Positions 1 to 64,000 of a stretch of 64,000 nt of DNA are shown here, one piece after another. A program made the position numbers and the translations under genes. Position 1 is the first letter of the stretch; each line of letters starts with the position of its first letter. Location: the NCBI GenBank assembly GCA_003222035.1, contig QHUS01000045.1, positions 89,360 through 153,359 of the forward strand, in the 5' to 3' direction. Origin of the DNA: Gemmatimonadota bacterium. Its GTDB lineage: Bacteria; Gemmatimonadota; Gemmatimonadetes; Gemmatimonadales; GWC2-71-9. Below the pieces are notes generated by a model. That model made no database searches. It was not told where the DNA came from and worked only from the letters and a program-made list of their open reading frames with translations.

Positions 1-213
1 TGGTCTCCCGGCGTGAAGCATCACCCGTGCCGCCCCTGCAACGCCGCGCTGAGCACGCGCGTTCCGTGAGCCTGCGGCCAATAAGGCAGGTGCTGCCGAA
101 TAGCCACCACGCAGGGCGCCAACGCGGCCGGGCTGTGTAAGTCGAAAGGCGCTTGCAGGTTGCACCCTCGTCGCGGCGCGGCTAATCTATGCGCGCCAGG
201 TCAGTGAGTCTCG

Positions 214-2088
214 ATGAACAACGCCGATAAGTCACTCGCTTCCCGCCTAAGTCAGGCGCTCGGCAGCTCCTACACTCTCGAGGGAGAGATCGGTCGGGGC
301 GGGATGGGCGTCGTCTTCAGCGCTCGCGACGAGCGGCTGAAGCGTCAGGTGGCGATCAAGGTGCTTCCGCCGGAGCTCGCGTTCCGCGAGGAGATCCGGC
401 TGCGCTTTTTGCGGGAGGCGGAAACCGCCGCCCGCCTTTCGCACCCGCACATCGTGCCCATTCACTCCGTGGGCGAAGGCCCGGACGGTCTTGTGTACTT
501 CGTCATGGCCTTCGTGGACGGCGAGTCGCTCGGGGCGAAGCTGAAGCGGCGCGGCCGCCTGCCCCCCGACGAGGCGCGGCGCATCATGCAGGAGACCGCG
601 GACGCGCTCGGGGCAGCGCACGCCCTCGGGATCATTCACCGCGACGTGAAGCCCGACAACATCCTGCTCGAGGGGAGCCGGGGTCGCGTGGTCGTCACGG
701 ACTACGGGATCGCGAAGGCCCTGTCGTCGACGACGGGGGGGGCGACCCTCACGGCGACGGGGGTGGCTATCGGCACGCCGCACTACATGAGCCCCGAGCA
801 GGCGGCGGGAGACCGTGAGATCGACGGACGGTCCGACATTTACAGTCTGGGAGTGGTCGGGTATCAGATGCTCACGGGGGAGCTACCCTTCCAGGCGCCC
901 ACCGTCCCCGGAATCTTGATGAAGCACATCACCGAGCGGGCGCCGCTCGTTACCGACCGCCGGCCCGAGGTGCCCGAGGACCTGGAGGCGTGCGTGATGC
1001 GGTCGTTGGAGAAGGATCCCGAGGATCGTTGGCCGACGGCGGACGCGCTTCGGCGGGCGCTGGAGGCGCGCAGCGCCACACTCCACCGGCCGCGGCGGTC
1101 GAGCGACCCGTCACGGTCGCGCAGCGGTCGCCCTCCCCCCGGCCCGTCGCGCCCCGCCCCCGCCTTCGCCCCCCCGCCCGTGCCCGTCTCGGGACGGCCG
1201 TCGGACCGCCGCGCTCGCCGCGTCGAGCAGTTACGTCGCGACCGCCCCGTGCTCAGCCCCGGGGGCGAGCCCGAAATCGTCCGCGAGCTGCGCAGCCGCT
1301 TCGTGACGTGGGCCTCCGTGTGCGGCTCGCTGTTCGTCATCGACGTGGCGACGGGGAATCACGCGCCGAGCTGGTCGATCTTCGTCGCCGCGATCTGGGG
1401 GGGGACGCAGCTCGTGCCCCGCTACGTCCGGCTGTGGCACGCCGGATACTCCTGGCGCGACGTCTTCGCCCGGCCGCCAGCGCCCGACGCGGTGGAGGCG
1501 CGCCTCGCCGCGGCGGGGAGCCGGCCGGTCGAGCTGCCGCGCGCTACGACGGACGAGTTCGGCGGTCACGCGGAGCCGATCCAGCAGGCACGGAGCGACC
1601 GCAAGGCCATTCTCCGGATCGTCGACCGGCTCCCGAAGTCGGAGCGCAACCTCTTACCCGACGTGGTCGCGACAGCGGACGCGCTGTTGCACCGCGCCGA
1701 GGAGCTCGGGCGCACGCTGCACGCAATGAGTGGGAGCGTGGACCGGGGCGCGCTCGCACGCCTCGAGGAAAAAATCGCCGCCACCAAGCGCCAGAGCGAC
1801 AGCACGGAGCGGGACCGACAGATCGGCCTGCTCGAGCGCCAGCGACAGACCCTCACGGATCTGCTGACCAGGGGGCAACTCGTGGCCGATCAGCTCGAGT
1901 CTTGTGTGCTGGCGATGCAGAACGTCCGGTTCGACCTGCTGCGCCTCCGGTCCGCGGGCGTGGCGGCGGCGCTCGACGACCTCACGCGCGCCACGCAGCA
2001 GGCCCGCGCCCTGTCGCGCGACGTGGACCATGCGATCGCGGCTGCCGGTGAAGTCAAGGCGGCCCTGGGAGAGCAGAGGGGCGCCTAG
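214..2088 (+). CDS. Ser/Thr protein kinase with membrane-associated, helical C-terminal region
   Basis: 624-aa ORF with ATG at 214. Hanks kinase motifs GRGGMGVV, VAIKVL, HRDVKPDNILL, DYGIAK, GTPHYMSPEQ. Followed by a Pro/Arg-rich linker, two hydrophobic segments (FVTWASVCGSLFVIDV, WSIFVAAIWGGTQLV) and a long Ala/Arg/Leu-rich helical tail. Confidence 0.9.
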   Translation: MNNADKSLASRLSQALGSSYTLEGEIGRGGMGVVFSARDERLKRQVAIKVLPPELAFREEIRLRFLREAETAARLSHPHIVPIHSVGEGPDGLVYFVMAFVDGESLGAKLKRRGRLPPDEARRIMQETADALGAAHALGIIHRDVKPDNILLEGSRGRVVVTDYGIAKALSSTTGGATLTATGVAIGTPHYMSPEQAAGDREIDGRSDIYSLGVVGYQMLTGELPFQAPTVPGILMKHITERAPLVTDRRPEVPEDLEACVMRSLEKDPEDRWPTADALRRALEARSATLHRPRRSSDPSRSRSGRPPPGPSRPAPAFAPPPVPVSGRPSDRRARRVEQLRRDRPVLSPGGEPEIVRELRSRFVTWASVCGSLFVIDVATGNHAPSWSIFVAAIWGGTQLVPRYVRLWHAGYSWRDVFARPPAPDAVEARLAAAGSRPVELPRATTDEFGGHAEPIQQARSDRKAILRIVDRLPKSERNLLPDVVATADALLHRAEELGRTLHAMSGSVDRGALARLEEKIAATKRQSDSTERDRQIGLLERQRQTLTDLLTRGQLVADQLESCVLAMQNVRFDLLRLRSAGVAAALDDLTRATQQARALSRDVDHAIAAAGEVKAALGEQRGA

Positions 2089-5000
2089 GGCTTCCCCTCG
2101 CTGCGGCATTGCAGCACGCTCCCCGGCGCGTCCGGGGGCTCGATCGCGAACTCCTCCAGCGTTTGGAACTGCGCAGCCGCCTCGTCGCAGCGGCCGCCCC
2201 GCAGCGCGGCGACCGCGCGGAGCTGGTACAGCGCGGCCCAGCCCGGGCGCGCGCGCACCGCTATCGCAAGCATACTGTCGGCGAGGTGTTCGGGCCCCTC
2301 GCGTGCGAGAGACCCCAGCGCCTGGCTCAGCGAGCCGGCGGGGAACGGATGACGATATGTGCCCCGGCCGCGGGCCAGCGCGTCATCCAGGTCCGCGGAC
2401 GCCTCCTGCCAACGCCCCGCGCGCGCCGCCACCGCCGCCAGGCCCGCCCTGGCGAGCGCCGTGTCCCCCCCACGCGCGACAACCTCTTGGAGCAACGCGG
2501 CGTTCCGGCGATCGTCTTTACGCCGCTCGGCGAGCGTGGCAGCGAACAGGAGCGCATCCGGGTGCCGCGAGCCGGCCAGCAAAGTGCGTACGACGCTGTC
2601 CGCCCACGCTGTGTCGCCCGATGCGTATCTCGCTTGCGCCAAGCGCGCGGTCCAGACCGGGTCATCGGGCCGCGCCCGGTGGGCCGCCGTGAGTATCGCG
2701 AGATAGGTGGACTGCCCCCGCGGGGCCGTGAGCGCGCGCGCGAGCAGGACGGGCGAGCTCCCGGGCGTCTCGCCCGCCCGAGCGCCGATGACGAGCAGGG
2801 AGTCAAAGACGTTCGGGTCCCACAGGGGATCGAGAAAGCGCCGCGCCGCCACGAACTCGAGTTCAGGCCGGTCATCCCGGTGCACCAGGGTCCCCCGCCT
2901 GCTGAGCAGCGCGGTGCCGGCCTCGCCGAGCACGCGACGCCCGAAATGATCGCCCGCCGAGTCTACCCCGAGCCATTCGCGGCTGAGGATTCCGATCGGT
3001 GTCCTCGGATCGAACAGCCGGGTGAGCCACGCGCGGTCGTACCGCAACGGCTGGCCGGAGGCGAGGATCTGGAGGTCCATGTTGGTGGAAAACCAGATCT
3101 CCACGTGGGGGAACACCTCGCGCAGGTTGCGGACAATGCCGGCGGCGACGTCCAGGGGCAATTGATAGAGCTGGAGCCACTGACAGAACACCCCGTCGTC
3201 CGCGAGGCGCGACCGCACGATGCGGAAGTACTCGGGCGTGTAGAGGGTTGCGACGCCTGCGACCCACGGATTGGAGGGCTCCGACGCGATGATATCGAAC
3301 CGCTCGTCCCGGAGCTGCAGCGCGCTGCGGGCGTCGTCGACGACGGTCGCGACTCCGGCGCGCGTGAGCACCGCGTCGTTCACACCGGCGAAGAACGACC
3401 CCATCTGCAGGACTGCCGGTTCGATCTCCACGACCCGGACCCGCCGCATGCCCGGGACGTCCGCGAGGATGCGGGACGTCACGCCGCTCCCGAAGCCGAC
3501 GACCAGTGCCGACGCGGGGTTGGGCCGCGCGGCAGCCGGCGCCAGCCCGACCAAGACCTGGGTATTCATGTCGCCGTGATCCGAGGCGTCGACCTTGCCG
3601 TTCACGCGCAGCGAGCGGCCGCTCAGCCCTTCCCACACGCTCACCGTGGCGTTCCGACCTTCGCGGAACGCGAGCAGCCGCGACCCGCGGTGAGAGAGGA
3701 ACGCTTGACGCTGCGTCGCATCCATCGGCTCGCGCGCGTAGATCGTCGAACCGAGATCGATCAGACGGGTGCTCCACTTCGGCGCGGCGACCGCGACCCC
3801 GAGCGCGATCCCCGCGAGCGCCCCGGCACCGAGCACACGGCGTCGGAGCGCGTGATGCTCCGCCGAACCTTCGGCGACGCCACGCGCGGCGTACGCCGCG
3901 AGCGCGAGTGCCGCTCCACCGTTGATCATGAGGCCGATGCGGAGTGTCGTTTCGGAGCCGAGTGCCACGACCAGGACGAAGCCGGTGATCACCGCGCCGG
4001 CGATGCTGCCCAGTGTATTGAGGGCGTAGGCCGTTCCCACGTCGGCCGCCCGGGCGGCATCCCGCCGGGCGGCGAGGTCCGCGAGCAGCGGGAAACTGAG
4101 ACCCATCCCCAGCGCCGGGATGAGCACGACGGCACCGACCGCCACGCCCATGAGGAGTAAGCGGGTGACGGCGCCGAACTCGTGGTGCCCGAACACGGCG
4201 ATCACGAAGAGCGGGAGAGCCCCGAAGAAGAGGAGCAGCAGCGCGGCGCCCGCCCCGGTGATTCCCTGCGCCAGCGCCGCGTCGACGGCGGTGGCCGGCC
4301 GGCCCGGCCCGCGGCGGGCCACGACGCCACTCCCCAGCCCGATCCCCAACAGGAAGACGAGCAGGACCAGGGTGAACGCGTACGTCGAGCCACCCACGAC
4401 CATCACCAGCACCCGCGTCCACGCGATCTCGTCGAGCAGCGACGCGAACGCCGTGAGCCCGAGAAGCGTGAGCGCGACGTAGCGGAGCCGACGCGGCGCG
4501 GGTTCGGATGGGACCGCGTTCGATGCGTGCGGCGGCGCTGCCGCGACGGAGGGGGTGGGAGGAGTGGGGAGCGTGGTCCGCGCGAGGGCGACAGCGCCGG
4601 CGCCCAGCGCGAGGTTCACGGCCGCCGTCCCCCACAGACTCACCCGAATGCCCACGAACTCGATCAGAAAGAACCCGGCCAGCGCGGTCCCCGCGACGGC
4701 ACCGAGGGTGTTGAGCCCGTACAGCCGGCCGAGGGATCGCGGCAGCTCGCCGCGGTCGGCGCCCATGAACGCGCCGGTGAGCACCGGGAGCGTACCGCCC
4801 ATGAGGGTCGTGGGAACGAGCAGCACCAGCGCGGCGAGCCCGAACCGCAGGCCCAGGCTCAGGCCGCCCCCGAGGGGCAGCGTGCCGGCGATGCGGAGGT
4901 ACACTCGATGCGCCAGCTCGAGCACGAGGGGGGAGATCAGCCCGAAGATCCCGATCGCGAGCTCGAGCACGCCGTACAGTGCGGCGGGTCGAGGATGGCG

Positions 5001-5195
5001 ATCCGCGCGGCGCCCGAACAGCCAGGCGCCGAGGCCCAAACCACCCATGTAGGCGGCGACGACCGTCGTCACCGACTGGATCGTGGATCCGAACGTCTGG
5101 TAGAGGACCCGGACCCACAGGAGCTCGTAGACGAGCCCCGTCGCTCCGGATAAGAAGAAGAGAAGACCGAACGCGCGGGCGGCGCTAGAACGCAT
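2085..5195 (-). CDS. fused polytopic membrane / spermidine-synthase-like / TPR-like protein
   Basis: Track ORF 2085-5432 trimmed to the ATG at 5195 ([31 protein letters not shown]); the longer version would overlap the upstream E1 gene. Many hydrophobic helices, then a methyltransferase-fold spermidine-synthase-like core ([25 protein letters not shown]), then an Ala/Leu/Arg-rich repeat tail. Its stop shares the tetranucleotide CTAG with the convergent kinase stop. Confidence 0.8.
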
Positions 5196-7305
5196 GCAGG
5201 TCGCGCATCGCCTGCGTGAGATCCTCCACCTGGGGCAGAATGAAGTCTTCCAGCCTGGGCGCGTAGCCGACAAACGTGTCGGTCGACGCCACCCGCTTGA
5301 CGGGTGCGTCGAGCCAGGGGAAGCATGTGTCTGCGATCCGTGCGGCGATCTCGGCGCCATAGCCCCACGAGAGCGCGTCTTCGTAGGCGACGAGCACCTT
5401 ACCGGTCCGTGTGACCGACCCGGTGATCGCATCCCAATCCACGGGGGACAGGCAGCGCAGGTCGATCACTTCGACGTTCACACCGTCGCGCTCCTCCAGC
5501 TCCTTCGCCGCAACGAGCGCGCGCTGCACCACGGCTCCGTACGTCACCACGGTGAGATCCTTGCCTTGGCGCACGACCTTGGCCTTGCCGAACGGGATCA
5601 TGAAATTCGGGCCCGGGTTCGGGGCCTTGTTGTAGGTCTGGCGGTAGAGGTGCTTGTGCTCGAGGAACAGCACGGGGTCGTCACAGCGGATCGCGGTGCG
5701 CAGGAGGCCGCTGGCATCGAGCGCGGTGCTGGGACACACCACGCGGAGCCCCGGCACCGCGGTGAAGACGACCGCGCCCGTCTGCGAGTGGTAGATCGAA
5801 CCGCCCTTCAGGTAGCCGCCGTACGTGACGCGCACCACGACCGGGCTCGCGAACGCGTTGTTCGAGCGCCAGCGCAGCGTGGCGAGCTCGTTGCGGAGCT
5901 GGTGATAGGCCGGCCAGATGTAGTCGAAGAACTGGATCTCGACTACGGGCTTCAAGCCGCGCGTCGCGAGCCCGATGGCGCGGCCGACGATGTTGGCCTC
6001 GGCGAGCGGTGAGTTGTAGACGCGATCGCTCCCGAATTGACGCTGCAGCCCCCACGTGACTTTGAAAACGCCCCCCTTCCCCTTCACCTCCCCCAGGTTC
6101 TGCGGGCGGCTCGCATCGGCCACGTCCTCGCCGAACACGATGATGCGTGGGTCGCGCGCCATCTCGTCCTTGAGACAGGCGTTCAGCAGGTCCACCATAG
6201 TGGTGGGATCGCCGCTGAACTGGGGATCGTCTTCGGTATCGAACTGCTCCGACGTGGGGTCGACGTCGGGCGAGTAGACGTACAACAGCGCGGTCTCGGG
6301 CTCGGGCTGGGGCGACGCCAGGGCCATGTCGGCCGCGACGCCGACCTCCTCGTCCACCTGTTGCTTGATCGCCGCGATCTCCGCCTCGGTCGCGATACCG
6401 TCGGCGATCAGGCGCTTGGGGAACAATGCGAGGCAGTCGCGGCGTGCCTCCTCCTCCCGCTCCTTGGGCGTCTTGTACAGCACTTCATCGTCCGAGAGCG
6501 AGTGCGAGTAGGGCCGTGTCACGTGTGCGTGCACCAGCGCCGGCCCTTTGCGTTGGCGCACGTACTCGGACGCCCGGAGCACCACGTCGTAGGAAGCCAC
6601 GGGATCGCAGCCGTCCACCTCCTCGACCAGCAGTCCGGGGAAGTTGCGGACGAGCCTCGAGACGGACCCGCCCGCCGTCTGAATCTCGACCGGCACCGAG
6701 ATCGCGTAGCCGTTGTCCTCAATGAGGAAGAGGACGGGGAGCTTCAGATTGCTGGCGGTGTTGAGCGCCTCCCAGAACTCTCCCTCACTGGTCGTGCCGT
6801 CGCCCGCCGAAACGTACACGAGCTCGTCGCCCTGGATGGGCTTGTCGGCGATGCCGGCGTTGCGATCGTAGCGGAGCCACGCTTCTGCGCAGCCCACGGC
6901 CTGAAGGAGCTGCGTCCCCGTGGGGCTCGACTGGCTCACGATGTTGAGCGCACGATGGCCCCAGTGCGATGGCATCTGCCGGCCGCCCGAGTTGGGATCC
7001 TCGGCGGCGCCGACCGCCGAGAGGAGCATCTCCGTCGGGGTCATGCCGAGACTGAGACAGAGCGCGCGATCGCGATAATAGGGATAGAACCAGTCGTAGG
7101 CGGGGCGGAGGGCTTTGCCCGCAGCCACCAGGACTCCTTCGTGCCCGGCGCCCGAGATTTGGAAGAAGATCTTGTTCTGGCGCTTGAGCTGGATTTCCTT
7201 GTCGTCGATGCGTCGCGACAAGAACATCAGCCGATACATCTCGAGCAGATCGGCCTTCGAGAGGGATTTGGCGGCCCGAAGGCGGGTCTGGGTGCGCGTC
7301 GCCAT
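5185..7305 (-). CDS. TPP-dependent 2-oxoacid dehydrogenase E1 component, fused alpha/beta subunits
   Basis: Track ORF 5185-7503 trimmed to the ATG at 7305 ([15 protein letters not shown]). N-terminal half is E1-alpha-like ([25 protein letters not shown]). C-terminal half is E1-beta/transketolase-like ([17 protein letters not shown]). Confidence 0.85.
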
Positions 7306-7389
7306 TGACCCAAAGATAGCGGACTTCGGTCCGCTCAAAAGCTCCCCGAAGGATCGCTCGTGCGAGGCCCCGACCCCATATTCCCTTCC

Positions 7390-7827
7390 ATGAACGACGC
7401 CGCAAAGCAGGCGGTGCTCGGAGCCTTCGCGCACGGCGTGTACGCACTGACCGTGAAACGCCAAGGGGAGGAGCACGGGATCGCCGTTACCTGGGTCAGC
7501 CAAGCGTCATTGGACCCGGCCATGGTCGTGGTCGCGGTGGACAGCACGTCGCCGACGATCGAGTTGATCCGCGACGCGCATCATTTCGCGGTCAGCGTAT
7601 TACACGATGGGCAACGAGACTTGGCCGAGAAGCTGGGTCGGAGCGGGGGGGGCGGTTCCCAAGCGCTCAAAGGGATCAGGACGAAGCCGGCACCCATCTC
7701 GGGTGCCCCCCTCCTGGCCGACGCGCTCGGCTGGGTCGAATGTCGCGTCGTCGCAACGTTACCGAGTGGCAGCCATACCCTCGTGCTCGGTGAGGTGGTG
7801 GAGGCCGGCTTGGGGGCGGGGGGCTAG
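7390..7827 (+). CDS. flavin reductase-like (FMN-binding split-barrel) protein
   Basis: ORF 7360-7827 trimmed to the ATG at 7390 ([22 protein letters not shown]). Pattern [21 protein letters not shown]...HTLVLGEVV is typical of flavin reductase domain proteins. Confidence 0.65.
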
Positions 7828-7840
7828 GGCCTCCTTCCGA

Positions 7841-9496
7841 TCACTTCGTGCGGTACACGACCTTGCCGCCGACGATCGTGAACCGCACTCGCGCCCGGTC
7901 GAGGGACTCTGGCGGTGTGGTGAACAAGTTGCCGTCGAGCACCACGATGTCCGCATCGGCGCCGGCTGCAAGCGTCCCCCGATGACGATCGTCGAATGTC
8001 GCGTAGGCATTGCCCGCCGTGTAGGCCCGCAGCGCTTCGCCCACTGAGATCTTCTGCTCCGGCACCCAGCCATCCGGATGTTTGCCGTCGAGGGTGCGCC
8101 GCGTGACCGCCGCGTACACGCCCGCGATGGGATCGAGCGGTGCGACGGTCCAGTCCGAGCCGAACGCGAGCCGGGCCCCCGCATCGAGCAACGAGCGAAA
8201 GGCGTAGGTCGTCTTGATGCGGACGGGGCCGATGCGCTGCTCCACCCAGCGACCGTCATCAATGGCATGGTACGGCTGCATCGACGCGATCACGCCGAGC
8301 TTGCCGAACAGCGGAATATCCTGGGGGCGGAGGTGCTGCGCGTGCTCGATGCGGAAGCGGCGATCGCGTGGCCCATGTGCTCCCGCCACGCTGTCGTAGA
8401 TGGCCAACAGGATCGCGTTGGCGCGGTCGCCGATCGCGTGGACCGCGACCTGCAGTCCCGCGGAGTCGGCATTGCCGATCCAGCGACGCATGTCCTCCTC
8501 GGAGTGTTGCATGAGGCCGCGGTAGCCCGCGGAATCGCTGTAGGGCTCGACGAAGTACGCGGTGCGGGACCCGGCCGAACCATCCATGTATCCCTTGAGT
8601 CCGGCGATCTTCACCCAGTTGTCCCCGGCCGGGGCGTGGCTCACGGTCTCGGCGACGGCACGCCAGGCGTCGAGCGGCAGGTAGAGAGCGGCACGCAGCG
8701 TGAGCCGTCCCGCGCGCTCGAGCCGGCGGTAGCTCGCGAGGTCGGCCCACGAGGCCGACATGTGCGCCGTGGCGGTCACTCCCAGCGAAGCGGCGAAGGC
8801 CAGCGCACGGGCGAGCGCCGAATCCCGCTGCTCGGGCGACGGCTCCGGGATCGCCCGACCGACGGCGTCGAGGGCCCGGTCCTTGAAGATCCCGAGCGGC
8901 TCGCCGGTCCTGGCGTCGCGGAGGATCTCGCCCCCCGGAGGCGTGGGCGTGTCCTTCGTCACGCCAGCGGCGCGCATGGCGGCGGCGTTGGCGAGCGCCT
9001 CGTGGCCGTCCAGGCGACTGAGGAAGGCCGGATTGTTCGGCGTGACCGAGTCGATCCATTCGTGGCGCGGCAGCGGCTGGCCACGCCACAAGGTGTGGTC
9101 CCAATCGCCGCCGATGATCCACTCACCGGGCTTGAGTGTCTTGGCGTACTCCTTGATTCGGTGGATGAATTCCTGTGGCGTCCGCGCGTCGCGCAGGTTC
9201 ACCGATGCGAGCTGGAACCCGCCGTCCACGAAATGCGTGTGGCCGTCCGTGAAGCCCGGCAGTACCAGGCCGCCGTCGGCCTGAATCGATTCGGTCTTGG
9301 GACCCCGATACCGCGCGACCTGGGCCGCGTCGCCGACCGCGAGGATCTTCCCGCTCGCGAGCGCGACGTCGCCCTTCTGGGGCGCCCCGCTCGAGAGGCC
9401 CGTCCACACCATGCCGCCGGAGATGATCACGTCGGCTTGCGGCGTGCAGGAGGAGAACGCCAGGCAGCAGAGTGCCGCGCTCAGGGCTGGTCGCAT
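7841..9496 (-). CDS. amidohydrolase-family metal-dependent hydrolase (amidohydrolase_3 type), probable lipoprotein
   Basis: 551-aa ORF. Lipobox-like signal MRPALSAALCCLAFSSC. GFTDGHTHF metal-binding motif near the N-terminus and HAIGD, FRIEHAQH, GSDW motifs toward the C-terminus. Confidence 0.85.
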   Translation of the reverse strand: MRPALSAALCCLAFSSCTPQADVIISGGMVWTGLSSGAPQKGDVALASGKILAVGDAAQVARYRGPKTESIQADGGLVLPGFTDGHTHFVDGGFQLASVNLRDARTPQEFIHRIKEYAKTLKPGEWIIGGDWDHTLWRGQPLPRHEWIDSVTPNNPAFLSRLDGHEALANAAAMRAAGVTKDTPTPPGGEILRDARTGEPLGIFKDRALDAVGRAIPEPSPEQRDSALARALAFAASLGVTATAHMSASWADLASYRRLERAGRLTLRAALYLPLDAWRAVAETVSHAPAGDNWVKIAGLKGYMDGSAGSRTAYFVEPYSDSAGYRGLMQHSEEDMRRWIGNADSAGLQVAVHAIGDRANAILLAIYDSVAGAHGPRDRRFRIEHAQHLRPQDIPLFGKLGVIASMQPYHAIDDGRWVEQRIGPVRIKTTYAFRSLLDAGARLAFGSDWTVAPLDPIAGVYAAVTRRTLDGKHPDGWVPEQKISVGEALRAYTAGNAYATFDDRHRGTLAAGADADIVVLDGNLFTTPPESLDRARVRFTIVGGKVVYRTK

Positions 9497-9504
9497 GAGT
9501 TCTG

Positions 9505-9777
9505 TCAGCGGAGTTTGGCGATGCGGTGGATGGTTTCGAGCGCGCCGATCGGGTCCGACCCCGCGGTCTTTCCGCTACCCGGCTCGGCGGAAGCGGACGC
9601 TGGAAGTGACGCGAGCGCGTCTCGCACGTCGAGCAGCACCTCGAGCAACAGCTGCTCGCGCTGATACGCGGCGTCGAGATCCGACATGCGGACCTGATCA
9701 CCGGCCGCTGTCGCCCGCTCGTAGGCTTCGCGGTAGATGGACTCGAGATTGGCGAGGATGCGGTCGCGGGGGCGCAT
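9505..9777 (-). CDS. hypothetical small helical protein
   Basis: ORF 9505-9831; an internal ATG at 9777 (MRPRDRILANLESIYREAYERA) looks more coding-like. Ends 8 nt before the amidohydrolase start on the same strand. No recognisable domain. Confidence 0.35.
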   Translation of the reverse strand: MRPRDRILANLESIYREAYERATAAGDQVRMSDLDAAYQREQLLLEVLLDVRDALASLPASASAEPGSGKTAGSDPIGALETIHRIAKLR

Positions 9778-9905
9778 GGAGGACAATATAGAGGCGACGG
9801 ATGATAATGCGACTGAGGCGATGGACGGCAATGCGGCGGCTGGATGCGGCGTCTAACAGGGTACGAGCGGCAAGAAAACGATGATGATCGGGCTGACCAT
9901 CTTTG

Positions 9906-11183
9906 CTAGTATCCGCGCATGGCGCCTTCTAGCCTCCGCATCACCACCCCACTCGGCACCTTCGGCACGAAATACGTCGACTTGGGCGGCATGAAGTCGC
10001 CCGCGTCCGCGACGCCGAATACCTCTTCCACTTTCGTCGGATTGAGCAAGACCGCGGCAGCGGCGCGACCGCTTCGCACGGCATCGAACGCAGCGCGCGC
10101 ATCGGGCGTGTACGCAAGCGACGGTGTCGCGGTTCCAGCGCCGAGGATGCGCTCCACCACGAGCGTTTCGACCCGCGCCACGTCCAGCCCGCGAACCTGG
10201 GGACTCTTGCCCAGCCCTGGAATGCCGTCCAGTTTCACGTCCGGCTTCAGCACCAGGGTGACGTCGTAGTCATCCGGTAAGGCCACGATGCACGCCGTGC
10301 GCCCGCGCCCAAGCTCGGCCAACCGCTCGAGGCGGTCCATGCATGGTGCCACCCGCCCGACCTCGAACCATTCCCGCCAGCCGGCGACCAGCTTCGCAGG
10401 GTCGCGCCCCGTACCGAACACGATGCGGTGGGTCGGGAGGATGGTGAGGCCCGGATCGCGGGCGGAGACGATGAACGAGAGGACGCGATCGGCGCCGGGG
10501 TACTCTCGCGCGTACGCGACCGCCGTCTCGTAACGGTGATGCCCGTCCGCGATGTAGAGCCGATCCTGCCCGGCCAGCCGGGCGAGCTCGGTGGCTGCCT
10601 CGCCCGCCGCGATCCAGAGGCGGATCCGCACGCCGTCCAGCTCGGCGTGCGCCGCCGGTACGCCGGTGGCCCGCCGGGCGAGGGCCTGCGCCAGCTTGCG
10701 ATCGGCGTCGGGTGCCAGCAGGAAGATCGATTCGAGATTCGCCGCGGTGGCCCGCAGCAAGGCGAGGCGGTCGGCCTTGGGGGCCGAGTGGGTCTTCTCG
10801 TGCGGTCGGACGCGCCGCGCCTCGAACGGCTCTGCGCGCACGGCGGCGAACATCCCGATTCGCGTGCGCCGCTCACCCGATGGCAACGCGTAATCCTGCG
10901 CCACGACGTACACGGAATCGCCGGCGTCCGGTTGCACCACGCCACTCGCACGCCACTGGGCGAGCAGCGCAGCGGCGTGGGCGTAGCGGTCCCCACCTCC
11001 GCCCGACGGCGCTTCCGGGAGGATGAGATGCACGATATTGTGGGGATCGAGCGCCGCGTAGCGGGCGCGGTCCTCTCTGGAAATCACGTCGTAGGGAGGA
11101 GCGATGAGCGCGCTCAGGCGGTCCCCGCCCGCGTACCGTTCCCCGCGGAACGGCGCGACGAGCGGCGGCAGCTCGGCGTTCAC
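9906..11183 (-). CDS. DUF1015 family protein
   Basis: Track ORF 9906-11333 trimmed to the in-frame GTG at 11183 (VNAELPPLVAPFRGERY). Segment FRGxRY...APPYDVIS...LYIADGHHRYETA is typical of DUF1015. Confidence 0.75.
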   Translation of the reverse strand: MNAELPPLVAPFRGERYAGGDRLSALIAPPYDVISREDRARYAALDPHNIVHLILPEAPSGGGGDRYAHAAALLAQWRASGVVQPDAGDSVYVVAQDYALPSGERRTRIGMFAAVRAEPFEARRVRPHEKTHSAPKADRLALLRATAANLESIFLLAPDADRKLAQALARRATGVPAAHAELDGVRIRLWIAAGEAATELARLAGQDRLYIADGHHRYETAVAYAREYPGADRVLSFIVSARDPGLTILPTHRIVFGTGRDPAKLVAGWREWFEVGRVAPCMDRLERLAELGRGRTACIVALPDDYDVTLVLKPDVKLDGIPGLGKSPQVRGLDVARVETLVVERILGAGTATPSLAYTPDARAAFDAVRSGRAAAAVLLNPTKVEEVFGVADAGDFMPPKSTYFVPKVPSGVVMRRLEGAMRGY

Positions 11184-11201
11184 GATTGCCCGGAGCCTCC
11201 T

Positions 11202-11522
11202 GTGTCCCTGCGCGAAGCCCAACAGACCGTGGATCGGTGGATCGGTCAATATAAGGAAGGATACTTCCCGCCGCTGACGAACCTCGCGCGGCTCACCGAG
11301 GAAGTCGGCGAGCTGGCGCGGGAGCTGAACCACCAGTTCGGCGAGAAACGCAAGCGACCGGAGGAGGCCGAAGGCTCCATCGCAATGGAGCTCGCCGACA
11401 TTCTGTTCGTCATCATCTGCCTCGCCAACTCACAGGGAATCGACCTGGACGACGCATTCGCCCAGATGATGCGAAAGGTCACCTCCCGCGACGCCGATCG
11501 CTGGACCAAGAAGGCACGCTGA
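11202..11522 (+). CDS. MazG-type nucleotide pyrophosphohydrolase (small, single domain)
   Basis: Only the last ~106 codons of track ORF 10428-11522 look real. GTG at 11202 is preceded by GGAG at 11193. Sequence LTEEVGELARE...ELADILFVIICLAN matches the MazG EExxE/ExxD helix pattern. Confidence 0.7.
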   Translation: MSLREAQQTVDRWIGQYKEGYFPPLTNLARLTEEVGELARELNHQFGEKRKRPEEAEGSIAMELADILFVIICLANSQGIDLDDAFAQMMRKVTSRDADRWTKKAR

Positions 11523-12411
11523 TCTCCTCGTAGATGCGCTGGTAGGACGTGAGCCGGTCGCGCTCGAACGCGCCTTGCCCCGCCGCCTCTCGGACGGCAC
11601 AACCCGGCTCCGCGAGGTGCCGGCAGTTGTCGAAGCGGCATTGATCGAGGAAAGGACGGAACTCGGGGAAACACGCGGCCAGCAGCTCGGGATCGATCCC
11701 CCAGGTCCCTATCTCCCGGAGCCCGGGCGTATCGACGACGTATCCCCCCGCCACGGCCACGACGAGCGCAGCGCGGGTGGTGTGTTTTCCCGTGTCCCAT
11801 TTTCGGCTGATGTCCCCGATGCGGAGGTCGAGACCGGGCTGCAGCGCATTGAGCAGGCTCGACTTCCCCACCCCCGACTGGCCGGCAAGCACCGACTCAC
11901 GGCCGCGCAGCAGGTCGCGGAGCGCGGCCAATCCTTCGAGCTGCGGCACGGAGGTGGCGAGCACCTGGTAGCCTGCGGGACCGTAGCGTCGCTGCGCCTG
12001 ATCGTAGACCACGCGCTCAGGGTCGAGATCGACCTTGTTGAGCACGATGACGGCCGGGATGCGGTTCGCCGCTGCGATCACCAGGAAACGATCGAGCATC
12101 GGGGGACTCGGTTCCGGGCTCCGGGCCGCGGCCACGATCACGATTTGATCGACGTTGGCGGCTATCGGCTGGGCGCGCGGGCTCCGCTCGCCGGCGGCGC
12201 GCCGCACCAGGACGCTGCGGCGCGGGCGGACGCCGGAAATCGTGGCGTGCCCGCCGGCGTGGCGCTCCAGCTCGACCACGTCTCCCGCCACGATGCGGTC
12301 GTCGTCCCGGTGCTTGAGCTTCCCGCGCAGCACTGCGGTCACCTCGCCCGCCTGCGTGTGAATCCGGTAGGTGGACCCCGTGCGCGTGAGGACAACGCCA
12401 GTCGTGATCAC
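11479..12411 (-). CDS. rsgA: ribosome small-subunit-dependent GTPase A
   Basis: Track ORF trimmed to the GTG at 12411 (VITTGVVLTRTGSTYRI). Circularly permuted GTPase motifs NKVDL...GQSGVGKSSL...DTPG, and a C-terminal zinc knuckle CRFDNCRHLAEPGCAV. Confidence 0.85.
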   Translation of the reverse strand: MITTGVVLTRTGSTYRIHTQAGEVTAVLRGKLKHRDDDRIVAGDVVELERHAGGHATISGVRPRRSVLVRRAAGERSPRAQPIAANVDQIVIVAAARSPEPSPPMLDRFLVIAAANRIPAVIVLNKVDLDPERVVYDQAQRRYGPAGYQVLATSVPQLEGLAALRDLLRGRESVLAGQSGVGKSSLLNALQPGLDLRIGDISRKWDTGKHTTRAALVVAVAGGYVVDTPGLREIGTWGIDPELLAACFPEFRPFLDQCRFDNCRHLAEPGCAVREAAGQGAFERDRLTSYQRIYEEISVPSWSSDRRRGR

Positions 12412-12719
12412 GCCCTTCCCTGCCTCTCGATGCACTCGTCGAGATGCCGTTTCACGTCCTGCAGGGTCAGCGCCAGGAGCGGGGCCAGCGCCTCGGCCGG
12501 GGTCGCGCCCCGAGACAGGTAATCGGTCTCGAGGTGACCGACGGCACGGTCGCCCGCGTCGGACCAGCGGACGAACAGCAGCGCGGCCCCAAAGCGACCC
12601 TGCGCATCCGGCGCATCGTCCACATACGTCCCCACGGAATACGACTGGCCGTCGGTCCCGGAGAACGCGGGGGCGCGCTCGTGCACTCGCTGATACCCGC
12701 CCAAGGTGCCGTCCGTCAC
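12408..12719 (-). CDS. hypothetical protein, translationally coupled between proline dehydrogenase and rsgA
   Basis: The GTG at 12719 overlaps the proline dehydrogenase stop as GTGA. Its own stop overlaps the rsgA GTG start by 4 nt. Non-shadow composition (VGTYVDDAPDAQGRFGAALLFVRWSD...DVKRHLDECIERQ). No domain recognised. Confidence 0.5.
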   Translation of the reverse strand: MTDGTLGGYQRVHERAPAFSGTDGQSYSVGTYVDDAPDAQGRFGAALLFVRWSDAGDRAVGHLETDYLSRGATPAEALAPLLALTLQDVKRHLDECIERQGRA

Positions 12720-13648
12720 GTCCGCCGTACAGACTCCCGCAGCACGTTGCCGACCAGGAACGCAAGGTTCGCCGGGCGCTCGGCGAGCCGGCGCATCAGG
12801 TAGGGATACCATTGCGTGCCGAACGGAACGTAGACACGAACGTTGTATCCCTTGCGCCGCAGCCTCACCTGCAGATCGCGACGCACACCGTACAACATCT
12901 GGAACTCGAAGCGGTGGGGCTGGATCCCCTTGTCGCGCGCGAATGCCAGGGCGTGGTCGATGATGCGCACGTCGTGCGTCGCGATGCCCGGGTAGTGCCC
13001 CTTGAGCATGAGGCGCTCCATGCAGCGGACGTAGTTCGCGTCCACATCGCGCTTGTCCGGGAAGGCAACGGTGTCAGGCTCCTGGTAGGCACCCTTGCAC
13101 AGCCGGACTCGCGCGTCGAGCGCGATCATCTGTTCCACGTCCTGTTCGGTGCGCCGCAGATACGACTGGAGGACCACTCCCACGGCGTTGCCGCACTCGG
13201 GGTGGAGGGTCCGCTTGAAGAGCTGCAAGGTTCGCTCGGTGTAGTCGGATTGCTCCATGTCGATCCGCACGAACGAGGCATGGGCCTTCGCCCGCACGAT
13301 GATGGCGCGCATGTTTTCCACGCACAGCGCCTCGTCGACATCGAGGCCCATCTGGGTGAGTTTCACGGACAGGTTGGACTCGGCACCAGCCGTCTTGATG
13401 CGGTCGAGGGTCTCGAGGTAGGTGTCCCGCGCCCTCAACGCCTCGGCCGCGCTGTGCACCGACTCCCCCAACAGGTCGAGGCTCGCGACGAGTCCGGCCG
13501 CGTTGAGTTCCTTCACCGCGGCAACCCCTGAATCCACCGTCTCCCCCGCGACGAAGCGGGCCGCGAAACGGCGCGCCAGGCCGTTGCGCCGGATGAATCG
13601 AAAGATTCGGGGTTGCTCGCTGAGCCACAGGAGGCTGGTGCGGAACAT
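12716..13648 (-). CDS. proline dehydrogenase
   Basis: 310-aa ORF with ATG at 13648. Family-typical N-terminus (RFAARFVAGETVDSGVAAVKELNAAGLVASLDLLGE) and C-terminus (QMLYGVRRDL...GYNVRVYVPFG..WYPYLMRRLAERPAN). Confidence 0.85.
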   Translation of the reverse strand: MFRTSLLWLSEQPRIFRFIRRNGLARRFAARFVAGETVDSGVAAVKELNAAGLVASLDLLGESVHSAAEALRARDTYLETLDRIKTAGAESNLSVKLTQMGLDVDEALCVENMRAIIVRAKAHASFVRIDMEQSDYTERTLQLFKRTLHPECGNAVGVVLQSYLRRTEQDVEQMIALDARVRLCKGAYQEPDTVAFPDKRDVDANYVRCMERLMLKGHYPGIATHDVRIIDHALAFARDKGIQPHRFEFQMLYGVRRDLQVRLRRKGYNVRVYVPFGTQWYPYLMRRLAERPANLAFLVGNVLRESVRRT

Positions 13649-13717
13649 CAGGTGTCAGGTGTCAGGTGTCAGGTGTCAGGTGTTGGGTGTTGGGTGCTAG
13701 GTGCTAGGTGCTAGGGA
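13648..13717. repeat. tandem heptanucleotide array (NNNGGTG) x ~10
   Basis: Read directly: TCAGGTG x5, TTGGGTG x2, CTAGGTG x2, then a degenerate CTAGGGA. It fills the whole gap between the stop of the upstream FadB/J-type gene (13711-13713) and the ATG of proline dehydrogenase (13646-13648). Confidence 0.95.
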
Positions 13718-15849
13718 TAGAACTTCGCGTTGCGCTGGGCGTGGTCGCGCAACACGTCGCACGGTGCGAAACGGGGACCGTAGCGCTCGGCGAGACGTTC
13801 CAGCTCGCCGACGATGCGCGCTGCGCCGAGGTCGTCGGCATGGCGCAGCGGCCCGCCGCGAAACGGCGGAAATCCGAAGCCGAAGATGGCGCCGATGTCG
13901 CCGTCGCGTGGCGTCCGCACGATCCCCTCCCCCACCGCCCGCGCGGCTTCATTGAGCGTCACGAATAGGAGCCGCTGGATGATCTCCGCCGGCCGCGGTC
14001 CACCGTTCGGCTGGGACCCGATGAGCTCGTAGACGGCGGGGTCGACGCTCCCCTTCTTTCCGCCGGCGTACGTGTAGAACCCCTTTCCCGCCTTGCGCCC
14101 CAGCCGGCCGCTCTTGACCATGCCGGCGAACGCTGCCACCGGGGCAAACCGCTCGCCGAATGCGTCGTGCATGACGCCGACCACCTTTTCTCCCACGTCC
14201 AGCCCCACCTCGTCAAGCAGCGTAATCGGCCCCACCGGGAAGCCAAACTCCACCATCAGGCGGTCGATCTCTTCGATTGCCACGCCCTCGACCAGGAGGT
14301 GCCCGGCCTCGTTCATGTACGGCGTGAGGATCCGATTGATCCAGAATCCCGGGCTGTCCTTCACGACGATCGCGGTCTTGCCCATCCGGCGACCGAATGC
14401 GACGGCCGTGGTGACGGCCGGCGGTGCCGTGCGCGCCGACGGAATGACCTCGAGCAGGGGCATGCGGGCCACGGGCGAGAAGAAGTGCATCCCGATGACC
14501 AGCTCAGGCCGCTTGGCGCCCTCCGCGATCAAATGAATGGGAATGGTGGACGTATTCGACGCGAACACCGTGTCGGGGCGCGCCGCGGTCTCGATCTCCC
14601 GCAGCACCTGTCGCTTGACGTCCAGCTCCTCGAACACGGCCTCGATGACGAGCTCGGCGCGGCCGAACCCGGTGTAACTCGCGTCGCCTGAGAGCAGAGC
14701 GATCAGCCGGGTGTGTTCGTACTTGGTGATGTGTCGCCGCCTGAGCCGATCGTCGAGGATCTCGCGCGCAGCAGCGAGCCCCTTCGCGACCCGCGGCAAG
14801 TCGGCGTCCTTCATGCGTACGTCCACGCCAGCCTGCGCGATGGCGGTGCCGGCGATCCCCGACCCCATGAACCCGGCGCCCACGACGCCGAGGCGCTTCA
14901 CGACCGCGGGCGGCGGGGGGTTGGGGATGCCGAAGTCCTTCTTGAGGGCGGTCGTAGCGAAGAAGATCTGGACCAGCTTGCGCGAGACGTCGGTAACGGC
15001 CAGTTGCCCGAACAGCTGGGCCTCGCGCTTCAGTCCCTCGGTCATGCCGTGCTCGAGTCCGTGCGCCACGGCCTCGAGCGCGGCGAGCGGCGCCGGGTAG
15101 TTGCCGCGCGTGCGGGCGAGGACCTGCTTCCGGGCCGCGCGGTACACGAGGCGCCGGCCCAGGGGATTGCCGTCGAGGAGCGCGCCGACGAGGCTACCGG
15201 GGCGCCGCCGGCGGGGCCGCCAACCGCCCGCCAGGCGCTGCGCCGCCGCCACCGTCACGTCCTGGAGTATCGCGGGGTGAACGAGCTCGTCGACGATGCC
15301 GACACGAAACGCCTTCGCAGCGCGCTCCACCTTGCCCGCCAGAATCATGTCGAGCGCCGCGCGGGCGCCGATCAGCCGGGGCAGTCGCTGGCAACCGCCG
15401 GCGCCGGGGAGAATGCCGAGTTGAACTTCCGGGAGCCCGATCTGCGTTTTGGGGTGGTCCGACGCGACGCGGTACCCGCACGCGAGGGCGAACTCGAGGC
15501 CGCCGCCCAGGCACGCGCCGTGGATTCCGACCGCGATCGGCTTGGAGAAGCGCGCCACGCGGTCGAGCATCTCCTGGCCCTCCGCCGAGAGCCGCTCGGC
15601 CTCCGCGGCCGTAGTGAGCTTGACGAATTCCTCGATGTCGGCGCCGGCGATGAAGCTGTCCGGCTTGCCCGAAAAAAACGCCACGGCCTTCACGGAGGCA
15701 TCGTGTCCGAGCGCCTCGAACGTCGCGAGCATGTCCTGCTTGACCACCTGCGAGAGCTTGTTGACGGGCTCGCCCTTCAAGTCGAACGTGACGACTGCGA
15801 CGCCATCGACGAGCTCCCAGGTCAACGCGGAGCCGGCGGAGGAGACCAT
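13711..15849 (-). CDS. bifunctional enoyl-CoA hydratase / 3-hydroxyacyl-CoA dehydrogenase (FadB/FadJ type)
   Basis: Track ORF 13711-16125 trimmed to the ATG at 15849 (MVSSAGSALTWELVDGVAVVTF), which overlaps the thiolase stop as ATGA. N-terminal crotonase fold; NAD-binding GVVGAGFMGSGIA. Confidence 0.9.
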   Translation of the reverse strand: MVSSAGSALTWELVDGVAVVTFDLKGEPVNKLSQVVKQDMLATFEALGHDASVKAVAFFSGKPDSFIAGADIEEFVKLTTAAEAERLSAEGQEMLDRVARFSKPIAVGIHGACLGGGLEFALACGYRVASDHPKTQIGLPEVQLGILPGAGGCQRLPRLIGARAALDMILAGKVERAAKAFRVGIVDELVHPAILQDVTVAAAQRLAGGWRPRRRRPGSLVGALLDGNPLGRRLVYRAARKQVLARTRGNYPAPLAALEAVAHGLEHGMTEGLKREAQLFGQLAVTDVSRKLVQIFFATTALKKDFGIPNPPPPAVVKRLGVVGAGFMGSGIAGTAIAQAGVDVRMKDADLPRVAKGLAAAREILDDRLRRRHITKYEHTRLIALLSGDASYTGFGRAELVIEAVFEELDVKRQVLREIETAARPDTVFASNTSTIPIHLIAEGAKRPELVIGMHFFSPVARMPLLEVIPSARTAPPAVTTAVAFGRRMGKTAIVVKDSPGFWINRILTPYMNEAGHLLVEGVAIEEIDRLMVEFGFPVGPITLLDEVGLDVGEKVVGVMHDAFGERFAPVAAFAGMVKSGRLGRKAGKGFYTYAGGKKGSVDPAVYELIGSQPNGGPRPAEIIQRLLFVTLNEAARAVGEGIVRTPRDGDIGAIFGFGFPPFRGGPLRHADDLGAARIVGELERLAERYGPRFAPCDVLRDHAQRNAKFYP

Positions 15850-17108
15850 CAACGGCGCTCCAGCACCAGCGCGAACCCCATCCCCCCCTGCGCACAAATG
15901 GACAGCAGGCCGAATGGCACGTCCCGGCGCGCCATCTCGTTGGCGAGCGTGGTGACCAGGCGCGCACCCGTTGCGCCGAACGGATGGCCGATGGCGATCG
16001 AGCCGCCCATCACGTTGATGATGTCCTCGTTGATGTCCCAGCCCAACGCCCGCCATCCCTGCAGGTTCGAGAGCACCTGGGCCGCGAAGGCCTCGTGCAC
16101 TTCGACGACGCCGAGATCCTTCCACTGGATCCTCGCGCGCTCGAGCGCCTTGGGAACGGCGAAGATCGGCGCCTGGAGCAGCTGCCAGCCGGGATCGACC
16201 GCCGCCACCGCGTAGGACCGCACGTAGGCGAGTGGCGTGTAGCCGAGCGAACGCGCTGCCGTCTCGCTCATGAGCAGTACCGCCGACGCTCCGTCGGTGA
16301 GGGGAGACGAATTCGCGGCCGTGACGCTCCCGTAGCGCCGGTCGAACACCGGTTTGAGCTTCGCCATTTGCTCGAGCGAGGTATCTCGCCGGATGCCGTT
16401 GTCCTGCGTCACGATGCCGTCGCCGGTTCGCTGCGGTAGCCAGGGGGCGATCTCGGCGACGATGCGGCCATCGTCCGTCCCCCCCGCTGCGAGCTGATGG
16501 CTGCGCAGTGCCCAGCGGTCCTGGGCGGCGCGCGTAACGTGATTCTCCTTGGCCATCTTCTCGGCGGACTGGCCCATCGACTCGCCGGTCGATGGCTCGG
16601 CGATGGCGGGCGAGACGGGGATCAAGTCGCGTGGCCGGATGCGGCTGAACGTCCGGAGCCGGGCGGCGAGGGAGCGGGCCTTGCTCGCCTCGACGAGGAT
16701 GTCGGCCAAGCGGCGCGACGCCAGGATCGGAATGTCGGAGAGCGACTCCACGCCCCCCGCGAGCACGACATTCGCTCCGCCGAGGGCGATCTCATCGTGC
16801 GCGTTGGCGACGGCCTGGCCGGAGGAGGCACAGGCCCGGTTCAACGAGTACGCCGGGATCTCTTTGGGGAACTGCGGGAGGAGGCTCACTTCGCGGGCCA
16901 CGTTCGGCACCAGCGCCGACGGAACGACCTGTCCGAAGATGACCGCGTTCACCTCGGCGCCGTCGAGATTGGTGCGCTCCAGCAGCTCACGGGCCACGAA
17001 CCTGGCCAGGTCCACGGCCCGTACGTCCTTCAACGTCGTCCCCGATTTGCAGAACGGCGTCCGGCACCCGGCGATCACTGCGACACGCCGTCCGTTCCCA
17101 CCTGGCAT
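15849..17108 (-). CDS. acetyl-CoA C-acyltransferase (thiolase, FadA/FadI type)
   Basis: Track ORF trimmed to the ATG at 17108 (MPGGNGRRVAVIAGCRTPF). Active-site region NRACASSGQAV and C-terminal GGSIAIGHPFGATGARL, CAQGGMG. Confidence 0.9.
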   Translation of the reverse strand: MPGGNGRRVAVIAGCRTPFCKSGTTLKDVRAVDLARFVARELLERTNLDGAEVNAVIFGQVVPSALVPNVAREVSLLPQFPKEIPAYSLNRACASSGQAVANAHDEIALGGANVVLAGGVESLSDIPILASRRLADILVEASKARSLAARLRTFSRIRPRDLIPVSPAIAEPSTGESMGQSAEKMAKENHVTRAAQDRWALRSHQLAAGGTDDGRIVAEIAPWLPQRTGDGIVTQDNGIRRDTSLEQMAKLKPVFDRRYGSVTAANSSPLTDGASAVLLMSETAARSLGYTPLAYVRSYAVAAVDPGWQLLQAPIFAVPKALERARIQWKDLGVVEVHEAFAAQVLSNLQGWRALGWDINEDIINVMGGSIAIGHPFGATGARLVTTLANEMARRDVPFGLLSICAQGGMGFALVLERR

Positions 17109-17295
17109 TACATTCTCCCTCGGCTGTCCCCGGCCGGCGGCCCGGGGAGGACACAATCTTCGATTAACCCGGGGGCATCGTCCCGGGGTTAGCCGCTCGA
17201 AACGTATCATGGCCCCACGAGGGGGCCAAGCCGGAGACCGGTCGACGAGCGAGACCCCTTTTTCACATCGCACGCGCACCGCCGCGCTCGCCTCG

Positions 17296-18924
17296 ATGGC
17301 CGCGGAGCCGGTGGACTTGCTCGTCATCGGCGGCGGGATCACGGGCGCCGGGATCGCGCGCGACGCGGCCCTTCGCGGCTTGCGCACCGCCCTCGTGGAC
17401 AAGGGCGATCTCGGGGGCGGCACGTCGTCGGTGTCGTCGCGGCTCATCCACGGCGGCATCCGCTATCTCGAACAGGGGGACTTTCGACTGGTATTGGAGG
17501 CGAGCCGGGAGCGCCGCGTGCTGCTCGGCATCGCACCGCATCTCGTGCATCCGCTGCCATTCCTGTTCCCCGTGTATCGCGGCGCGCGCGTGCCTGCCTG
17601 GAAGCTCCGCGCCGGCATGTGGCTATACGACCTCCTCGCGGCCTTCCGCAACGTGAAGGCGCACCGCTGGCTGGGCCGCGCTGCAACCGTGCGCCTCGAG
17701 CCGGCGCTGCGGGAGAAAGAGCTGCAGGGCGCCGCTCTGTACTACGACGCGCAGACGGACGATGCTCGCCTCGTCATCGCGACCATGCGCAGCGCCGCTC
17801 AGGCGGGCGCGCTGGTCGCGAGCTATGCCCAAGTCACCGGGCTCATCAAGCCCGACGGGCGTGTCGGCGGTGCCACCGTGCACGACGCGCTGAGCGGTCG
17901 GGCGAGCACGGTGCGGGCCTTCGTGGTCGTGAACGCGACGGGGCCGTGGGTCGATCAGGTGCGTCGCCTCGACGACCCTGGGGCGGAGCCGCTGTTGCGC
18001 CTCACCAAAGGCGTCCATGTGGCGGTGCCCCGGCAACGGGTAGGACACACCCGGGCGGTCGCGCTCACGTCGCCGATCGACGGGCGGGTGATGTTCGTCC
18101 TGCCCTGGGGAGACCTGAGCTACATCGGGACCACCGACACCGACGACGACGAGTCGCCCGACGAGGTGCGCGCGACCGCCGCGGATGTCGTCTATCTGCT
18201 GCGGTCCGCCAACGCGTTCTTCCCGCACGCGCGCCTCGCGCCGCCGGATGTCGTCGTTACCTGGGCCGGTTTGCGCCCGCTGCTGCGCCCGGCGCGGGAC
18301 GTCGCGCCCTCGGGGGCCTCGCGGGAGCACCGCGTGGTGGAGAGCGCGAGCGGGCTGGTGACGATCGCGGGTGGAAAGCTCACGACCTACCGCGTGATGG
18401 CCCGCGACGCGGTCGACCGTGTTGCGACCCGGCTGCGCGCCCTCGACGGCCGTCCCCGCGCCCCGCGCGCTCCGACGGACCGCTTGCCGCTCCCCGGGGG
18501 CGAGACCGTCGATCTGGAAGGGCTCATCAAGGCGGCCCGCGATCGCGGGGTGTCGGAGACGACCGCGCGCCATCTGGTCGGCGCCTACGGCAGCGAGGCC
18601 GCCGCCGTGCTGAACCAGGTCGATCGGGAACGGGCGCTCGGACGCCCCATCGTCACCGGGCACCCGGTCCTTTGGGCCGAAGTGGCGCACGCGGTGGAGC
18701 GGGAAATGGCCCTGCGCCTGTCGGACGTGCTGGTGCGACGGCTGCATCTGTTTTACGCGATGCGCGACCAGGCGGTCGCCGCTACGAATGCCGTCGCGGA
18801 CTGGCTGGGCGGCGTCCTGGGTTGGGACGGCGCGCGCCGGGCGGAAGAGGTCGAGGGGTACCTGGCGCTGGTGCAGCGGTCCCGCGCGTTCGCCCACGAA
18901 GTGGCGGGTGTGCCGCAAGTCTGA
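17296..18924 (+). CDS. glpD: FAD-dependent glycerol-3-phosphate dehydrogenase
   Basis: The upstream 249 codons of track ORF 16549-18924 are an antisense shadow of the thiolase gene. ATG at 17296 gives MAAEPVDLLVIGGGITGAGIARDAALRG (FAD fold), followed by GTSSVSSRLIHGGIRYLEQGD. The start could be slightly further upstream (ATG near 17209). Confidence 0.8.
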   Translation: MAAEPVDLLVIGGGITGAGIARDAALRGLRTALVDKGDLGGGTSSVSSRLIHGGIRYLEQGDFRLVLEASRERRVLLGIAPHLVHPLPFLFPVYRGARVPAWKLRAGMWLYDLLAAFRNVKAHRWLGRAATVRLEPALREKELQGAALYYDAQTDDARLVIATMRSAAQAGALVASYAQVTGLIKPDGRVGGATVHDALSGRASTVRAFVVVNATGPWVDQVRRLDDPGAEPLLRLTKGVHVAVPRQRVGHTRAVALTSPIDGRVMFVLPWGDLSYIGTTDTDDDESPDEVRATAADVVYLLRSANAFFPHARLAPPDVVVTWAGLRPLLRPARDVAPSGASREHRVVESASGLVTIAGGKLTTYRVMARDAVDRVATRLRALDGRPRAPRAPTDRLPLPGGETVDLEGLIKAARDRGVSETTARHLVGAYGSEAAAVLNQVDRERALGRPIVTGHPVLWAEVAHAVEREMALRLSDVLVRRLHLFYAMRDQAVAATNAVADWLGGVLGWDGARRAEEVEGYLALVQRSRAFAHEVAGVPQV

Positions 18925-18940
18925 TAGTATCTCCTGAGCC

Positions 18941-19774
18941 ATGGGATTCCCTCGCCCCGTGCGGCCGTTGGCCCTGGCGACGTTGGCGCTCGCGTGTGGT
19001 CGTCCTACCCCGCCTCCCGCGACGCTTACGGCGACCGCGCTGCGCGGACCCGCCGACTCTCTGATTCCGAGCGGACCGCTGGGTGCCTCGATCCGGCGGG
19101 GTCGTGCGTTGCTGGCCGCCACGCGTGACAGCCTGCCCGGTCACGTTGGAAACAAGCTCCGCTGCGTCAGCTGCCACCTCGACGACGGCCGTCGTCAGAG
19201 CGGCTCCTGGGTGGGGGTGTTCGCCCGCTATCCGCAGTATCGACCACGCAGCGCGACAGTGGAAACGATCGAGTATCGGGTCAACGACTGCTTCCGCCGC
19301 AGCATGAACGGCACGGCGCTCGCGAGCGACGGCGCCGAGATGCGTGACATCGTCGCGTACCTCTGGTTCCTGTCGCGCGACGTGCCGGTCGCGCCGGCCC
19401 AGCCCTCGAATCGGCTGGCCAAGTGGGGCGGGTTGACGCCGGACACCGCTGCGGGAGCGCGAGTGTACGCCGCCGGATGTGCTAAGTGCCATGGCTCGGA
19501 TGGCGGTGGAACCGCAGTGGCGACGCCGCTGTGGGGACCGCACTCGTACAACATCGGCGCGGGAATGGCGCGCGTCCGCACCGCAGCCGCGTTCGTCAGT
19601 GAGAACATGCCGTTCGACCAGCCGGGCAGTCTCTCCGACCAAGAGGCGCTCAATGTGGCCGCGTTCGTGAACGCCCAGCCTCGCCCCGATTATCCCGACA
19701 AGATCCACGATTGGCCGAACGGCGACCCGCCGCCCGACGTCGCATACCCGACACACGCGACGCCGCATCGTTAA
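18941..19774 (+). CDS. periplasmic diheme c-type cytochrome, TsdA/SoxA-like (putative thiosulfate dehydrogenase)
   Basis: Signal/lipobox-like N-terminus (LALATLALAC). Two CxxCH motifs (CVSCH, CAKCH). Conserved-looking RVNDCFRRSMNG segment with a Cys about 38 residues after heme motif 1, as in TsdA-type proteins. Confidence 0.6.
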   Translation: MGFPRPVRPLALATLALACGRPTPPPATLTATALRGPADSLIPSGPLGASIRRGRALLAATRDSLPGHVGNKLRCVSCHLDDGRRQSGSWVGVFARYPQYRPRSATVETIEYRVNDCFRRSMNGTALASDGAEMRDIVAYLWFLSRDVPVAPAQPSNRLAKWGGLTPDTAAGARVYAAGCAKCHGSDGGGTAVATPLWGPHSYNIGAGMARVRTAAAFVSENMPFDQPGSLSDQEALNVAAFVNAQPRPDYPDKIHDWPNGDPPPDVAYPTHATPHR

Positions 19775-19795
19775 TCACCCGATAGGAGGACTCAC

Positions 19796-20500
19796 ATGCC
19801 GGAGCTCACGAGCTATACGACGCATCGCCGCGGATTCCTGGGACGCCTCGCCGCCGGAGCCGCGGCCTTGGGCCTGGGCGGGCTAGTAACGCCCCTCGAA
19901 GCCGCCCCCCCTCCCCCTCCCCCGACGCGCCGGTCGGGCGCAGGGTCGAACAACCCGCAATTCGAGGCGTGGCTCAACAAGATGACCGGAAAGCACAAGA
20001 TGATATACGACGTACCCGAGCCGAACAGCGGATTCGGGTTCGCTTGGGCGCGCGTGTTTCTCAATACCACCAACGAGACCTACGGCACGACCGACGCCGA
20101 CAACACGGTCGTCATCGTGCTCCGCCACGCCGGCATCCCGTTCGCGATGAAGTCCGAGATGTGGGCTAAGTACAAGCTCGGCGACTTCTACAAGATCAAC
20201 GACGCCGCCACCAGCGGGCCGGCCGTGCGCAACCCGTTCACGCAGGCGAAGCCCGGCGACTTTCCGATCCCCGGCATGGGCGTGGACGAGCTGCTCGCGA
20301 AGGGCGTGCTCGTCGGCGTGTGCAACATCGCCCTCACGATCTATAGCGGTATGTTCGCGAAGACGATGGGGATGCAGGCCGAGGCCATCAAGAGCGACTG
20401 GGTGGCGAATCTGCTCCCCGGCGTACAGGTCGTGCCCTCGGGCGTGATCGCGGTCAACCGCTCTCAGGAGAAGGGCTGCGCGTATTGCTTCGCGGGATGA
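19796..20500 (+). CDS. Tat-signal DsrE-like (COG1416-type) protein
   Basis: AGGAGG lies 6-7 nt upstream of the ATG. Twin-arginine motif HRRGFLGRL. C-terminal pattern LAKGVLVGVCNIAL...VQVVPSGVIAVNRSQEKGCAY resembles DsrE/DsrF-like family proteins. Confidence 0.5.
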   Translation: MPELTSYTTHRRGFLGRLAAGAAALGLGGLVTPLEAAPPPPPPTRRSGAGSNNPQFEAWLNKMTGKHKMIYDVPEPNSGFGFAWARVFLNTTNETYGTTDADNTVVIVLRHAGIPFAMKSEMWAKYKLGDFYKINDAATSGPAVRNPFTQAKPGDFPIPGMGVDELLAKGVLVGVCNIALTIYSGMFAKTMGMQAEAIKSDWVANLLPGVQVVPSGVIAVNRSQEKGCAYCFAG

Positions 20501-20515
20501 CAGGGTCGGGCGCGT

Positions 20516-20543
20516 GAAGGGGCGCAGCATGCTGCGCCCCTTC
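20516..20543. terminator. perfect 28-nt palindrome, bidirectional hairpin between convergent genes
   Basis: GAAGGGGCGCAGCATGCTGCGCCCCTTC is a perfect inverted repeat. It lies between the stop of 19796-20500 (+) and the stop of 20553-21551 (-). There is no long T-tract, so intrinsic-terminator function is inferred only. Confidence 0.55.
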
Positions 20544-20552
20544 CGCAGTCAC

Positions 20553-21551
20553 TCAGCTCCACCCCCGGAGACTCCGAATGTAGTCGTGCAGCACGAGGAA
20601 CTTCTCGAACACCGGCACCCCTTTGCGCTTCCGCCCGAACTCCGCGAACAGCTCGCGCAGCCGTCCCCGCCGGGCGACGTAGAACCGGAAGGTCTCGGCA
20701 AAATCCTCCTGCGGATGGGTGGCGGCGTAGGCCGTGACGTAGTTCGGCAGCGTCGTGGTGACGCCGCGACGCTCGAAGTCCACCCACTTCGAATCCGACA
20801 CGCGGTAGGCTTTGCGCACTTCCCCGAAGGCGCGGCGAAAGCGCCCCGTCAGCGTGAGCGACCAGTTGTGGTACAGGAAGGAATGCCCCAGCTCGTGCAG
20901 GATCAGGCCGGTCAGCATGTTCCAGGAGATCTCGTCGCGCCGGCGGCGTTTGCTCGTCACGTAGCGGCGCTCGATCTCGATGATCTTAGGTGTCCGGTGC
21001 GTCACGCCCGAGACGCCGGGTCGCAGCAACACCCGGTACTGCCAGTCCTTGAGTCGGCCCACCACCAGGAGCTGGCGGACGCGCCGCAGCGCCTGGCGGA
21101 TCAGATCCCGCCCGGTGGCATCCTTGCCGCACCACGGGCACGCTTCCATCCAGTCGTTGACGCCCTTGTTGCAGCGCGGGCAAATGTTCTGAAACTCCTG
21201 GTAGCGCCACTTCTGGGGGCGCCCGCACCACGGGCAATGCTGCATCGGGTACATCACGCCGCCGCCGCACCGCCACTGGCAGCGGCGGTGATACTTGAAC
21301 CCCTTCGGGGCCTTGAGCGGCTCGGGGCTCGAATCGCGGTCGGCGATGTCGCGCCCGCACCAGGGGCAGAACGAGAAGCTGTCCGACACCACCCAGCCGC
21401 AGTAGTAGCACTCTGCGCCGGTCTCTTTCGTGGTGTCGCGCCACTCCAGGCGCCGGCCGCAGTTCGAGCAGAACGCCCAGAAGCGCTCCAGCTCCGCCGC
21501 GCAGGTCGGGCAGCGCAGCTCCGGCGTCGGGACCTCGCGCCTACGCGTCAC
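20553..21551 (-). CDS. four-zinc-ribbon protein fused to an HExxH zinc metallopeptidase-like domain
   Basis: GTG start at 21551 overlaps the ATP-grasp stop by 11 nt. Four CxxC...CxxCG pairs: CPTC..CSNCG, CYYCG..CPWCG, CQWRC..CPWCG, CPRC..CPWCG. C-terminal LILHELGH ... THPQEDFAETF matches my memory of the putative zinc-binding Peptidase_Mx-type family. Confidence 0.75.
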   Translation of the reverse strand: MTRRREVPTPELRCPTCAAELERFWAFCSNCGRRLEWRDTTKETGAECYYCGWVVSDSFSFCPWCGRDIADRDSSPEPLKAPKGFKYHRRCQWRCGGGVMYPMQHCPWCGRPQKWRYQEFQNICPRCNKGVNDWMEACPWCGKDATGRDLIRQALRRVRQLLVVGRLKDWQYRVLLRPGVSGVTHRTPKIIEIERRYVTSKRRRRDEISWNMLTGLILHELGHSFLYHNWSLTLTGRFRRAFGEVRKAYRVSDSKWVDFERRGVTTTLPNYVTAYAATHPQEDFAETFRFYVARRGRLRELFAEFGRKRKGVPVFEKFLVLHDYIRSLRGWS

Positions 21552-22542
21552 GCGCCATCGCCTCGTCCACGATCCGCTGGATGAAGTCCGGATAGCTCAT
21601 CCCGGCCTTCTCGGCCGCGTCCGCCATCTCGTTCTCCCGCGCCAGGAATGGGTTGGGATTCACCTCCAGGACGTACACGGCGTCGTCGTGCGTGAGTCGC
21701 AGGTCCACGCGGCCATAATCCTGGAGCCACAGCGCGTGAAACGCCGTGGTGCAGGTATCGGAGATCTTCGCGCTCACCTCGTCCGACAGGCCGCGCGCGA
21801 ACACGTTCCTGATCTTCTTCCGCTTGCGGTAGTCTTCGTCCCACTTGGCCTTGTAGGTCGCGATGCGATGCTCGCCCTCGGACTCGCCGAACGTCAGCTC
21901 GACGACCGGCAACACCTGGAGCGTGCCGTTGCCGATGAGGCCGACGTAGAGCTCTCTGCCCTCGATCAGCTCCTCGACGATCGCCGCCTGACGAAACTTC
22001 TCGTGGATGAACTTCACGCGCGCGCTCAGGTCGTCGTCGTCCTTGACGACGGAGGCCTGCGCGATGCCCACCGAGGCGTCCTCCAGGAGCGGCTTCACGA
22101 TGAGCGGGAACCGCAGCTCGGAAGGACGCACCGGCTTTTCGTCCGGCCGAAACTCGGCGAACGCGGGCACCCGGATCTCGTGGTGCGCGAGGATCTTCTT
22201 CGTGAGCGACTTGTTGCGGGCGACCAGCAGTCCCGTCGGCGACGACCCGGTGTAGCGGTAGCCGTGCATCTCCAGCACCGTGGCGAGCGCATACTCGTGC
22301 CGGGCGTGGCCCCGGAACGACTCGCAGCCGTTGAACACCAGCTTCGGTTGGAACGCGGCGAGCCGGTCGAGCACGGGCGCCAGCTGGTCGGCGACGCCGA
22401 CCAGCAGCACGTCGTGCCCCTTCCCCATGAGCCCCCGGGCCACGTCGTACTCCGCTTCCTCGGCCTTCGCCTCGATTTCCTTCTTGTAGTCGGCGTCCTC
22501 CCAATCGGGATGGAGAGTGTCGAAAACGACGGCGATTTTCAC
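21541..22542 (-). CDS. ATP-grasp ligase (D-Ala-D-Ala ligase-like family)
   Basis: Only the last 333 codons of track ORF 21541-23418 look real. GTG at 22542 (VKIAVVFD) overlaps the MFS stop as GTGA. ATP-grasp motifs FPLIVKPLLEDASVGI, EELIEGRELYVGLIG, DYGRVDLRL...YVLEVNPNP. Confidence 0.8.
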   Translation of the reverse strand: MKIAVVFDTLHPDWEDADYKKEIEAKAEEAEYDVARGLMGKGHDVLLVGVADQLAPVLDRLAAFQPKLVFNGCESFRGHARHEYALATVLEMHGYRYTGSSPTGLLVARNKSLTKKILAHHEIRVPAFAEFRPDEKPVRPSELRFPLIVKPLLEDASVGIAQASVVKDDDDLSARVKFIHEKFRQAAIVEELIEGRELYVGLIGNGTLQVLPVVELTFGESEGEHRIATYKAKWDEDYRKRKKIRNVFARGLSDEVSAKISDTCTTAFHALWLQDYGRVDLRLTHDDAVYVLEVNPNPFLARENEMADAAEKAGMSYPDFIQRIVDEAMARDA

Positions 22543-23978
22543 GCTTTCACCCGTTGCATGTCCCGGCCGACCGTGGTAAGTGCGATCAAGATCACCGTTC
22601 CCCCCACCGCGCCAGCCGTCGGTAAGAGAAGCATCGCCGGCCGCAGCCCGAACCGATCGGACAGCGCCCCGATCAGCGGCGGCGCGATGGCGTCGCCCGC
22701 GAGGTGTGAGAACAGTACAAAGGCCCCGAGCACCGACGCGCGCACCGCTGGGGGCACGACGTCCAGGATCACGGCCGACAGGGGTCCGTTGTACCACGAA
22801 TAAAGGAAGAACGTCCCGAACAGCAGCGGTACGAACAGACGCAGCTCGTCGATCAGAAGCAGCGCAGCGCAGACTGGCCCGCCCAGCACGAAGCCCGCGC
22901 CGGAGACCACGACCCGCCCGCCGCTCCAGCGCGCCAGCAACCAGTCCCCCGTGCGTCCCCCGAACAGCGCGCCCAGCGCTCCGCCGGCGAGCCCCCATAC
23001 GCCGAACTGCCGGCCCACGGCGGCGACCGGCAGGCCGTGCGTCCGCTCCAGGAAGCTCGGAGCCCAGGCGATCAGGCCGTTGACCGCGAAGGTGACGAGC
23101 GCCCCGCCTACGAACATCCAGATCAGCGTCGGCGTACGGAGCACGGTCCCGGCCGCCTGAACAAACTCGCCGAAGGCGGTGGCCGCGACCCCGGTCGCCT
23201 CCGTCCTGCCGCGGAGGGCCACCGGAACCAGTCGAACCACCGTCCAGATGATTCCGACGCTCACGGACGCGCTGAAGGCGGCGGTGTCGAGCCCACGGGG
23301 CAGCCCGTCGAACAGATCGAGGATGCCGGAGAGCGCCGCGCCCGCGATCGTGAGCCACAGGAGCGGGGCGCCGAAGCGCAGCGCCCCACGCGCGCCCACG
23401 CGGCCGCGCTGGTACCAATCGAGCACCGTGGCCCGAACCGTCCCGGGCGGCCCGCGGCGCGGCTCGCGCAGCCGGGATGCGAGCAGCGCGAGCAGGAAGC
23501 CCGGCACACCCAGAACGACGAATGCGGCGCGCCAGCCGTAGCGCTGCGCGAGCACACCCCCCAGCCAGATGCCCAGCACGCCGCCGAACGCCATCCCAAC
23601 CGAGTAGACCCCGAGCGCGAGCGCACGACGCTTGCCCCGGAAGAACTCCGCCAGTAGAGCCTGGGCGGCCGGCCCGTATCCCGCTTCACCGACGCCCACC
23701 AGGGAACGGTACGCGAGCAGCTGCCAGAAGCGGCTCACGGTCGCGCCCAGGGCAGTGAAGGCGCTCCATAGCGCGACGCCGACCGCGATCACGGCCCGGC
23801 GCGACTTCAGGTCTCCGACTACGCCGAGCGGGAGCGCGAACAGGGAGAGGACGATCACGTACGCAGACCCCAGCCAGCCGAGCTGCTGGTCGGACAGCAG
23901 CAGCTCCCGCTTGATCGGCTCGAACAGCGCGAAGATGACGTTGCGGTCGGTGTAGTTGAGGAGGTTGATGAGCGTCAA
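22539..23978 (-). CDS. MFS transporter (start codon unresolved)
   Basis: Twelve-helix-type hydrophobic profile; MFS signatures NYTDRN, GVVGDLKSRR. The only canonical start is TTG at 23978, but the reading frame stays open upstream and encodes ...TRAYAAYVLCLL, which looks like the missing half of TM1. See findings. Confidence 0.75.
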   Translation of the reverse strand: MTLINLLNYTDRNVIFALFEPIKRELLLSDQQLGWLGSAYVIVLSLFALPLGVVGDLKSRRAVIAVGVALWSAFTALGATVSRFWQLLAYRSLVGVGEAGYGPAAQALLAEFFRGKRRALALGVYSVGMAFGGVLGIWLGGVLAQRYGWRAAFVVLGVPGFLLALLASRLREPRRGPPGTVRATVLDWYQRGRVGARGALRFGAPLLWLTIAGAALSGILDLFDGLPRGLDTAAFSASVSVGIIWTVVRLVPVALRGRTEATGVAATAFGEFVQAAGTVLRTPTLIWMFVGGALVTFAVNGLIAWAPSFLERTHGLPVAAVGRQFGVWGLAGGALGALFGGRTGDWLLARWSGGRVVVSGAGFVLGGPVCAALLLIDELRLFVPLLFGTFFLYSWYNGPLSAVILDVVPPAVRASVLGAFVLFSHLAGDAIAPPLIGALSDRFGLRPAMLLLPTAGAVGGTVILIALTTVGRDMQRVKA

Positions 23979-24032
23979 CAGGCACAGGACGTACGCAGCG
24001 TACGCCCGGGTCGTGCCCGCGGCGGAAGGGGC

Positions 24033-24078
24033 GGGAGGGGGGGGCGGGGGGGGCCGGGGGGGCCGGGGGGGCCGCCGC
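24033..24078. repeat. G-run tract G3-A-G8-C-G8-CC-G7-CC-G7 (C-runs on the coding strand)
   Basis: Read directly: gggaggggggggcggggggggccgggggggccgggggggccgccgc. It begins immediately after the stop of the deoxyhypusine-synthase-like gene (24079-24081). Confidence 0.95.
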
Positions 24079-25218
24079 TCAGGTCCTGCGCCCGACAGTC
24101 GTCGCCTCCGCGCGCGCGTCGCGGTCTGCCTTCGCCTCCTGGTATGCCTCGGTGAGCTGCCGCATCATCTCGTCGCGCCGGTCGTACAACCGCCGCAGGC
24201 GCCGCTTTTTCCGCCGGGCGAGCGCGTACGCAGCGAGGATCGGAAAGCCGACGGTGTTGTCGAGATAGCACACCACCGTCCCCGGCAGCTGGTCGGGATC
24301 CACCTTCCCCCAGCTCACGGCCTCGGCGGGCGTGGCGCCCGACAGGCCACCGGTGTCGGGGCGCGCGTCGGTCATCTGGAGGTAGTAGTCATGCCCCTTC
24401 TCGCTGATGCCCAGGACTTCCTGGATCTGCGGCTCCGTCTGCAGGACGAAGTTCTTCGGGCTGCCGCCGCCGATGATCAGGACACCGCTCTTGCCGCCGT
24501 GGGTCTTCGCGTCGAATACGATGGCCGACGTCTCATTCACGTCGGCGCTGGGATCGAACCGGAGCCGCGATCCGGTGAGCGCCTGCTCGGCCACGTTCAT
24601 CCCGATGGAGGAGTCACCCGGGGAGGACGTGTAGATCGGCACCGCGCACCGGTGCGCCACGCCGAGCACGGATTTGCGGGAGATCCCGAGCGCCTTCTCC
24701 CGCTCCAGGATGTAGCCCCCGAGCCGGTAGTGGTACTCTGCCGTGCTCATGGCGCGCTGGAAGTCGGGGCCCGCCGACACCTCACGGATGTACGCATCCG
24801 TCGACAGCAGGACCTCGTAGTCGAAGAAGATGTCGTAGATACGGACCACGCCCTCTTCGCGCAGCTCGACGTCGTCGGCGAAGGGAGTCCCCCGGTGCAT
24901 GGTGAGACCCAATCCGAAGTGCGCGTCGTGGTACAGGTTCGCGCCCGTCGACACCATCCAATCGATGAATCCCGCCTCGAGGAGGGGGATGATCGTGGAC
25001 ATGCCCAGCCCTGCGGGCGTCATCGCGCCGGTGAGGCTCATCCCGACGGTGACATCGTCCTCGAGCATCCGCTCAGCGAAGAGGCGGCACCCCTCGGCGA
25101 GACGGCCTCCGTTGTACGCGAGGAACGCGTTGTCCACCAGCTCCGGGACCGTCTCGCGGCCGGTGATCGGCTTGGGGTCGATGGGCTGGCCACGCAAGAA
25201 GTCTTTGCGAGTCGTCAT
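24079..25218 (-). CDS. deoxyhypusine synthase-like protein (DHS/homospermidine-synthase-like family)
   Basis: Track ORF trimmed to the ATG at 25218 ([18 protein letters not shown]), which overlaps the LOG gene stop as ATGA. Family-like segments [45 protein letters not shown]. Confidence 0.8.
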
Positions 25219-25973
25219 GGCACCTCCGCGTCGCGTTGGGCCTCCACCCGGACGACCTGGGACCGGCGCTCGCGCGCCTGCCGCACGATCGTCACCGCCT
25301 CCCGCGGGCTGTCGGTCACCGTGAAGAGCTTGAGATCGGCGGCGGCGATCTTCCCCTCCCCCACCACGCGATCCCGCAGCCACTCCGCCAGGCCGCTCCA
25401 GTACTCCTCGCCGAACAGGATGACGGGAAAGTGCTTCACCTTCCCCGTCTGGATCAACGTGAGCGCTTCGAACAACTCGTCCATCGTTCCGTAACCGCCG
25501 GGAAACACGATGAACGCGGTCGAGTATTTGACGAACATCGTCTTACGGACGAAGAAGTAGCGGAAGTTGATCGCGCGCTCCACGTAGGGATTGAGTCCTT
25601 GCTCGAACGGCAGCTCGATGTTGCAGCCGATCGACAGGCCGTTCCCTTCCTGGGCGCCGCGATTCGCGGCCTCCATGATCCCGGGCCCGCCACCCGTGAT
25701 GATCGGGAAGCCCTCTTCGGCCAGCATGCGAGCGGTCTCGACGGCCTTCTCGTAGTAGGGATCGTCAGAGGTGGTGCGCGCCGACCCGAAGACCGTAACC
25801 GCGTTGTAGACGTCGGAGAGCGTGTCGAATCCCTCCACGAACTCTCCCATGATGCGCAGGACGCGCCACGAGTCGGACTTGACGAAGGCGCGCCGCTCGC
25901 GGGGAACCTGCGCGAGGAGGCGTTCGTCTTCAGTGACCGGGGGGTGTTCCGAGCCGCTCGAGCGCTGAGACAT
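25215..25973 (-). CDS. LOG family / TIGR00730-type Rossmann protein (often mis-annotated as lysine decarboxylase)
   Basis: ATG at 25973. Motifs [36 protein letters not shown]. Confidence 0.85.
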
Positions 25974-27120
25974 GGTCGTCCTGCACGTTATAGAAGAAAG
26001 GAGAAAGGCGCACGTGTCCCGGGCGCGCGTCCGCGATGATCTTCGCCGCGGCCAGATGACGCACGCCCGCCGCGGGGTCGGGCGCCGGGAGCATCACGAT
26101 GGCCGAGCGATCCTCGGCACGGGACGCCACTTTGGGCCGGAGACCGAGGTCACGGGCCCGCGCGATCAGATCCTCGGTCAGTGCCGCGGTCACCCGGCGG
26201 ATCGCCGGGATACCGATCTCGTCGATGTAGTCGAGACCTCCGAGCTGCGCATACACTGCGGCCAGGGAGGGAGTGCCGAGCTCGAAGCGCCGCGCGTCGT
26301 CGTGCAACTCGAGCACCCGCGGATCGAAGGCGAACTGATTGCGGTGCCCGAACCATCCGACGATCGCTGGCGCGAGTTGCGGCGCCAGCTCCGCCCGGAC
26401 GTACAGGAGCACGATGCCCGGACCGCCCAGCAGCCACTTGAGGCCCCCCGCCGTGAGAAAGTCCACGCCCGCCGCCTTTACGTCCACCGGCACCTGGCCC
26501 ACGGACTGGTACGCGTCGACCAGCGTCAGCGCGCCGCACCGGCGCGCCACTTCGGCCACGCTCTTGATGTCCTGAATCGCCCCGCTCGTGAAGTAGACGT
26601 GCGACGTCGCGACCAGGGCGGTGCGGTCGTCCACGGCCGCCGCTATCGCCTCGGGCGGGACCGAGATCCCGTCGGGACTTTCGACCACTACCAGCTCCAC
26701 GCCCCGGGGCCGCTTGGCGAGCCACTGGTAGGCCACCGTGGGAAAGTCGAGCGCTGTGACCACGACCTTGGGGCGTCGCCGATAGTCGATCGCCTCGCCC
26801 ACCGCCGAGAGCGCCACCGACACGCTGGGGGCGAGCGCGATCTCGGCCGGGCTCGCTCCAACCACCCGCGCGTAGCGGGTGCGTAGCTCCGCGAGCGCGT
26901 CCCACCACACGTCGTACCAGGCGGACGCGCCCCGCGTCTGCCACAAGTCGAAGAACTCCGCGCTGCGCCGCCGCGTCCGCTCACCCAGCGCGCCGAGCGA
27001 GCAGGTGTTCAGGTAGATCGCATCACGAAAGATCGGGAACTCGCTCCGGTAACGGGCGAGCGCGTGAGCCCCGGCTAGAGCGCCGGCGTCGAGGAAGCTG
27101 GCGAGCGTCATGGCGGTCAA
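25930..27120 (-). CDS. class-V aminotransferase-fold PLP-dependent enzyme
   Basis: 396-aa ORF starting at TTG 27120 or ATG 27111. Pattern IYLNTCSLG...TSHVYFTSG...DAYQSVG...DFLTAGGLKWLLG is typical of the class-V fold (cysteine desulfurase / kynureninase-like). Its 3' end overlaps the LOG start by 44 nt. Confidence 0.75.
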   Translation of the reverse strand: MTAMTLASFLDAGALAGAHALARYRSEFPIFRDAIYLNTCSLGALGERTRRRSAEFFDLWQTRGASAWYDVWWDALAELRTRYARVVGASPAEIALAPSVSVALSAVGEAIDYRRRPKVVVTALDFPTVAYQWLAKRPRGVELVVVESPDGISVPPEAIAAAVDDRTALVATSHVYFTSGAIQDIKSVAEVARRCGALTLVDAYQSVGQVPVDVKAAGVDFLTAGGLKWLLGGPGIVLLYVRAELAPQLAPAIVGWFGHRNQFAFDPRVLELHDDARRFELGTPSLAAVYAQLGGLDYIDEIGIPAIRRVTAALTEDLIARARDLGLRPKVASRAEDRSAIVMLPAPDPAAGVRHLAAAKIIADARPGHVRLSPFFYNVQDDHVSALERLGTPPGH

Positions 27121-27170
27121 TATACAGGAGGAAAAGCACGCCTGGCACGCCCTGCGACTACATTCCGCTC

Positions 27171-27437
27171 ATGGCGTCATCCGCCGGCTGGCCGATCCTC
27201 ACGGCGCGCCTCGCGGCCCGCGCAGTCGTGAACCCGCGGCTGGCAGTCGACCTGCTCCGCGTCACTTGGAGCTTCCGGGCGCGCGACTGGTACCGTCGGC
27301 CGCCGTTCCTCCCGCTGCCCCCGCGCGAATACCTCCGCTGGCGCATGTTCACCGCGTACGGCGACGAAGCGGCGGTGCCGACGCTCGAAGACGTCATACG
27401 ATTCGCGCGGTGGCGCCGCGAGACGATGCATCTATGA
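27171..27437 (+). CDS. hypothetical small protein upstream of queG
   Basis: 88-aa ORF with non-shadow composition (YLRWRMFTAYGDEAAVPTLEDVIRFARW). Its TGA overlaps the queG ATG (ATGA at 27434-27437). Confidence 0.55.
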   Translation: MASSAGWPILTARLAARAVVNPRLAVDLLRVTWSFRARDWYRRPPFLPLPPREYLRWRMFTAYGDEAAVPTLEDVIRFARWRRETMHL

Positions 27438-28429
27438 AAGACGTCGAGCAACAAGTCGTCTCGCGCAGACGTCGCGCGGAAGCGCCACACAACACCGTCG
27501 CGGTGAAGCGTCGAGCCCTCGATCTCGGTTTCGATGCCGTCGGTGTCGCGAGCCTCGAGCCGAACGCGCACGCCGCTGACCTCGACCGTTGGTTGGCCGC
27601 CGGCTACGCCGGGACGATGACGTACCTGCACCGGCAAGCGGAGAAGCGAAAGCACCCGGCTCGCATCATGCCCGGCGCGCGGGCCGCGGTGGTTACCCTC
27701 ACCAACTACTTCCACGGCTCCGCTGACCCCGGGCTCAGTCCGGCTGCCGGGAGGGTGGCGCAGTACGCGTGGTCCGCCGATTACCACCGCGTGCTCGGGA
27801 GACGCCTGGAACGACTCGCGACCGCTATCCGCGAGATCGTTCCGGGCGCTAAGTCCCGCTGCTATGTCGACGCGGGGCCGGTGCCCGAGCGAGAACTGGC
27901 GCAGCGGGCCGGACTCGGCTGGATCGGGAAGAACATGATGCTGATCGACCCGAGCCGCGGCTCGTTTACGTTCATCGGCGTCGTGCTGACCGACGCCGAC
28001 CTCGCGCCCGATCTGCCGTTCGAAGCCGACCGCTGCGGCTCCTGCCGGGCCTGCCTCGACGCCTGCCCGACGAGCGCGTTCGTCGCGCCCGGCGTGCTCG
28101 ACGCGCGGCGCTGCATCTCGTACCTGACCATCGAGCACGCCGGCCCGTTCCGCGGCGACGACGAACGGCTCGTGGGCGATTGGCTGTTCGGGTGCGATGT
28201 CTGCCAGGATGTGTGTCCCTGGAACGTGAAATTCGCGCGTCCAGCACGCGATCCCGAAATCGCCGTGCGGCCGGATCTGGCCGTGCCGGACGTGACCGCG
28301 CTCCTGGAGGGCGCGCCCGCGGCCTTTGAGCGGCGCTTCGGCGACACGCCCTTCGAGCGTCCGGGAGCCGCCGGGATGCGACGCAACGCGGCCGCCGTGG
28401 TGGCGAACCGCCGCCGGCAGGCGCCATGA
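27434..28429 (+). CDS. queG: epoxyqueuosine reductase
   Basis: Track ORF 27110-28429 trimmed to the ATG at 27434. Motifs YAGTMTYL, GLGWIGKN, two 4Fe-4S motifs CGSCRACLDACPT and CDVCQDVCPWN, and CISYLTIEH. Confidence 0.85.
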   Translation: MKDVEQQVVSRRRRAEAPHNTVAVKRRALDLGFDAVGVASLEPNAHAADLDRWLAAGYAGTMTYLHRQAEKRKHPARIMPGARAAVVTLTNYFHGSADPGLSPAAGRVAQYAWSADYHRVLGRRLERLATAIREIVPGAKSRCYVDAGPVPERELAQRAGLGWIGKNMMLIDPSRGSFTFIGVVLTDADLAPDLPFEADRCGSCRACLDACPTSAFVAPGVLDARRCISYLTIEHAGPFRGDDERLVGDWLFGCDVCQDVCPWNVKFARPARDPEIAVRPDLAVPDVTALLEGAPAAFERRFGDTPFERPGAAGMRRNAAAVVANRRRQAP

Positions 28430-28710
28430 CCGAGGTCGTGACCCCGCAGCGGGCACAGGCCGCGGCAATCCAGCAGCGGCTGAGCGAGGGGCTCGTGAAA
28501 ATCGACCCCCACCACCGCCTCGTTGGACGCCCCGTGGGCTACCGCATCATCGACGGAACCACGCTCGAAATCTCCTACCGAGACGTGGTCGGGATCGCGG
28601 ACGCCGAAGTGATGGGGGTCAAGCGGCTCATCGGGAGCGAGTGCTTTTGCACCGTCTCGCCGCAGACCGCCGAGACCCTCACGGTCCGGTTCCTGGTCCC
28701 TCTGAAGTGA
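28426..28710 (+). CDS. hypothetical small protein downstream of queG
   Basis: 94-aa ORF. Its ATG overlaps the queG stop (ATGA at 28426-28429). Plausible coding composition. The 3' end overlaps the convergent phosphoesterase gene by 32 nt. Confidence 0.45.
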   Translation: MTEVVTPQRAQAAAIQQRLSEGLVKIDPHHRLVGRPVGYRIIDGTTLEISYRDVVGIADAEVMGVKRLIGSECFCTVSPQTAETLTVRFLVPLK

Positions 28711-29578
28711 GGAGAACCACGGGGAGCTCGGGAGGATTCCCCCAGCGGACCGGAATCGCCCCGCTTCCCACGCCGGCCGATACGTACAGCCATGTCGCGC
28801 CGACGCGCTTCAGTCCATGCAGGTAGGTCGCCGCGAACTGGGAGGGCGCGACGATCACTCCGATCAGCGGAATATGGGCCTGACCGTTGTGCGTGTGCCC
28901 CGACAGCATCACGTCGACGCGCAGGCCCGCGGGCAGGTACTCGATGAGATCGGGATTATGGGAGACGAGCACGCGGGGGACGTCCCGGGCGAGCCCCGCG
29001 AACGCCTCGTCGGGCCGAACGGCGCCATGGGTGAAGTCGTCCACCCCGCCGACCGCCAGCACGGCCGGACCGCGTCGGATCAGCCTGCAGCGGTTGAGGA
29101 GCACCGTCGCACCCGAGCGCTCGACGACCTCGGCGACCAGGTCCGGGTCCACCCAATGGTCGTGGTTGCCGAGGACCGCGACCGCGCCGTCGCGCCCGCG
29201 AAGCCGCGCCAGTACGGGCTCCAGCCCGTCGAGATCGCTGCGCGCATAACTGATGAAGTCCCCGCCCAGGACGACCAGGTCCGGCGCGAGCTCGGCCACA
29301 CGGTCGGCCACACGCTCGAGCCAGCGCGTGGGAACGGCGGGACCATGATGAAGGTCGGTGACGAGCGCCATGCGGTAGCCCGCGAATTCGGGCGGCAGAT
29401 CCGGCACCGGAATGGCGACTTCGGGGGTGTCGAGCCGGGCCCGATCCCAGCGGCCGAGCGGGGCGGCCAGCCGCTCGACTACCCACCCCAAGGGCTTCTT
29501 GGTGAGGCGCTCGAGCACGGGTGGCCGCCGCTCCCGTGCCGGCGGGTAGCGGCGGGGATAAAGGAACGGCCCAATCAC
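28679..29578 (-). CDS. metallophosphoesterase (calcineurin-like)
   Basis: GTG at 29578 overlaps the upstream stop as GTGA. Motifs VTDLHHG, LGGDF, GNHDHW, SGHTHNGQ. Confidence 0.85.
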   Translation of the reverse strand: MIGPFLYPRRYPPARERRPPVLERLTKKPLGWVVERLAAPLGRWDRARLDTPEVAIPVPDLPPEFAGYRMALVTDLHHGPAVPTRWLERVADRVAELAPDLVVLGGDFISYARSDLDGLEPVLARLRGRDGAVAVLGNHDHWVDPDLVAEVVERSGATVLLNRCRLIRRGPAVLAVGGVDDFTHGAVRPDEAFAGLARDVPRVLVSHNPDLIEYLPAGLRVDVMLSGHTHNGQAHIPLIGVIVAPSQFAATYLHGLKRVGATWLYVSAGVGSGAIPVRWGNPPELPVVLLTSEGPGTGP

Positions 29579-31101
29579 TTCGCGACGAGACGGACGACCA
29601 CGTCGTACAGGAAGTGCACTCCGAAGGTGAGGTCTTCGACACTCACCCGCTCATCGTTACCGTGCACGCCACGCGATTCCGCCTGGCTCAACGGGAACGG
29701 AGACACCCCGTAACTCACGATGCCGATGCGCCGGAAGTAGTGGCTGTCCGTGAAGCCGGGCAGCGGCGGCGTGGTGACCAGCGCGTCGGCCGTCCGCTCG
29801 TGTGCGGCGGCCACGATCGCCCGGAATAGCTCCGTCTCCACCGGGCTCTCCGTGGCGGGCCAGTTGGGGCCCTGCGGCGTGATCTCGACGGCCGTATCCC
29901 CCACGACCCGCGCGAGGTCCGCGAGAAAGGCCTGCGGATCCTGTCCCGGGAGCAGCCGCACGTCGAGCGTTGCGCGCGCCACCGGCGGAATCACATTCGT
30001 CTTGTCGCTGCCGGTGAGTCCCGTGATCGAGATGGTATTGCGCAGCAGCGCGTTGTACGTCAGATCGGCGGTGAGGAAGCGGACCGCGGCCGTGTCACGG
30101 AGCGCGGCGCGCACGTCGGCCAGGGCCGCGCGACGTCCCGGGTCCGGCTCGATCGTGGAGAGATCGCGGAAGTAGCGTTCCACCGCGGGCGTCACGACCA
30201 GCGGCGTTTGGTACGCAGCGATGCGGGCGAGGGTCCGCACCAACCGATGAACCGGGTTGTCCGGCGTCGGGCGCGATCCGTGTCCCGCCGTGCCGTGCGC
30301 CGTCAGGTTCAGCCAGAAGGGCGATTTCTCGGTCGTCCCGACTCCGTAGTACTCGATCCGCCCACCCGCGTCCGTGCGGATCGTGCCGCCCTCGTTGAGG
30401 AGGAACTCCGCGTCCTGCACGAGGTCCTTGTGCTGCTCGACGAACCACCCCGCCCCGACCCCCCCGCCGATCTCTTCGTCCGCTGTGGCGAGAAAGATCA
30501 CATCACGCTTCAAAGGCACGGCCGCGCGCTTGAGCGTGATCAGCGACATGAGCTGCGTGATGGCCTCGCCCTTCATGTCGAGCGCGCCGCGTCCCCAGAT
30601 GTAGCCGTCCTGCTCCGCGCCGCTGAACGGATCGACCTTCCAGTACTCCGGGCTTGCGAGCACGACGTCCATGTGATTGAGCAGGATGAGCGGCCGCGCG
30701 CTGCCGTCACCCTTGAGGCGGGCGTACAGGTTGGCCTTCCCGGGCCGGGGTTCGAACACCTGCGCCTCGATCCCCTCGCGCGCCAGCACCGCCCCGAGCC
30801 ACCGCGCCGTCAGCATCTCGTCGCCGGGCGGATTGGTCGTGTTGATGGCGATGTATTGCGATAAGAGGCTCGCCGCCTCGCGCCCCGCCGCGCGCCATTC
30901 GGCGTCGCTCCGGGGGATCGCGGGGCCGTACAGTCGCGGTGGAAGCGGGACCGGGTGCAGCACTGGCTGCGTGGAGGATCCGAACAGCCCAGGCTGGACT
31001 GGCGTGCTTTTGCCCGGCGGGTGCGCGCACGCGACGCCCATCACGAGCGCCAGCAGGTAAACCCAACGCACGAGACCTCCGGTCAGGACGGGGAACCGCA
31101 A
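29575..31101 (-). CDS. secreted M20-family metallopeptidase
   Basis: Start at TTG 31101 or GTG 31071, with signal/lipobox-like LLALVMGVAC. Motifs LNHMDVV, GRGALDMKG, ADEEIGG, TDSHYF. Confidence 0.8.
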   Translation of the reverse strand: MRFPVLTGGLVRWVYLLALVMGVACAHPPGKSTPVQPGLFGSSTQPVLHPVPLPPRLYGPAIPRSDAEWRAAGREAASLLSQYIAINTTNPPGDEMLTARWLGAVLAREGIEAQVFEPRPGKANLYARLKGDGSARPLILLNHMDVVLASPEYWKVDPFSGAEQDGYIWGRGALDMKGEAITQLMSLITLKRAAVPLKRDVIFLATADEEIGGGVGAGWFVEQHKDLVQDAEFLLNEGGTIRTDAGGRIEYYGVGTTEKSPFWLNLTAHGTAGHGSRPTPDNPVHRLVRTLARIAAYQTPLVVTPAVERYFRDLSTIEPDPGRRAALADVRAALRDTAAVRFLTADLTYNALLRNTISITGLTGSDKTNVIPPVARATLDVRLLPGQDPQAFLADLARVVGDTAVEITPQGPNWPATESPVETELFRAIVAAAHERTADALVTTPPLPGFTDSHYFRRIGIVSYGVSPFPLSQAESRGVHGNDERVSVEDLTFGVHFLYDVVVRLVAK

Positions 31102-31131
31102 GCTAAGAGCGTGCCGCCCCGCCCGGAAGGC

Positions 31132-32544
31132 TCAGTGCACCGTGATGCTCGCCTGACCCGTCTTGCCCTCGCTCGTGGCCTGCAGCAGAGCACTCCCGAC
31201 TCGCCGACCCCGCCCGAGGACGTACGTACCGAACGAGCCTTCGATCACGAATGCGGAATCGGTCGAGAACCAGGAGACCGGCCGCCCGCTCAAGACGTTG
31301 CCCGCCGCGTCGCGCAGCACGACCGTGAAGCCCGCGCTGTCGCCCACAAGGAGTTCGGCGCTCCCGGGCTGCACCACCACGCTCGCCACGGGCGCCGCCG
31401 AGCCCGTCACCTCGATCGTGACCGAGTCGCGGAGCGTTCCACTGGTGGCGGTGATCGTCGTGAGGCCGGGCGCGCGCCCGGTCACGGACGCAGTGTCCCC
31501 GATCCCCAGCACGTCGGCGACGGACGCGTTGCTGGTCGTCCACGATACCGTGGGGTTGGGTACGGGATCGCCGCTGGCGTCGCCGACGGCGGCGAACAGC
31601 GTGATACTGCCCCCCACACCCACCGACGTCGGTCCGGAGATCTGGAGGAAAGCTCCGCCCGCGCCCGCCTCTTGCAGGGATACTGGCAACGTCGTGGTAT
31701 CCCCGGCTGCGATCACGACGCCGGAAATCGTCGATCGGGCTAGATAGGGGTAGTCCGGTTGCTCGACACGCACGATGTAGGTGCCCGAGCCCAGGAAGGA
31801 GACTCGATAGAACCCTGTGGCGTCGCTTCGCCCGGTGGCAATCACGTACCACGTGGCGGGCCGGCTGGGGTCACCGCCGTACACGCCGACGTTCGCATTG
31901 GCGATCGGCTGCGTCGTGCCGGTGTGATTGCTGGTCACCGTGCCGGCGAGCGTCCCCGTGAACGCCCGGTGCACGGCCCGCAGCCAGGGGATCAGTGTGA
32001 ACTCGCCCGTACCGTAATAGTTGTACAGGAAGCTCCGGCCGACGTCCCAGTCGATGACGATCTCGACGTCGCTCGCGTCGGCGATGAGTGCGAGCGGCTC
32101 CTCCACGAGCGCGTGCAACGTGATGAGACCACTCCCCGGGGCAGGCCAGCTTACGCGGGCCTCGGATCCGTCCGCCCACCGGATATCGGACGCACCGGCG
32201 TCGATTACGACGCGGATGGCCCGGTACAACTTGCGGGACAACTGGCCCTCACCGAGGAGCGCGGTCGTGCCTTGCTGGAGGGACAGCAAGTCGAACCGCC
32301 TCCGCGGCTCGGCAACGACCTCCCAGCCACCATCGTCGCTGGTGTCTGGATCGGTGCTGGCGGACACGCTCACGACGTACACATTCACACTGGCCACCGA
32401 ATCGTAGGGGAACGGCGCATCGGTCAGCAGCACCCGGGCCACGGACGCGCGACTCGGGCTAGCGGCGGTCGTGTCATCTTGATAGCACGCGCCAGGGACC
32501 AGCACTGCGGCCGCGGTGAGCGCAGGTAGAACGCGTCTGAGCAT
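31132..32544 (-). CDS. lipoprotein with DUF4382-like N-domain, carboxypeptidase-regulatory-like domain and two Big_2 (bacterial Ig-like) domains
   Basis: Track ORF trimmed to the ATG at 32544, with GGAGG 8 nt upstream; signal MLRRVLPALTAAAVLVPGAC. VLLTDAPFPYD segment. Two C-terminal Ig-like repeats (GLTTITATSG..DSVTIEV and ALLQATSEGKTGQASITV). Confidence 0.65.
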   Translation of the reverse strand: MLRRVLPALTAAAVLVPGACYQDDTTAASPSRASVARVLLTDAPFPYDSVASVNVYVVSVSASTDPDTSDDGGWEVVAEPRRRFDLLSLQQGTTALLGEGQLSRKLYRAIRVVIDAGASDIRWADGSEARVSWPAPGSGLITLHALVEEPLALIADASDVEIVIDWDVGRSFLYNYYGTGEFTLIPWLRAVHRAFTGTLAGTVTSNHTGTTQPIANANVGVYGGDPSRPATWYVIATGRSDATGFYRVSFLGSGTYIVRVEQPDYPYLARSTISGVVIAAGDTTTLPVSLQEAGAGGAFLQISGPTSVGVGGSITLFAAVGDASGDPVPNPTVSWTTSNASVADVLGIGDTASVTGRAPGLTTITATSGTLRDSVTIEVTGSAAPVASVVVQPGSAELLVGDSAGFTVVLRDAAGNVLSGRPVSWFSTDSAFVIEGSFGTYVLGRGRRVGSALLQATSEGKTGQASITVH

Positions 32545-32677
32545 CGTAAGGGCCTCCATGCGGAAAACCGTTTCACGAGGTCGCGTAGAGATACCTCCGA
32601 CCCACCCCCCGGAGTCACAATGTGCGCGGGATGGGCGAGAGAGTGACGCGGTCGGCGCTGGAGGGGGTATAGGGAAA

Positions 32678-33220
32678 GTGGGGACGAGCGACGCCGCCCT
32701 GGTGCGTCGTGTGCAAACCGGCGACACCCGGGCCTACGCCGATCTCGTCGCGCGGTATCGCGATCGCCTCGGCCGGTACGCGCTGCACATGCTCGGCAAT
32801 CGGGAGGACGCGGAAGAGGTGCTGCAGGACGCCTTCGTCCGCGCCTATCGGTCGCTCGCGAGCTGCGACGACCCCGAGCGCTTCGGTGCGTGGCTGTACG
32901 GGATTCTGGTGAACCGGTGTCGCACGGCCGGGGCCCGCGCGGCGCGGCGCGCTCAGCGGTTCGTGTACGACCCCACCGCCCTCGAACGAGCACCGTCGGC
33001 GGCACCGGATGGCCGCACTGAATGGGAGGACGTCGTCCGCTGGGCCTTGGCGCGACTGCCGCCCGAGTCGCGTGAAGCGTTCCTGCTCAAGCACGTCGAG
33101 GATCTCGAGTACGAGGACATGGCACGACTCACCGGCGCCGGGGTTTCCGCACTCAAGATGCGTGTCAAGCGGGCGCGCGAGCAACTGCGGGCGATACTGA
33201 AAGAGGCAGAGCGTGTTTGA
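32678..33220 (+). CDS. ECF-type RNA polymerase sigma-70 family factor
   Basis: Track ORF trimmed to the GTG at 32678 (VGTSDAALVRRVQTGD). Region 2 DAEEVLQDAFVRAYRSL; region 4 EAFLLKHVEDLEYEDMARLTGAGVSALKMRVKRAREQL. Confidence 0.85.
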   Translation: MGTSDAALVRRVQTGDTRAYADLVARYRDRLGRYALHMLGNREDAEEVLQDAFVRAYRSLASCDDPERFGAWLYGILVNRCRTAGARAARRAQRFVYDPTALERAPSAAPDGRTEWEDVVRWALARLPPESREAFLLKHVEDLEYEDMARLTGAGVSALKMRVKRAREQLRAILKEAERV

Positions 33221-33761
33221 CCAGCCCGACGACGCGGTCGAGCGGATGGCGCGACATCTGCGGCAACCGGTGCGGATCGATCCCGCGCTGGACGAGCGGG
33301 TGATGCGCGCCATCGCAACGCTCCCTACGCCCGTCCGCTCCACCGCAGGAGTTGCCTGGAGCTGGCTCACACGGCCACGCCGCCTCACGCTCACGCCACT
33401 GGGCATGGTGGCGGCGGCTGCCGCGCTCGCCGCGGTGGTCCTGCTGTACCGGAGAGGACCCGGCCCGCCCGTTCTCCCGCGCACCGACACACGGCCATTC
33501 CAGTTCGTACTGGTCGCCCCGCGAGCGACTCGCGTGTCCCTCGTTGGCGATTTCAACGACTGGGATGCAACGCGCACCCCGATGCGCCGCGTGCGCGCGA
33601 CCAGCTCTCTGTGGAGCACCCTGATCCCGCTCGCGCCGGGACGCTACCGGTACTCGTTCCTGGTGGACGGAGCCCACTGGCGGGCCGACCCCGCGGCACC
33701 GGCGGCGCGCGACGACGAGTTCGGAACACCAAGCTCGGTCGTGACGGTGGGAGGCTCTTGA
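33213..33761 (+). CDS. putative single-pass anti-sigma factor with C-terminal CBM48 / AMPK-beta glycogen-binding-like domain
   Basis: GTG at 33213 overlaps the sigma gene by 8 nt. One TM helix (LGMVAAAAALAAVVLLY). C-terminal FQFVLVAPRATRVSLVGDFNDWD...LAPGRYRYSFLVDGAHWRADP. Confidence 0.65.
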   Translation: MFDQPDDAVERMARHLRQPVRIDPALDERVMRAIATLPTPVRSTAGVAWSWLTRPRRLTLTPLGMVAAAAALAAVVLLYRRGPGPPVLPRTDTRPFQFVLVAPRATRVSLVGDFNDWDATRTPMRRVRATSSLWSTLIPLAPGRYRYSFLVDGAHWRADPAAPAARDDEFGTPSSVVTVGGS

Positions 33762-33763
33762 CC

Positions 33764-34402
33764 TTGCGTGGGTCCCCATGGTCGGGTGCGGCTTGCCTGC
33801 TCGCCGCGACGTTGGTCACGGGGACGATGGCCGCTCAGCAAATCGACCCTCGCCTCGATCGGCTGGACGCGGTCACGCGCTCGATCGTTGGCGCGCTCGT
33901 CGACTCCGCGGTCGCCGCCGCACTCCCCACCGAGCCGCTCATCCAGCGCGCGCTCGAGGGGGCGACCAAACGCGCGACCGGAGAAGTGATCGTCGCCGCA
34001 GTACGACGCCTCGCCCAGGACCTGGCCCACGCCCGTGACGCTCTGGGTGGGACCGCCTCGCCCGGCGAACTCACCGCCGGCGCTGCCGCGCTGCGCGCCG
34101 GTGCCTCCCCGGCGTTCCTCACCGAGCTCAGGCGTACTCGCCGTGAGCCCCTCATCGTTCCCCTCGCCGTGCTCACGGATCTGGTCGCCAGCGGAGTGCC
34201 GGTCGATAGCGCTGCGCATGCTGTGGTGGCACTTGCGAGCCGGACACGAGACGCGGACCTGATCGAATTCCGGCGCGCCGTCGAGCGCGACATCGCGCTT
34301 GGCGCCCCCCCCGCGGCCGCCACCGCGGCTGCGGCCGGACTGACGGCCCAGAGTGTGGACGTGAACGCGGGGGCTCGCCAGCAACGCCCAGGCCGCCCCT
34401 AA
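33764..34402 (+). CDS. hypothetical secreted Ala-rich protein
   Basis: In-frame TTG at 33758 (TTGA overlap with the upstream stop) or 33764; GGGAGG at 33749-33754. Signal-like AACLLAATLVTGTMAAQQ. No domain recognised. Confidence 0.45.
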   Translation: MRGSPWSGAACLLAATLVTGTMAAQQIDPRLDRLDAVTRSIVGALVDSAVAAALPTEPLIQRALEGATKRATGEVIVAAVRRLAQDLAHARDALGGTASPGELTAGAAALRAGASPAFLTELRRTRREPLIVPLAVLTDLVASGVPVDSAAHAVVALASRTRDADLIEFRRAVERDIALGAPPAAATAAAAGLTAQSVDVNAGARQQRPGRP

Positions 34403-34405
34403 CGC

Positions 34406-35566
34406 GTGTGGCCAGCGCCGGCCGCGAGACCTGTTTGCGCCGCGTGCGTTACCGCGGCGTTCTCGCTCCTCGCCACGCGCGCCGCCGTTGCCCAGGCGAC
34501 CGGAAACGTCGATGTCGCCGTCTCGACCGTACGGTATGACGGATTCCTCCCTTCCGGCGCCGCATCGCTGACGCCCGCCGTGAGCTGGGAGCGGCCCGGC
34601 GCCACTATCACGGCCCGCGGCACCTATCTGCGGTTCGAAAGCGGGCGCAGGAGCCTGCACGGCATTCTCGCTGCCTCCGTGCTGACGCCGCGTCCCCTAC
34701 TCCCCGCACCGTGGCGTGGAGAGCTGACCGTCTCAAGCGGTGGAAGCAGTTACGCGAGCTTCGCCAGCTTCTGGCATGCGACGGGCGAGATCCGACTTCA
34801 CTACCTCGCTGAAGGCCGGGGTGTGTGGGTCGGCGGAACCGGCGGTCGCACCTCGTACGGCCGCTCCCCCCGCCCTGTCGCCGTAGCGGCCTTGGGTGCC
34901 TGGTCGCGGCGTGCCACCCTGACGGTGGGCGCGTCCGCGAGTCGCTCGTTTGTGGGCGATACGGCCTACACTGATCTGACGTCGAGGATGCACATCGTCC
35001 GCGGCACCGTAGCCGTCGACGCGTCGGTGGGCGACAGGATGTCGAGCCGCGGCGGCGGTCACGGCGTATTCGGCGATGGGAGCGTGACACTGACCTTGGG
35101 CGAGCGCACCGCCATCTTCTTGTCCGGAGGCCGCTATCCGACCGATGCAATCAGCGGAACCGTCTCCGGCCGCTATCTGAGCGCCGGCATCCGCCTCCGC
35201 ACGGTCACCCCTCGCCCCGTTCTACGCGCCGTGCCCACCCCCACCCAGCGGTCACCGGCGAATGGCGACGGTGACGACCCCGCCGCTGCTCGCCTCGACG
35301 CACAGCGGACCCCGGACGGCTCGGTCCGATTGGTCGTCGTCGCCCCCGCGGCGGCGACCGTCGAGCTCGCCGGAGATTTCACCGATTGGCAGCCCGTCCA
35401 GCTGCGCCGCAACGCCGCAGGCACCTGGGAGACCGTGCGGAAGATTCCCAGCGGCGTGTATCGGTTCAACGTCCGGATCGACGGGTCCGGATGGTTCGCC
35501 CCGGCAGGAACCGCGCGGGCGACTGACGACTTCGGCGGCGAGGTCGGGATCATCACCGTGCCTTAG
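34406..35566 (+). CDS. putative outer-membrane beta-strand-rich protein with C-terminal CBM48-like domain
   Basis: Signal-like N-terminus ending AVAQA. Body with alternating beta-strand-like pattern. C-terminal VRLVVVAPAAATVELAGDFTDWQPV...PSGVYRFNVRIDGSGWFAP. Confidence 0.55.
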   Translation: MWPAPAARPVCAACVTAAFSLLATRAAVAQATGNVDVAVSTVRYDGFLPSGAASLTPAVSWERPGATITARGTYLRFESGRRSLHGILAASVLTPRPLLPAPWRGELTVSSGGSSYASFASFWHATGEIRLHYLAEGRGVWVGGTGGRTSYGRSPRPVAVAALGAWSRRATLTVGASASRSFVGDTAYTDLTSRMHIVRGTVAVDASVGDRMSSRGGGHGVFGDGSVTLTLGERTAIFLSGGRYPTDAISGTVSGRYLSAGIRLRTVTPRPVLRAVPTPTQRSPANGDGDDPAAARLDAQRTPDGSVRLVVVAPAAATVELAGDFTDWQPVQLRRNAAGTWETVRKIPSGVYRFNVRIDGSGWFAPAGTARATDDFGGEVGIITVP

Positions 35567-36759
35567 CCTCGCCCAGCGGCCAGCCCGGCGGCCTCGGGCC
35601 GTCGCCGCAGCGCCAGCATCGCCCATACGCCGACCGCGGGTCCGAGCGCCAGTACGCTCATGCTCCACCGCCATCCGATCCGGGCTGCGACCGCAGGCAA
35701 CAGATAGATCGTGAGGCAGGTGAGGAGAAACCCCAGGCTGGTCTGCAGGGTCAGCGCGGTCCCGACCAGCTCGCGCGGAGCCAGCTCGCTCACGGCCGCC
35801 GAAAACTGCGCGGAGTCCGCAACCACCGTCACGCCCCAGACGAGCAGCAGCGGGATCATCACGGCGAGAGGTCGCGCGAACACCAAGCCCACGGCGAGCG
35901 CGCAGGCCCCCGACAGCGTCATCGCGGCGCTCGTGATCAGCGTTCGACCCCAGCGGTCGGCGTACCTCCCGCCGAGCCAGCACCCTAACGCGCCGCTCCC
36001 GACGACGGCGAACGTCACGAGCGCCGGCGCGGCTCCGTGCGCGCCTCGCGCTTGCTCGCTCGCCGCGACGAACGCGACCAGCCACGTCCACATCGCGTAC
36101 AGCTCCCACATATGGCCCAGATATCCGATGTTGGCGAGTGACAGCGCCCGGTTCGCGAAGATGCGTGGAGCCGCCCGCCAGCTGAACGCCGCCGCCGGTG
36201 CGGCGAACGGGCCGTCGTTCGGCACGAGCAGGACCAGGAGCCCGCCGGCGACCGCGGTCACGGCCGCTACGCCCAACACGGTTCGCCACTGCTCGGCGGG
36301 CACCGCCCAGCGAACCAGATGCGGCAGCGCCGACCCGAGCGTCAGCGCACCGACCAGCACTCCGATGGCGAGCCCGCGCCCCTCGCGATACCAACCGGCG
36401 GCGATTTTCATCCCGGGCGGGTACACTCCGGCGAGCGCCGCGCCCGTGAGCATTCGCAGCGTAAGCCCCACCGTGGGACCGGAGGCGAGCGCGACACCGA
36501 CCGTCGCGAGCCCGGCGATGAGCGCGCACCCCGAGACCAGCCGGCGCGCCGACCACCGGTCCGACAGCGTGAGCACGGCGGACACCAGCGCGCCCACGAC
36601 GAAGCCGAGTTGCACCGAGATCGTGAGCCACGCAGCTCCCCTCGTGTCGAGCTGCCACACGCGCGCCAATGCCGGCCCGACGGCCGACGCCGAAAACCAT
36701 GGCGCCATGGCGCACAACTCGGAGGCCGCGAGCACCGCCAGCACGCGCCGCGGGCTCAC
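35563..36759 (-). CDS. MFS transporter
   Basis: 398-aa hydrophobic ORF with about 12 helices. GTG at 36759 overlaps the nif3 stop as GTGA. Confidence 0.8.
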   Translation of the reverse strand: MSPRRVLAVLAASELCAMAPWFSASAVGPALARVWQLDTRGAAWLTISVQLGFVVGALVSAVLTLSDRWSARRLVSGCALIAGLATVGVALASGPTVGLTLRMLTGAALAGVYPPGMKIAAGWYREGRGLAIGVLVGALTLGSALPHLVRWAVPAEQWRTVLGVAAVTAVAGGLLVLLVPNDGPFAAPAAAFSWRAAPRIFANRALSLANIGYLGHMWELYAMWTWLVAFVAASEQARGAHGAAPALVTFAVVGSGALGCWLGGRYADRWGRTLITSAAMTLSGACALAVGLVFARPLAVMIPLLLVWGVTVVADSAQFSAAVSELAPRELVGTALTLQTSLGFLLTCLTIYLLPAVAARIGWRWSMSVLALGPAVGVWAMLALRRRPEAAGLAAGRG

Positions 36760-37520
36760 AGGCCGGTGGGATGATCCAAGAACGACCAGGGGAGATGGAA
36801 CCGCGCCTGGAGATGCTCGGCCAGCGCCTTGACGCCTACGGTCTCCGTGGCGTAGTGCCCGGCGTAGAACACGTTCAGCCGCAGTTCTTCAGCATCGAAG
36901 AATGTGTGGTGGGCCCCTTCCCCCGTGACGAACGTATCGAGCCCCGCCGCGGCCGCCTGTGCGATCATCGACCCGGCGGCTCCCGTCACGATACCGACCC
37001 GTCGCACGTGATCCGGCCCAAAGGCCATCAACCGCGGCGTACTGCCGAAGACCGCCGCGAGGCGGTCCTGGAACGCCGGGCGAGAAAGGTCGATGTCCCC
37101 CCAACGCCCGATGTCGATGCCGTATTCCTCACCGAACTCGCCTTGCAACGACACGCCCAGCTTTCGCGCGAGCACGGCGTTGTTGCCCACGTCAGGATGC
37201 ACGTCGAGTGGAAGGTGCGCGCTGTAGAGGGCGATGTTCTTCGTGATGAGACCAGTCACACGCCGATGCGTGCGTCCGGTGAGCGGCTGGAGCCCACCCC
37301 AGAACAGACCGTGGTGGACCAGGAGTAGATCGGCCCCCTGCTCCGCCGCCATGCCCACGGTCGCGTCGCACAGGTCGACCGCCGCCGCCACGCGGCTCAC
37401 CGTCCCATGGTTTGCGACCTGCAACCCGTTGAGCGCGTGTGGTGCGTCCGGTACCTCGGCGACCCGGAGGTAGCCGTCCAGGTACGAGACCAGCTCGGCA
37501 AGCTGCATGGAGTCCGTCAC
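36756..37520 (-). CDS. Nif3-like dinuclear metal centre protein (YbgI family)
   Basis: 254-aa ORF with GTG at 37520 or ATG at 37508. Motifs LLLVHHGLFW, ALYSAHLPLD, TGEGAHHTF, AGHYATE. Confidence 0.85.
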   Translation of the reverse strand: MTDSMQLAELVSYLDGYLRVAEVPDAPHALNGLQVANHGTVSRVAAAVDLCDATVGMAAEQGADLLLVHHGLFWGGLQPLTGRTHRRVTGLITKNIALYSAHLPLDVHPDVGNNAVLARKLGVSLQGEFGEEYGIDIGRWGDIDLSRPAFQDRLAAVFGSTPRLMAFGPDHVRRVGIVTGAAGSMIAQAAAAGLDTFVTGEGAHHTFFDAEELRLNVFYAGHYATETVGVKALAEHLQARFHLPWSFLDHPTGL

Positions 37521-37656
37521 CTCCAGCAGTATGCAGACATTATCTCACCAGATTATCGACAGTGATGCGAGATTCCCACATCACGAATGCAGCTAAAGTT
37601 ATATATTACAGCTAGTTACAGAATCCACAGGCGTGTGGAAATCTACGCCGCATGGG

Positions 37657-38073
37657 CTAGTAGGAACGCGGTGTGCCAGCGCCAGCCTTCTCGACAGTCT
37701 CTGGTTCGAGGGCGTTCTCGCCCATCCGCACGACCCCGTTGATCTCCCCGCCCTCCTGCACCAGCAATCGCTTCGCCGCGATGTCGCCGTGCACGACACT
37801 CGTGGACTGAATTTCGATGCGCTCGTCCGCACGGATGCTGCCCCGCACTTCCCCGCCGATGATCGCCTCGCGCGAGATCACGTCTCCCTCCACTTCCCCG
37901 CCCTTCCCCACGAGAACCTGGCGGCCGGCGCGCACGGTACCGACGACGGTACCTTCGATTTTCACGACACCTTCGGCACTGATGTCCCCGACCACACGCA
38001 TTCCGGTTCCGATGATGGACAGACCGGATTCCGATTCGGGCGCACCCTGCCCTTTCTCGGTAAACATCGCCAT
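37657..38073 (-). CDS. bactofilin (polymer-forming cytoskeletal protein, DUF583)
   Basis: 138-aa ORF. Repetitive beta-helix pattern G.V.I.G.V.G typical of bactofilins: GDISAEGVVKIEGTVVGTV, VEGDVISREAIIGGEVRGSI, VVHGDIAAKRLLVQEGGEINGVV. Confidence 0.85.
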   Translation of the reverse strand: MAMFTEKGQGAPESESGLSIIGTGMRVVGDISAEGVVKIEGTVVGTVRAGRQVLVGKGGEVEGDVISREAIIGGEVRGSIRADERIEIQSTSVVHGDIAAKRLLVQEGGEINGVVRMGENALEPETVEKAGAGTPRSY

Positions 38074-38074
38074 G

Positions 38075-38872
38075 TCAATTCTCCTGTTTTACGACCGTGA
38101 GGGGATCGAGCGACTTGCCCTCGCGGCGGATTTCGAAATGGAGGTGCGGCGCCGTCGACCGGCCTGAGTTACCGGATAGGGCGATCACCTGCCCCGCCTG
38201 CACCGAATCGCCTTCGCGGACGAGGACGCGCGAGGCGTGTCCATACATGGTTTCATACGAGTTCGAATGCCGCAAGAGCACGAACAGCCCGTACGCGGGG
38301 TCGGTGGCTGCGGCTTCCACGACCCCTCCGCCCGACGCGCGCACCGGTGTGCCCGCCGGCACGGCGATGTCGATCCCGGGGTGCGACTCGGCCGGGTCCC
38401 CTGGCCGCACTTGACCGCGCGTGACGAAGCCGGGGACGTCCAGTGGCCAGTGGGTCGGCTCCGGGGACGGCGATTCATAACGGAGCGGGGCCGCCGGTGG
38501 CCGGGCGCGCACGGCAACGGCACGAACGAGATCGGTCGTCACCACGCGTTTCTCGCGTGGCGCGCTCACCCCCAGCATGGTGCGCAGCTCCTGATAGTTC
38601 GCCTCCGCGCGGTTGAGAGCCGCGGCGAGCTGCTGCACGCGGCCATTCTCTTCCTCGAGTCGTGCCACCCTTCGCTCCAGAATCGGTACGCGCGACGCCG
38701 CGCGACCGATCGGTCCCGCAAACGCGAAGAACAGCACCACCAACAGCCCGACGCCGAGCGCGCTCCACTTACCCGCCTCGAACGCCCAGAGGGGGACGCG
38801 ATACTGGCGCGACGCCAGCTCCCCATCGACGTGCACGACGATGGTGACGCGCCGATCCTTGCGCTTCGTCAT
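38075..38872 (-). CDS. membrane-anchored M23 (LytM-domain) peptidase with coiled coil
   Basis: N-terminal TM helix (WSALGVGLLVVLFFAF), then a coiled-coil stretch. LytM motifs HPGIDIAVPAGTPV...YGH...GNSGRSTAPHLHFEI. Start overlaps the parB stop (ATGA). Confidence 0.85.
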   Translation of the reverse strand: MTKRKDRRVTIVVHVDGELASRQYRVPLWAFEAGKWSALGVGLLVVLFFAFAGPIGRAASRVPILERRVARLEEENGRVQQLAAALNRAEANYQELRTMLGVSAPREKRVVTTDLVRAVAVRARPPAAPLRYESPSPEPTHWPLDVPGFVTRGQVRPGDPAESHPGIDIAVPAGTPVRASGGGVVEAAATDPAYGLFVLLRHSNSYETMYGHASRVLVREGDSVQAGQVIALSGNSGRSTAPHLHFEIRREGKSLDPLTVVKQEN

Positions 38873-39762
38873 CCGTCGAACGGCGCACCGAGGATCAGCT
38901 CCAGGAGTCGCGCGAGATCGTCGTTCGAATAGAAGTTGAGATGGATCTGTCCCTTGCCCCTGGCCCGGAGGGTCACGCGGACGTCAGTGCCGAGCCGGCG
39001 GCGCAACGCGTCCTCGATGCGGCGCACTTCGGGCGCCTGCCCCATACCCTTCTTGAGCCGTGGCCGCCGGACCGGCGCCCGACCGCCGCGCACGCGGTCT
39101 TCGACATCGCGCACCGACAGCCCCAAGTCGACCGCCTCCTTCGCGAGCGACGTCGCCACACGCGCATCGTCGAGCGCCAGGAGCGCGCGGGCGTGACCCA
39201 CCGACAGTTCGCCCGAATGCAGCAGGGCGAGCACGCCCGCCGGAAGCTTGAGCAGGCGGAGCGCATTGGCAACGGTGGAGCGGTCGCGACCCACTGCGTC
39301 CGCTACGTCCTGCTGCGTCAGGCTGAACTCCGCGATGAGCCGGTCGTACCCGCGCGCCTCGTCCACCGGCGACAGGTCGTCGCGTTGCAGGTTCTCGACC
39401 AGCGCGAGCGTCAGGACGGTGCGGTCGTCCACCTCGCGCTTGACCGCGGGAATCTTCTCCCAGCCGAGGGCCTGACACGCGCGCATCCGGCGCTCGCCGG
39501 CGATCAGCTCGAAGCCGCGGGCGCCGCCCGGCGCGGGGCGGACGACCACGGGCTGGAGCAGGCCGGCTTTGCGGATCGAGGCCTGCAGCTCCTCGAGCGC
39601 GCCCGGGTCGACGTCGCGGCGCGGCTGGTAGGGATTGGGCCGGATGTCAGCGATGGCCAGCTCCACGAGGCTACCTTCACGCTCGGCCTCCTCGCGCGTC
39701 GGACCCAGGAGGGCTTCGAGGCCGCGGCCGAGCCGCCGGCGACTTGCAATCGTTTCCGTCAT
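38869..39762 (-). CDS. parB: chromosome partitioning protein ParB (Spo0J)
   Basis: Motifs RGLEALL, NPYQPRR, LLQPVVVR, IAGERRMRAC, and an HTH region LTQQDVADAVGRDRSTVANALRLLKL. Confidence 0.95.
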   Translation of the reverse strand: MTETIASRRRLGRGLEALLGPTREEAEREGSLVELAIADIRPNPYQPRRDVDPGALEELQASIRKAGLLQPVVVRPAPGGARGFELIAGERRMRACQALGWEKIPAVKREVDDRTVLTLALVENLQRDDLSPVDEARGYDRLIAEFSLTQQDVADAVGRDRSTVANALRLLKLPAGVLALLHSGELSVGHARALLALDDARVATSLAKEAVDLGLSVRDVEDRVRGGRAPVRRPRLKKGMGQAPEVRRIEDALRRRLGTDVRVTLRARGKGQIHLNFYSNDDLARLLELILGAPFDG

Positions 39763-40613
39763 GCGGGCACCTCCGGCAACGGTTCAGCTGCGGACGGGGC
39801 AGGGGGGGGGGAGGAGGAGCCAGAAGAGGCCGCTGCGTCCGCGCCCTGCTCGACCCGGCGGATGAGTTCCTGCGCCACCGCCAGATAGCTCTTCGCGCCA
39901 ACCGATTGCACGTCGTACAACACAATCGGCTTCCCAAAGCTCGGCGCCTCGGCGAGACGCACGTTGCGCGGGATGGTGATCGCGAACACCTGCGACCCGA
40001 AGTACTCCGTGGCCTCGTCCGCCACCTGCTTCGAGAGATTGAGCCGCGCGTCGTACATCGTGAGAAGGACGCCATCGATCGCGAGGGCTGGGTTGAAGTT
40101 TCGCTGCACGAGTTTCACGGTATTGAGGAGCTGCGACAGGCCCTCGAGCGCGTAGTACTCGCACTGGATCGGAATGAGCACGCTGTCGGCGGCCGCGAGC
40201 ATGTTGAGGGTCAACAAGCCGAGCGACGGGGGACAGTCGATTATGACGTACTGATACTGCTCGCGAACGTCGCGCAGCGCGCGCCGCATCATCGCCTCGC
40301 GTCCGTGCTTGTTCACGAGCTCGATCTCGGCGCCGACCAAATCCTGCGTCGCAGGCACCACGTCGAGACAGGGGAAGTGGACGTGATTGAAGCGCGCCTC
40401 GGCGAGTGGCCGACCGTCGAGCAGCGCGTCATACAGCGAATGGCGAATGCGATCGCGTTCGATGCCGATGCCGCTCGTCGAGTTGGCCTGGGGATCCGCA
40501 TCGACCAGGAGCGTCTTGCGCTCCGCCGTCGCGAGCGAGGCGGCTAGGTTAACGGCGGTCGTGGTCTTTCCCACGCCGCCCTTCTGGTTAGCGATCGCGA
40601 TGACGCGTGACAT
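39759..40613 (-). CDS. parA: chromosome partitioning ATPase ParA (Soj)
   Basis: Deviant Walker A IANQKGGVGKTTTAVNLA, and IIDCPPSLG. Pro/Ser-rich C-terminal tail encoded across a run of 10 G (39802-39811). Stop overlaps the parB ATG (ATGA). Confidence 0.95.
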   Translation of the reverse strand: MSRVIAIANQKGGVGKTTTAVNLAASLATAERKTLLVDADPQANSTSGIGIERDRIRHSLYDALLDGRPLAEARFNHVHFPCLDVVPATQDLVGAEIELVNKHGREAMMRRALRDVREQYQYVIIDCPPSLGLLTLNMLAAADSVLIPIQCEYYALEGLSQLLNTVKLVQRNFNPALAIDGVLLTMYDARLNLSKQVADEATEYFGSQVFAITIPRNVRLAEAPSFGKPIVLYDVQSVGAKSYLAVAQELIRRVEQGADAAASSGSSSPPPAPSAAEPLPEVPA

Positions 40614-40680
40614 TTATCTAAGTTAAGGTATTACAATGCGTTCCCAATATAGGACGGTGCTACCCCGCTCGTAAAGGGCG

Positions 40681-40696
40681 AGTTTCACGTGAAACG
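40681..40696. promoter_or_regulatory. parS site 1 (ParB-binding centromere-like site)
   Basis: AGTTTCACGTGAAACG carries the full palindromic core GTTTCACGTGAAAC of the canonical parS consensus tGTTtCACGTGAAACa. Confidence 0.85.
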
Positions 40697-40705
40697 AGAC
40701 GCGCA

Positions 40706-40721
40706 GGTTTCACGTGAAACA
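40706..40721. promoter_or_regulatory. parS site 2
   Basis: GGTTTCACGTGAAACA, 25 nt centre-to-centre from site 1. Both sites lie between the mnmG stop and the parA start. Confidence 0.85.
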
Positions 40722-40741
40722 TCTCGCCTGGGATTAGGGCG

Positions 40742-42610
40742 CTAGGCGACCTGCCGCCGCCAGCGCGCCGTCTCAACGATCAGGTTGTGGAGGTCGCTCG
40801 GCGACACGCCCGGAATTCGCGCCGCTTGAGCGAGCGAACTCGGGCGAATGCGGTCGAGCTTCTGCCGCGCTTCGGTCGCGAGCGATTTGAAATCAAGGTA
40901 GGGAAGGTCGCCCGGGAGGACGAAGGACGCGAGCTCGGCGAGACGCGCCGCCGCCTCGCGCTCGCGCACGAGATAGCCGTCGTACTTGAGCTCGATCCCC
41001 GCACTCATCACTGCGGCGTCATCGGCGCTGACCGCGATGCCCGCCGCCTCCAGGAGCGCGCGCAACGAAACCCCCGGGCGCCGCGCCACGCTCGCGATCC
41101 GCTCGGGCTCCGCCAAGGTCGAGCCCGCGGAGGCGAGCACCGGCGCGGCGGCACCGGGCGTGATCGTCGTCGCGCGCGCCACCCGCAGCAGCTCTTCCTC
41201 TTCCTCCAACCGCCGCGCCGCCACATGTCGTTCTGCTGCGGTCAACAGCTCCAGCCGCTCCGCGAGCGGAGCGAGCCGCCGCAGTGCGTTGTCCTGGCGG
41301 AGCAGCAAGCGAAACTCAGAGCGTGAGGTGAACAACCGGTATGGCTCATCCACGCCGCGGGTGACGAGGTCGTCGACCAGCACGCCGATGTAGGCGTCGT
41401 CGCGCCCCAGGACCACGGGCTCCGCGCCGCGGATCCGCCGCACCGCGTTGATACCCGCTACCACGCCCTGTCCCGCCGCCTCTTCGTATCCCGTGGTGCC
41501 ATTGATTTGCCCGGCGAAGAAGAGGTGCTCGATCGGCTTGGTCTCGAGCCACGGTGTGAGCTGCGTCGGAGGATAATAGTCGTACTCGATCGCGTACCCG
41601 GGGCGCGTCATCGTTGCACGCTCGAGTCCCGGCACCGCGTGAAGGAACTCGAGCTGGACGGAGACGGGCAGGGACGTGGACAGCCCGTTGACGTACAGCT
41701 CGTGCGTGTCGAGTCCCTCCGGCTCTAGGAACACCTGATGGCGCTTGGCCTCGGGAAACTTCACGACCTTGTCCTCGACCGACGGGCAGTAGCGCGGACC
41801 GCGCCCGCTGATCGCACCACCGTACAGCGCTGACTCCTGCAGGTGCGCGCGAATGATCTGCTTCACCTCTTCGCCTGCCCAGGTTATCCAGCAAGGCACC
41901 TGGCGCGGCCGATCGATGCGTTCATAGGACGAGAAGCGGTAGTCCACGTCGTCGCCGTCCTGCCGTTCGACCTTGGACCAGTCGACGCTGCGCCCGTCCA
42001 CCCGCGGCGGGGTGCCTGTCTTGAAGCGAGATACTGTAAGTCCAAGTTCCTCACTGTGTTGCGCTATATCGATTGCGGGCTGATCGCCGGCGCGCCCGGC
42101 CGGGATTTGCGTGTCGGTGCCGAGGTGAATGCGACCGCGCAGGAACGTGCCGGCCGTGAGGATCACGGCGCGTGCGTGGAAGGTCCGCCCATCGGCCGCG
42201 ACGACGCCGGCGGCGTGCGTGCCGTCGAGCAGCAGCCGGGCGACCATTCCCTGCGAGAGCTCGATGCCGGGGAAGCCTTCGAGGAGCGATCGCACCGCGC
42301 GCCGGTACAGCGTACGGTCGCACTGCGCGCGGGGGGCCCAGACCGCAGGCCCCTTCGAGCGATTGAGCATACGGAACTGGATCGTGGCGCGATCGGTCGC
42401 GCGGCCCATGATCCCGCCAAGGGCGTCGATCTCGCGCACGACGGTGCCCTTGGCGATCCCGCCGATGGCGGGATTGCAAGATAGTTGGCCGATCGTGTCG
42501 AGGTTGGAGGTGAGGAGGAGAACTTCCGCACCCATCCGAGCGGCCATGACGGATGCTTCCGTGCCGGCATGACCGCCACCCACCACGATCACATCATAGT
42601 TGACGCTCAT
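40742..42610 (-). CDS. mnmG: tRNA uridine 5-carboxymethylaminomethyl modification enzyme MnmG (GidA)
   Basis: 622-aa ORF. N-terminus YDVIVVGGGHAGTEA; motifs SCNPAIGG, GPRYCPSIE-like GPRYCPSVE, FFAGQINGTTGYEEAA. Confidence 0.95.
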   Translation of the reverse strand: MSVNYDVIVVGGGHAGTEASVMAARMGAEVLLLTSNLDTIGQLSCNPAIGGIAKGTVVREIDALGGIMGRATDRATIQFRMLNRSKGPAVWAPRAQCDRTLYRRAVRSLLEGFPGIELSQGMVARLLLDGTHAAGVVAADGRTFHARAVILTAGTFLRGRIHLGTDTQIPAGRAGDQPAIDIAQHSEELGLTVSRFKTGTPPRVDGRSVDWSKVERQDGDDVDYRFSSYERIDRPRQVPCWITWAGEEVKQIIRAHLQESALYGGAISGRGPRYCPSVEDKVVKFPEAKRHQVFLEPEGLDTHELYVNGLSTSLPVSVQLEFLHAVPGLERATMTRPGYAIEYDYYPPTQLTPWLETKPIEHLFFAGQINGTTGYEEAAGQGVVAGINAVRRIRGAEPVVLGRDDAYIGVLVDDLVTRGVDEPYRLFTSRSEFRLLLRQDNALRRLAPLAERLELLTAAERHVAARRLEEEEELLRVARATTITPGAAAPVLASAGSTLAEPERIASVARRPGVSLRALLEAAGIAVSADDAAVMSAGIELKYDGYLVREREAAARLAELASFVLPGDLPYLDFKSLATEARQKLDRIRPSSLAQAARIPGVSPSDLHNLIVETARWRRQVA

Positions 42611-42660
42611 GATGCCAATTATACCGGCTCAGGCGCTGAGACGTCGAGGTAGCTCGCCGT

Positions 42661-43923
42661 CTATGCCCTAACCCATCGAACAAGCTCACGAATGCTCGGC
42701 CGCTTGCCCGTCATGAGTATCCCCACTCTGTATATCCTCGCCGCCACCCACGTGACCGCGACTGTGCCGAGCATGAGCAGCGCGAACGAGATGGCTACAT
42801 CGATCCCCGAGACGTTGCCCGCCGCCCACCGCGCCGGCATGGCGATCGGCGACGTGAACGGCACGAGCGAGAGCGCTAGCGCGAGACGGGACTCCGGATT
42901 GGCGAGTGTCGCGAACGAGCTGAAGAACGCGAGCATGATCAGCACGGTCACGGGGGTCTGGGTCTGACGGGCCTCTTGCTCGGTGGACGAAATGGCGGCG
43001 ACGGCCGCGAACATGGCGGAGTACAGCGCAAAGCCTCCCAGGAAGAACGCGATGAAGACCACTCCGGTGGCCAGGGACACGTGCGGCAGTTGAAAGACCT
43101 GCCCGACGTCCTGGCCCCGGTCGGTGAGTTGGCCCTCCAGGACGGCGCGCCGGCCTATCAAGGCGCTAGCGGCGACGCCCCAGATGAGGAACTGCAGCAG
43201 CGACACCGCACCCACGCCGAGCACCTTGCCGAGGAGCAGTTGGAACGGGCGGATCGAGCTCACGAGTACTTCCACCACCCGAGACGTCTTTTCGTCGATC
43301 ACCGATCCCATGACCTGCACGCCGTACAACAGCAGCGCGATGTACAGGGTGACCATCATGAAGTAGGCGAGCGCGAACGACTGGCCGGCGCTCTCCCCCG
43401 TGACGCGACCGCGGGTGATCTTGTTCGTCCGCAACGTGACGGGCACCTGGGCGCGCGCGACCACGCCCGGGTTCACTCCGGCCCGCTCGAGACGCGCGTT
43501 CTCGGCGACGCGACCCAACGACTGGCGCAGCAAAGCGATGTCTTCGAGCGACGATACGTTCGACGCGCGGTACTCCACGGCCCCGGTCTCGAAGAGGGAG
43601 TCGGACACCAACAGGAAGCCGTCGATGTGGCGTGCCCCGACCTCGCGCGCCAGCGAGTCTTCGACTCCCGGGCCGCCGAGGATGCGTCGGACGACGAAGA
43701 TCCCACGGGTGGACTCCAGGCCCACGGCGACTGCCAACCCGAAGCCCGTCGTCGTCCGATCGACGACAGCGATGCGCTTGAGCCCGCCCCCGCGGGCGAA
43801 CCACAACGGGGCCAGGAAGATCGCGGCGAAGAAGACCGGCCCGAGCATCGCCATCACCCAGAACGATCGGCGACGCACCCGCTCGACGAACTCGCGCCGG
43901 ATGACGGCCCCGACCTTACTCAC
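42661..43923 (-). CDS. ABC-2 type transporter permease (NatB-like)
   Basis: 420-aa ORF. One N-terminal TM helix, a large extracytoplasmic loop, and a C-terminal cluster of 5 TM helices. Start overlaps the ATPase stop. Confidence 0.75.
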   Translation of the reverse strand: MSKVGAVIRREFVERVRRRSFWVMAMLGPVFFAAIFLAPLWFARGGGLKRIAVVDRTTTGFGLAVAVGLESTRGIFVVRRILGGPGVEDSLAREVGARHIDGFLLVSDSLFETGAVEYRASNVSSLEDIALLRQSLGRVAENARLERAGVNPGVVARAQVPVTLRTNKITRGRVTGESAGQSFALAYFMMVTLYIALLLYGVQVMGSVIDEKTSRVVEVLVSSIRPFQLLLGKVLGVGAVSLLQFLIWGVAASALIGRRAVLEGQLTDRGQDVGQVFQLPHVSLATGVVFIAFFLGGFALYSAMFAAVAAISSTEQEARQTQTPVTVLIMLAFFSSFATLANPESRLALALSLVPFTSPIAMPARWAAGNVSGIDVAISFALLMLGTVAVTWVAARIYRVGILMTGKRPSIRELVRWVRA

Positions 43924-44873
43924 GGGCGGTCCTCGTCGGCGCGCGCGTCGCCCCGAACCGGCCCGACGAGGTCGATGAAGATCTTGTGCAGCGATGCCTC
44001 CTGCAGCTCGAAGCGCGACAGTCGGGCTCCCGACGCCACCAGCTGCCTGAGCACCTCCTGAGGGTCCGCCCCGGACGCGAGCTCGAGCTCGGCATATTGG
44101 CCGTAGTTATCGACCTTGGTCACGAGCCTCGGGTCGGCAAACACCTGCGCCGCCGTTCCCGTACTGCCATCGAACCCGACGACGAGATGCTGTCCGCCGT
44201 GGGTACGCTTGATGTCGTTGAGCGTCCCGTCCACCAGCTTCCGTCCCCGGGCGATGATGCAGAGTTGCTCGCACAGCTTCTCCGCCTGCTCCATGATGTG
44301 CGTGGAGAAAAGGATCGTCGCGCCTCTACCGCGCAGCTCCAGGACCGTGTCCTTCATTCCCTGGGCGTTCACTGGATCGAGGCCGGCGAACGCCTCGTCC
44401 AGCACCACCAGGGCAGGGTCGTGCAGGATCGTGGAGATGAACTGCACTTTCTGCTGCATCCCTTTCGACAGCTCGTCGACGCGGCGCAGGCGCCAATCCG
44501 CGAGCCCCAAGCGTTCGAGCCACTCTCCCGCCCGTTCGCGCGCGCGCCGGCGGTCGACGCCCTTCATCTCGCCGAGAAAGACGAGCACGTCGAGCACGCG
44601 CATCTTGCGGTACAGCCCGCGCTCTTCCGGGAGGTAGCCGATCCGCTCCGCGTGCGCGCGTCCGCCACCGGGCTCGCCGAACAGGCGCACGGTGCCGGAG
44701 TCGGGCTGCAGGATGTCCAGGATCATGCGGATCGTAGTGGTCTTGCCGGCGCCGTTCGGGCCCAACAGACCGTAGATCACGCCGCGCGGTACGGTCAGTG
44801 AGAGGTCGTCGACGGCAATGTGTCCGGCGAACCGTTTGGTGACGTGGTCGAGCAGGACGATCGGGTCGGGCAT
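43920..44873 (-). CDS. ABC transporter ATP-binding protein
   Basis: Walker A GPNGAGKTT, signature LSKGMQQK, Walker B LVVLDEAFAGLD. Confidence 0.9.
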   Translation of the reverse strand: MPDPIVLLDHVTKRFAGHIAVDDLSLTVPRGVIYGLLGPNGAGKTTTIRMILDILQPDSGTVRLFGEPGGGRAHAERIGYLPEERGLYRKMRVLDVLVFLGEMKGVDRRRARERAGEWLERLGLADWRLRRVDELSKGMQQKVQFISTILHDPALVVLDEAFAGLDPVNAQGMKDTVLELRGRGATILFSTHIMEQAEKLCEQLCIIARGRKLVDGTLNDIKRTHGGQHLVVGFDGSTGTAAQVFADPRLVTKVDNYGQYAELELASGADPQEVLRQLVASGARLSRFELQEASLHKIFIDLVGPVRGDARADEDRP

Positions 44874-44936
44874 GCAGGCGGTAATCTGGCGGGGACGAGG
44901 GACGGGGGAAGAGGGAAGGGAAGCGGGTGCGGTGGG

Positions 44937-45419
44937 CTACGTCTTCACCGCGTCCGTGAGCGCGTTCCAGGGCAGCAACGCGCACTTGATCCGCACCGGA
45001 AACTTCGACACGCCGGCCAGCGCGCGGAGGTCGCCGAGCGATTTGTCCCGTGCCGCACTCAGGTCACCGTGCATCATCGCGCTCATCCGGTCGGCCAGCG
45101 CGAGCGCCTGGGGGATCGACTTGTCCTTGAGCAGCTGCGTCATCATCGAGGCCGCCGCCTGACTGATCGAGCACCCCCGGCCGATGAAGCGCGCGTCCTT
45201 GATGACGTCTCCGTCGACGCGCAGCTGCAGGTCGATCTCGTCCCCGCACAGCGGATTGTTGAGCGACACGGTGTGCGTCGCCTGCTCCAGCGTCCCCTTG
45301 TTGCGAGGCCGCCGGTAGTGGTCGAGGATCAGCTCTTGGTAGAGAGTGGTGAGTTGCGGCTCAGGCGGGGACGTATCCAAAGAGGGCTCCCGCCTTGACC
45401 AGCGAGCCGACGAGGGCAT
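44937..45419 (-). CDS. sufU: SufU/IscU-type Fe-S scaffold / sulfur-acceptor protein
   Basis: Motifs LYQELILDHYRRPRN, NPLCGDEI, GRGCSISQAAASMM, CALLPW. The only canonical in-frame start is the ATG at 45419, which overlaps the sufS 3' end by 59 nt. No ATG/GTG/TTG lies near the conserved LYQE N-terminus, so start confidence is low. Confidence 0.8.
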   Translation of the reverse strand: MPSSARWSRREPSLDTSPPEPQLTTLYQELILDHYRRPRNKGTLEQATHTVSLNNPLCGDEIDLQLRVDGDVIKDARFIGRGCSISQAAASMMTQLLKDKSIPQALALADRMSAMMHGDLSAARDKSLGDLRALAGVSKFPVRIKCALLPWNALTDAVKT

Positions 45420-46590
45420 CGACCTCGTCCAACCCGTTGTAGAGGTAGAACGACGCGCGGGCGGTCGCGGCCACGTTGAGCCGGCGCATGAGCGGCTGCG
45501 CGCAATGGTGGCCGGCCCGGATGCAGATCCCGTCCTGATCGAGGATGGTGGCGATGTCGTGCGGGTGGATGTCGCCGTACGTGAACGACACCACCCCCGC
45601 GCGATGATCCCGCGGCCCGTACACGGTCACGCCCTCGATCTGGACGAGCTTGTCGATCGCCGCAGCGGCGAGCGCGCGCTCGTGGTCCGCGATGCGCTCC
45701 GGGCCCACGCGCTCGAGGTACGCGATCGCCGCGGCGAGCCCGACCGCGGCTTCGACGTTGGGCGTACCGGCTTCGAACTTGTGCGGAATCTTGTTGTAGG
45801 TGGAGTGATCGTCCCACACGCGCGAGATCATCTCCCCGCCGCCGTGGTAGGGCGGCATGGCTTCGAGCAGCTCGGGCTTCGCGACCAGCGCCCCCGACCC
45901 CATGGGTCCGAGCATTTTGTGGCCCGAGAGGGCGTAGAAGTCACACTCGATGGCCCGTACGTCGACCTTGAGGTGCGGCGTGGACTGCGCACCGTCCACC
46001 ACCACGACGGCGCCGCCCGCGTGCGCGAGCTTCGCGAGCTGGGCCACCGGATTCACCGTCCCGAGCGCGTTGGAGACGTAGGGGAAAGCGACGATCTTGG
46101 GACGCCGCTCGAGCGCCCGGCCGAAATCGGAGAGATCGATGCGCCCGTCCTCGGTGATCTCGACCATCCGCAACGTGGCGCCCTTTTCCTGACACAAGAG
46201 CTGCCAGGGGACGAGGTTCGAATGGTGGTCCATCGCGGTGACCACGACGCTGTCGCCCGCCCGCACGTTCGCCCGGCCGTAGGCGCCCGCCACCAGGTTG
46301 ATCGCCTCGGTGGTCCCGCGCGTGAACACGACGCCTTCGGGCGCCCACGCGTTCACGAACGCCGCGACCTTTGCGCGCGCCGTCTCGTACGCCTCGGTGG
46401 CGCGGATCGCCAGGTCGTACGCGCCGCGGTGGACGTTGGCGTTGGTCGTGCGGTAGTACTCCGCGACGGCGTCGAGCACGGCCTGCGGCTTCTGCGTCGT
46501 CGCGGCGTTGTCCAGATACACCAGGCGGCGCCCGTTCTCCGGCTGCCCGAGCAGCGGGAAATCGGCGCGGATGCGCGCGACGTCCAGCAT
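45361..46590 (-). CDS. sufS: cysteine desulfurase, SufS type
   Basis: Motifs YLDNAATTQKP, HHSN, SGHKMLGPMG, and active-site region RAGHHCAQP. Confidence 0.9.
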   Translation of the reverse strand: MLDVARIRADFPLLGQPENGRRLVYLDNAATTQKPQAVLDAVAEYYRTTNANVHRGAYDLAIRATEAYETARAKVAAFVNAWAPEGVVFTRGTTEAINLVAGAYGRANVRAGDSVVVTAMDHHSNLVPWQLLCQEKGATLRMVEITEDGRIDLSDFGRALERRPKIVAFPYVSNALGTVNPVAQLAKLAHAGGAVVVVDGAQSTPHLKVDVRAIECDFYALSGHKMLGPMGSGALVAKPELLEAMPPYHGGGEMISRVWDDHSTYNKIPHKFEAGTPNVEAAVGLAAAIAYLERVGPERIADHERALAAAAIDKLVQIEGVTVYGPRDHRAGVVSFTYGDIHPHDIATILDQDGICIRAGHHCAQPLMRRLNVAATARASFYLYNGLDEVDALVGSLVKAGALFGYVPA

Positions 46591-47914
46591 CAGGCCCGTC
46601 CCTCCCCCAGCCGCTCGCGCACGAGGCGATCCATCTGCGCGCGCACCTCAGGGTGCCGCATGCGACCGAGGATCTCCGCCCCGAACCCGTAGGTGAGGAT
46701 GCCGCGGGCGGTCTCGGGCGAGAGCCCGCGACTCCGCAGATAGTAGAGCTGCATCGGGTCGATGGGACCCACGGTCGAGCCGTGCGTGCATTTGACATCG
46801 TCCGCGTAGATCTCGAGCTGCGGCTGGCTGTCGGCACGCGCTTCGGTCGAGAGCAGCAGGTTGTTGTTGGTCTGCTTCGAGTCGGTGCGTTGCGCCCCAG
46901 GCCGTACGATGATGCGTCCGTTGAAAACGCCGTGCGCCCGCTCGCCAACCACGCCGTTGAAGAACTCGTGGCTGGCGCACCGTGGCTGGGCATGGTCGAT
47001 CACCGTGTGATGATCGGCGTGCTGAGCCCCGTTCAGCAGGTACAATCCATTGAGGATCAGCTCCGCGCCCGCACCATCCAGGACGGCGTTGATGTCGTGG
47101 CGGGCGAGCCCCGCCCCCAGCGTCAGGACGTGCACGCCGAGAAAGCTGTCGCGTTCCTGTCGCGATTGTGTCGTCGCTATCTGGAAGCTCTCGGGGCCCT
47201 GCCGCTGCACCCGATACAACTCCACGTGCGCGCCCTGCCCGACGACTACCTCGCTCACGGCATTGGTCCAGTATGGGCCCCCCTCAGCCACGCCGGCGAA
47301 CGTCTCGACGATGGCGGCCCGCGCGCCACGCTCGACCACGACGAGTGTGCGTGGGTGCGAGACGGTGCGCTCGCGACCGGTCGCGAGGTACAGGATCTCG
47401 AGTGGCTGCTCGAGGGTCGCATCGGCGGGGACATGCACGAACGCACCGTCCACGAGAAACGCCGTGTTGAGAGCCGCGAAGGGGCTCTCCTGCCAGCGCG
47501 CGTACCGGGTGAGGTGGCCCCGGGCCAGGGCGCTGTCCCCGTCTGTCCGGAGCGCTGCGGCGAGACTGCTCACCCGCACGCCTTTCGGCGTGCTCGAGGC
47601 CGTGGACAGCTCCGCGGCGTAGTGCCCGTCCACGATTACGACGCGCGGCCCGCCACCGATCAAGAACGGCTCGATGGCGCGGGGGCCGAGCTGCGGGATG
47701 GGGGATGCCGGATGCGTGAACCGTGTTTCCGCGATCGCCGCGACGCTCGTGAAGCGCCACTCTTCCTGTTTCGTCGTCGGGAAGCCGAGCTCGGCGAACC
47801 GGGCGATCGCGCTTTCGCGAATCTCTTTGAGCCACGCCGGCGCGACGGCGGCCCCGTTGTGCGCGAACGCCCGGAAGTCCGCCAGGTAGCGCTCTGTGCC
47901 GCTGGCGACATCGC

Positions 47915-47918
<4 letters not shown>
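46590..47918 (-). CDS. sufD: Fe-S cluster assembly protein SufD
   Basis: 442-aa ORF located between sufC and sufS. C-terminal beta-helix region with QLEIYADDVKCTHGSTVG, LYYLRSRGL. Confidence 0.85.
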
Positions 47919-48685
<767 letters not shown>

Positions 48686-48695
48686 CCGTTCTCCG

Positions 48696-50132
48696 TCAGC
48701 CGACACTGCCTTCGAGACTGATGCCGAGCAGCCGTTGGGCCTCGACCGCGAACTCCATTGGCAGCTCCTTGAAGACTTCCTTGCAGAACCCGTTGACAAT
48801 CATGGACACGGCATCCTCGGGCGACAGGCCGCGCTGCTTGGCGTAGAAGATCTGGTCTTCGCCGATCTTGGAGGTCGACGCCTCGTGCTCCATGATGGCC
48901 GTGCTGTTGCGCACGTCGATGTAGGGGAAGGTGTGGGCTCCACACTGGTCGCCGATCAACATCGAATCGCACTGCGAATAGTTGCGGGCCTGCTCGGCGC
49001 CCTTGAGGATCTTCACGAGCCCCCGGTAGGTGTTCTGGCCTCGACCCGCCGAGATGCCCTTCGACACGATCGTGGAGCGGGTGTTCTTCCCCATGTGGAT
49101 CATCTTGGTGCCCGTGTCGGCCTGCTGGCGGTGGTTCGTCACGGCCACCGAGTAGAACTCACCGATCGAGTCGTCGCCCTGCAGGATGCAGCCGGGGTAT
49201 TTCCACGTGATGGCCGATCCGGTCTCCACCTGGGTCCAGGAGATCTTGGAGCTGCGGCCGCGACAGGCGCCACGCTTGGTGACGAAGTTGTAGATCCCAC
49301 CCCGTCCCTCTTCGTCGCCCGGATACCAGTTCTGGATCGTCGAGTACTTGATGCTCGCGTGGTCGAGCGCGACGAGCTCTACCACAGCGGCGTGCAGCTG
49401 GTTCTGGTCGCGGACGGGAGCCGAGCAGCCCTCGAGGTAGCTGACGTAGCTCCCCGCGTCCGCGATGATCAGCGTGCGCTCGAACTGCCCGGTCGATTCC
49501 GCGTTGATTCGGAAGTAGGTGGACAGCTCGAGCGGGCAGCGCACGCCCTTCGGCACATACACGAACGACCCGTCCGTGAACACCGCGGAATTAAGCGCCG
49601 CGAAGAAATTGTCGTTGTAGGGGACTACGGACCCCAGGTACTGCTGGACCAGCTCGGGGTACTCCCGGATTGCCTCCGAGATGGCGCAGAAGATCACCCC
49701 GTGCTTCTTGAGCTCCTCACGGAACGTCGTCGCCACGGAGACCGAATCGAACACGGCGTCCACGGCCACCCCCGCGAGCCGCTTCCGCTCCTCGATCGGG
49801 ATCCCGAGCTTCTCGAACGTCTCGAGCAGCTTGGGATCGACCTGCTCCAGGCTGTCCAGCTTGGGGCGCTGCTTGGGAGCCGCGTAGTAGCTGATGGCCT
49901 GGTAGTCAATCGGGCCGTACTGCACGTTCGCCCAGTGCGGCTCCGGCATCTTCAGCCAGTTGCGATAGGCCTTGAGCCGCCAATCGAGCATCCAGGAAGG
50001 CTCGCCTTTCTTCTGGGAGATCAGCCGGATGACGTCCTCGCTCAGACCGGGCGGGACAGTCTCCGACTCGATATCCGTGACGAAGCCGTACTTGTACGGC
50101 TGGAGGACCTGGGCTTCGATACCGCTGCTCAT
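48696..50132 (-). CDS. sufB: Fe-S cluster assembly scaffold SufB
   Basis: Track ORF trimmed to the ATG at 50132 ([17 protein letters not shown]), with GGGAG upstream. Highly conserved SufB stretches [35 protein letters not shown]. Confidence 0.95.
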
Positions 50133-50193
50133 TGAGACTCCCGAAGTCCTTTGTGCATCGCAAGTTGCGAAGACGTGACCAGGGCGAAGGCGA

Positions 50194-50222
50194 ATCCTAC
50201 AGGAATTACTCGGGATTGTCAA
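50194..50222 (-). promoter_or_regulatory. candidate sigma-70-type promoter of the suf operon
   Basis: On the minus strand: TTGACA (50222-50217), a 17-nt spacer, then TAGGAT (50199-50194), about 60 nt upstream of the sufB ATG. Identified by sequence pattern only. Confidence 0.4.
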
Positions 50223-50230
50223 CCAAAAGG

Positions 50231-50317
50231 CAAGGTGCTAGGTGTCGGGTGCCAGGTGCCAGCTACGCCGCGTCCGCGTCCGACACCTGACACCTGGCAC
50301 CCAACACCTGCCTCAGT
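50231..50317. repeat. inverted heptanucleotide arrays (4 x NNNGGTG, 22-nt spacer, 4 x NNNCACC) forming a long hairpin; candidate terminator/insulator
   Basis: Left arm CAAGGTG CTAGGTG TCGGGTG CCAGGTG (50231-50258). Right arm CGACACC TGACACC TGGCACC CAACACC (50281-50308). A 12-bp perfect stem pairs 50247-50258 with 50291-50302, extendable to 50240-50309 with one mismatch. The element starts directly after the stop of the 50313-50924 gene and sits just upstream of the suf -35. Confidence 0.9.
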
Positions 50318-50924
50318 AGATGTCCCGATTCACCTCCCTCACTAAGCGCTCGTAGTCTGCGGGTGTGTTCAGATCGTCGATGACCGCCGGGTCGTCGACA
50401 GTCACCGTGACCAGGTCCTGCTCGTGGGCCAGGAGCACGGCCCGGGCGCCGTGCCGGGTCGCGGCCGGGCTAGTGGCGAGCTCGGCGAACAGGGCCTGAT
50501 CCCAGATCACGGGATGCCCGCGCCGCTCGGCGAAGCGCGGAACGACGGCAGGCGCTCCGCTCCGCCGGTAGGTCTCGAGCAGCAGCTCCACCGTGGCGAC
50601 GCGGACGTGTGGGAGATCGACGGGCCAGGCCACGAGCCCCGTGGGGCGGACCGGCTCCAGGGCTGCCAGCACGGCGCGGAGCGACGCGATCGCGCCACCG
50701 GCAACATCGGGGTTCTCCACGATGACGCAGTCGTGTGTGGCCAAGGCGGGTCGAATGCGAGGGGCGTCCGGACCGAGCACCACGACGCGGGACTTCAGGT
50801 CCAGCGCTTCCAGGGCCTCCAGGATGCGGACGGCGAACGGCCGTCCCCGGAAGTCCAGCAGCGCCTTGGGTCTACCCATCCGCTCCGAGGCCCCGGCCGC
50901 CAGAACCACCCCGGCGAGAGCCAT
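50313..50924 (-). CDS. MobA-like NTP transferase (MocA/molybdenum cofactor cytidylyltransferase-like)
   Basis: Track ORF 50313-51479 trimmed to the ATG at 50924. N-terminus MALAGVVLAAGASERMGRPKALL is the family signature. The upstream part of the track ORF is antisense to def. Confidence 0.75.
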   Translation of the reverse strand: MALAGVVLAAGASERMGRPKALLDFRGRPFAVRILEALEALDLKSRVVVLGPDAPRIRPALATHDCVIVENPDVAGGAIASLRAVLAALEPVRPTGLVAWPVDLPHVRVATVELLLETYRRSGAPAVVPRFAERRGHPVIWDQALFAELATSPAATRHGARAVLLAHEQDLVTVTVDDPAVIDDLNTPADYERLVREVNRDIY

Positions 50925-50978
50925 GTCGTACGTTAGCGCGAGTTGCACGCCGCCGCCAAACCCCCAAATTGGCGGCCC

Positions 50979-51524
50979 ATGGCCGTCCGACACATTCGCC
51001 AGCTGGGCGATCCGATTCTGCGGGTCCGCTGCGAGCGGGTCCAGAACCCGAAGTCCGCCGCGACCCGGCTGGTGGCGGACGACCTCCGGGACTCCCTCGC
51101 CGTGGCCAAGAAGAAGTACAAGATGGGACGGGCGCTGGCGGCACCGCAGATCGGGGCCCCGGTGCGAATCGTGTTCGTTCAGACGGACAAGCAGCGCTGG
51201 ACGATGATCAATCCCGAGATCACGGACGTCGGCCCGAACGACTTCACGGTGTGGGACGACTGCTTCTCGTTCCCCAACCTGCTGGTGCGCGTCACCCGCG
51301 CCCACCAGGTCACGGTGAGCTATACCGACACGAAGGGCAAGCAGCACACCATGCAGGCCGAGGGTTCGATGGCCGAGCTCTTGCAGCATGAGATCGACCA
51401 CCTGGACGGCATTCTCGCGCTCGATCGCCCGAGCGGCGTGGATCCGTTCGCGTTTCGAACCGAGTGGGACAAGCTCCACGAGGCGTCCGAGCGGTACTCG
51501 CCACCCAAGCCACGGGAGGTGTGA
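50979..51524 (+). CDS. def: peptide deformylase
   Basis: ATG at 50979 (MAVRHIRQLGDPILR). Motifs GRALAAPQIG, DDCFSFPN (EGCLS-like), QHEIDHLDG. Confidence 0.9.
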   Translation: MAVRHIRQLGDPILRVRCERVQNPKSAATRLVADDLRDSLAVAKKKYKMGRALAAPQIGAPVRIVFVQTDKQRWTMINPEITDVGPNDFTVWDDCFSFPNLLVRVTRAHQVTVSYTDTKGKQHTMQAEGSMAELLQHEIDHLDGILALDRPSGVDPFAFRTEWDKLHEASERYSPPKPREV

Positions 51525-51549
51525 CAGAGACGCGTCCCGTGTAGATTTT

Positions 51550-52966
<1,417 letters not shown>

Positions 52967-52990
52967 CCGCTACGCGGCGTTCGGCCAGTC

Positions 52991-55471
52991 ATGACGTATC
53001 CCATCGTCGTGAAGTTCGGCGGCACCTCCGTCCAAGATGCCGCGGCATTCGAGCGCGCGGGGGGAATCGTGCGCTCGCACGGTGGCGCCCGCCCGGTGGT
53101 TGTCGTTTCGGCGCTGAGCGGGATGACCGATGCGTTGCTCGCAGCTGCGGCGACCGCACACGACGGCACAGCCGCCCTGGACAGTCTCGAGCCGCACTTC
53201 GAGCGTCACCGCCAGGTTGCGCGACAGTTGTTGTCTACCGCCGCCGCGACCACCTGGTGCACCGAACTCGATCGCTCAATCCACTCGCTCACGGACCTGG
53301 CGGGGCGTATCACGCGGGGCGCCGATACCGGCCCTGCACTGCACGACGAGTTCGCCGCCCATGGTGAGCATCTCGCTGCCACGCTCTGCTCGGCGGTGCT
53401 CGAGGCACGCGGCTTCCGGGCCCGTTACGTCGATGCTCGGCGATGCATCGTCACGACGGACGAGCATCCAGCCGCCGTTCCGTTGCTCGCGGAGACCCGA
53501 ACGCGGACCCAGGGAGAGCTTGGTCCGCTGCTCGACGTCGGCGAGATCCCGGTGCTCGGAGGGTACGTGGCCGCCGCCGCGAATGGCGTGACCACCACAC
53601 TCGGGCGAGGCGGGTCGGATTATTCGGCGGCGCTGATCGGCGCTTCCTTGAGCGCATCCGAGATCCAGATTTGGACCGACGTGAGCGGAGTGCTCACGGC
53701 CGACCCTCGAATCGTGCGCGCCGCGCGGACGATCCCGCGGCTGTCGTACGCCGAAGCGGCCGAGCTGGCCTATTTCGGCGCCAAGGTACTCCACCCTCGC
53801 ACCATTCAGCCTGCGATGGACGCGGGGATCCCGGTGAGGATCTGCAACTCGCACGCTCCAGACGATCCGGGAACACTGGTGACCGCCGAAGCCGACATCT
53901 GGCCGGAGACGGTCAAGGCGATCGCGCACAAGCGGGGGATCACCATCGTACAGGTAGCGTCTGCTCGGATGCTGGGCGCGTACGGGTTCCTGCGTGCCCT
54001 GTTCGACGTGTTTGAGCGCCACCACACCGCGGTCGATGTCGTAGCCACATCTGAGGTGAGCGTCTCACTCTCGGTTGAAGAAACCGCGGCGTTACCCCAA
54101 ATCGTCGCCGAGCTGCGCCGGCTGGGCGAGGTTCGGGTGGAGCCACGTCGGGCAGTCGTGTGCATCGTGGGCGAGGGGCTGCGCGCCACGCCCGGGATCG
54201 CAGCCCGTGTGTTCGACGCCATTCGCGACATCAATGTCTTGCTCGTCTCGCAAGGGGCCTCGCAAGTGAACCTGACGTTCGTCGTGAACGATGCGGAGGT
54301 CGGCGAGGTCGTTACCCGGCTTCATGCCGCGTTGCTCGAGCGCGACCGTGCCCCGACGAGCGTTGCGATCCCGGCCGCCAGGCCCAGGGCGGGCGCGCCG
54401 CTTGATGTATGCCAGCTGGCGCGCCAATTGATCGACATTCCGTCGATCTCGGGGGAGGAGGCAGCGATCGCGCGCTTCCTCGCCGAATACCTGACCGACC
54501 TCGGCTACCGCGTGGCGTTGGCGGACGCCGCTCCGGGGCGGCCGAACCTGTTCGCTACCACGGGTGCTGCGCCGCGGGTAGTGCTGTGCACTCACCTCGA
54601 CACCGTGCCGCCGTTCATCGGCTCTCACGACGACGGCGAATTCATCGCCGGCCGAGGTGCGTGCGACTCCAAAGGGATCCTCGCCGCTCAGATCGTCGCC
54701 GCCGAACGGTTGCGAGCGGACGGGTTCGCCGAACTGGGTCTGCTGTACGTCGTCGATGAAGAGATGGGGAGTCTTGGTGCCCGCGCTGCGAACGCGCACC
54801 CCAGGGCCCGCGAGTGCCGCTACGTCATCGTGGGCGAGCCCACCGAAAACAAGCTGGCCGTCGGCTGCAAGGGATCGTTACGCGCGACCCTTCGCTGCAG
54901 CGGCACCGGCGGCCACTCCGCCTATCCCGAGCGGGGCACGTCGGCGATCGACGGGCTGCTCCACATCTTGACGGATCTTCGCGCGGCTACGTGGCCAGTC
55001 GACGACTTCTTCGGCGCTACCACGTTCAACATCGGCATTATCGGCGGCGGCACCCGCACGAACGTCCTCGCCAGCGAAGCGAAGGCGGATCTGCATTTCC
55101 GTCTCGTCACGGATGTCGACGTTGTTCGTCATCAACTCGAGGACATCGTCGCAGACCGCGCCGAAATCGAGTACCTGAGCGTCACGCCGCCGATGCGGCT
55201 GACGGGCATGCCGGGCTTCCAGCAATGTGTAGTGGGATTCACAACCGATGTGGCACACCTCGGTCATTGGGGTGCGCCGCTGCTCCTGGGCCCCGGCTCC
55301 ATGCTGGAAGCGCACACCGCGCACGAGCGCATCGCAAAGGCCGAGCTCGCCGGCGGGGTAGATCTATATGTCGAGCTGGTCCGGTCCCTGATCGCGGGTC
55401 ACGTTTCGACCGCGGCGAACGCCCGCACCGGAAAGCTCCCCATGCCCTTCACCCGCGGGGGCACCGCGTAG
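52991..55471 (+). CDS. fusion protein: aspartate kinase (with ACT region) + M20-family deacylase (DapE/ArgE-like)
   Basis: Single uninterrupted 826-codon ORF. N-terminal part: VVKFGGTSV, TLGRGGSDYSA, YFGAKVLHP, ACT-like VCIVGEGL...VNLTFVV. From about nt 54398: IPSISGEE, CTHLDTVPP, GRGACDSKG, VDEEMGSLG, GPGSMLEAHTAHE. The last ~24 codons overlap the convergent cyclase gene. Confidence 0.85.
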   Translation: MTYPIVVKFGGTSVQDAAAFERAGGIVRSHGGARPVVVVSALSGMTDALLAAAATAHDGTAALDSLEPHFERHRQVARQLLSTAAATTWCTELDRSIHSLTDLAGRITRGADTGPALHDEFAAHGEHLAATLCSAVLEARGFRARYVDARRCIVTTDEHPAAVPLLAETRTRTQGELGPLLDVGEIPVLGGYVAAAANGVTTTLGRGGSDYSAALIGASLSASEIQIWTDVSGVLTADPRIVRAARTIPRLSYAEAAELAYFGAKVLHPRTIQPAMDAGIPVRICNSHAPDDPGTLVTAEADIWPETVKAIAHKRGITIVQVASARMLGAYGFLRALFDVFERHHTAVDVVATSEVSVSLSVEETAALPQIVAELRRLGEVRVEPRRAVVCIVGEGLRATPGIAARVFDAIRDINVLLVSQGASQVNLTFVVNDAEVGEVVTRLHAALLERDRAPTSVAIPAARPRAGAPLDVCQLARQLIDIPSISGEEAAIARFLAEYLTDLGYRVALADAAPGRPNLFATTGAAPRVVLCTHLDTVPPFIGSHDDGEFIAGRGACDSKGILAAQIVAAERLRADGFAELGLLYVVDEEMGSLGARAANAHPRARECRYVIVGEPTENKLAVGCKGSLRATLRCSGTGGHSAYPERGTSAIDGLLHILTDLRAATWPVDDFFGATTFNIGIIGGGTRTNVLASEAKADLHFRLVTDVDVVRHQLEDIVADRAEIEYLSVTPPMRLTGMPGFQQCVVGFTTDVAHLGHWGAPLLLGPGSMLEAHTAHERIAKAELAGGVDLYVELVRSLIAGHVSTAANARTGKLPMPFTRGGTA

Positions 55472-56061
55472 AACCTGAACCCCTCGTCGGGCAACTCGCC
55501 GAGCCTGCAGAGATGCTCGACGATGGGGATTCCCGCCGCGAGCAGGATGGAATGCGCGGGACGCGTGCCGTCGCCTGAATCGTCGATGTTGAGGGAGTCA
55601 ATCCCGACGAGCGCCGCGCCGGCGGCGACCAGTTGGTCCGCGGCGGCACTGGTGAGGAAGGGATGCCCGGAGCCGTACCGCTCCGTCCGCCAGTGCACGT
55701 CCCAGCCAGTGTGCACGAGGACGGCCTTGCCGCGCACGGCCCGGTCACGGAACAGGTGCGCATCGAGGGCCCGCTCGCCGCTCTGGTGCGCGCGGACCAC
55801 CACGCCCTCGAGGTCGGCCACGGCGTCGAGCGCGCAGCCCGCAATGTCATCGCCGCCTTCGTAGCGATGGAACGGCGCGTCGATGTAGGTGCCGGTGTTC
55901 GCGAGCAGCTCGATCTTGCCGATCTGGAATGTCGTGCCCGGGGCATAACGGGTGCGCGACGCGTCGCGCGACAGCCAGTCGCTGATCAGGGGAGCGGGAA
56001 GCCCCGGGTATGTGACCATCCCGTGCTCGATCTCGTGGCTCAGATCGATCAGCCGGCCCAT
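55399..56061 (-). CDS. cyclase-family protein (kynurenine formamidase-like)
   Basis: Track ORF trimmed to the ATG at 56061 (MGRLIDLSHEIEHGM). Motif NTGTYIDAPFH, and a C-terminal LVGIDSLNID pattern. Confidence 0.75.
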   Translation of the reverse strand: MGRLIDLSHEIEHGMVTYPGLPAPLISDWLSRDASRTRYAPGTTFQIGKIELLANTGTYIDAPFHRYEGGDDIAGCALDAVADLEGVVVRAHQSGERALDAHLFRDRAVRGKAVLVHTGWDVHWRTERYGSGHPFLTSAAADQLVAAGAALVGIDSLNIDDSGDGTRPAHSILLAAGIPIVEHLCRLGELPDEGFRFYAVPPRVKGMGSFPVRAFAAVET

Positions 56062-56229
56062 CAGTCCCACCAGCAGTAGAGGCGCTGCGATTCGCGCAGC
56101 TCGTGGGGAAGCGCCTTCACGGTCCCCGTTCCTTGTTCCACGACGTCGGGGCAAAACACGTAGAAGCGCCGGGCGAGGGCGTCCACATCACGAATCTCGG
56201 AGTGGACCGAGACAGACCTCCCCGATTGC

Positions 56230-56637
56230 TCATTGCGCCGGTGCCGCCGATGGAAGCACCCGCCCCAACGCCTTGAGCAGCTGGCCGTCCGCCGTCCCGC
56301 CATCAGGCGCCTCGGCCAATACCACCGCGAAGCGACGCCGTAGCAACGGGTCGCGCATGGCGTGCGCCGCGAACTGCAGGGTGAGCGGGATGAACCATGG
56401 CGCCTGCCGCGCCCCCGGCCCCGCACGGGCCACGGCCGCATACTGCTCGAACAGCGCGAGCATAAAGGCACCCTTGGAGGGAAACTGGCGATAGATCGCG
56501 CCCTTCGTGAACCCCGCAGTCTGCGCGACGTCGTCCAGAGTGGCGAACTCGACCCCTCGCTCGGCGAACACCCCCAGGCCGGCTTGGAGTAGCAAGGCTC
56601 GCGTTTCTGCCTTCCTGCGCTGCCGCACGATACCCAT
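56230..56637 (-). CDS. TetR-family transcriptional regulator
   Basis: Track ORF trimmed to the ATG at 56637. HTH region ATLDDVAQTAGFTKGAIYRQFPSKGAF. Confidence 0.85.
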   Translation of the reverse strand: MGIVRQRRKAETRALLLQAGLGVFAERGVEFATLDDVAQTAGFTKGAIYRQFPSKGAFMLALFEQYAAVARAGPGARQAPWFIPLTLQFAAHAMRDPLLRRRFAVVLAEAPDGGTADGQLLKALGRVLPSAAPAQ

Positions 56638-56820
56638 GAGAATCAATGATACTGTCGAGAATCTTATTCGGCAAATCAATAGGCTGAAGGAGCCGTTCGG
56701 ATACCTATGGGTATCTCAACTGGCTTCCCTGAGCACGACAGCGCCGTTTCGGTTTGCGCCACCAATCCGCGCTCTCAAGATTGGGCCGCGCTCTGCCACC
56801 AGCGTTCAGGGAGGCCCCTC

Positions 56821-57594
56821 GTGTCCGACCCCACGTCCGCCAGTCCCGGCAGCGGGACTCTACAGTTCGACCACGCCGACCGCGGGCCGACTCCAGCCGA
56901 GTTGACGTGCGCCGCTTGCAAGCAGCCGATCAGGGCTGCGTACTACGACATCAACGGCAACCTGACCTGCCAGCGCTGTCGCGGCCAGATCGTGGGGGCC
57001 TGGAACCGCGGCTCGCCCGCTGCCCGGTTCGCGAAGGCGCTTCTGCTCGGTGGTGTTGCGGCGGCGCTCGGCGCCGGGCTCTACTTCGGGATCGAGGCGC
57101 TCACGGGATATGAATTTGGTCTCGTCGCTGTCGTCGTGGGCTTTGTCGTGGGCGCGGCGGTCCGAAAGGGATCGAACGGACGCGGCGGCTGGCGCTACCA
57201 GGCGCTGGCGATGTTCCTCACGTACAGCGCGGTGGTCGCGACCGACTCCTCGTTGATCGCGCGCGAGCTCGTGAAGCAACTCCCCGCGCGCACGGACTCG
57301 CTAGGGGTGGTCCATGACTCCACTCGTCTGTTGGCGAGTGCGGCCGGCGTGGCGGTCAGCGCCGACAGTGCGGGGGCGAAACGTCGGGAGCGTCCTGGGT
57401 TGGGCGCGTTGCTGCTCGGCCTCGCCGTCCTGCTCGGCCTCGCGTACGCCGCGCCGATCGCGATCGGGATTTCGAGTCCCATCCACCTCCTCATCGCGGG
57501 CTTCGCGATCTACGAGGCTTGGAAGTTGAACCGCGGAATGGCCCTCCGCGTCACGGGGCCGTACCAGGTCGCACCGCGCGCAGCGCCGGCCTAG
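56821..57594 (+). CDS. zinc-ribbon membrane protein, function unknown
   Basis: Track ORF starts at 56707. The GTG at 56821 has GGGAGG 6 nt upstream and is preferred. CAACKQPI...CQRC zinc ribbon followed by about 5 hydrophobic helices. Confidence 0.55.
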   Translation: MSDPTSASPGSGTLQFDHADRGPTPAELTCAACKQPIRAAYYDINGNLTCQRCRGQIVGAWNRGSPAARFAKALLLGGVAAALGAGLYFGIEALTGYEFGLVAVVVGFVVGAAVRKGSNGRGGWRYQALAMFLTYSAVVATDSSLIARELVKQLPARTDSLGVVHDSTRLLASAAGVAVSADSAGAKRRERPGLGALLLGLAVLLGLAYAAPIAIGISSPIHLLIAGFAIYEAWKLNRGMALRVTGPYQVAPRAAPA

Positions 57595-57604
57595 CGTCCA
57601 CCCC

Positions 57605-58633
57605 ATGGCCGCACCGGCCCTCTGCGTCCAGTGCGGGACGCAGCTCGCTCCCACCCTGCTCGCCTGTCCGTCGTGTCAGCGCCTGGTGTACAGCGAAGAG
57701 CTCAAGCGTCTCGCGACCACGGCGGAGCAGGCGGCGCATGCCGGTGACTGGACCGCCGCGCTCGGGGGCTGGCGTCAGGCGCTCGACCTCCTGCCACCCG
57801 ACTCGTCGCAGCACCAGATCATCTCCGCACGGATTGCCGAGCTGAGCCGCGTCGTCGACGGCGGCTCCAGCGCGGACGCGACCAGGCACGGTTCCTCGAA
57901 GTTGGCCAAGGGCACCGCAGGCGCGAGTGTCGTGGGCGCGCTGCTCCTGAAGTTCAAATTCGCGCTCGTATTCGTCCTCACCAAGGCCAAGCTTCTGCTC
58001 CTCGGTCTGACCAAGGGCGGTACGCTCTTCAGCATGTTGTTGTCCGCGGGCGCGTACTGGACCATGTGGGGGTGGAAGTTCGCGGTCGGCGTCGTCCTAT
58101 CCATCTACGTGCACGAGATGGGCCACGTGCAGGCGTTGCAGCGGTACGGCATCAAGGCCACGGCCCCGATGTTCATCCCCGGGATCGGGGCGGTGATCAG
58201 GCTCAAGCAATACCCCGCCAACCCGCGCGAGGACGCACGCGTCGGTCTCGCGGGCCCGCTGTGGGGACTGGGCGCTGCACTCGCGGCCTACGCCGCATAT
58301 CTGGCTACGGGCTTGGGCGTGTGGGGCGCCATCGCGCACTTCGGCGGGTGGGTGAACCTGTTCAACCTGACTCCGGTGTGGCAGCTCGATGGCGCGCGCG
58401 GCTTCCGTGCGCTGACGCAGGCGCAGCGCTGGGGAGCGGTGGCGGTCATCGCTCTGGCGTGGGTCGTGACCAAGGAAGGGTTGCTGCTGTTGGTGCTCGT
58501 CGCCGCCGCGGCGGCGGCTGGTTGGGGGCGCGCGCCGCAGGAACGCGATCAGCCCGCCCTGCTGCAGTACGGCTTTCTGGTCGGCGTTCTGTCGCTGCTC
58601 ACGCGGATCGGCGTGCCGACCGTACCTCGATGA
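57605..58633 (+). CDS. M50-family (site-2 protease-like) zinc metalloprotease with N-terminal zinc ribbon
   Basis: N-terminal CVQCG...CPSCQ. HEMGH lies inside a hydrophobic helix. Later LFNLTPVWQLDG (M50-type NxxPxxxLDG motif). Confidence 0.8.
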   Translation: MAAPALCVQCGTQLAPTLLACPSCQRLVYSEELKRLATTAEQAAHAGDWTAALGGWRQALDLLPPDSSQHQIISARIAELSRVVDGGSSADATRHGSSKLAKGTAGASVVGALLLKFKFALVFVLTKAKLLLLGLTKGGTLFSMLLSAGAYWTMWGWKFAVGVVLSIYVHEMGHVQALQRYGIKATAPMFIPGIGAVIRLKQYPANPREDARVGLAGPLWGLGAALAAYAAYLATGLGVWGAIAHFGGWVNLFNLTPVWQLDGARGFRALTQAQRWGAVAVIALAWVVTKEGLLLLVLVAAAAAAGWGRAPQERDQPALLQYGFLVGVLSLLTRIGVPTVPR

Positions 58634-58698
58634 CCACGAGTACTTGAACGGGGGTGGCGTCGGGCCTAAGTTTTCGATTCGGCCAGACCGGAGCGGGG

Positions 58699-58971
<273 letters not shown>

Positions 58972-58982
58972 TCACGCCGCTG

Positions 58983-60212
58983 TCAGTGCACCGTCTGCAG
59001 GAAGTCGGCGACGAGGCGGCTGCTCACGAGCGGCTGCTCGAGCGGCACCAGGTGACCCGCCGCCGGGACGACGTGACACTCCGCGCCCGGGATGAGCTGC
59101 GCCATGGCCCGGGCCCCGTCAGGGGGAGCGATCTGGTCCTCGCTCCCCACCAGTACCAGCGTCGGCACTCGGATCTTACGGAGCGTCTCGGTCGAGTCCG
59201 GGCGATCGCGCAGCACCCGTAACGCGCCCACGAGCACGGGTACGGGCCAGCGGCGCGCCATCTCTCGCACCTGATCGACCACTTCGGGCTGCGCGGCCAG
59301 CGTCTCCGGCGCCACCAGGCGCGGGAGCAATCGTTCGATCACGGCATCCTGCCCATGCCGCTCCGCCACCAGCGTGAGCTCGTCTCGTCCCCGCTTTGCC
59401 TCTGTGGAGTCCGCCTCCGTTTTGGTATCCACCAAAATCAGCGCCTTCGCGCGCTCCGGGTGCCGCCGCAGCAGCTCGAAGAGGACGTATCCGCCCATCG
59501 AGAGACCGCACAGCACCGCCTGCCGCGCCCCCAGCCCGTCGAGCACGGCGACGAGATCGTCGGCGTATCGCTCGAGCGCATATCCATCGGCCGTTGACGC
59601 CGCCCCGGACGCGCCGACGCCGCGTAGATCGAGGGCGATCCGCCGGACCCGCGACAGCGCCGCGAGCTGGTGCTTCCAGACGGTGCGATCGAACGGGAAG
59701 CCGTGCACGAACAGCACCGGGAGTCCCTCGCCGCGCACGTCCACGCTGAGCTCCACGTCGCCCGCCGGCACGCGGATCGGCTCGTGACCGCCGCCGGCCC
59801 CAGACGGACGGGCCAGGGGCCCGAGGAAGCGTGCGATCTCGTCTGGGATCGGCGTGGCGCGTCCCAGCCGATCGATGCAGACGAAGACCATCTCCGCGTC
59901 CGCGATCGGCGCATCGTCCGAAACGCGTCGCACCACATGACGCAATGTCATGCTGGTCGTGCCCCTGCCCGCGACGGTCGTCTCCACGCGCAGCACGTCG
60001 CGCGCGAAGGCAGCGGCGCGGTATTCGATCACGGCTTTGCGGACGGCCGGCCAGACGCCGTTGCGATCGAACAGATCCATGCCCGGCCCACGGGCCAAGG
60101 CCTCCCAGCGCGCCCGTTCCAGCAATGTGAGCAGCGCCGCCTGGTTCAAATGTCCAAAGGCGTCACACTCGTACGGGTAGACGGTCAGGTCGACGGTCGT
60201 GAACGGAGTCAC
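58983..60212 (-). CDS. fusion protein: hotdog-fold acyl-CoA thioesterase (YbgC/4HBT-like) + alpha/beta hydrolase
   Basis: Track ORF 58983-60731 trimmed to the GTG at 60212, which overlaps the upstream stop as GTGA. N-terminus VYPYECDAFGHLNQAALL is hotdog thioesterase-like. Then LFVHGFPFD...GLSMGGYV...GSEDQ...AGHL gives the alpha/beta hydrolase nucleophile elbow and His. Confidence 0.75.
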   Translation of the reverse strand: MTPFTTVDLTVYPYECDAFGHLNQAALLTLLERARWEALARGPGMDLFDRNGVWPAVRKAVIEYRAAAFARDVLRVETTVAGRGTTSMTLRHVVRRVSDDAPIADAEMVFVCIDRLGRATPIPDEIARFLGPLARPSGAGGGHEPIRVPAGDVELSVDVRGEGLPVLFVHGFPFDRTVWKHQLAALSRVRRIALDLRGVGASGAASTADGYALERYADDLVAVLDGLGARQAVLCGLSMGGYVLFELLRRHPERAKALILVDTKTEADSTEAKRGRDELTLVAERHGQDAVIERLLPRLVAPETLAAQPEVVDQVREMARRWPVPVLVGALRVLRDRPDSTETLRKIRVPTLVLVGSEDQIAPPDGARAMAQLIPGAECHVVPAAGHLVPLEQPLVSSRLVADFLQTVH

Positions 60213-61159
60213 GGGACTGCAAACGTATGCCAGAACACGACTCGCTGCACGTTCCACGTTCCACGACGCATGAGGAGGCCGAATGCTTTCGCGCCGTACG
60301 TGGAATCGAGGGTGAGGCCGTGCTCGGACGCGAGACGACGTGCCGCCTCCCCGTCCGACGTCGGATGCCCGTAGCCTTCGCCCAGCCTGTCGACGATTTC
60401 GAGGGAGCAGGGAGCGGGGAGCGGGACCCCCCGGTGCGCGAGCAGCCGCCGTGCGGCGTGCGCCAGCCGCAGCGTCCGCCAGCGATTCGCGATCACTATC
60501 GGCGCGACGCGCACGCCCACGACGCGGGTGGGCCAGCCGAGCGCGCCCACCGCAAGCGCGAGGCCCGCGGCCGTGCCGCCGGTGCCGAGGGGGAGGACGA
60601 TCGCGTCGGGTGGGTGAGCGGTCTGCGCCGTGAGCTCGAGCCCTGCGAGCAGGTGGCCGACGACGGCGCGGGGATGCGCCCCGCCCCCGGGAATCCAGCG
60701 GCGGGGCCCAAGTGCGCGCGCCCGGCGCCACACCTCGAGCATCGCCACCGGCAGCGTGGCCCGCATCCGTGCGCGCACGACGAGCGCCGCCCGTTGCTCA
60801 CACGCGGTGGCCACCGCCTCACTCAGGGGCGTCACGGGCTGCGGGAACTGGGCGAGCGCGGCGCGCCCTCCAGCGGCGGCGGCGTGCACCGCTGTCGCCA
60901 GGCAGTGGGTCGAGCCCGTCCCTCCCACGGTGACGAACACGGTGCCCGGCGACGCGCCTGCGAGCAGGAACTCGAGCCCGCGCACCTTATTGCCACCGTA
61001 CCGCTGGGACGCTCGGTCCTCGCGCTTGAGCGCCAGCTCGGCCAGGCCGAGGGCGCGCGCCAGGGCGGGCGCTGGCTCCAGGGGCGTCGGCCATTCGCCC
61101 AGGCGACACGGCGCGAGAGTCGCGCGTATCTTTTGGATCAGCTGCGCCGCATCCGACAC
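60209..61159 (-). CDS. PLP-dependent enzyme of the D-cysteine desulfhydrase / ACC deaminase family
   Basis: Motifs WPTPLE, KREDRASQRYGGNKVRGLEFLL, and GGTGSTHC. Start uncertain: the GTG at 61159 is preferred because the ATG at 61213 would overlap the divergent small ORF. Confidence 0.65.
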   Translation of the reverse strand: MSDAAQLIQKIRATLAPCRLGEWPTPLEPAPALARALGLAELALKREDRASQRYGGNKVRGLEFLLAGASPGTVFVTVGGTGSTHCLATAVHAAAAGGRAALAQFPQPVTPLSEAVATACEQRAALVVRARMRATLPVAMLEVWRRARALGPRRWIPGGGAHPRAVVGHLLAGLELTAQTAHPPDAIVLPLGTGGTAAGLALAVGALGWPTRVVGVRVAPIVIANRWRTLRLAHAARRLLAHRGVPLPAPCSLEIVDRLGEGYGHPTSDGEAARRLASEHGLTLDSTYGAKAFGLLMRRGTWNVQRVVFWHTFAVP

Positions 61160-61183
61160 GTGAACCCCATTCCGAGGACGGCC

Positions 61184-61366
61184 ATGCGGGTTGCCACTGA
61201 TTACATCCGTCATGCCGCGCGCGCCGCCCGCAAATACGCGGGCGATCCGTTCGGCGGCACGCCCTCCGGCGCCCCCGAGGTGCCGGACGCTGAATTCTAC
61301 AAGACGCTCGCCAAGGCGTTGGAGGAGATCGCCGCCGGCATGGAAGCCCTCGGCAAGGAAGAGTGA
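61184..61366 (+). CDS. hypothetical small protein upstream of rnd
   Basis: Only the last 60 codons of track ORF 60227-61366 look coding (MRVATDYIRHAARAARKYAGDPF...EFYKTLAKALEEIAAGMEALGKEE). GAGGA upstream of the ATG at 61184. Stop overlaps the rnd GTG (GTGA). Confidence 0.4.
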   Translation: MRVATDYIRHAARAARKYAGDPFGGTPSGAPEVPDAEFYKTLAKALEEIAAGMEALGKEE

Positions 61367-62505
61367 GCTACATCCGCACAGCGGAAGCGCTCGCGGAGGC
61401 GATCGCGGCACTCTCTCGAGAACCGCTCGTCGCCGCGGACACGGAGGCCGCGAGCTTCCACCGCTACCGCGACCGGATCTTTCTCATCCAGCTGTCGAGT
61501 CCTTCCCGCACGGTGATCATCGACCCGCTGGCGGTGACGGACCTCGCCCCGGTCGGCCGCCTGCTCGCCGACCCGAAAGTCGAAAAGATCTTCCACGACG
61601 CCGACTATGACCTGCGGACCCTCGACCGGGATTACGGATTCCGCGCACGACGGTTGTTCGACACCCGGATCGCCGCGCAGCTCGCTGGCGAGCCCGCCGT
61701 GGGCCTGGCGGCGCTGCTCGAGAAGTACGTAGGCGTGAAGCTCGCCAAAGAGCACCAGAAGGCCGACTGGTCGCGCCGGCCACTCCCCCCCGCCATGCTC
61801 GCCTACGCGGCCGCCGATACGGCTCATCTACCTGCCCTGCGCGCCCAGTTCCGCACCCGGCTCACCGCGCTCGGCCGCCTCGCGTGGGCGGAGGAGGAAT
61901 TCACCCGGTTGGAGAACCTGCGGTGGACGGCGGGCGGCGGCCCGGAGGGCAGCGGTGCCGCCGCTGATGGCTTCCTGCGCGTGAAAGGATCGAAAGCGCT
62001 CCTCCCCCGGCAGCTCGCCGCTTTGCGGGAGCTGTACGGCTGGCGAGAGGGCCTCGCCGCGGAGCAGGACCGGGCCACGTTCCGGATCATCGGAAACGAC
62101 GCCCTCCTCGGAGTGGCCAAGGCACTGCCGCCCACGCCCGCGGACCTGAGCACGATCTCCGCCCTCCCCCCCGCCCTGGCGGCGCGGCACGGCACCGCGC
62201 TGCTCGACGCGGTGGGCCGGGCCCTCTCGCTCCCCGAGAGCGAGTTGCCGCGCGTCGAGCGGGCGCCGCGGCAGCCACGCGATGCCGCGCTCGAGGCGAG
62301 AGTCGAACGGCTCAAGGCGGCGCGCAACCGGGCCGCCGCGGAGTTGGGCATCGAGCCGGGCGTGCTGTGCGGCCGCACGACGCTCGAGGCGGTCGCCCGT
62401 GCCGAGCCCTCGCCAAACGATCGCGCCGGGCTCTCGAGAATCGGAGAGCTCCGGCGCTGGCAGATCGAAGCGTTCGGCGACGCGCTGCTCGCGGCGCTAT
62501 CCTAG
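61363..62505 (+). CDS. rnd: ribonuclease D
   Basis: DEDD 3'-5' exonuclease motifs VAADTEAASF, KIFHDADYDL, YAAADTAHL, followed by HRDC-like C-terminal regions. Confidence 0.85.
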   Translation: MSYIRTAEALAEAIAALSREPLVAADTEAASFHRYRDRIFLIQLSSPSRTVIIDPLAVTDLAPVGRLLADPKVEKIFHDADYDLRTLDRDYGFRARRLFDTRIAAQLAGEPAVGLAALLEKYVGVKLAKEHQKADWSRRPLPPAMLAYAAADTAHLPALRAQFRTRLTALGRLAWAEEEFTRLENLRWTAGGGPEGSGAAADGFLRVKGSKALLPRQLAALRELYGWREGLAAEQDRATFRIIGNDALLGVAKALPPTPADLSTISALPPALAARHGTALLDAVGRALSLPESELPRVERAPRQPRDAALEARVERLKAARNRAAAELGIEPGVLCGRTTLEAVARAEPSPNDRAGLSRIGELRRWQIEAFGDALLAALS

Positions 62506-62813
62506 AGTCCCATCAAGGCCCGGACCTTGGGATCCATCCGCTCGGGGGTCCAGTACGGTTCCCACACGATCTCGATGTCCACGTCCTTCACGCCCTCGAG
62601 CCCGCGCAGCACGCGGTAGGCGTCGTTCGTGATCATCGGGCCCGCGGGACAGCCCGGTGACGTGAGGGTCATTTTCACACGCACCGCACCGTCCTCGATC
62701 TCCACGTCGTACACGAGACCCAGGTCAATGATGTTCATGTCAAGCTCCGGATCCTTCACTTGCCGGAGCGCGGTGCGCGCTGTTTCCGCGTTGAGCGCCG
62801 CGGGCGCCGTCAT
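62502..62813 (-). CDS. DUF59 (MIP18/SufT-like) Fe-S assembly-associated protein
   Basis: 103-aa ORF. Motif VKDPELDMNIIDLGLVY...MTLTSPGCPAG. Confidence 0.8.
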   Translation of the reverse strand: MTAPAALNAETARTALRQVKDPELDMNIIDLGLVYDVEIEDGAVRVKMTLTSPGCPAGPMITNDAYRVLRGLEGVKDVDIEIVWEPYWTPERMDPKVRALMGL

Positions 62814-62843
62814 CAGCGTTCCTCCACCGTCCCGTTCTCGAAC

Positions 62844-63215
62844 CTAGTCACCTGCGTAGCCGCGCACCAGGCAGTGGCGGCGCCGCGCGATCCATCCATA
62901 GACAACGCGCGCCAGGGGAGCGGCGCCCGGAATGCGAAACGCCAGCGCCCACCAGCGCTTGCCCGGCAGCAGCCGGAGGAGCTCCGGAACCGCATCGGCG
63001 CCCGCGAGCACGCGCCCGTCGGGCAACAGGAGATGCATGGCGGCCGCGAGAGCGGGCAGCGGGATGGCGAACGCGGCCACGCGCGGCTGATCCTGGAACG
63101 GGATCAGCGCGATTCGCTGTTCCCGGTCCCACCGCCGCACGACGTCGACCGAGCGCTGGCAGAAGCCGCACGCGCCGTCGTAGATCAGCGTGGGGCGATC
63201 AACGAGCTTGTGCAT
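62844..63215 (-). CDS. DCC-family thiol-disulfide oxidoreductase (DUF393)
   Basis: LIYDGACGFCQRSV motif near the N-terminus; 123 aa. Confidence 0.75.
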   Translation of the reverse strand: MHKLVDRPTLIYDGACGFCQRSVDVVRRWDREQRIALIPFQDQPRVAAFAIPLPALAAAMHLLLPDGRVLAGADAVPELLRLLPGKRWWALAFRIPGAAPLARVVYGWIARRRHCLVRGYAGD

Positions 63216-64000
63216 CGGACGCCCGCGCGGCGGCGTCGGCGACGCCGCCGCGTATTTCCTTGAGCACCGTGAACGGCCGGCGGGCCCGTGGCGCGTACGC
63301 GCGGTTCGTGAGCAGCACGACGAACAGGTCCCGGTCCGGGTCGATCCAGAGCGAGGTTCCGGTCCACCCGGTGTGCCCGAAGCTCCGCGGACCGAACAGC
63401 GTTCCCGCGCTCGAGACGTTCTCCCCGGTCGGCAGCGCCTGCCAGCCCAGCGCCCGTGCTTCGCTTTTCGCGCCGAATGCCACGGCCTTGGAGGTGAACT
63501 GGCGCACGGTCTCCGCGCGCACGAGGCGAGAGCCGTCCGGGAGCGCGCCCTCGCGAACCACGAACTGCGCGAACCGCGCGACGTCCGCCGCCGTGGAAAA
63601 CAGTCCGGCGTTGCCCGATACGCCGCCCAACTTGAAGGCGCTGCCGTCGTTCACGGTGCCGGCGATGGCGTGCCCGTGCCAAACGCCGGTCGGCGCGATG
63701 CGGGGACGCAGGCGGGGCGGCGGCCGGAACACCATCGCGTCGAGGCCTAGCGGGCGAAACACCTCGCGCGTGATGAATACGTCCAGCGGCTCGCCGGTGA
63801 CATGCCGCACGACCTCGCCGAGCAGGATTGCGTTCAGATCGCTGTAGATCACGCGCGTGCCCGGCGGAACACGCGGGCGCTCGCGCAGCACGCGGGCCAT
63901 GACGCCGGCGCTGTCGTGAATCGCTTTGAGCTCGGGATCGGGGATGTCGGCACGGAGTCCGGAAGTGTGCGTAAGCAGCTGGCGCACGGTTATCCCTTCC
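63199..64000 (-). CDS. serine hydrolase / beta-lactamase-family protein, 5'-truncated by the window edge
   Basis: The frame is open to nt 64000 (upstream codons ...EGITVRQLLTHTSGL). Motifs LLTHTSGL and GHTGWTGTS are typical of class-C beta-lactamase / esterase family proteins. The catalytic SxxK would lie outside the window. Confidence 0.75.
   Translation of the reverse strand, partial: EGITVRQLLTHTSGLRADIPDPELKAIHDSAGVMARVLRERPRVPPGTRVIYSDLNAILLGEVVRHVTGEPLDVFITREVFRPLGLDAMVFRPPPRLRPRIAPTGVWHGHAIAGTVNDGSAFKLGGVSGNAGLFSTAADVARFAQFVVREGALPDGSRLVRAETVRQFTSKAVAFGAKSEARALGWQALPTGENVSSAGTLFGPRSFGHTGWTGTSLWIDPDRDLFVVLLTNRAYAPRARRPFTVLKEIRGGVADAAARASDAQAR

Follow-up and report, generated by a model that had tools for sequence, protein, structure and literature searches.

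What produced a gap between two genes that consists of a heptanucleotide repeat from its first base to its last, and does the length of the repeat matter for the gene that follows? The locus lies in a window of 64,000 nucleotides (the whole stretch of DNA that was analysed) from an uncultured soil Gemmatimonadales bacterium. The array at 13.65 kb is a hypermutable heptanucleotide simple-sequence repeat (SSR), and the same-strand cluster to which it belongs contains, in order of transcription, the following features:

15849-17108, minus strand: thiolase, first cistron of the same-strand cluster (Pfam Thiolase_N/C, gene calls)
13711-15849, minus strand: FadJ/FadB-type enoyl-CoA hydratase/3-hydroxyacyl-CoA dehydrogenase (Pfam ECH_1, 3HCDH_N and 3HCDH)
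13711-13717, minus strand: seed unit TCCCTAG, formed by the last proline codon and the stop codon of the FadJ-like gene (sequence, relatives)
13648-13710, minus strand: nine-unit heptanucleotide array, (CACCTAG)2(CACCCAA)2(CACCTGA)5 (sequence, Tandem Repeats Finder, shuffles)
12716-13648, minus strand: proline dehydrogenase (Pro_dh), 310 aa, ATG start, no Shine-Dalgarno sequence (Pfam PF01619, E=7.5e-46)
11479-12719, minus strand: downstream cistrons with overlapping ends, a 103-aa ORF (12408-12719) and the RsgA GTPase (11479-12411) (gene calls, Pfam RsgA_GTPase)

Read along the plus strand, the units are TCAGGTG five times (13648-13682), TTGGGTG twice (13683-13696) and CTAGGTG twice (13697-13710), followed by CTAGGGA (13711-13717); the minus-strand transcript of the array reads (CACCUAG)2(CACCCAA)2(CACCUGA)5. 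The ATG of Pro_dh, on the minus strand, corresponds to CAT at 13646-13648 and the TAG of the FadJ-like gene, on the same strand, to CTA at 13711-13713; the final A of the array doubles as the A of the Pro_dh ATG. Since the array spans the interval from the UAG of the FadJ-like gene to the AUG of Pro_dh, its nine units occupy all 62 intergenic bases. The first-pass annotation of this DNA had stated that heptads fill every base between the two codons and that the last base of the array pairs with the A of the ATG, and the sequence agrees on both points; it had also counted about ten heptads including a degenerate copy, but the number is exactly nine (13648-13710), the supposed tenth being the last proline codon of the FadJ-like gene plus its stop. 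Tandem Repeats Finder reported a period of 7 (scores 72-77), with 5.1 perfect copies (score 72) as well as longer imperfect arrays. The pattern GGTGN3GGTGN3GGTG matches 11 times in the 64-kb window, against 0.02 matches expected from shuffled sequences (0 of 100 shuffles reached 11), and all 11 matches fall either here or at a second site at 50.2 kb; allowing one mismatch revealed no additional site in the window, which thus holds just two heptad loci. The array is therefore a series of head-to-tail copies of one short unit, beyond the length that chance would give.

The start codon of Pro_dh is well supported, almost all of the top 120 homologues being 310 aa long. The FadJ-like protein has 712 aa as called on identical contigs, and the mechanical ORF runs to 16125. 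The thiolase stop overlaps the FadJ start, and the other junctions inspected in the same-strand run (Pro_dh/103-aa ORF and 103-aa ORF/RsgA) are overlapping as well; the 103-aa ORF, for which no Pfam family was matched, and RsgA would both be subject to any polarity that the array causes. The earlier remark that Pro_dh lacks a Shine-Dalgarno sequence was borne out, as the 30 nt upstream of its ATG contain no AGGA, GGAG or GAGG, but this is unremarkable in the window: the Shine-Dalgarno sequence is missing in about half of 22 called genes inspected, and starts without one, preceded by pyrimidine-rich leaders, are common among them. A promoter within the array was ruled out, a promoter scan of positions 13300-14100 having found no sigma-70-like site.

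For a comparison among strains, the window was set beside ten soil-metagenome contigs (L001-L010), all of them encoding an identical Pro_dh protein. Over 10.9 kb the ten contigs have an identity of at least 99.6%, and the 11 sequences differ by 1-40 single-nucleotide polymorphisms in that length, yet the number of heptads is 6, 7, 8, 9 or 10 and the FadJ/Pro_dh gap is 41, 48, 55, 62 or 69 nt, every step being a multiple of 7. At least seven allele structures (unit arrangements) occur among the 11 sequences, the array is the only indel across the 10.9 kb, and the FadJ-like and Pro_dh ORFs are intact in every allele. Variation in copy number, for which the first-pass annotation had proposed that strains be compared, is thus real, and it takes the form of whole-unit length polymorphism between close strains, the signature of SSR slippage. 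An assembly artefact was considered and rejected: the arrays are only 41-69 nt long, the alleles recur in independent samples, the flanks are collinear and there is no other indel. A further part of the slippage signature is that arrays with non-identical adjacent units are the same across independent assemblies (L251 and L252; L253 and L254; L256, L257 and L258; and the second site, at 50.2 kb, in four contigs).

Such high allelic diversity among strains at least 99.6% identical, in an array that adjoins a start codon, would be expected of a selected contingency locus or rheostat, in which selection for differing Pro_dh and RsgA levels in fluctuating soil keeps repeat number as heritable, reversible variation. 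There is a precedent in hmw1A of Haemophilus influenzae, where the expression level is set by a transcribed 7-nt SSR in the 5′-UTR (PMC12721329). Neutral slippage, however, predicts length diversity anyway, and for close relatives 0-27 nt suffice at the same junction. The array lies outside the reading frames and not between -35 and -10 elements, which leaves no on/off geometry, and it affects a core catabolic enzyme within an operon rather than a surface or host-interaction gene; neither its intercistronic placement nor the functions of the genes that follow (proline dehydrogenase, small ORF, RsgA) are those of a phase-variable contingency locus. Phase variation was also thought unlikely for comparable heptamer arrays beside metabolic genes by Rehm et al. 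(PMC4692102). A selected switch is accordingly an unlikely account of the array.

The origin of the array can be followed among relatives, whose FadJ/Pro_dh junctions are only 0-27 nt long. In three Gemmatimonadales lineages at a greater distance the gap is absent, the stop and start codons overlapping as TAT-CCC-TGATG; the overlap TATCCCTGATG is present in L267/268, L270-275 and L276. Relatives of the non-overlap type have three to four related or decayed units: L251, whose Pro_dh gene has 96.6% nucleotide identity, has four CACC units, L256-258 have CCCCTAG/CCCCTGA units, L266 has TCCCTGG/CCCCTAG/TACCTG units, and L253, L255 and L269 have decayed C-rich spacers of 20-27 nt. The seed unit TCCCTAG of the window is homologous to the TCCCTGA(TG) of the ancestral stop/start overlap. 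Because the relatives show either no gap or a few related or decayed units, the series indicates that the array grew in place, by replication slippage from an ancestral ...TAT-CCC-TGATG overlap. A repeat that is a tandem copy of an overlapping stop and start also accounts for the boundaries of the array, which coincide precisely with a stop codon on one side and a start codon on the other. In a rough neighbour-joining tree (no support values) one overlap-type lineage is basal and L256 groups with overlap-type L270, a grouping that suggests at least two independent origins. A spacer length of about 27 nt is retained in several diverged relatives, which could reflect constraint rather than neutrality.

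The explanation that we consider best, with a probability of about 55% for the whole of it, is that the array is an SSR born of slippage at a stop/start overlap and now acts as a variable untranslated spacer that loosens translational coupling. Slippage started at the ...TAT-CCC-TGA-TG... junction that couples the FadJ-like and Pro_dh cistrons in Gemmatimonadales, each 7-mer copy carrying the stop with it. The first copy of the unit still terminates FadJ and the last still provides the ...CCUG-AUG context of Pro_dh, so that the tract can grow and shrink without altering either protein, and runs of identical units (CACCTGA) keep slipping to give the gaps of 41-69 nt in present-day strains. A spacer that is poor in G, lacks structure and has stops in each frame may thereby have replaced direct termination-reinitiation coupling. 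Ribosomes would reach the Pro_dh AUG, which has no Shine-Dalgarno sequence, either by scanning after termination or by fresh binding of 30S subunits at a single-stranded standby site, and the number of units may set, in a graded manner, how tightly Pro_dh, the 103-aa ORF and RsgA follow the translation of FadA/FadJ. We think that such a graded effect would be mostly a tolerated by-product of heptamer slippage and not a selected switch.

The properties of the RNA are consistent with this spacer model. The array transcript is C-rich and G-poor, as had been claimed from its sequence (C 29, A 19, U 7 and G 7 in 62 nt), and seven or fewer G are found in just 0.018% of 62-nt windows on either strand of the 64 kb. 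All three frames hold stop codons, another early observation that stood, since UAG and UGA repeat every 7 nt. In single-sequence thermodynamic folds the array is unpaired in the predicted centroid structure, and its mean predicted paired probability is 0.38, versus 0.63-0.72 in the flanks. The same kind of model predicts that the segment from the AUG to +15 of Pro_dh is mostly paired whatever the unit number, which fits the role of a standby site. A point against the model is that the predicted accessibility of the segment from -20 to -1 showed no monotonic trend with unit number. Pairing of the array with a nearby G-rich partner, the arrangement known from hmw, was rejected because the centroid fold leaves the array unpaired.

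This composition also invites another explanation, in which Rho loads on the 41-69 nt tract past the FadJ stop and more units cause more polarity before or within Pro_dh. The abundance of C (29 in 62 nt) and the extreme scarcity of G are what a Rho utilisation (rut) site would have, the array is predicted to be single-stranded, and stops in every frame would keep it free of ribosomes. Typical rut sites are about 60-80 nt long, and a tract of 41-69 nt stands at the short end of that range, while the 0-27 nt of the relatives are too short for a rut, so that Rho loading is excluded as a role conserved at this junction. Moreover, strong polarity would be costly, because the essential ribosome-biogenesis gene rsgA follows in the same run of overlapping cistrons. 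We regard a Rho site here as improbable.

A regular period of 7 nt could alternatively be read by a partner. HutP is a multimeric protein that reads UAG-N4-UAG-N4-UAG, and if the FadJ stop is counted the allele of the window holds just such a triplet. A multimeric RNA-binding protein, a protein of the S1/Csp type or a small RNA with GGUG repeats might thus occupy the array in heptad register and control Pro_dh translation or antitermination. The CACC core with its variable 3-nt tail, found at two sites of the window and in other Gemmatimonadales, resembles a constrained motif; the GGUG arm of the second site is complementary to the array; and binding by S1, Csp or CsrA was proposed by MacGregor for TAACTGA arrays (PMC4679880). 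The strain comparison speaks differently. The number of UAG units, with the FadJ stop counted, ranges from 1 to 3 and the order of units differs among strains with identical proteins, so a HutP-like UAG-N4 triplet was rejected, and variation in both the types of unit and the number of UAG units argues against any fixed multi-site binding register. At this position the relatives carry CCCC cores or decayed sequence, no candidate for the binding partner emerged, and the array gave no Rfam match even at E<=1, on which ground a known RNA family at 13.65 kb was also rejected. The suggestion of the first-pass annotation that this is a protein- or RNA-binding array consequently fares poorly, and a periodic binding platform is very unlikely.

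The heptads at 50.2 kb raise the further question of whether both loci received copies of a repeat that spreads through the genome. The second site, which had been described as a recurrence of the same heptad family, is indeed that, but not as a single direct array: it is an inverted pair of four plus four units, and its surroundings are as follows:

50313-50924, minus strand: MobA-like nucleotidyltransferase, 203 aa as called, upstream of the site (profile match, gene calls)
50282-50310, minus strand: 5′ arm, four GGUG-type heptads starting 3 nt past the UGA of the MobA-like gene (sequence)
50233-50262, minus strand: 3′ arm, CACCTGG, CACCCGA, CACCTAG and CACCTTG, pairing with the 5′ arm (sequence, predicted fold)
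50221-50228, minus strand: U-rich tail UUUUGGUU directly after the hairpin (sequence by eye)
50194-50222, minus strand: sigma-70-like promoter TTGACA-N17-TAGGAT upstream of sufB (promoter scan; conserved in relative L277)
48696-50132, minus strand: SufB, 478 aa, GGAG Shine-Dalgarno sequence, downstream of the site (Pfam)

The hairpin on the sense strand has a predicted free energy of -74.7 kcal/mol (z=-7.5), whereas RNA of the plus strand reaches only -59.9. An intrinsic-terminator scan gave no call here, so a terminator reading rests on the predicted fold and on the sequence by eye, in which a GC-rich hairpin followed by UUUUGGUU is visible; its stem is far longer than those of typical terminators. 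With a stop codon on one side and the sufB promoter on the other, the predicted hairpin most probably works as a terminator or an insulator. In Rfam the site matches nothing but animal miRNA hairpin models, at scores far below threshold, which mark it as a generic hairpin. The sole Rfam match above threshold over the whole window is a TPP riboswitch. The exact SufB protein is present on 7 contigs, and the sequence of the site is identical in four assemblies.

An inserted dispersed or mobile element, of which the array at 13.65 kb and the pair at 50.2 kb would be copies, would account for the same core at two loci 36 kb apart, for the units CACCCGA and CACCTGG that the second site has in common with the L251 allele of the first, and for similar inverted pairs in other Gemmatimonadales genomes. 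It would also account for the absence of the second site in L277, a relative with a 93% identical SufB, which has about 48 nt of unrelated sequence instead. Against this, the array at 13.65 kb shows a graded series that begins with an ancestral overlap, and its units go back to the TCCCTGA at that place; neither terminal inverted repeats nor target duplications were seen by eye, and the units are not constant between the loci of related genomes, as copies of a single element would be. The claim that the heptads are a dispersed element thus survives as far as their recurrence at 50.2 kb and in other Gemmatimonadales is concerned, but not for the array at 13.65 kb, which grew in place rather than being inserted; insertion there is very unlikely. 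Local slippage alone is nevertheless an insufficient explanation of a CACC core shared with arrays at the unrelated 50.2-kb site and in other Gemmatimonadales, and the shared core could mean that a factor or a copying process imposes a sequence preference.

A literature search on heptamer repeats in Gemmatimonadetes found nothing specific. The array adds an instance to a type of bacterial repeat that is already known; it does not found a new one. Among long simple-sequence repeats, the heptanucleotide class shows the strongest over-representation in many bacterial genomes, and STRR families with units such as CCCCAGT, TTGGTCA and CAACAGT are found in cyanobacteria. The units and the phylum differ from those of the array, but the STRR heptamers of Calothrix PCC 7601, as summarised in PMC4692102, are likewise tandem families in non-coding DNA and often clustered. 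Large high-GC genomes have more heptamer SSRs than expected (PMC4692102), and their function has been called unknown (PMC4692102, PMC4679880). In the long heptanucleotide SSRs surveyed by Mrazek, Guo and Shah in 2007, as represented in PMC4692102 and PMC4679880, tandem 7-nt intergenic units of large, high-GC, non-pathogen genomes undergo whole-unit length changes ascribed to polymerase slippage, and nothing essential sets the array apart from them; that survey, in the same representation, is without Gemmatimonadales, this unit or a tracing of the origin of an array.

The array fits in with the heptanucleotide repeats of Xanthomonas/Nostoc and Beggiatoaceae. The Xanthomonas/Nostoc heptamers GGGAATC and GGGGA(C/T)T (Rehm et al. 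2015) occur genome-wide in 2-26 units with lengths that vary between close relatives, lie within 50 bp upstream of ORFs, adjoin metabolic genes and in some cases overlap stop codons (PMC4692102). Their G-rich strand is non-coding, which puts the C-rich strand on the mRNA, and this is also the orientation of the array. Each genome has 70-75 convergent inverted pairs with the potential to form stem-loops (PMC4692102), and the site at 50.2 kb is such a pair. The unit and the phylum differ, and the Xanthomonas/Nostoc units have tracts of three to four G that form G-quadruplexes in vitro (PMC4692102), whereas the array has only GG-T-G; the array does not contain four or more tracts of at least three G, and with only two consecutive G in GGTG quadruplex formation is not expected. 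The TAACTGA repeats of marine Beggiatoaceae and some Cyanobacteria and Bacteroidetes (MacGregor 2015) resemble the array in being G-poor, in having stops in three frames and in lying mostly forward and ending one to a few nucleotides ahead of starts without a Shine-Dalgarno sequence; 13 sets extend over the upstream gene's stop codon, and a translational role was proposed (PMC4679880). Placement matches but the family differs: the units here are CACCTGA, CACCTAG and CACCCAA with variable tails, in contrast to one fixed unit in 2-6 copies at 169 sites in a genome, and that study reported neither population-level length data nor an origin series (PMC4679880).

Two further systems share the variability of the array but not its setting. 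The (ATCTTTC)n tracts of hmw1A/hmw2A are transcribed 7-nt SSRs before a start codon with naturally variable copy number, and expression of hmw1A is graded, in inverse proportion to repeat number; they lie in the promoter-proximal 5′-UTR of an adhesin gene of a host-adapted pathogen, and their effect depends on a long hairpin formed with a G-rich partner and on RNase III (PMC12721329), while the array is intercistronic and has no predicted partner. The number of 7-bp TTTTGAT units upstream of ctxAB in Vibrio cholerae also varies among strains, but these, in the account given in bioRxiv 10.1101/2021.05.14.444153, are promoter DNA sites that recruit transcription regulators, whereas the array lies inside an operon with no promoter-like site.

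What this locus adds to the class is a clear origin, the tandem copy of an overlapping stop/start junction, and a set of natural alleles, with gaps that measure 0, 20, 27 and 41-69 nt in near-identical or closely related operons, that could serve to measure the effect of spacer length on translational coupling and polarity. The heptamer repeat class, polar inverted pairs included, is now extended to Gemmatimonadales, in which similar pairs have unit sequences that vary between loci of related genomes.

A broader proposal, which we consider quite unlikely, is that CACC/GGTG heptad arrays, rather than being left over from slippage, are a cis-acting RNA module across bacterial phyla. If so, C-rich sense arrays would be landing or standby tracts for ribosomes, independent of Shine-Dalgarno sequences and tuned in length by slippage; polar inverted pairs, with the G-rich arm before the C-rich one, would be hairpin terminators or insulators separating a stop codon from the promoter or start that follows; and the heptad register and conserved core would reflect a common factor (the ribosome, S1 or a nuclease such as RNase III). 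In scans of public genomes and metagenomes, (CACCN3)n arrays occur in many phyla (at least 120 in each scan, among the matches listed), and most of the matches listed are simple perfect repeats of unrelated units. A crude ORF-based test of array orientation relative to downstream ORF starts, among the listed matches, gave 18% versus 11% with a random baseline of 17% (p=0.07), a looser version of the test being inflated by GTG codons within GGTG. Among the listed matches, which included 243 arrays, a GGTG partner lies upstream of the CACC array 62 times and downstream 7 times.

Nine heptads completely fill the 62 intergenic bases between two minus-strand genes, one FadJ/FadB-type and the other encoding proline dehydrogenase (Pro_dh); this array is site 1.

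13648-13717, forward strand: TCAGGTG x5, TTGGGTG x2, CTAGGTG x2, CTAGGGA
12716-13648, minus strand: proline dehydrogenase ORF, 310 aa (Pfam PF01619, E=7.5e-46)
ending at 13711, minus strand: ORF with enoyl-CoA hydratase and 3-hydroxyacyl-CoA dehydrogenase domains, and therefore FadJ/FadB-type

The transcript reads UAG-(CACCUAG)2(CACCCAA)2(CACCUGA)5, the last A of the array being the A of the AUG, a start codon that is well supported because the best 120 Pro_dh homologues are nearly all 310 aa long. The array was detected independently by Tandem Repeats Finder, and it contains 29 C and 7 G, a G-poverty equalled by only 0.018% of 62-nt windows; the first-pass annotation had described the sequence correctly in every checkable detail. 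The motif GGTG-N3-GGTG-N3-GGTG has 11 matches in the window (0.02 expected), all at site 1 or at 50.23-50.31 kb, and a search of the window allowing one mismatch gained no further core sites. The G+C content of the window is approximately 68%, and NCBI assigns the label Gemmatimonadales to Pro_dh and SufB homologues that are 79-90% identical. Gene calls in contigs with identical Pro_dh give a same-strand run of thiolase, FadJ, Pro_dh, a 103-aa ORF and RsgA; the other junctions inspected in this run all overlap, so the heptad tract is its sole gap.

An exact-protein look-up with Pro_dh retrieved ten soil-metagenome contigs, in which the FadJ-Pro_dh gap is 41, 48, 55, 62 or 69 nt, a spacing in multiples of 7 that corresponds to 6, 7, 8, 9 or 10 CACC units. 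Together with the window they represent at least seven allele structures, for example (TAG)2(CAA)2(TGA)6, (CAA)1(TGA)7 and one with CGA units. The 10.9 kb flanks of these eleven sequences are just 1-40 substitutions apart with zero other indels. Length differences of whole units are the signature of slipped-strand mispairing, and the tract is a slippage-prone simple-sequence repeat (SSR) that varies among strains, as the first-pass annotation had anticipated in proposing copy-number variability. A one-off assembly error is ruled out by the presence of 6-10-unit alleles in near-identical flanks. Arrays with non-identical adjacent units, namely the 4-unit alleles of relatives and the pair at 50.2 kb, are stable across independent assemblies.

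The chief additions of this analysis are the natural allelic ladder and a series of junctions, fetched from relatives and read, that gives the origin of the tract.

FadJ/Pro_dh junctions, with amino acid identity of Pro_dh to that of the window
L267/268, L270-275, L276; 82%, 80%, 77%; ...TTC-TAT-(T/C)CC-TGATG, stop/start overlap, gap 0
L256-258; 79%; UAG-CCCCUGA-CCCCUAG-CCCCUG-AUG
L266; 86%; UAG-UCCCUGG-CCCCUAG-CCCUAG-UACCUG-AUG
L253, L255, L269; 82-86%; C-rich decayed spacers, 20-27 nt, register still faintly visible
L251/252; 94% (96.6% of nucleotides); UAG-CACCUCG-CACCCGA-CACCUGG-CACCUG-AUG
window population; 100%; CACC units, 6-10

The tract arose from a stop/start overlap. Its unit is a copy of the ancestral UCCCUGA, which includes the FadJ stop codon, and therefore the tract begins exactly at the stop codon and ends ...CCUG-AUG. 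What had been read as a degenerate tenth copy (TCCCTAG, 13711-13717) is present and is identified as the seed unit. In a midpoint-rooted neighbour-joining tree of Pro_dh genes, built without support values, the overlap-type L276 is basal and L256 clusters with a different overlap-type lineage, a grouping which suggests more than one expansion of the junction. The first-pass annotation also considered the array a dispersed element, and this holds for the repeat class only, CACC/GGTG heptads being found elsewhere; site 1 itself grew in place. Insertion of a dispersed element is weakened as an explanation, as are Rho loading, a binding platform for a factor and a rheostat under selection, the last two akin to the binding array or variable expression modulator first proposed, because the junction in relatives is 0-27 nt long or has other cores, and unit type and order differ among strains with identical proteins. 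In L270-L275, at approximately 1334-1375, a sense-strand G-rich repeat (CGGCGGGGGAGGCGGGGGGCGCGGGGGGCG...) directly follows the Pro_dh stop codon; in L275 it is of another length and the next gene begins 9 nt later.

The transcribed strand of site 1 is C-rich and predicted to be unstructured: when a 241-nt segment is folded, its centroid structure has the whole array unpaired, with a mean predicted pairing probability of 0.38 versus 0.63-0.72 for the flanks. UAG and UGA recur every 7 nt, so every frame is closed, and the tract contains no AUG, GUG or UUG. Neither a promoter-like site nor an Rfam match, even at E<=1, was found at site 1. The absence of a Shine-Dalgarno motif before Pro_dh was noted correctly and is not distinctive: about half of 22 called genes inspected lack one, several having pyrimidine-rich leaders, so an SD-less Pro_dh is unexceptional in this organism. 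In model constructs of 0-14 units, the region from AUG to +15 was mostly paired throughout (unpaired probability 0.14), and the -20 to -1 segment showed no monotonic trend with unit number. The tract may act as a variable-length, ribosome-free spacer that takes the place of direct termination-reinitiation coupling; Pro_dh and the overlapping downstream cistrons would then be translated through post-termination scanning or 30S standby binding to the single-stranded tract, with an efficiency graded by unit number. The length variation itself is probably mostly a tolerated by-product of slippage.

Site 2, at 50.2 kb, is an inverted pair of heptad arrays.

50313-50924, minus strand: MobA-like nucleotidyltransferase, upstream neighbour
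48696-50132, minus strand: SufB, with a GGAG Shine-Dalgarno motif, downstream neighbour

The minus-strand order is UGA, GGC, four GGUG-type heptads, a loop of approximately 20 nt, four CACC-type heptads, CC-UUUUGGUU and TTGACA-N17-TAGGAT. The sense RNA is predicted to form a single long hairpin (-74.7 kcal/mol, z=-7.5); several positions being G.U pairs, the antisense fold reaches just -59.9. Four assemblies carry site 2 with no difference in sequence. In L277, a relative whose SufB is 93% identical, the promoter TTGACA-N17-TAGGAT is conserved (window 50133-50222, L277:752-1504) and approximately 48 nt of unrelated sequence replace the hairpin; there the promoter drives a gene for a 221-aa ArsR/HTH_20-type regulator, which lies between it and sufB and overlaps the sufB start. 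The window lineage lacks this gene, its promoter facing sufB directly. Site 2 may be a lineage-specific terminator or insulator hairpin made of heptads; the terminator reading is kept conditional because a consensus terminator scan made no call there. Three of seven contigs with identical SufB (L261, L262, L265) end just past the hairpin (near window 50180-50222), either at GTTGACA or 52 nt short of the ATG, a possible sign of assemblies breaking off at the hairpin or of unseen variation there.

Public genomes and metagenomes were scanned for runs of five CACC cores spaced as heptads, with at least 120 matches each. Among the matches listed, CACC arrays come from many phyla with mostly unrelated units, and several Gemmatimonadales and other high-GC contigs have an architecture like that of the window. 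In L071, a CACCTGC/CACCCAA/CACCTGA array adjoins an ATG and is preceded by an inverted GGTG array, and inverted pairs are also found in L069, L090, L148, L157 and L138. Among the 243 arrays listed (loci L011-L250), 62 have a GGTG-type partner upstream and 7 have one downstream (41 and 2 for arrays of at least four units), an asymmetry that does not come from strand choice because each arrangement is its own reverse complement. Paired arms are complementary within a locus and units differ between loci (GCGGTGA/CACCGCT in L069, GACGGTG/CACCGTC in L090). A crude ORF-based test of the orientation of these public arrays relative to downstream starts gave no significance. Among the same matches, CACCTGA appears to be the commonest CACC-Y-R-N unit, in contigs of 40% to 71% G+C (Streptomyces, Acidobacteriota, Desulfobacteraceae, Bacteroidota, Gemmatimonadaceae), often with TGA at the start of the array.

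Heptamers are the most over-represented long SSRs in many large high-GC bacterial genomes, an excess for which slippage of the polymerase has been held responsible (Mrazek et al. 2007, as cited in PMC4692102 and PMC4679880). In Xanthomonas and Nostoc, the GGGAATC and GGGGA(C/T)T arrays described by Rehm et al. differ in length between close relatives, have the G-rich strand non-coding, lie just upstream of ORFs near metabolic genes, in some cases overlapping stop codons, and include 70-75 convergent inverted pairs in each genome, with no known role (PMC4692102). MacGregor proposed a translational role for TAACTGA arrays, which are G-poor and stop-rich and end 1 nt before SD-less starts (PMC4679880). 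The window arrays behave like all of these, but lack G3 tracts and have a unit other than TAACTGA, and thus fall outside each of these named families; they are best filed in the heptanucleotide SSR class, in Gemmatimonadales. A transcribed heptamer SSR, (ATCTTTC)n of H. influenzae hmw1A, is described as grading expression through a 5′-UTR hairpin and RNase III (PMC12721329).

A second tandem repeat that is lineage-specific and C-rich on the sense strand lies in another intercistronic gap of the window: a 9-mer array (GGGGGGGCC-like, G-rich as written and C-rich on the minus strand) at 24021-24074, with a Tandem Repeats Finder score of 62-67. It lies a few bases past the stop codon of a deoxyhypusine-synthase-like gene (24079-25383, minus strand) and upstream of a minus-strand MFS transporter gene; the matching place in L256 is a 46-nt gap without the array. 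A loose scan also gave short imperfect G-rich period-7 stretches (GGGACGA-like, GGGAGC-like) at 44890-44917, 47687-47714 and 60400-60427, probably inside coding sequence. A TPP riboswitch (51550-51650, forward strand; Rfam RF00059, 64.3 bits, above the gathering score) directly precedes the ThiC gene (51641-52966; Pfam ThiC_Rad_SAM, E=9.7e-194).
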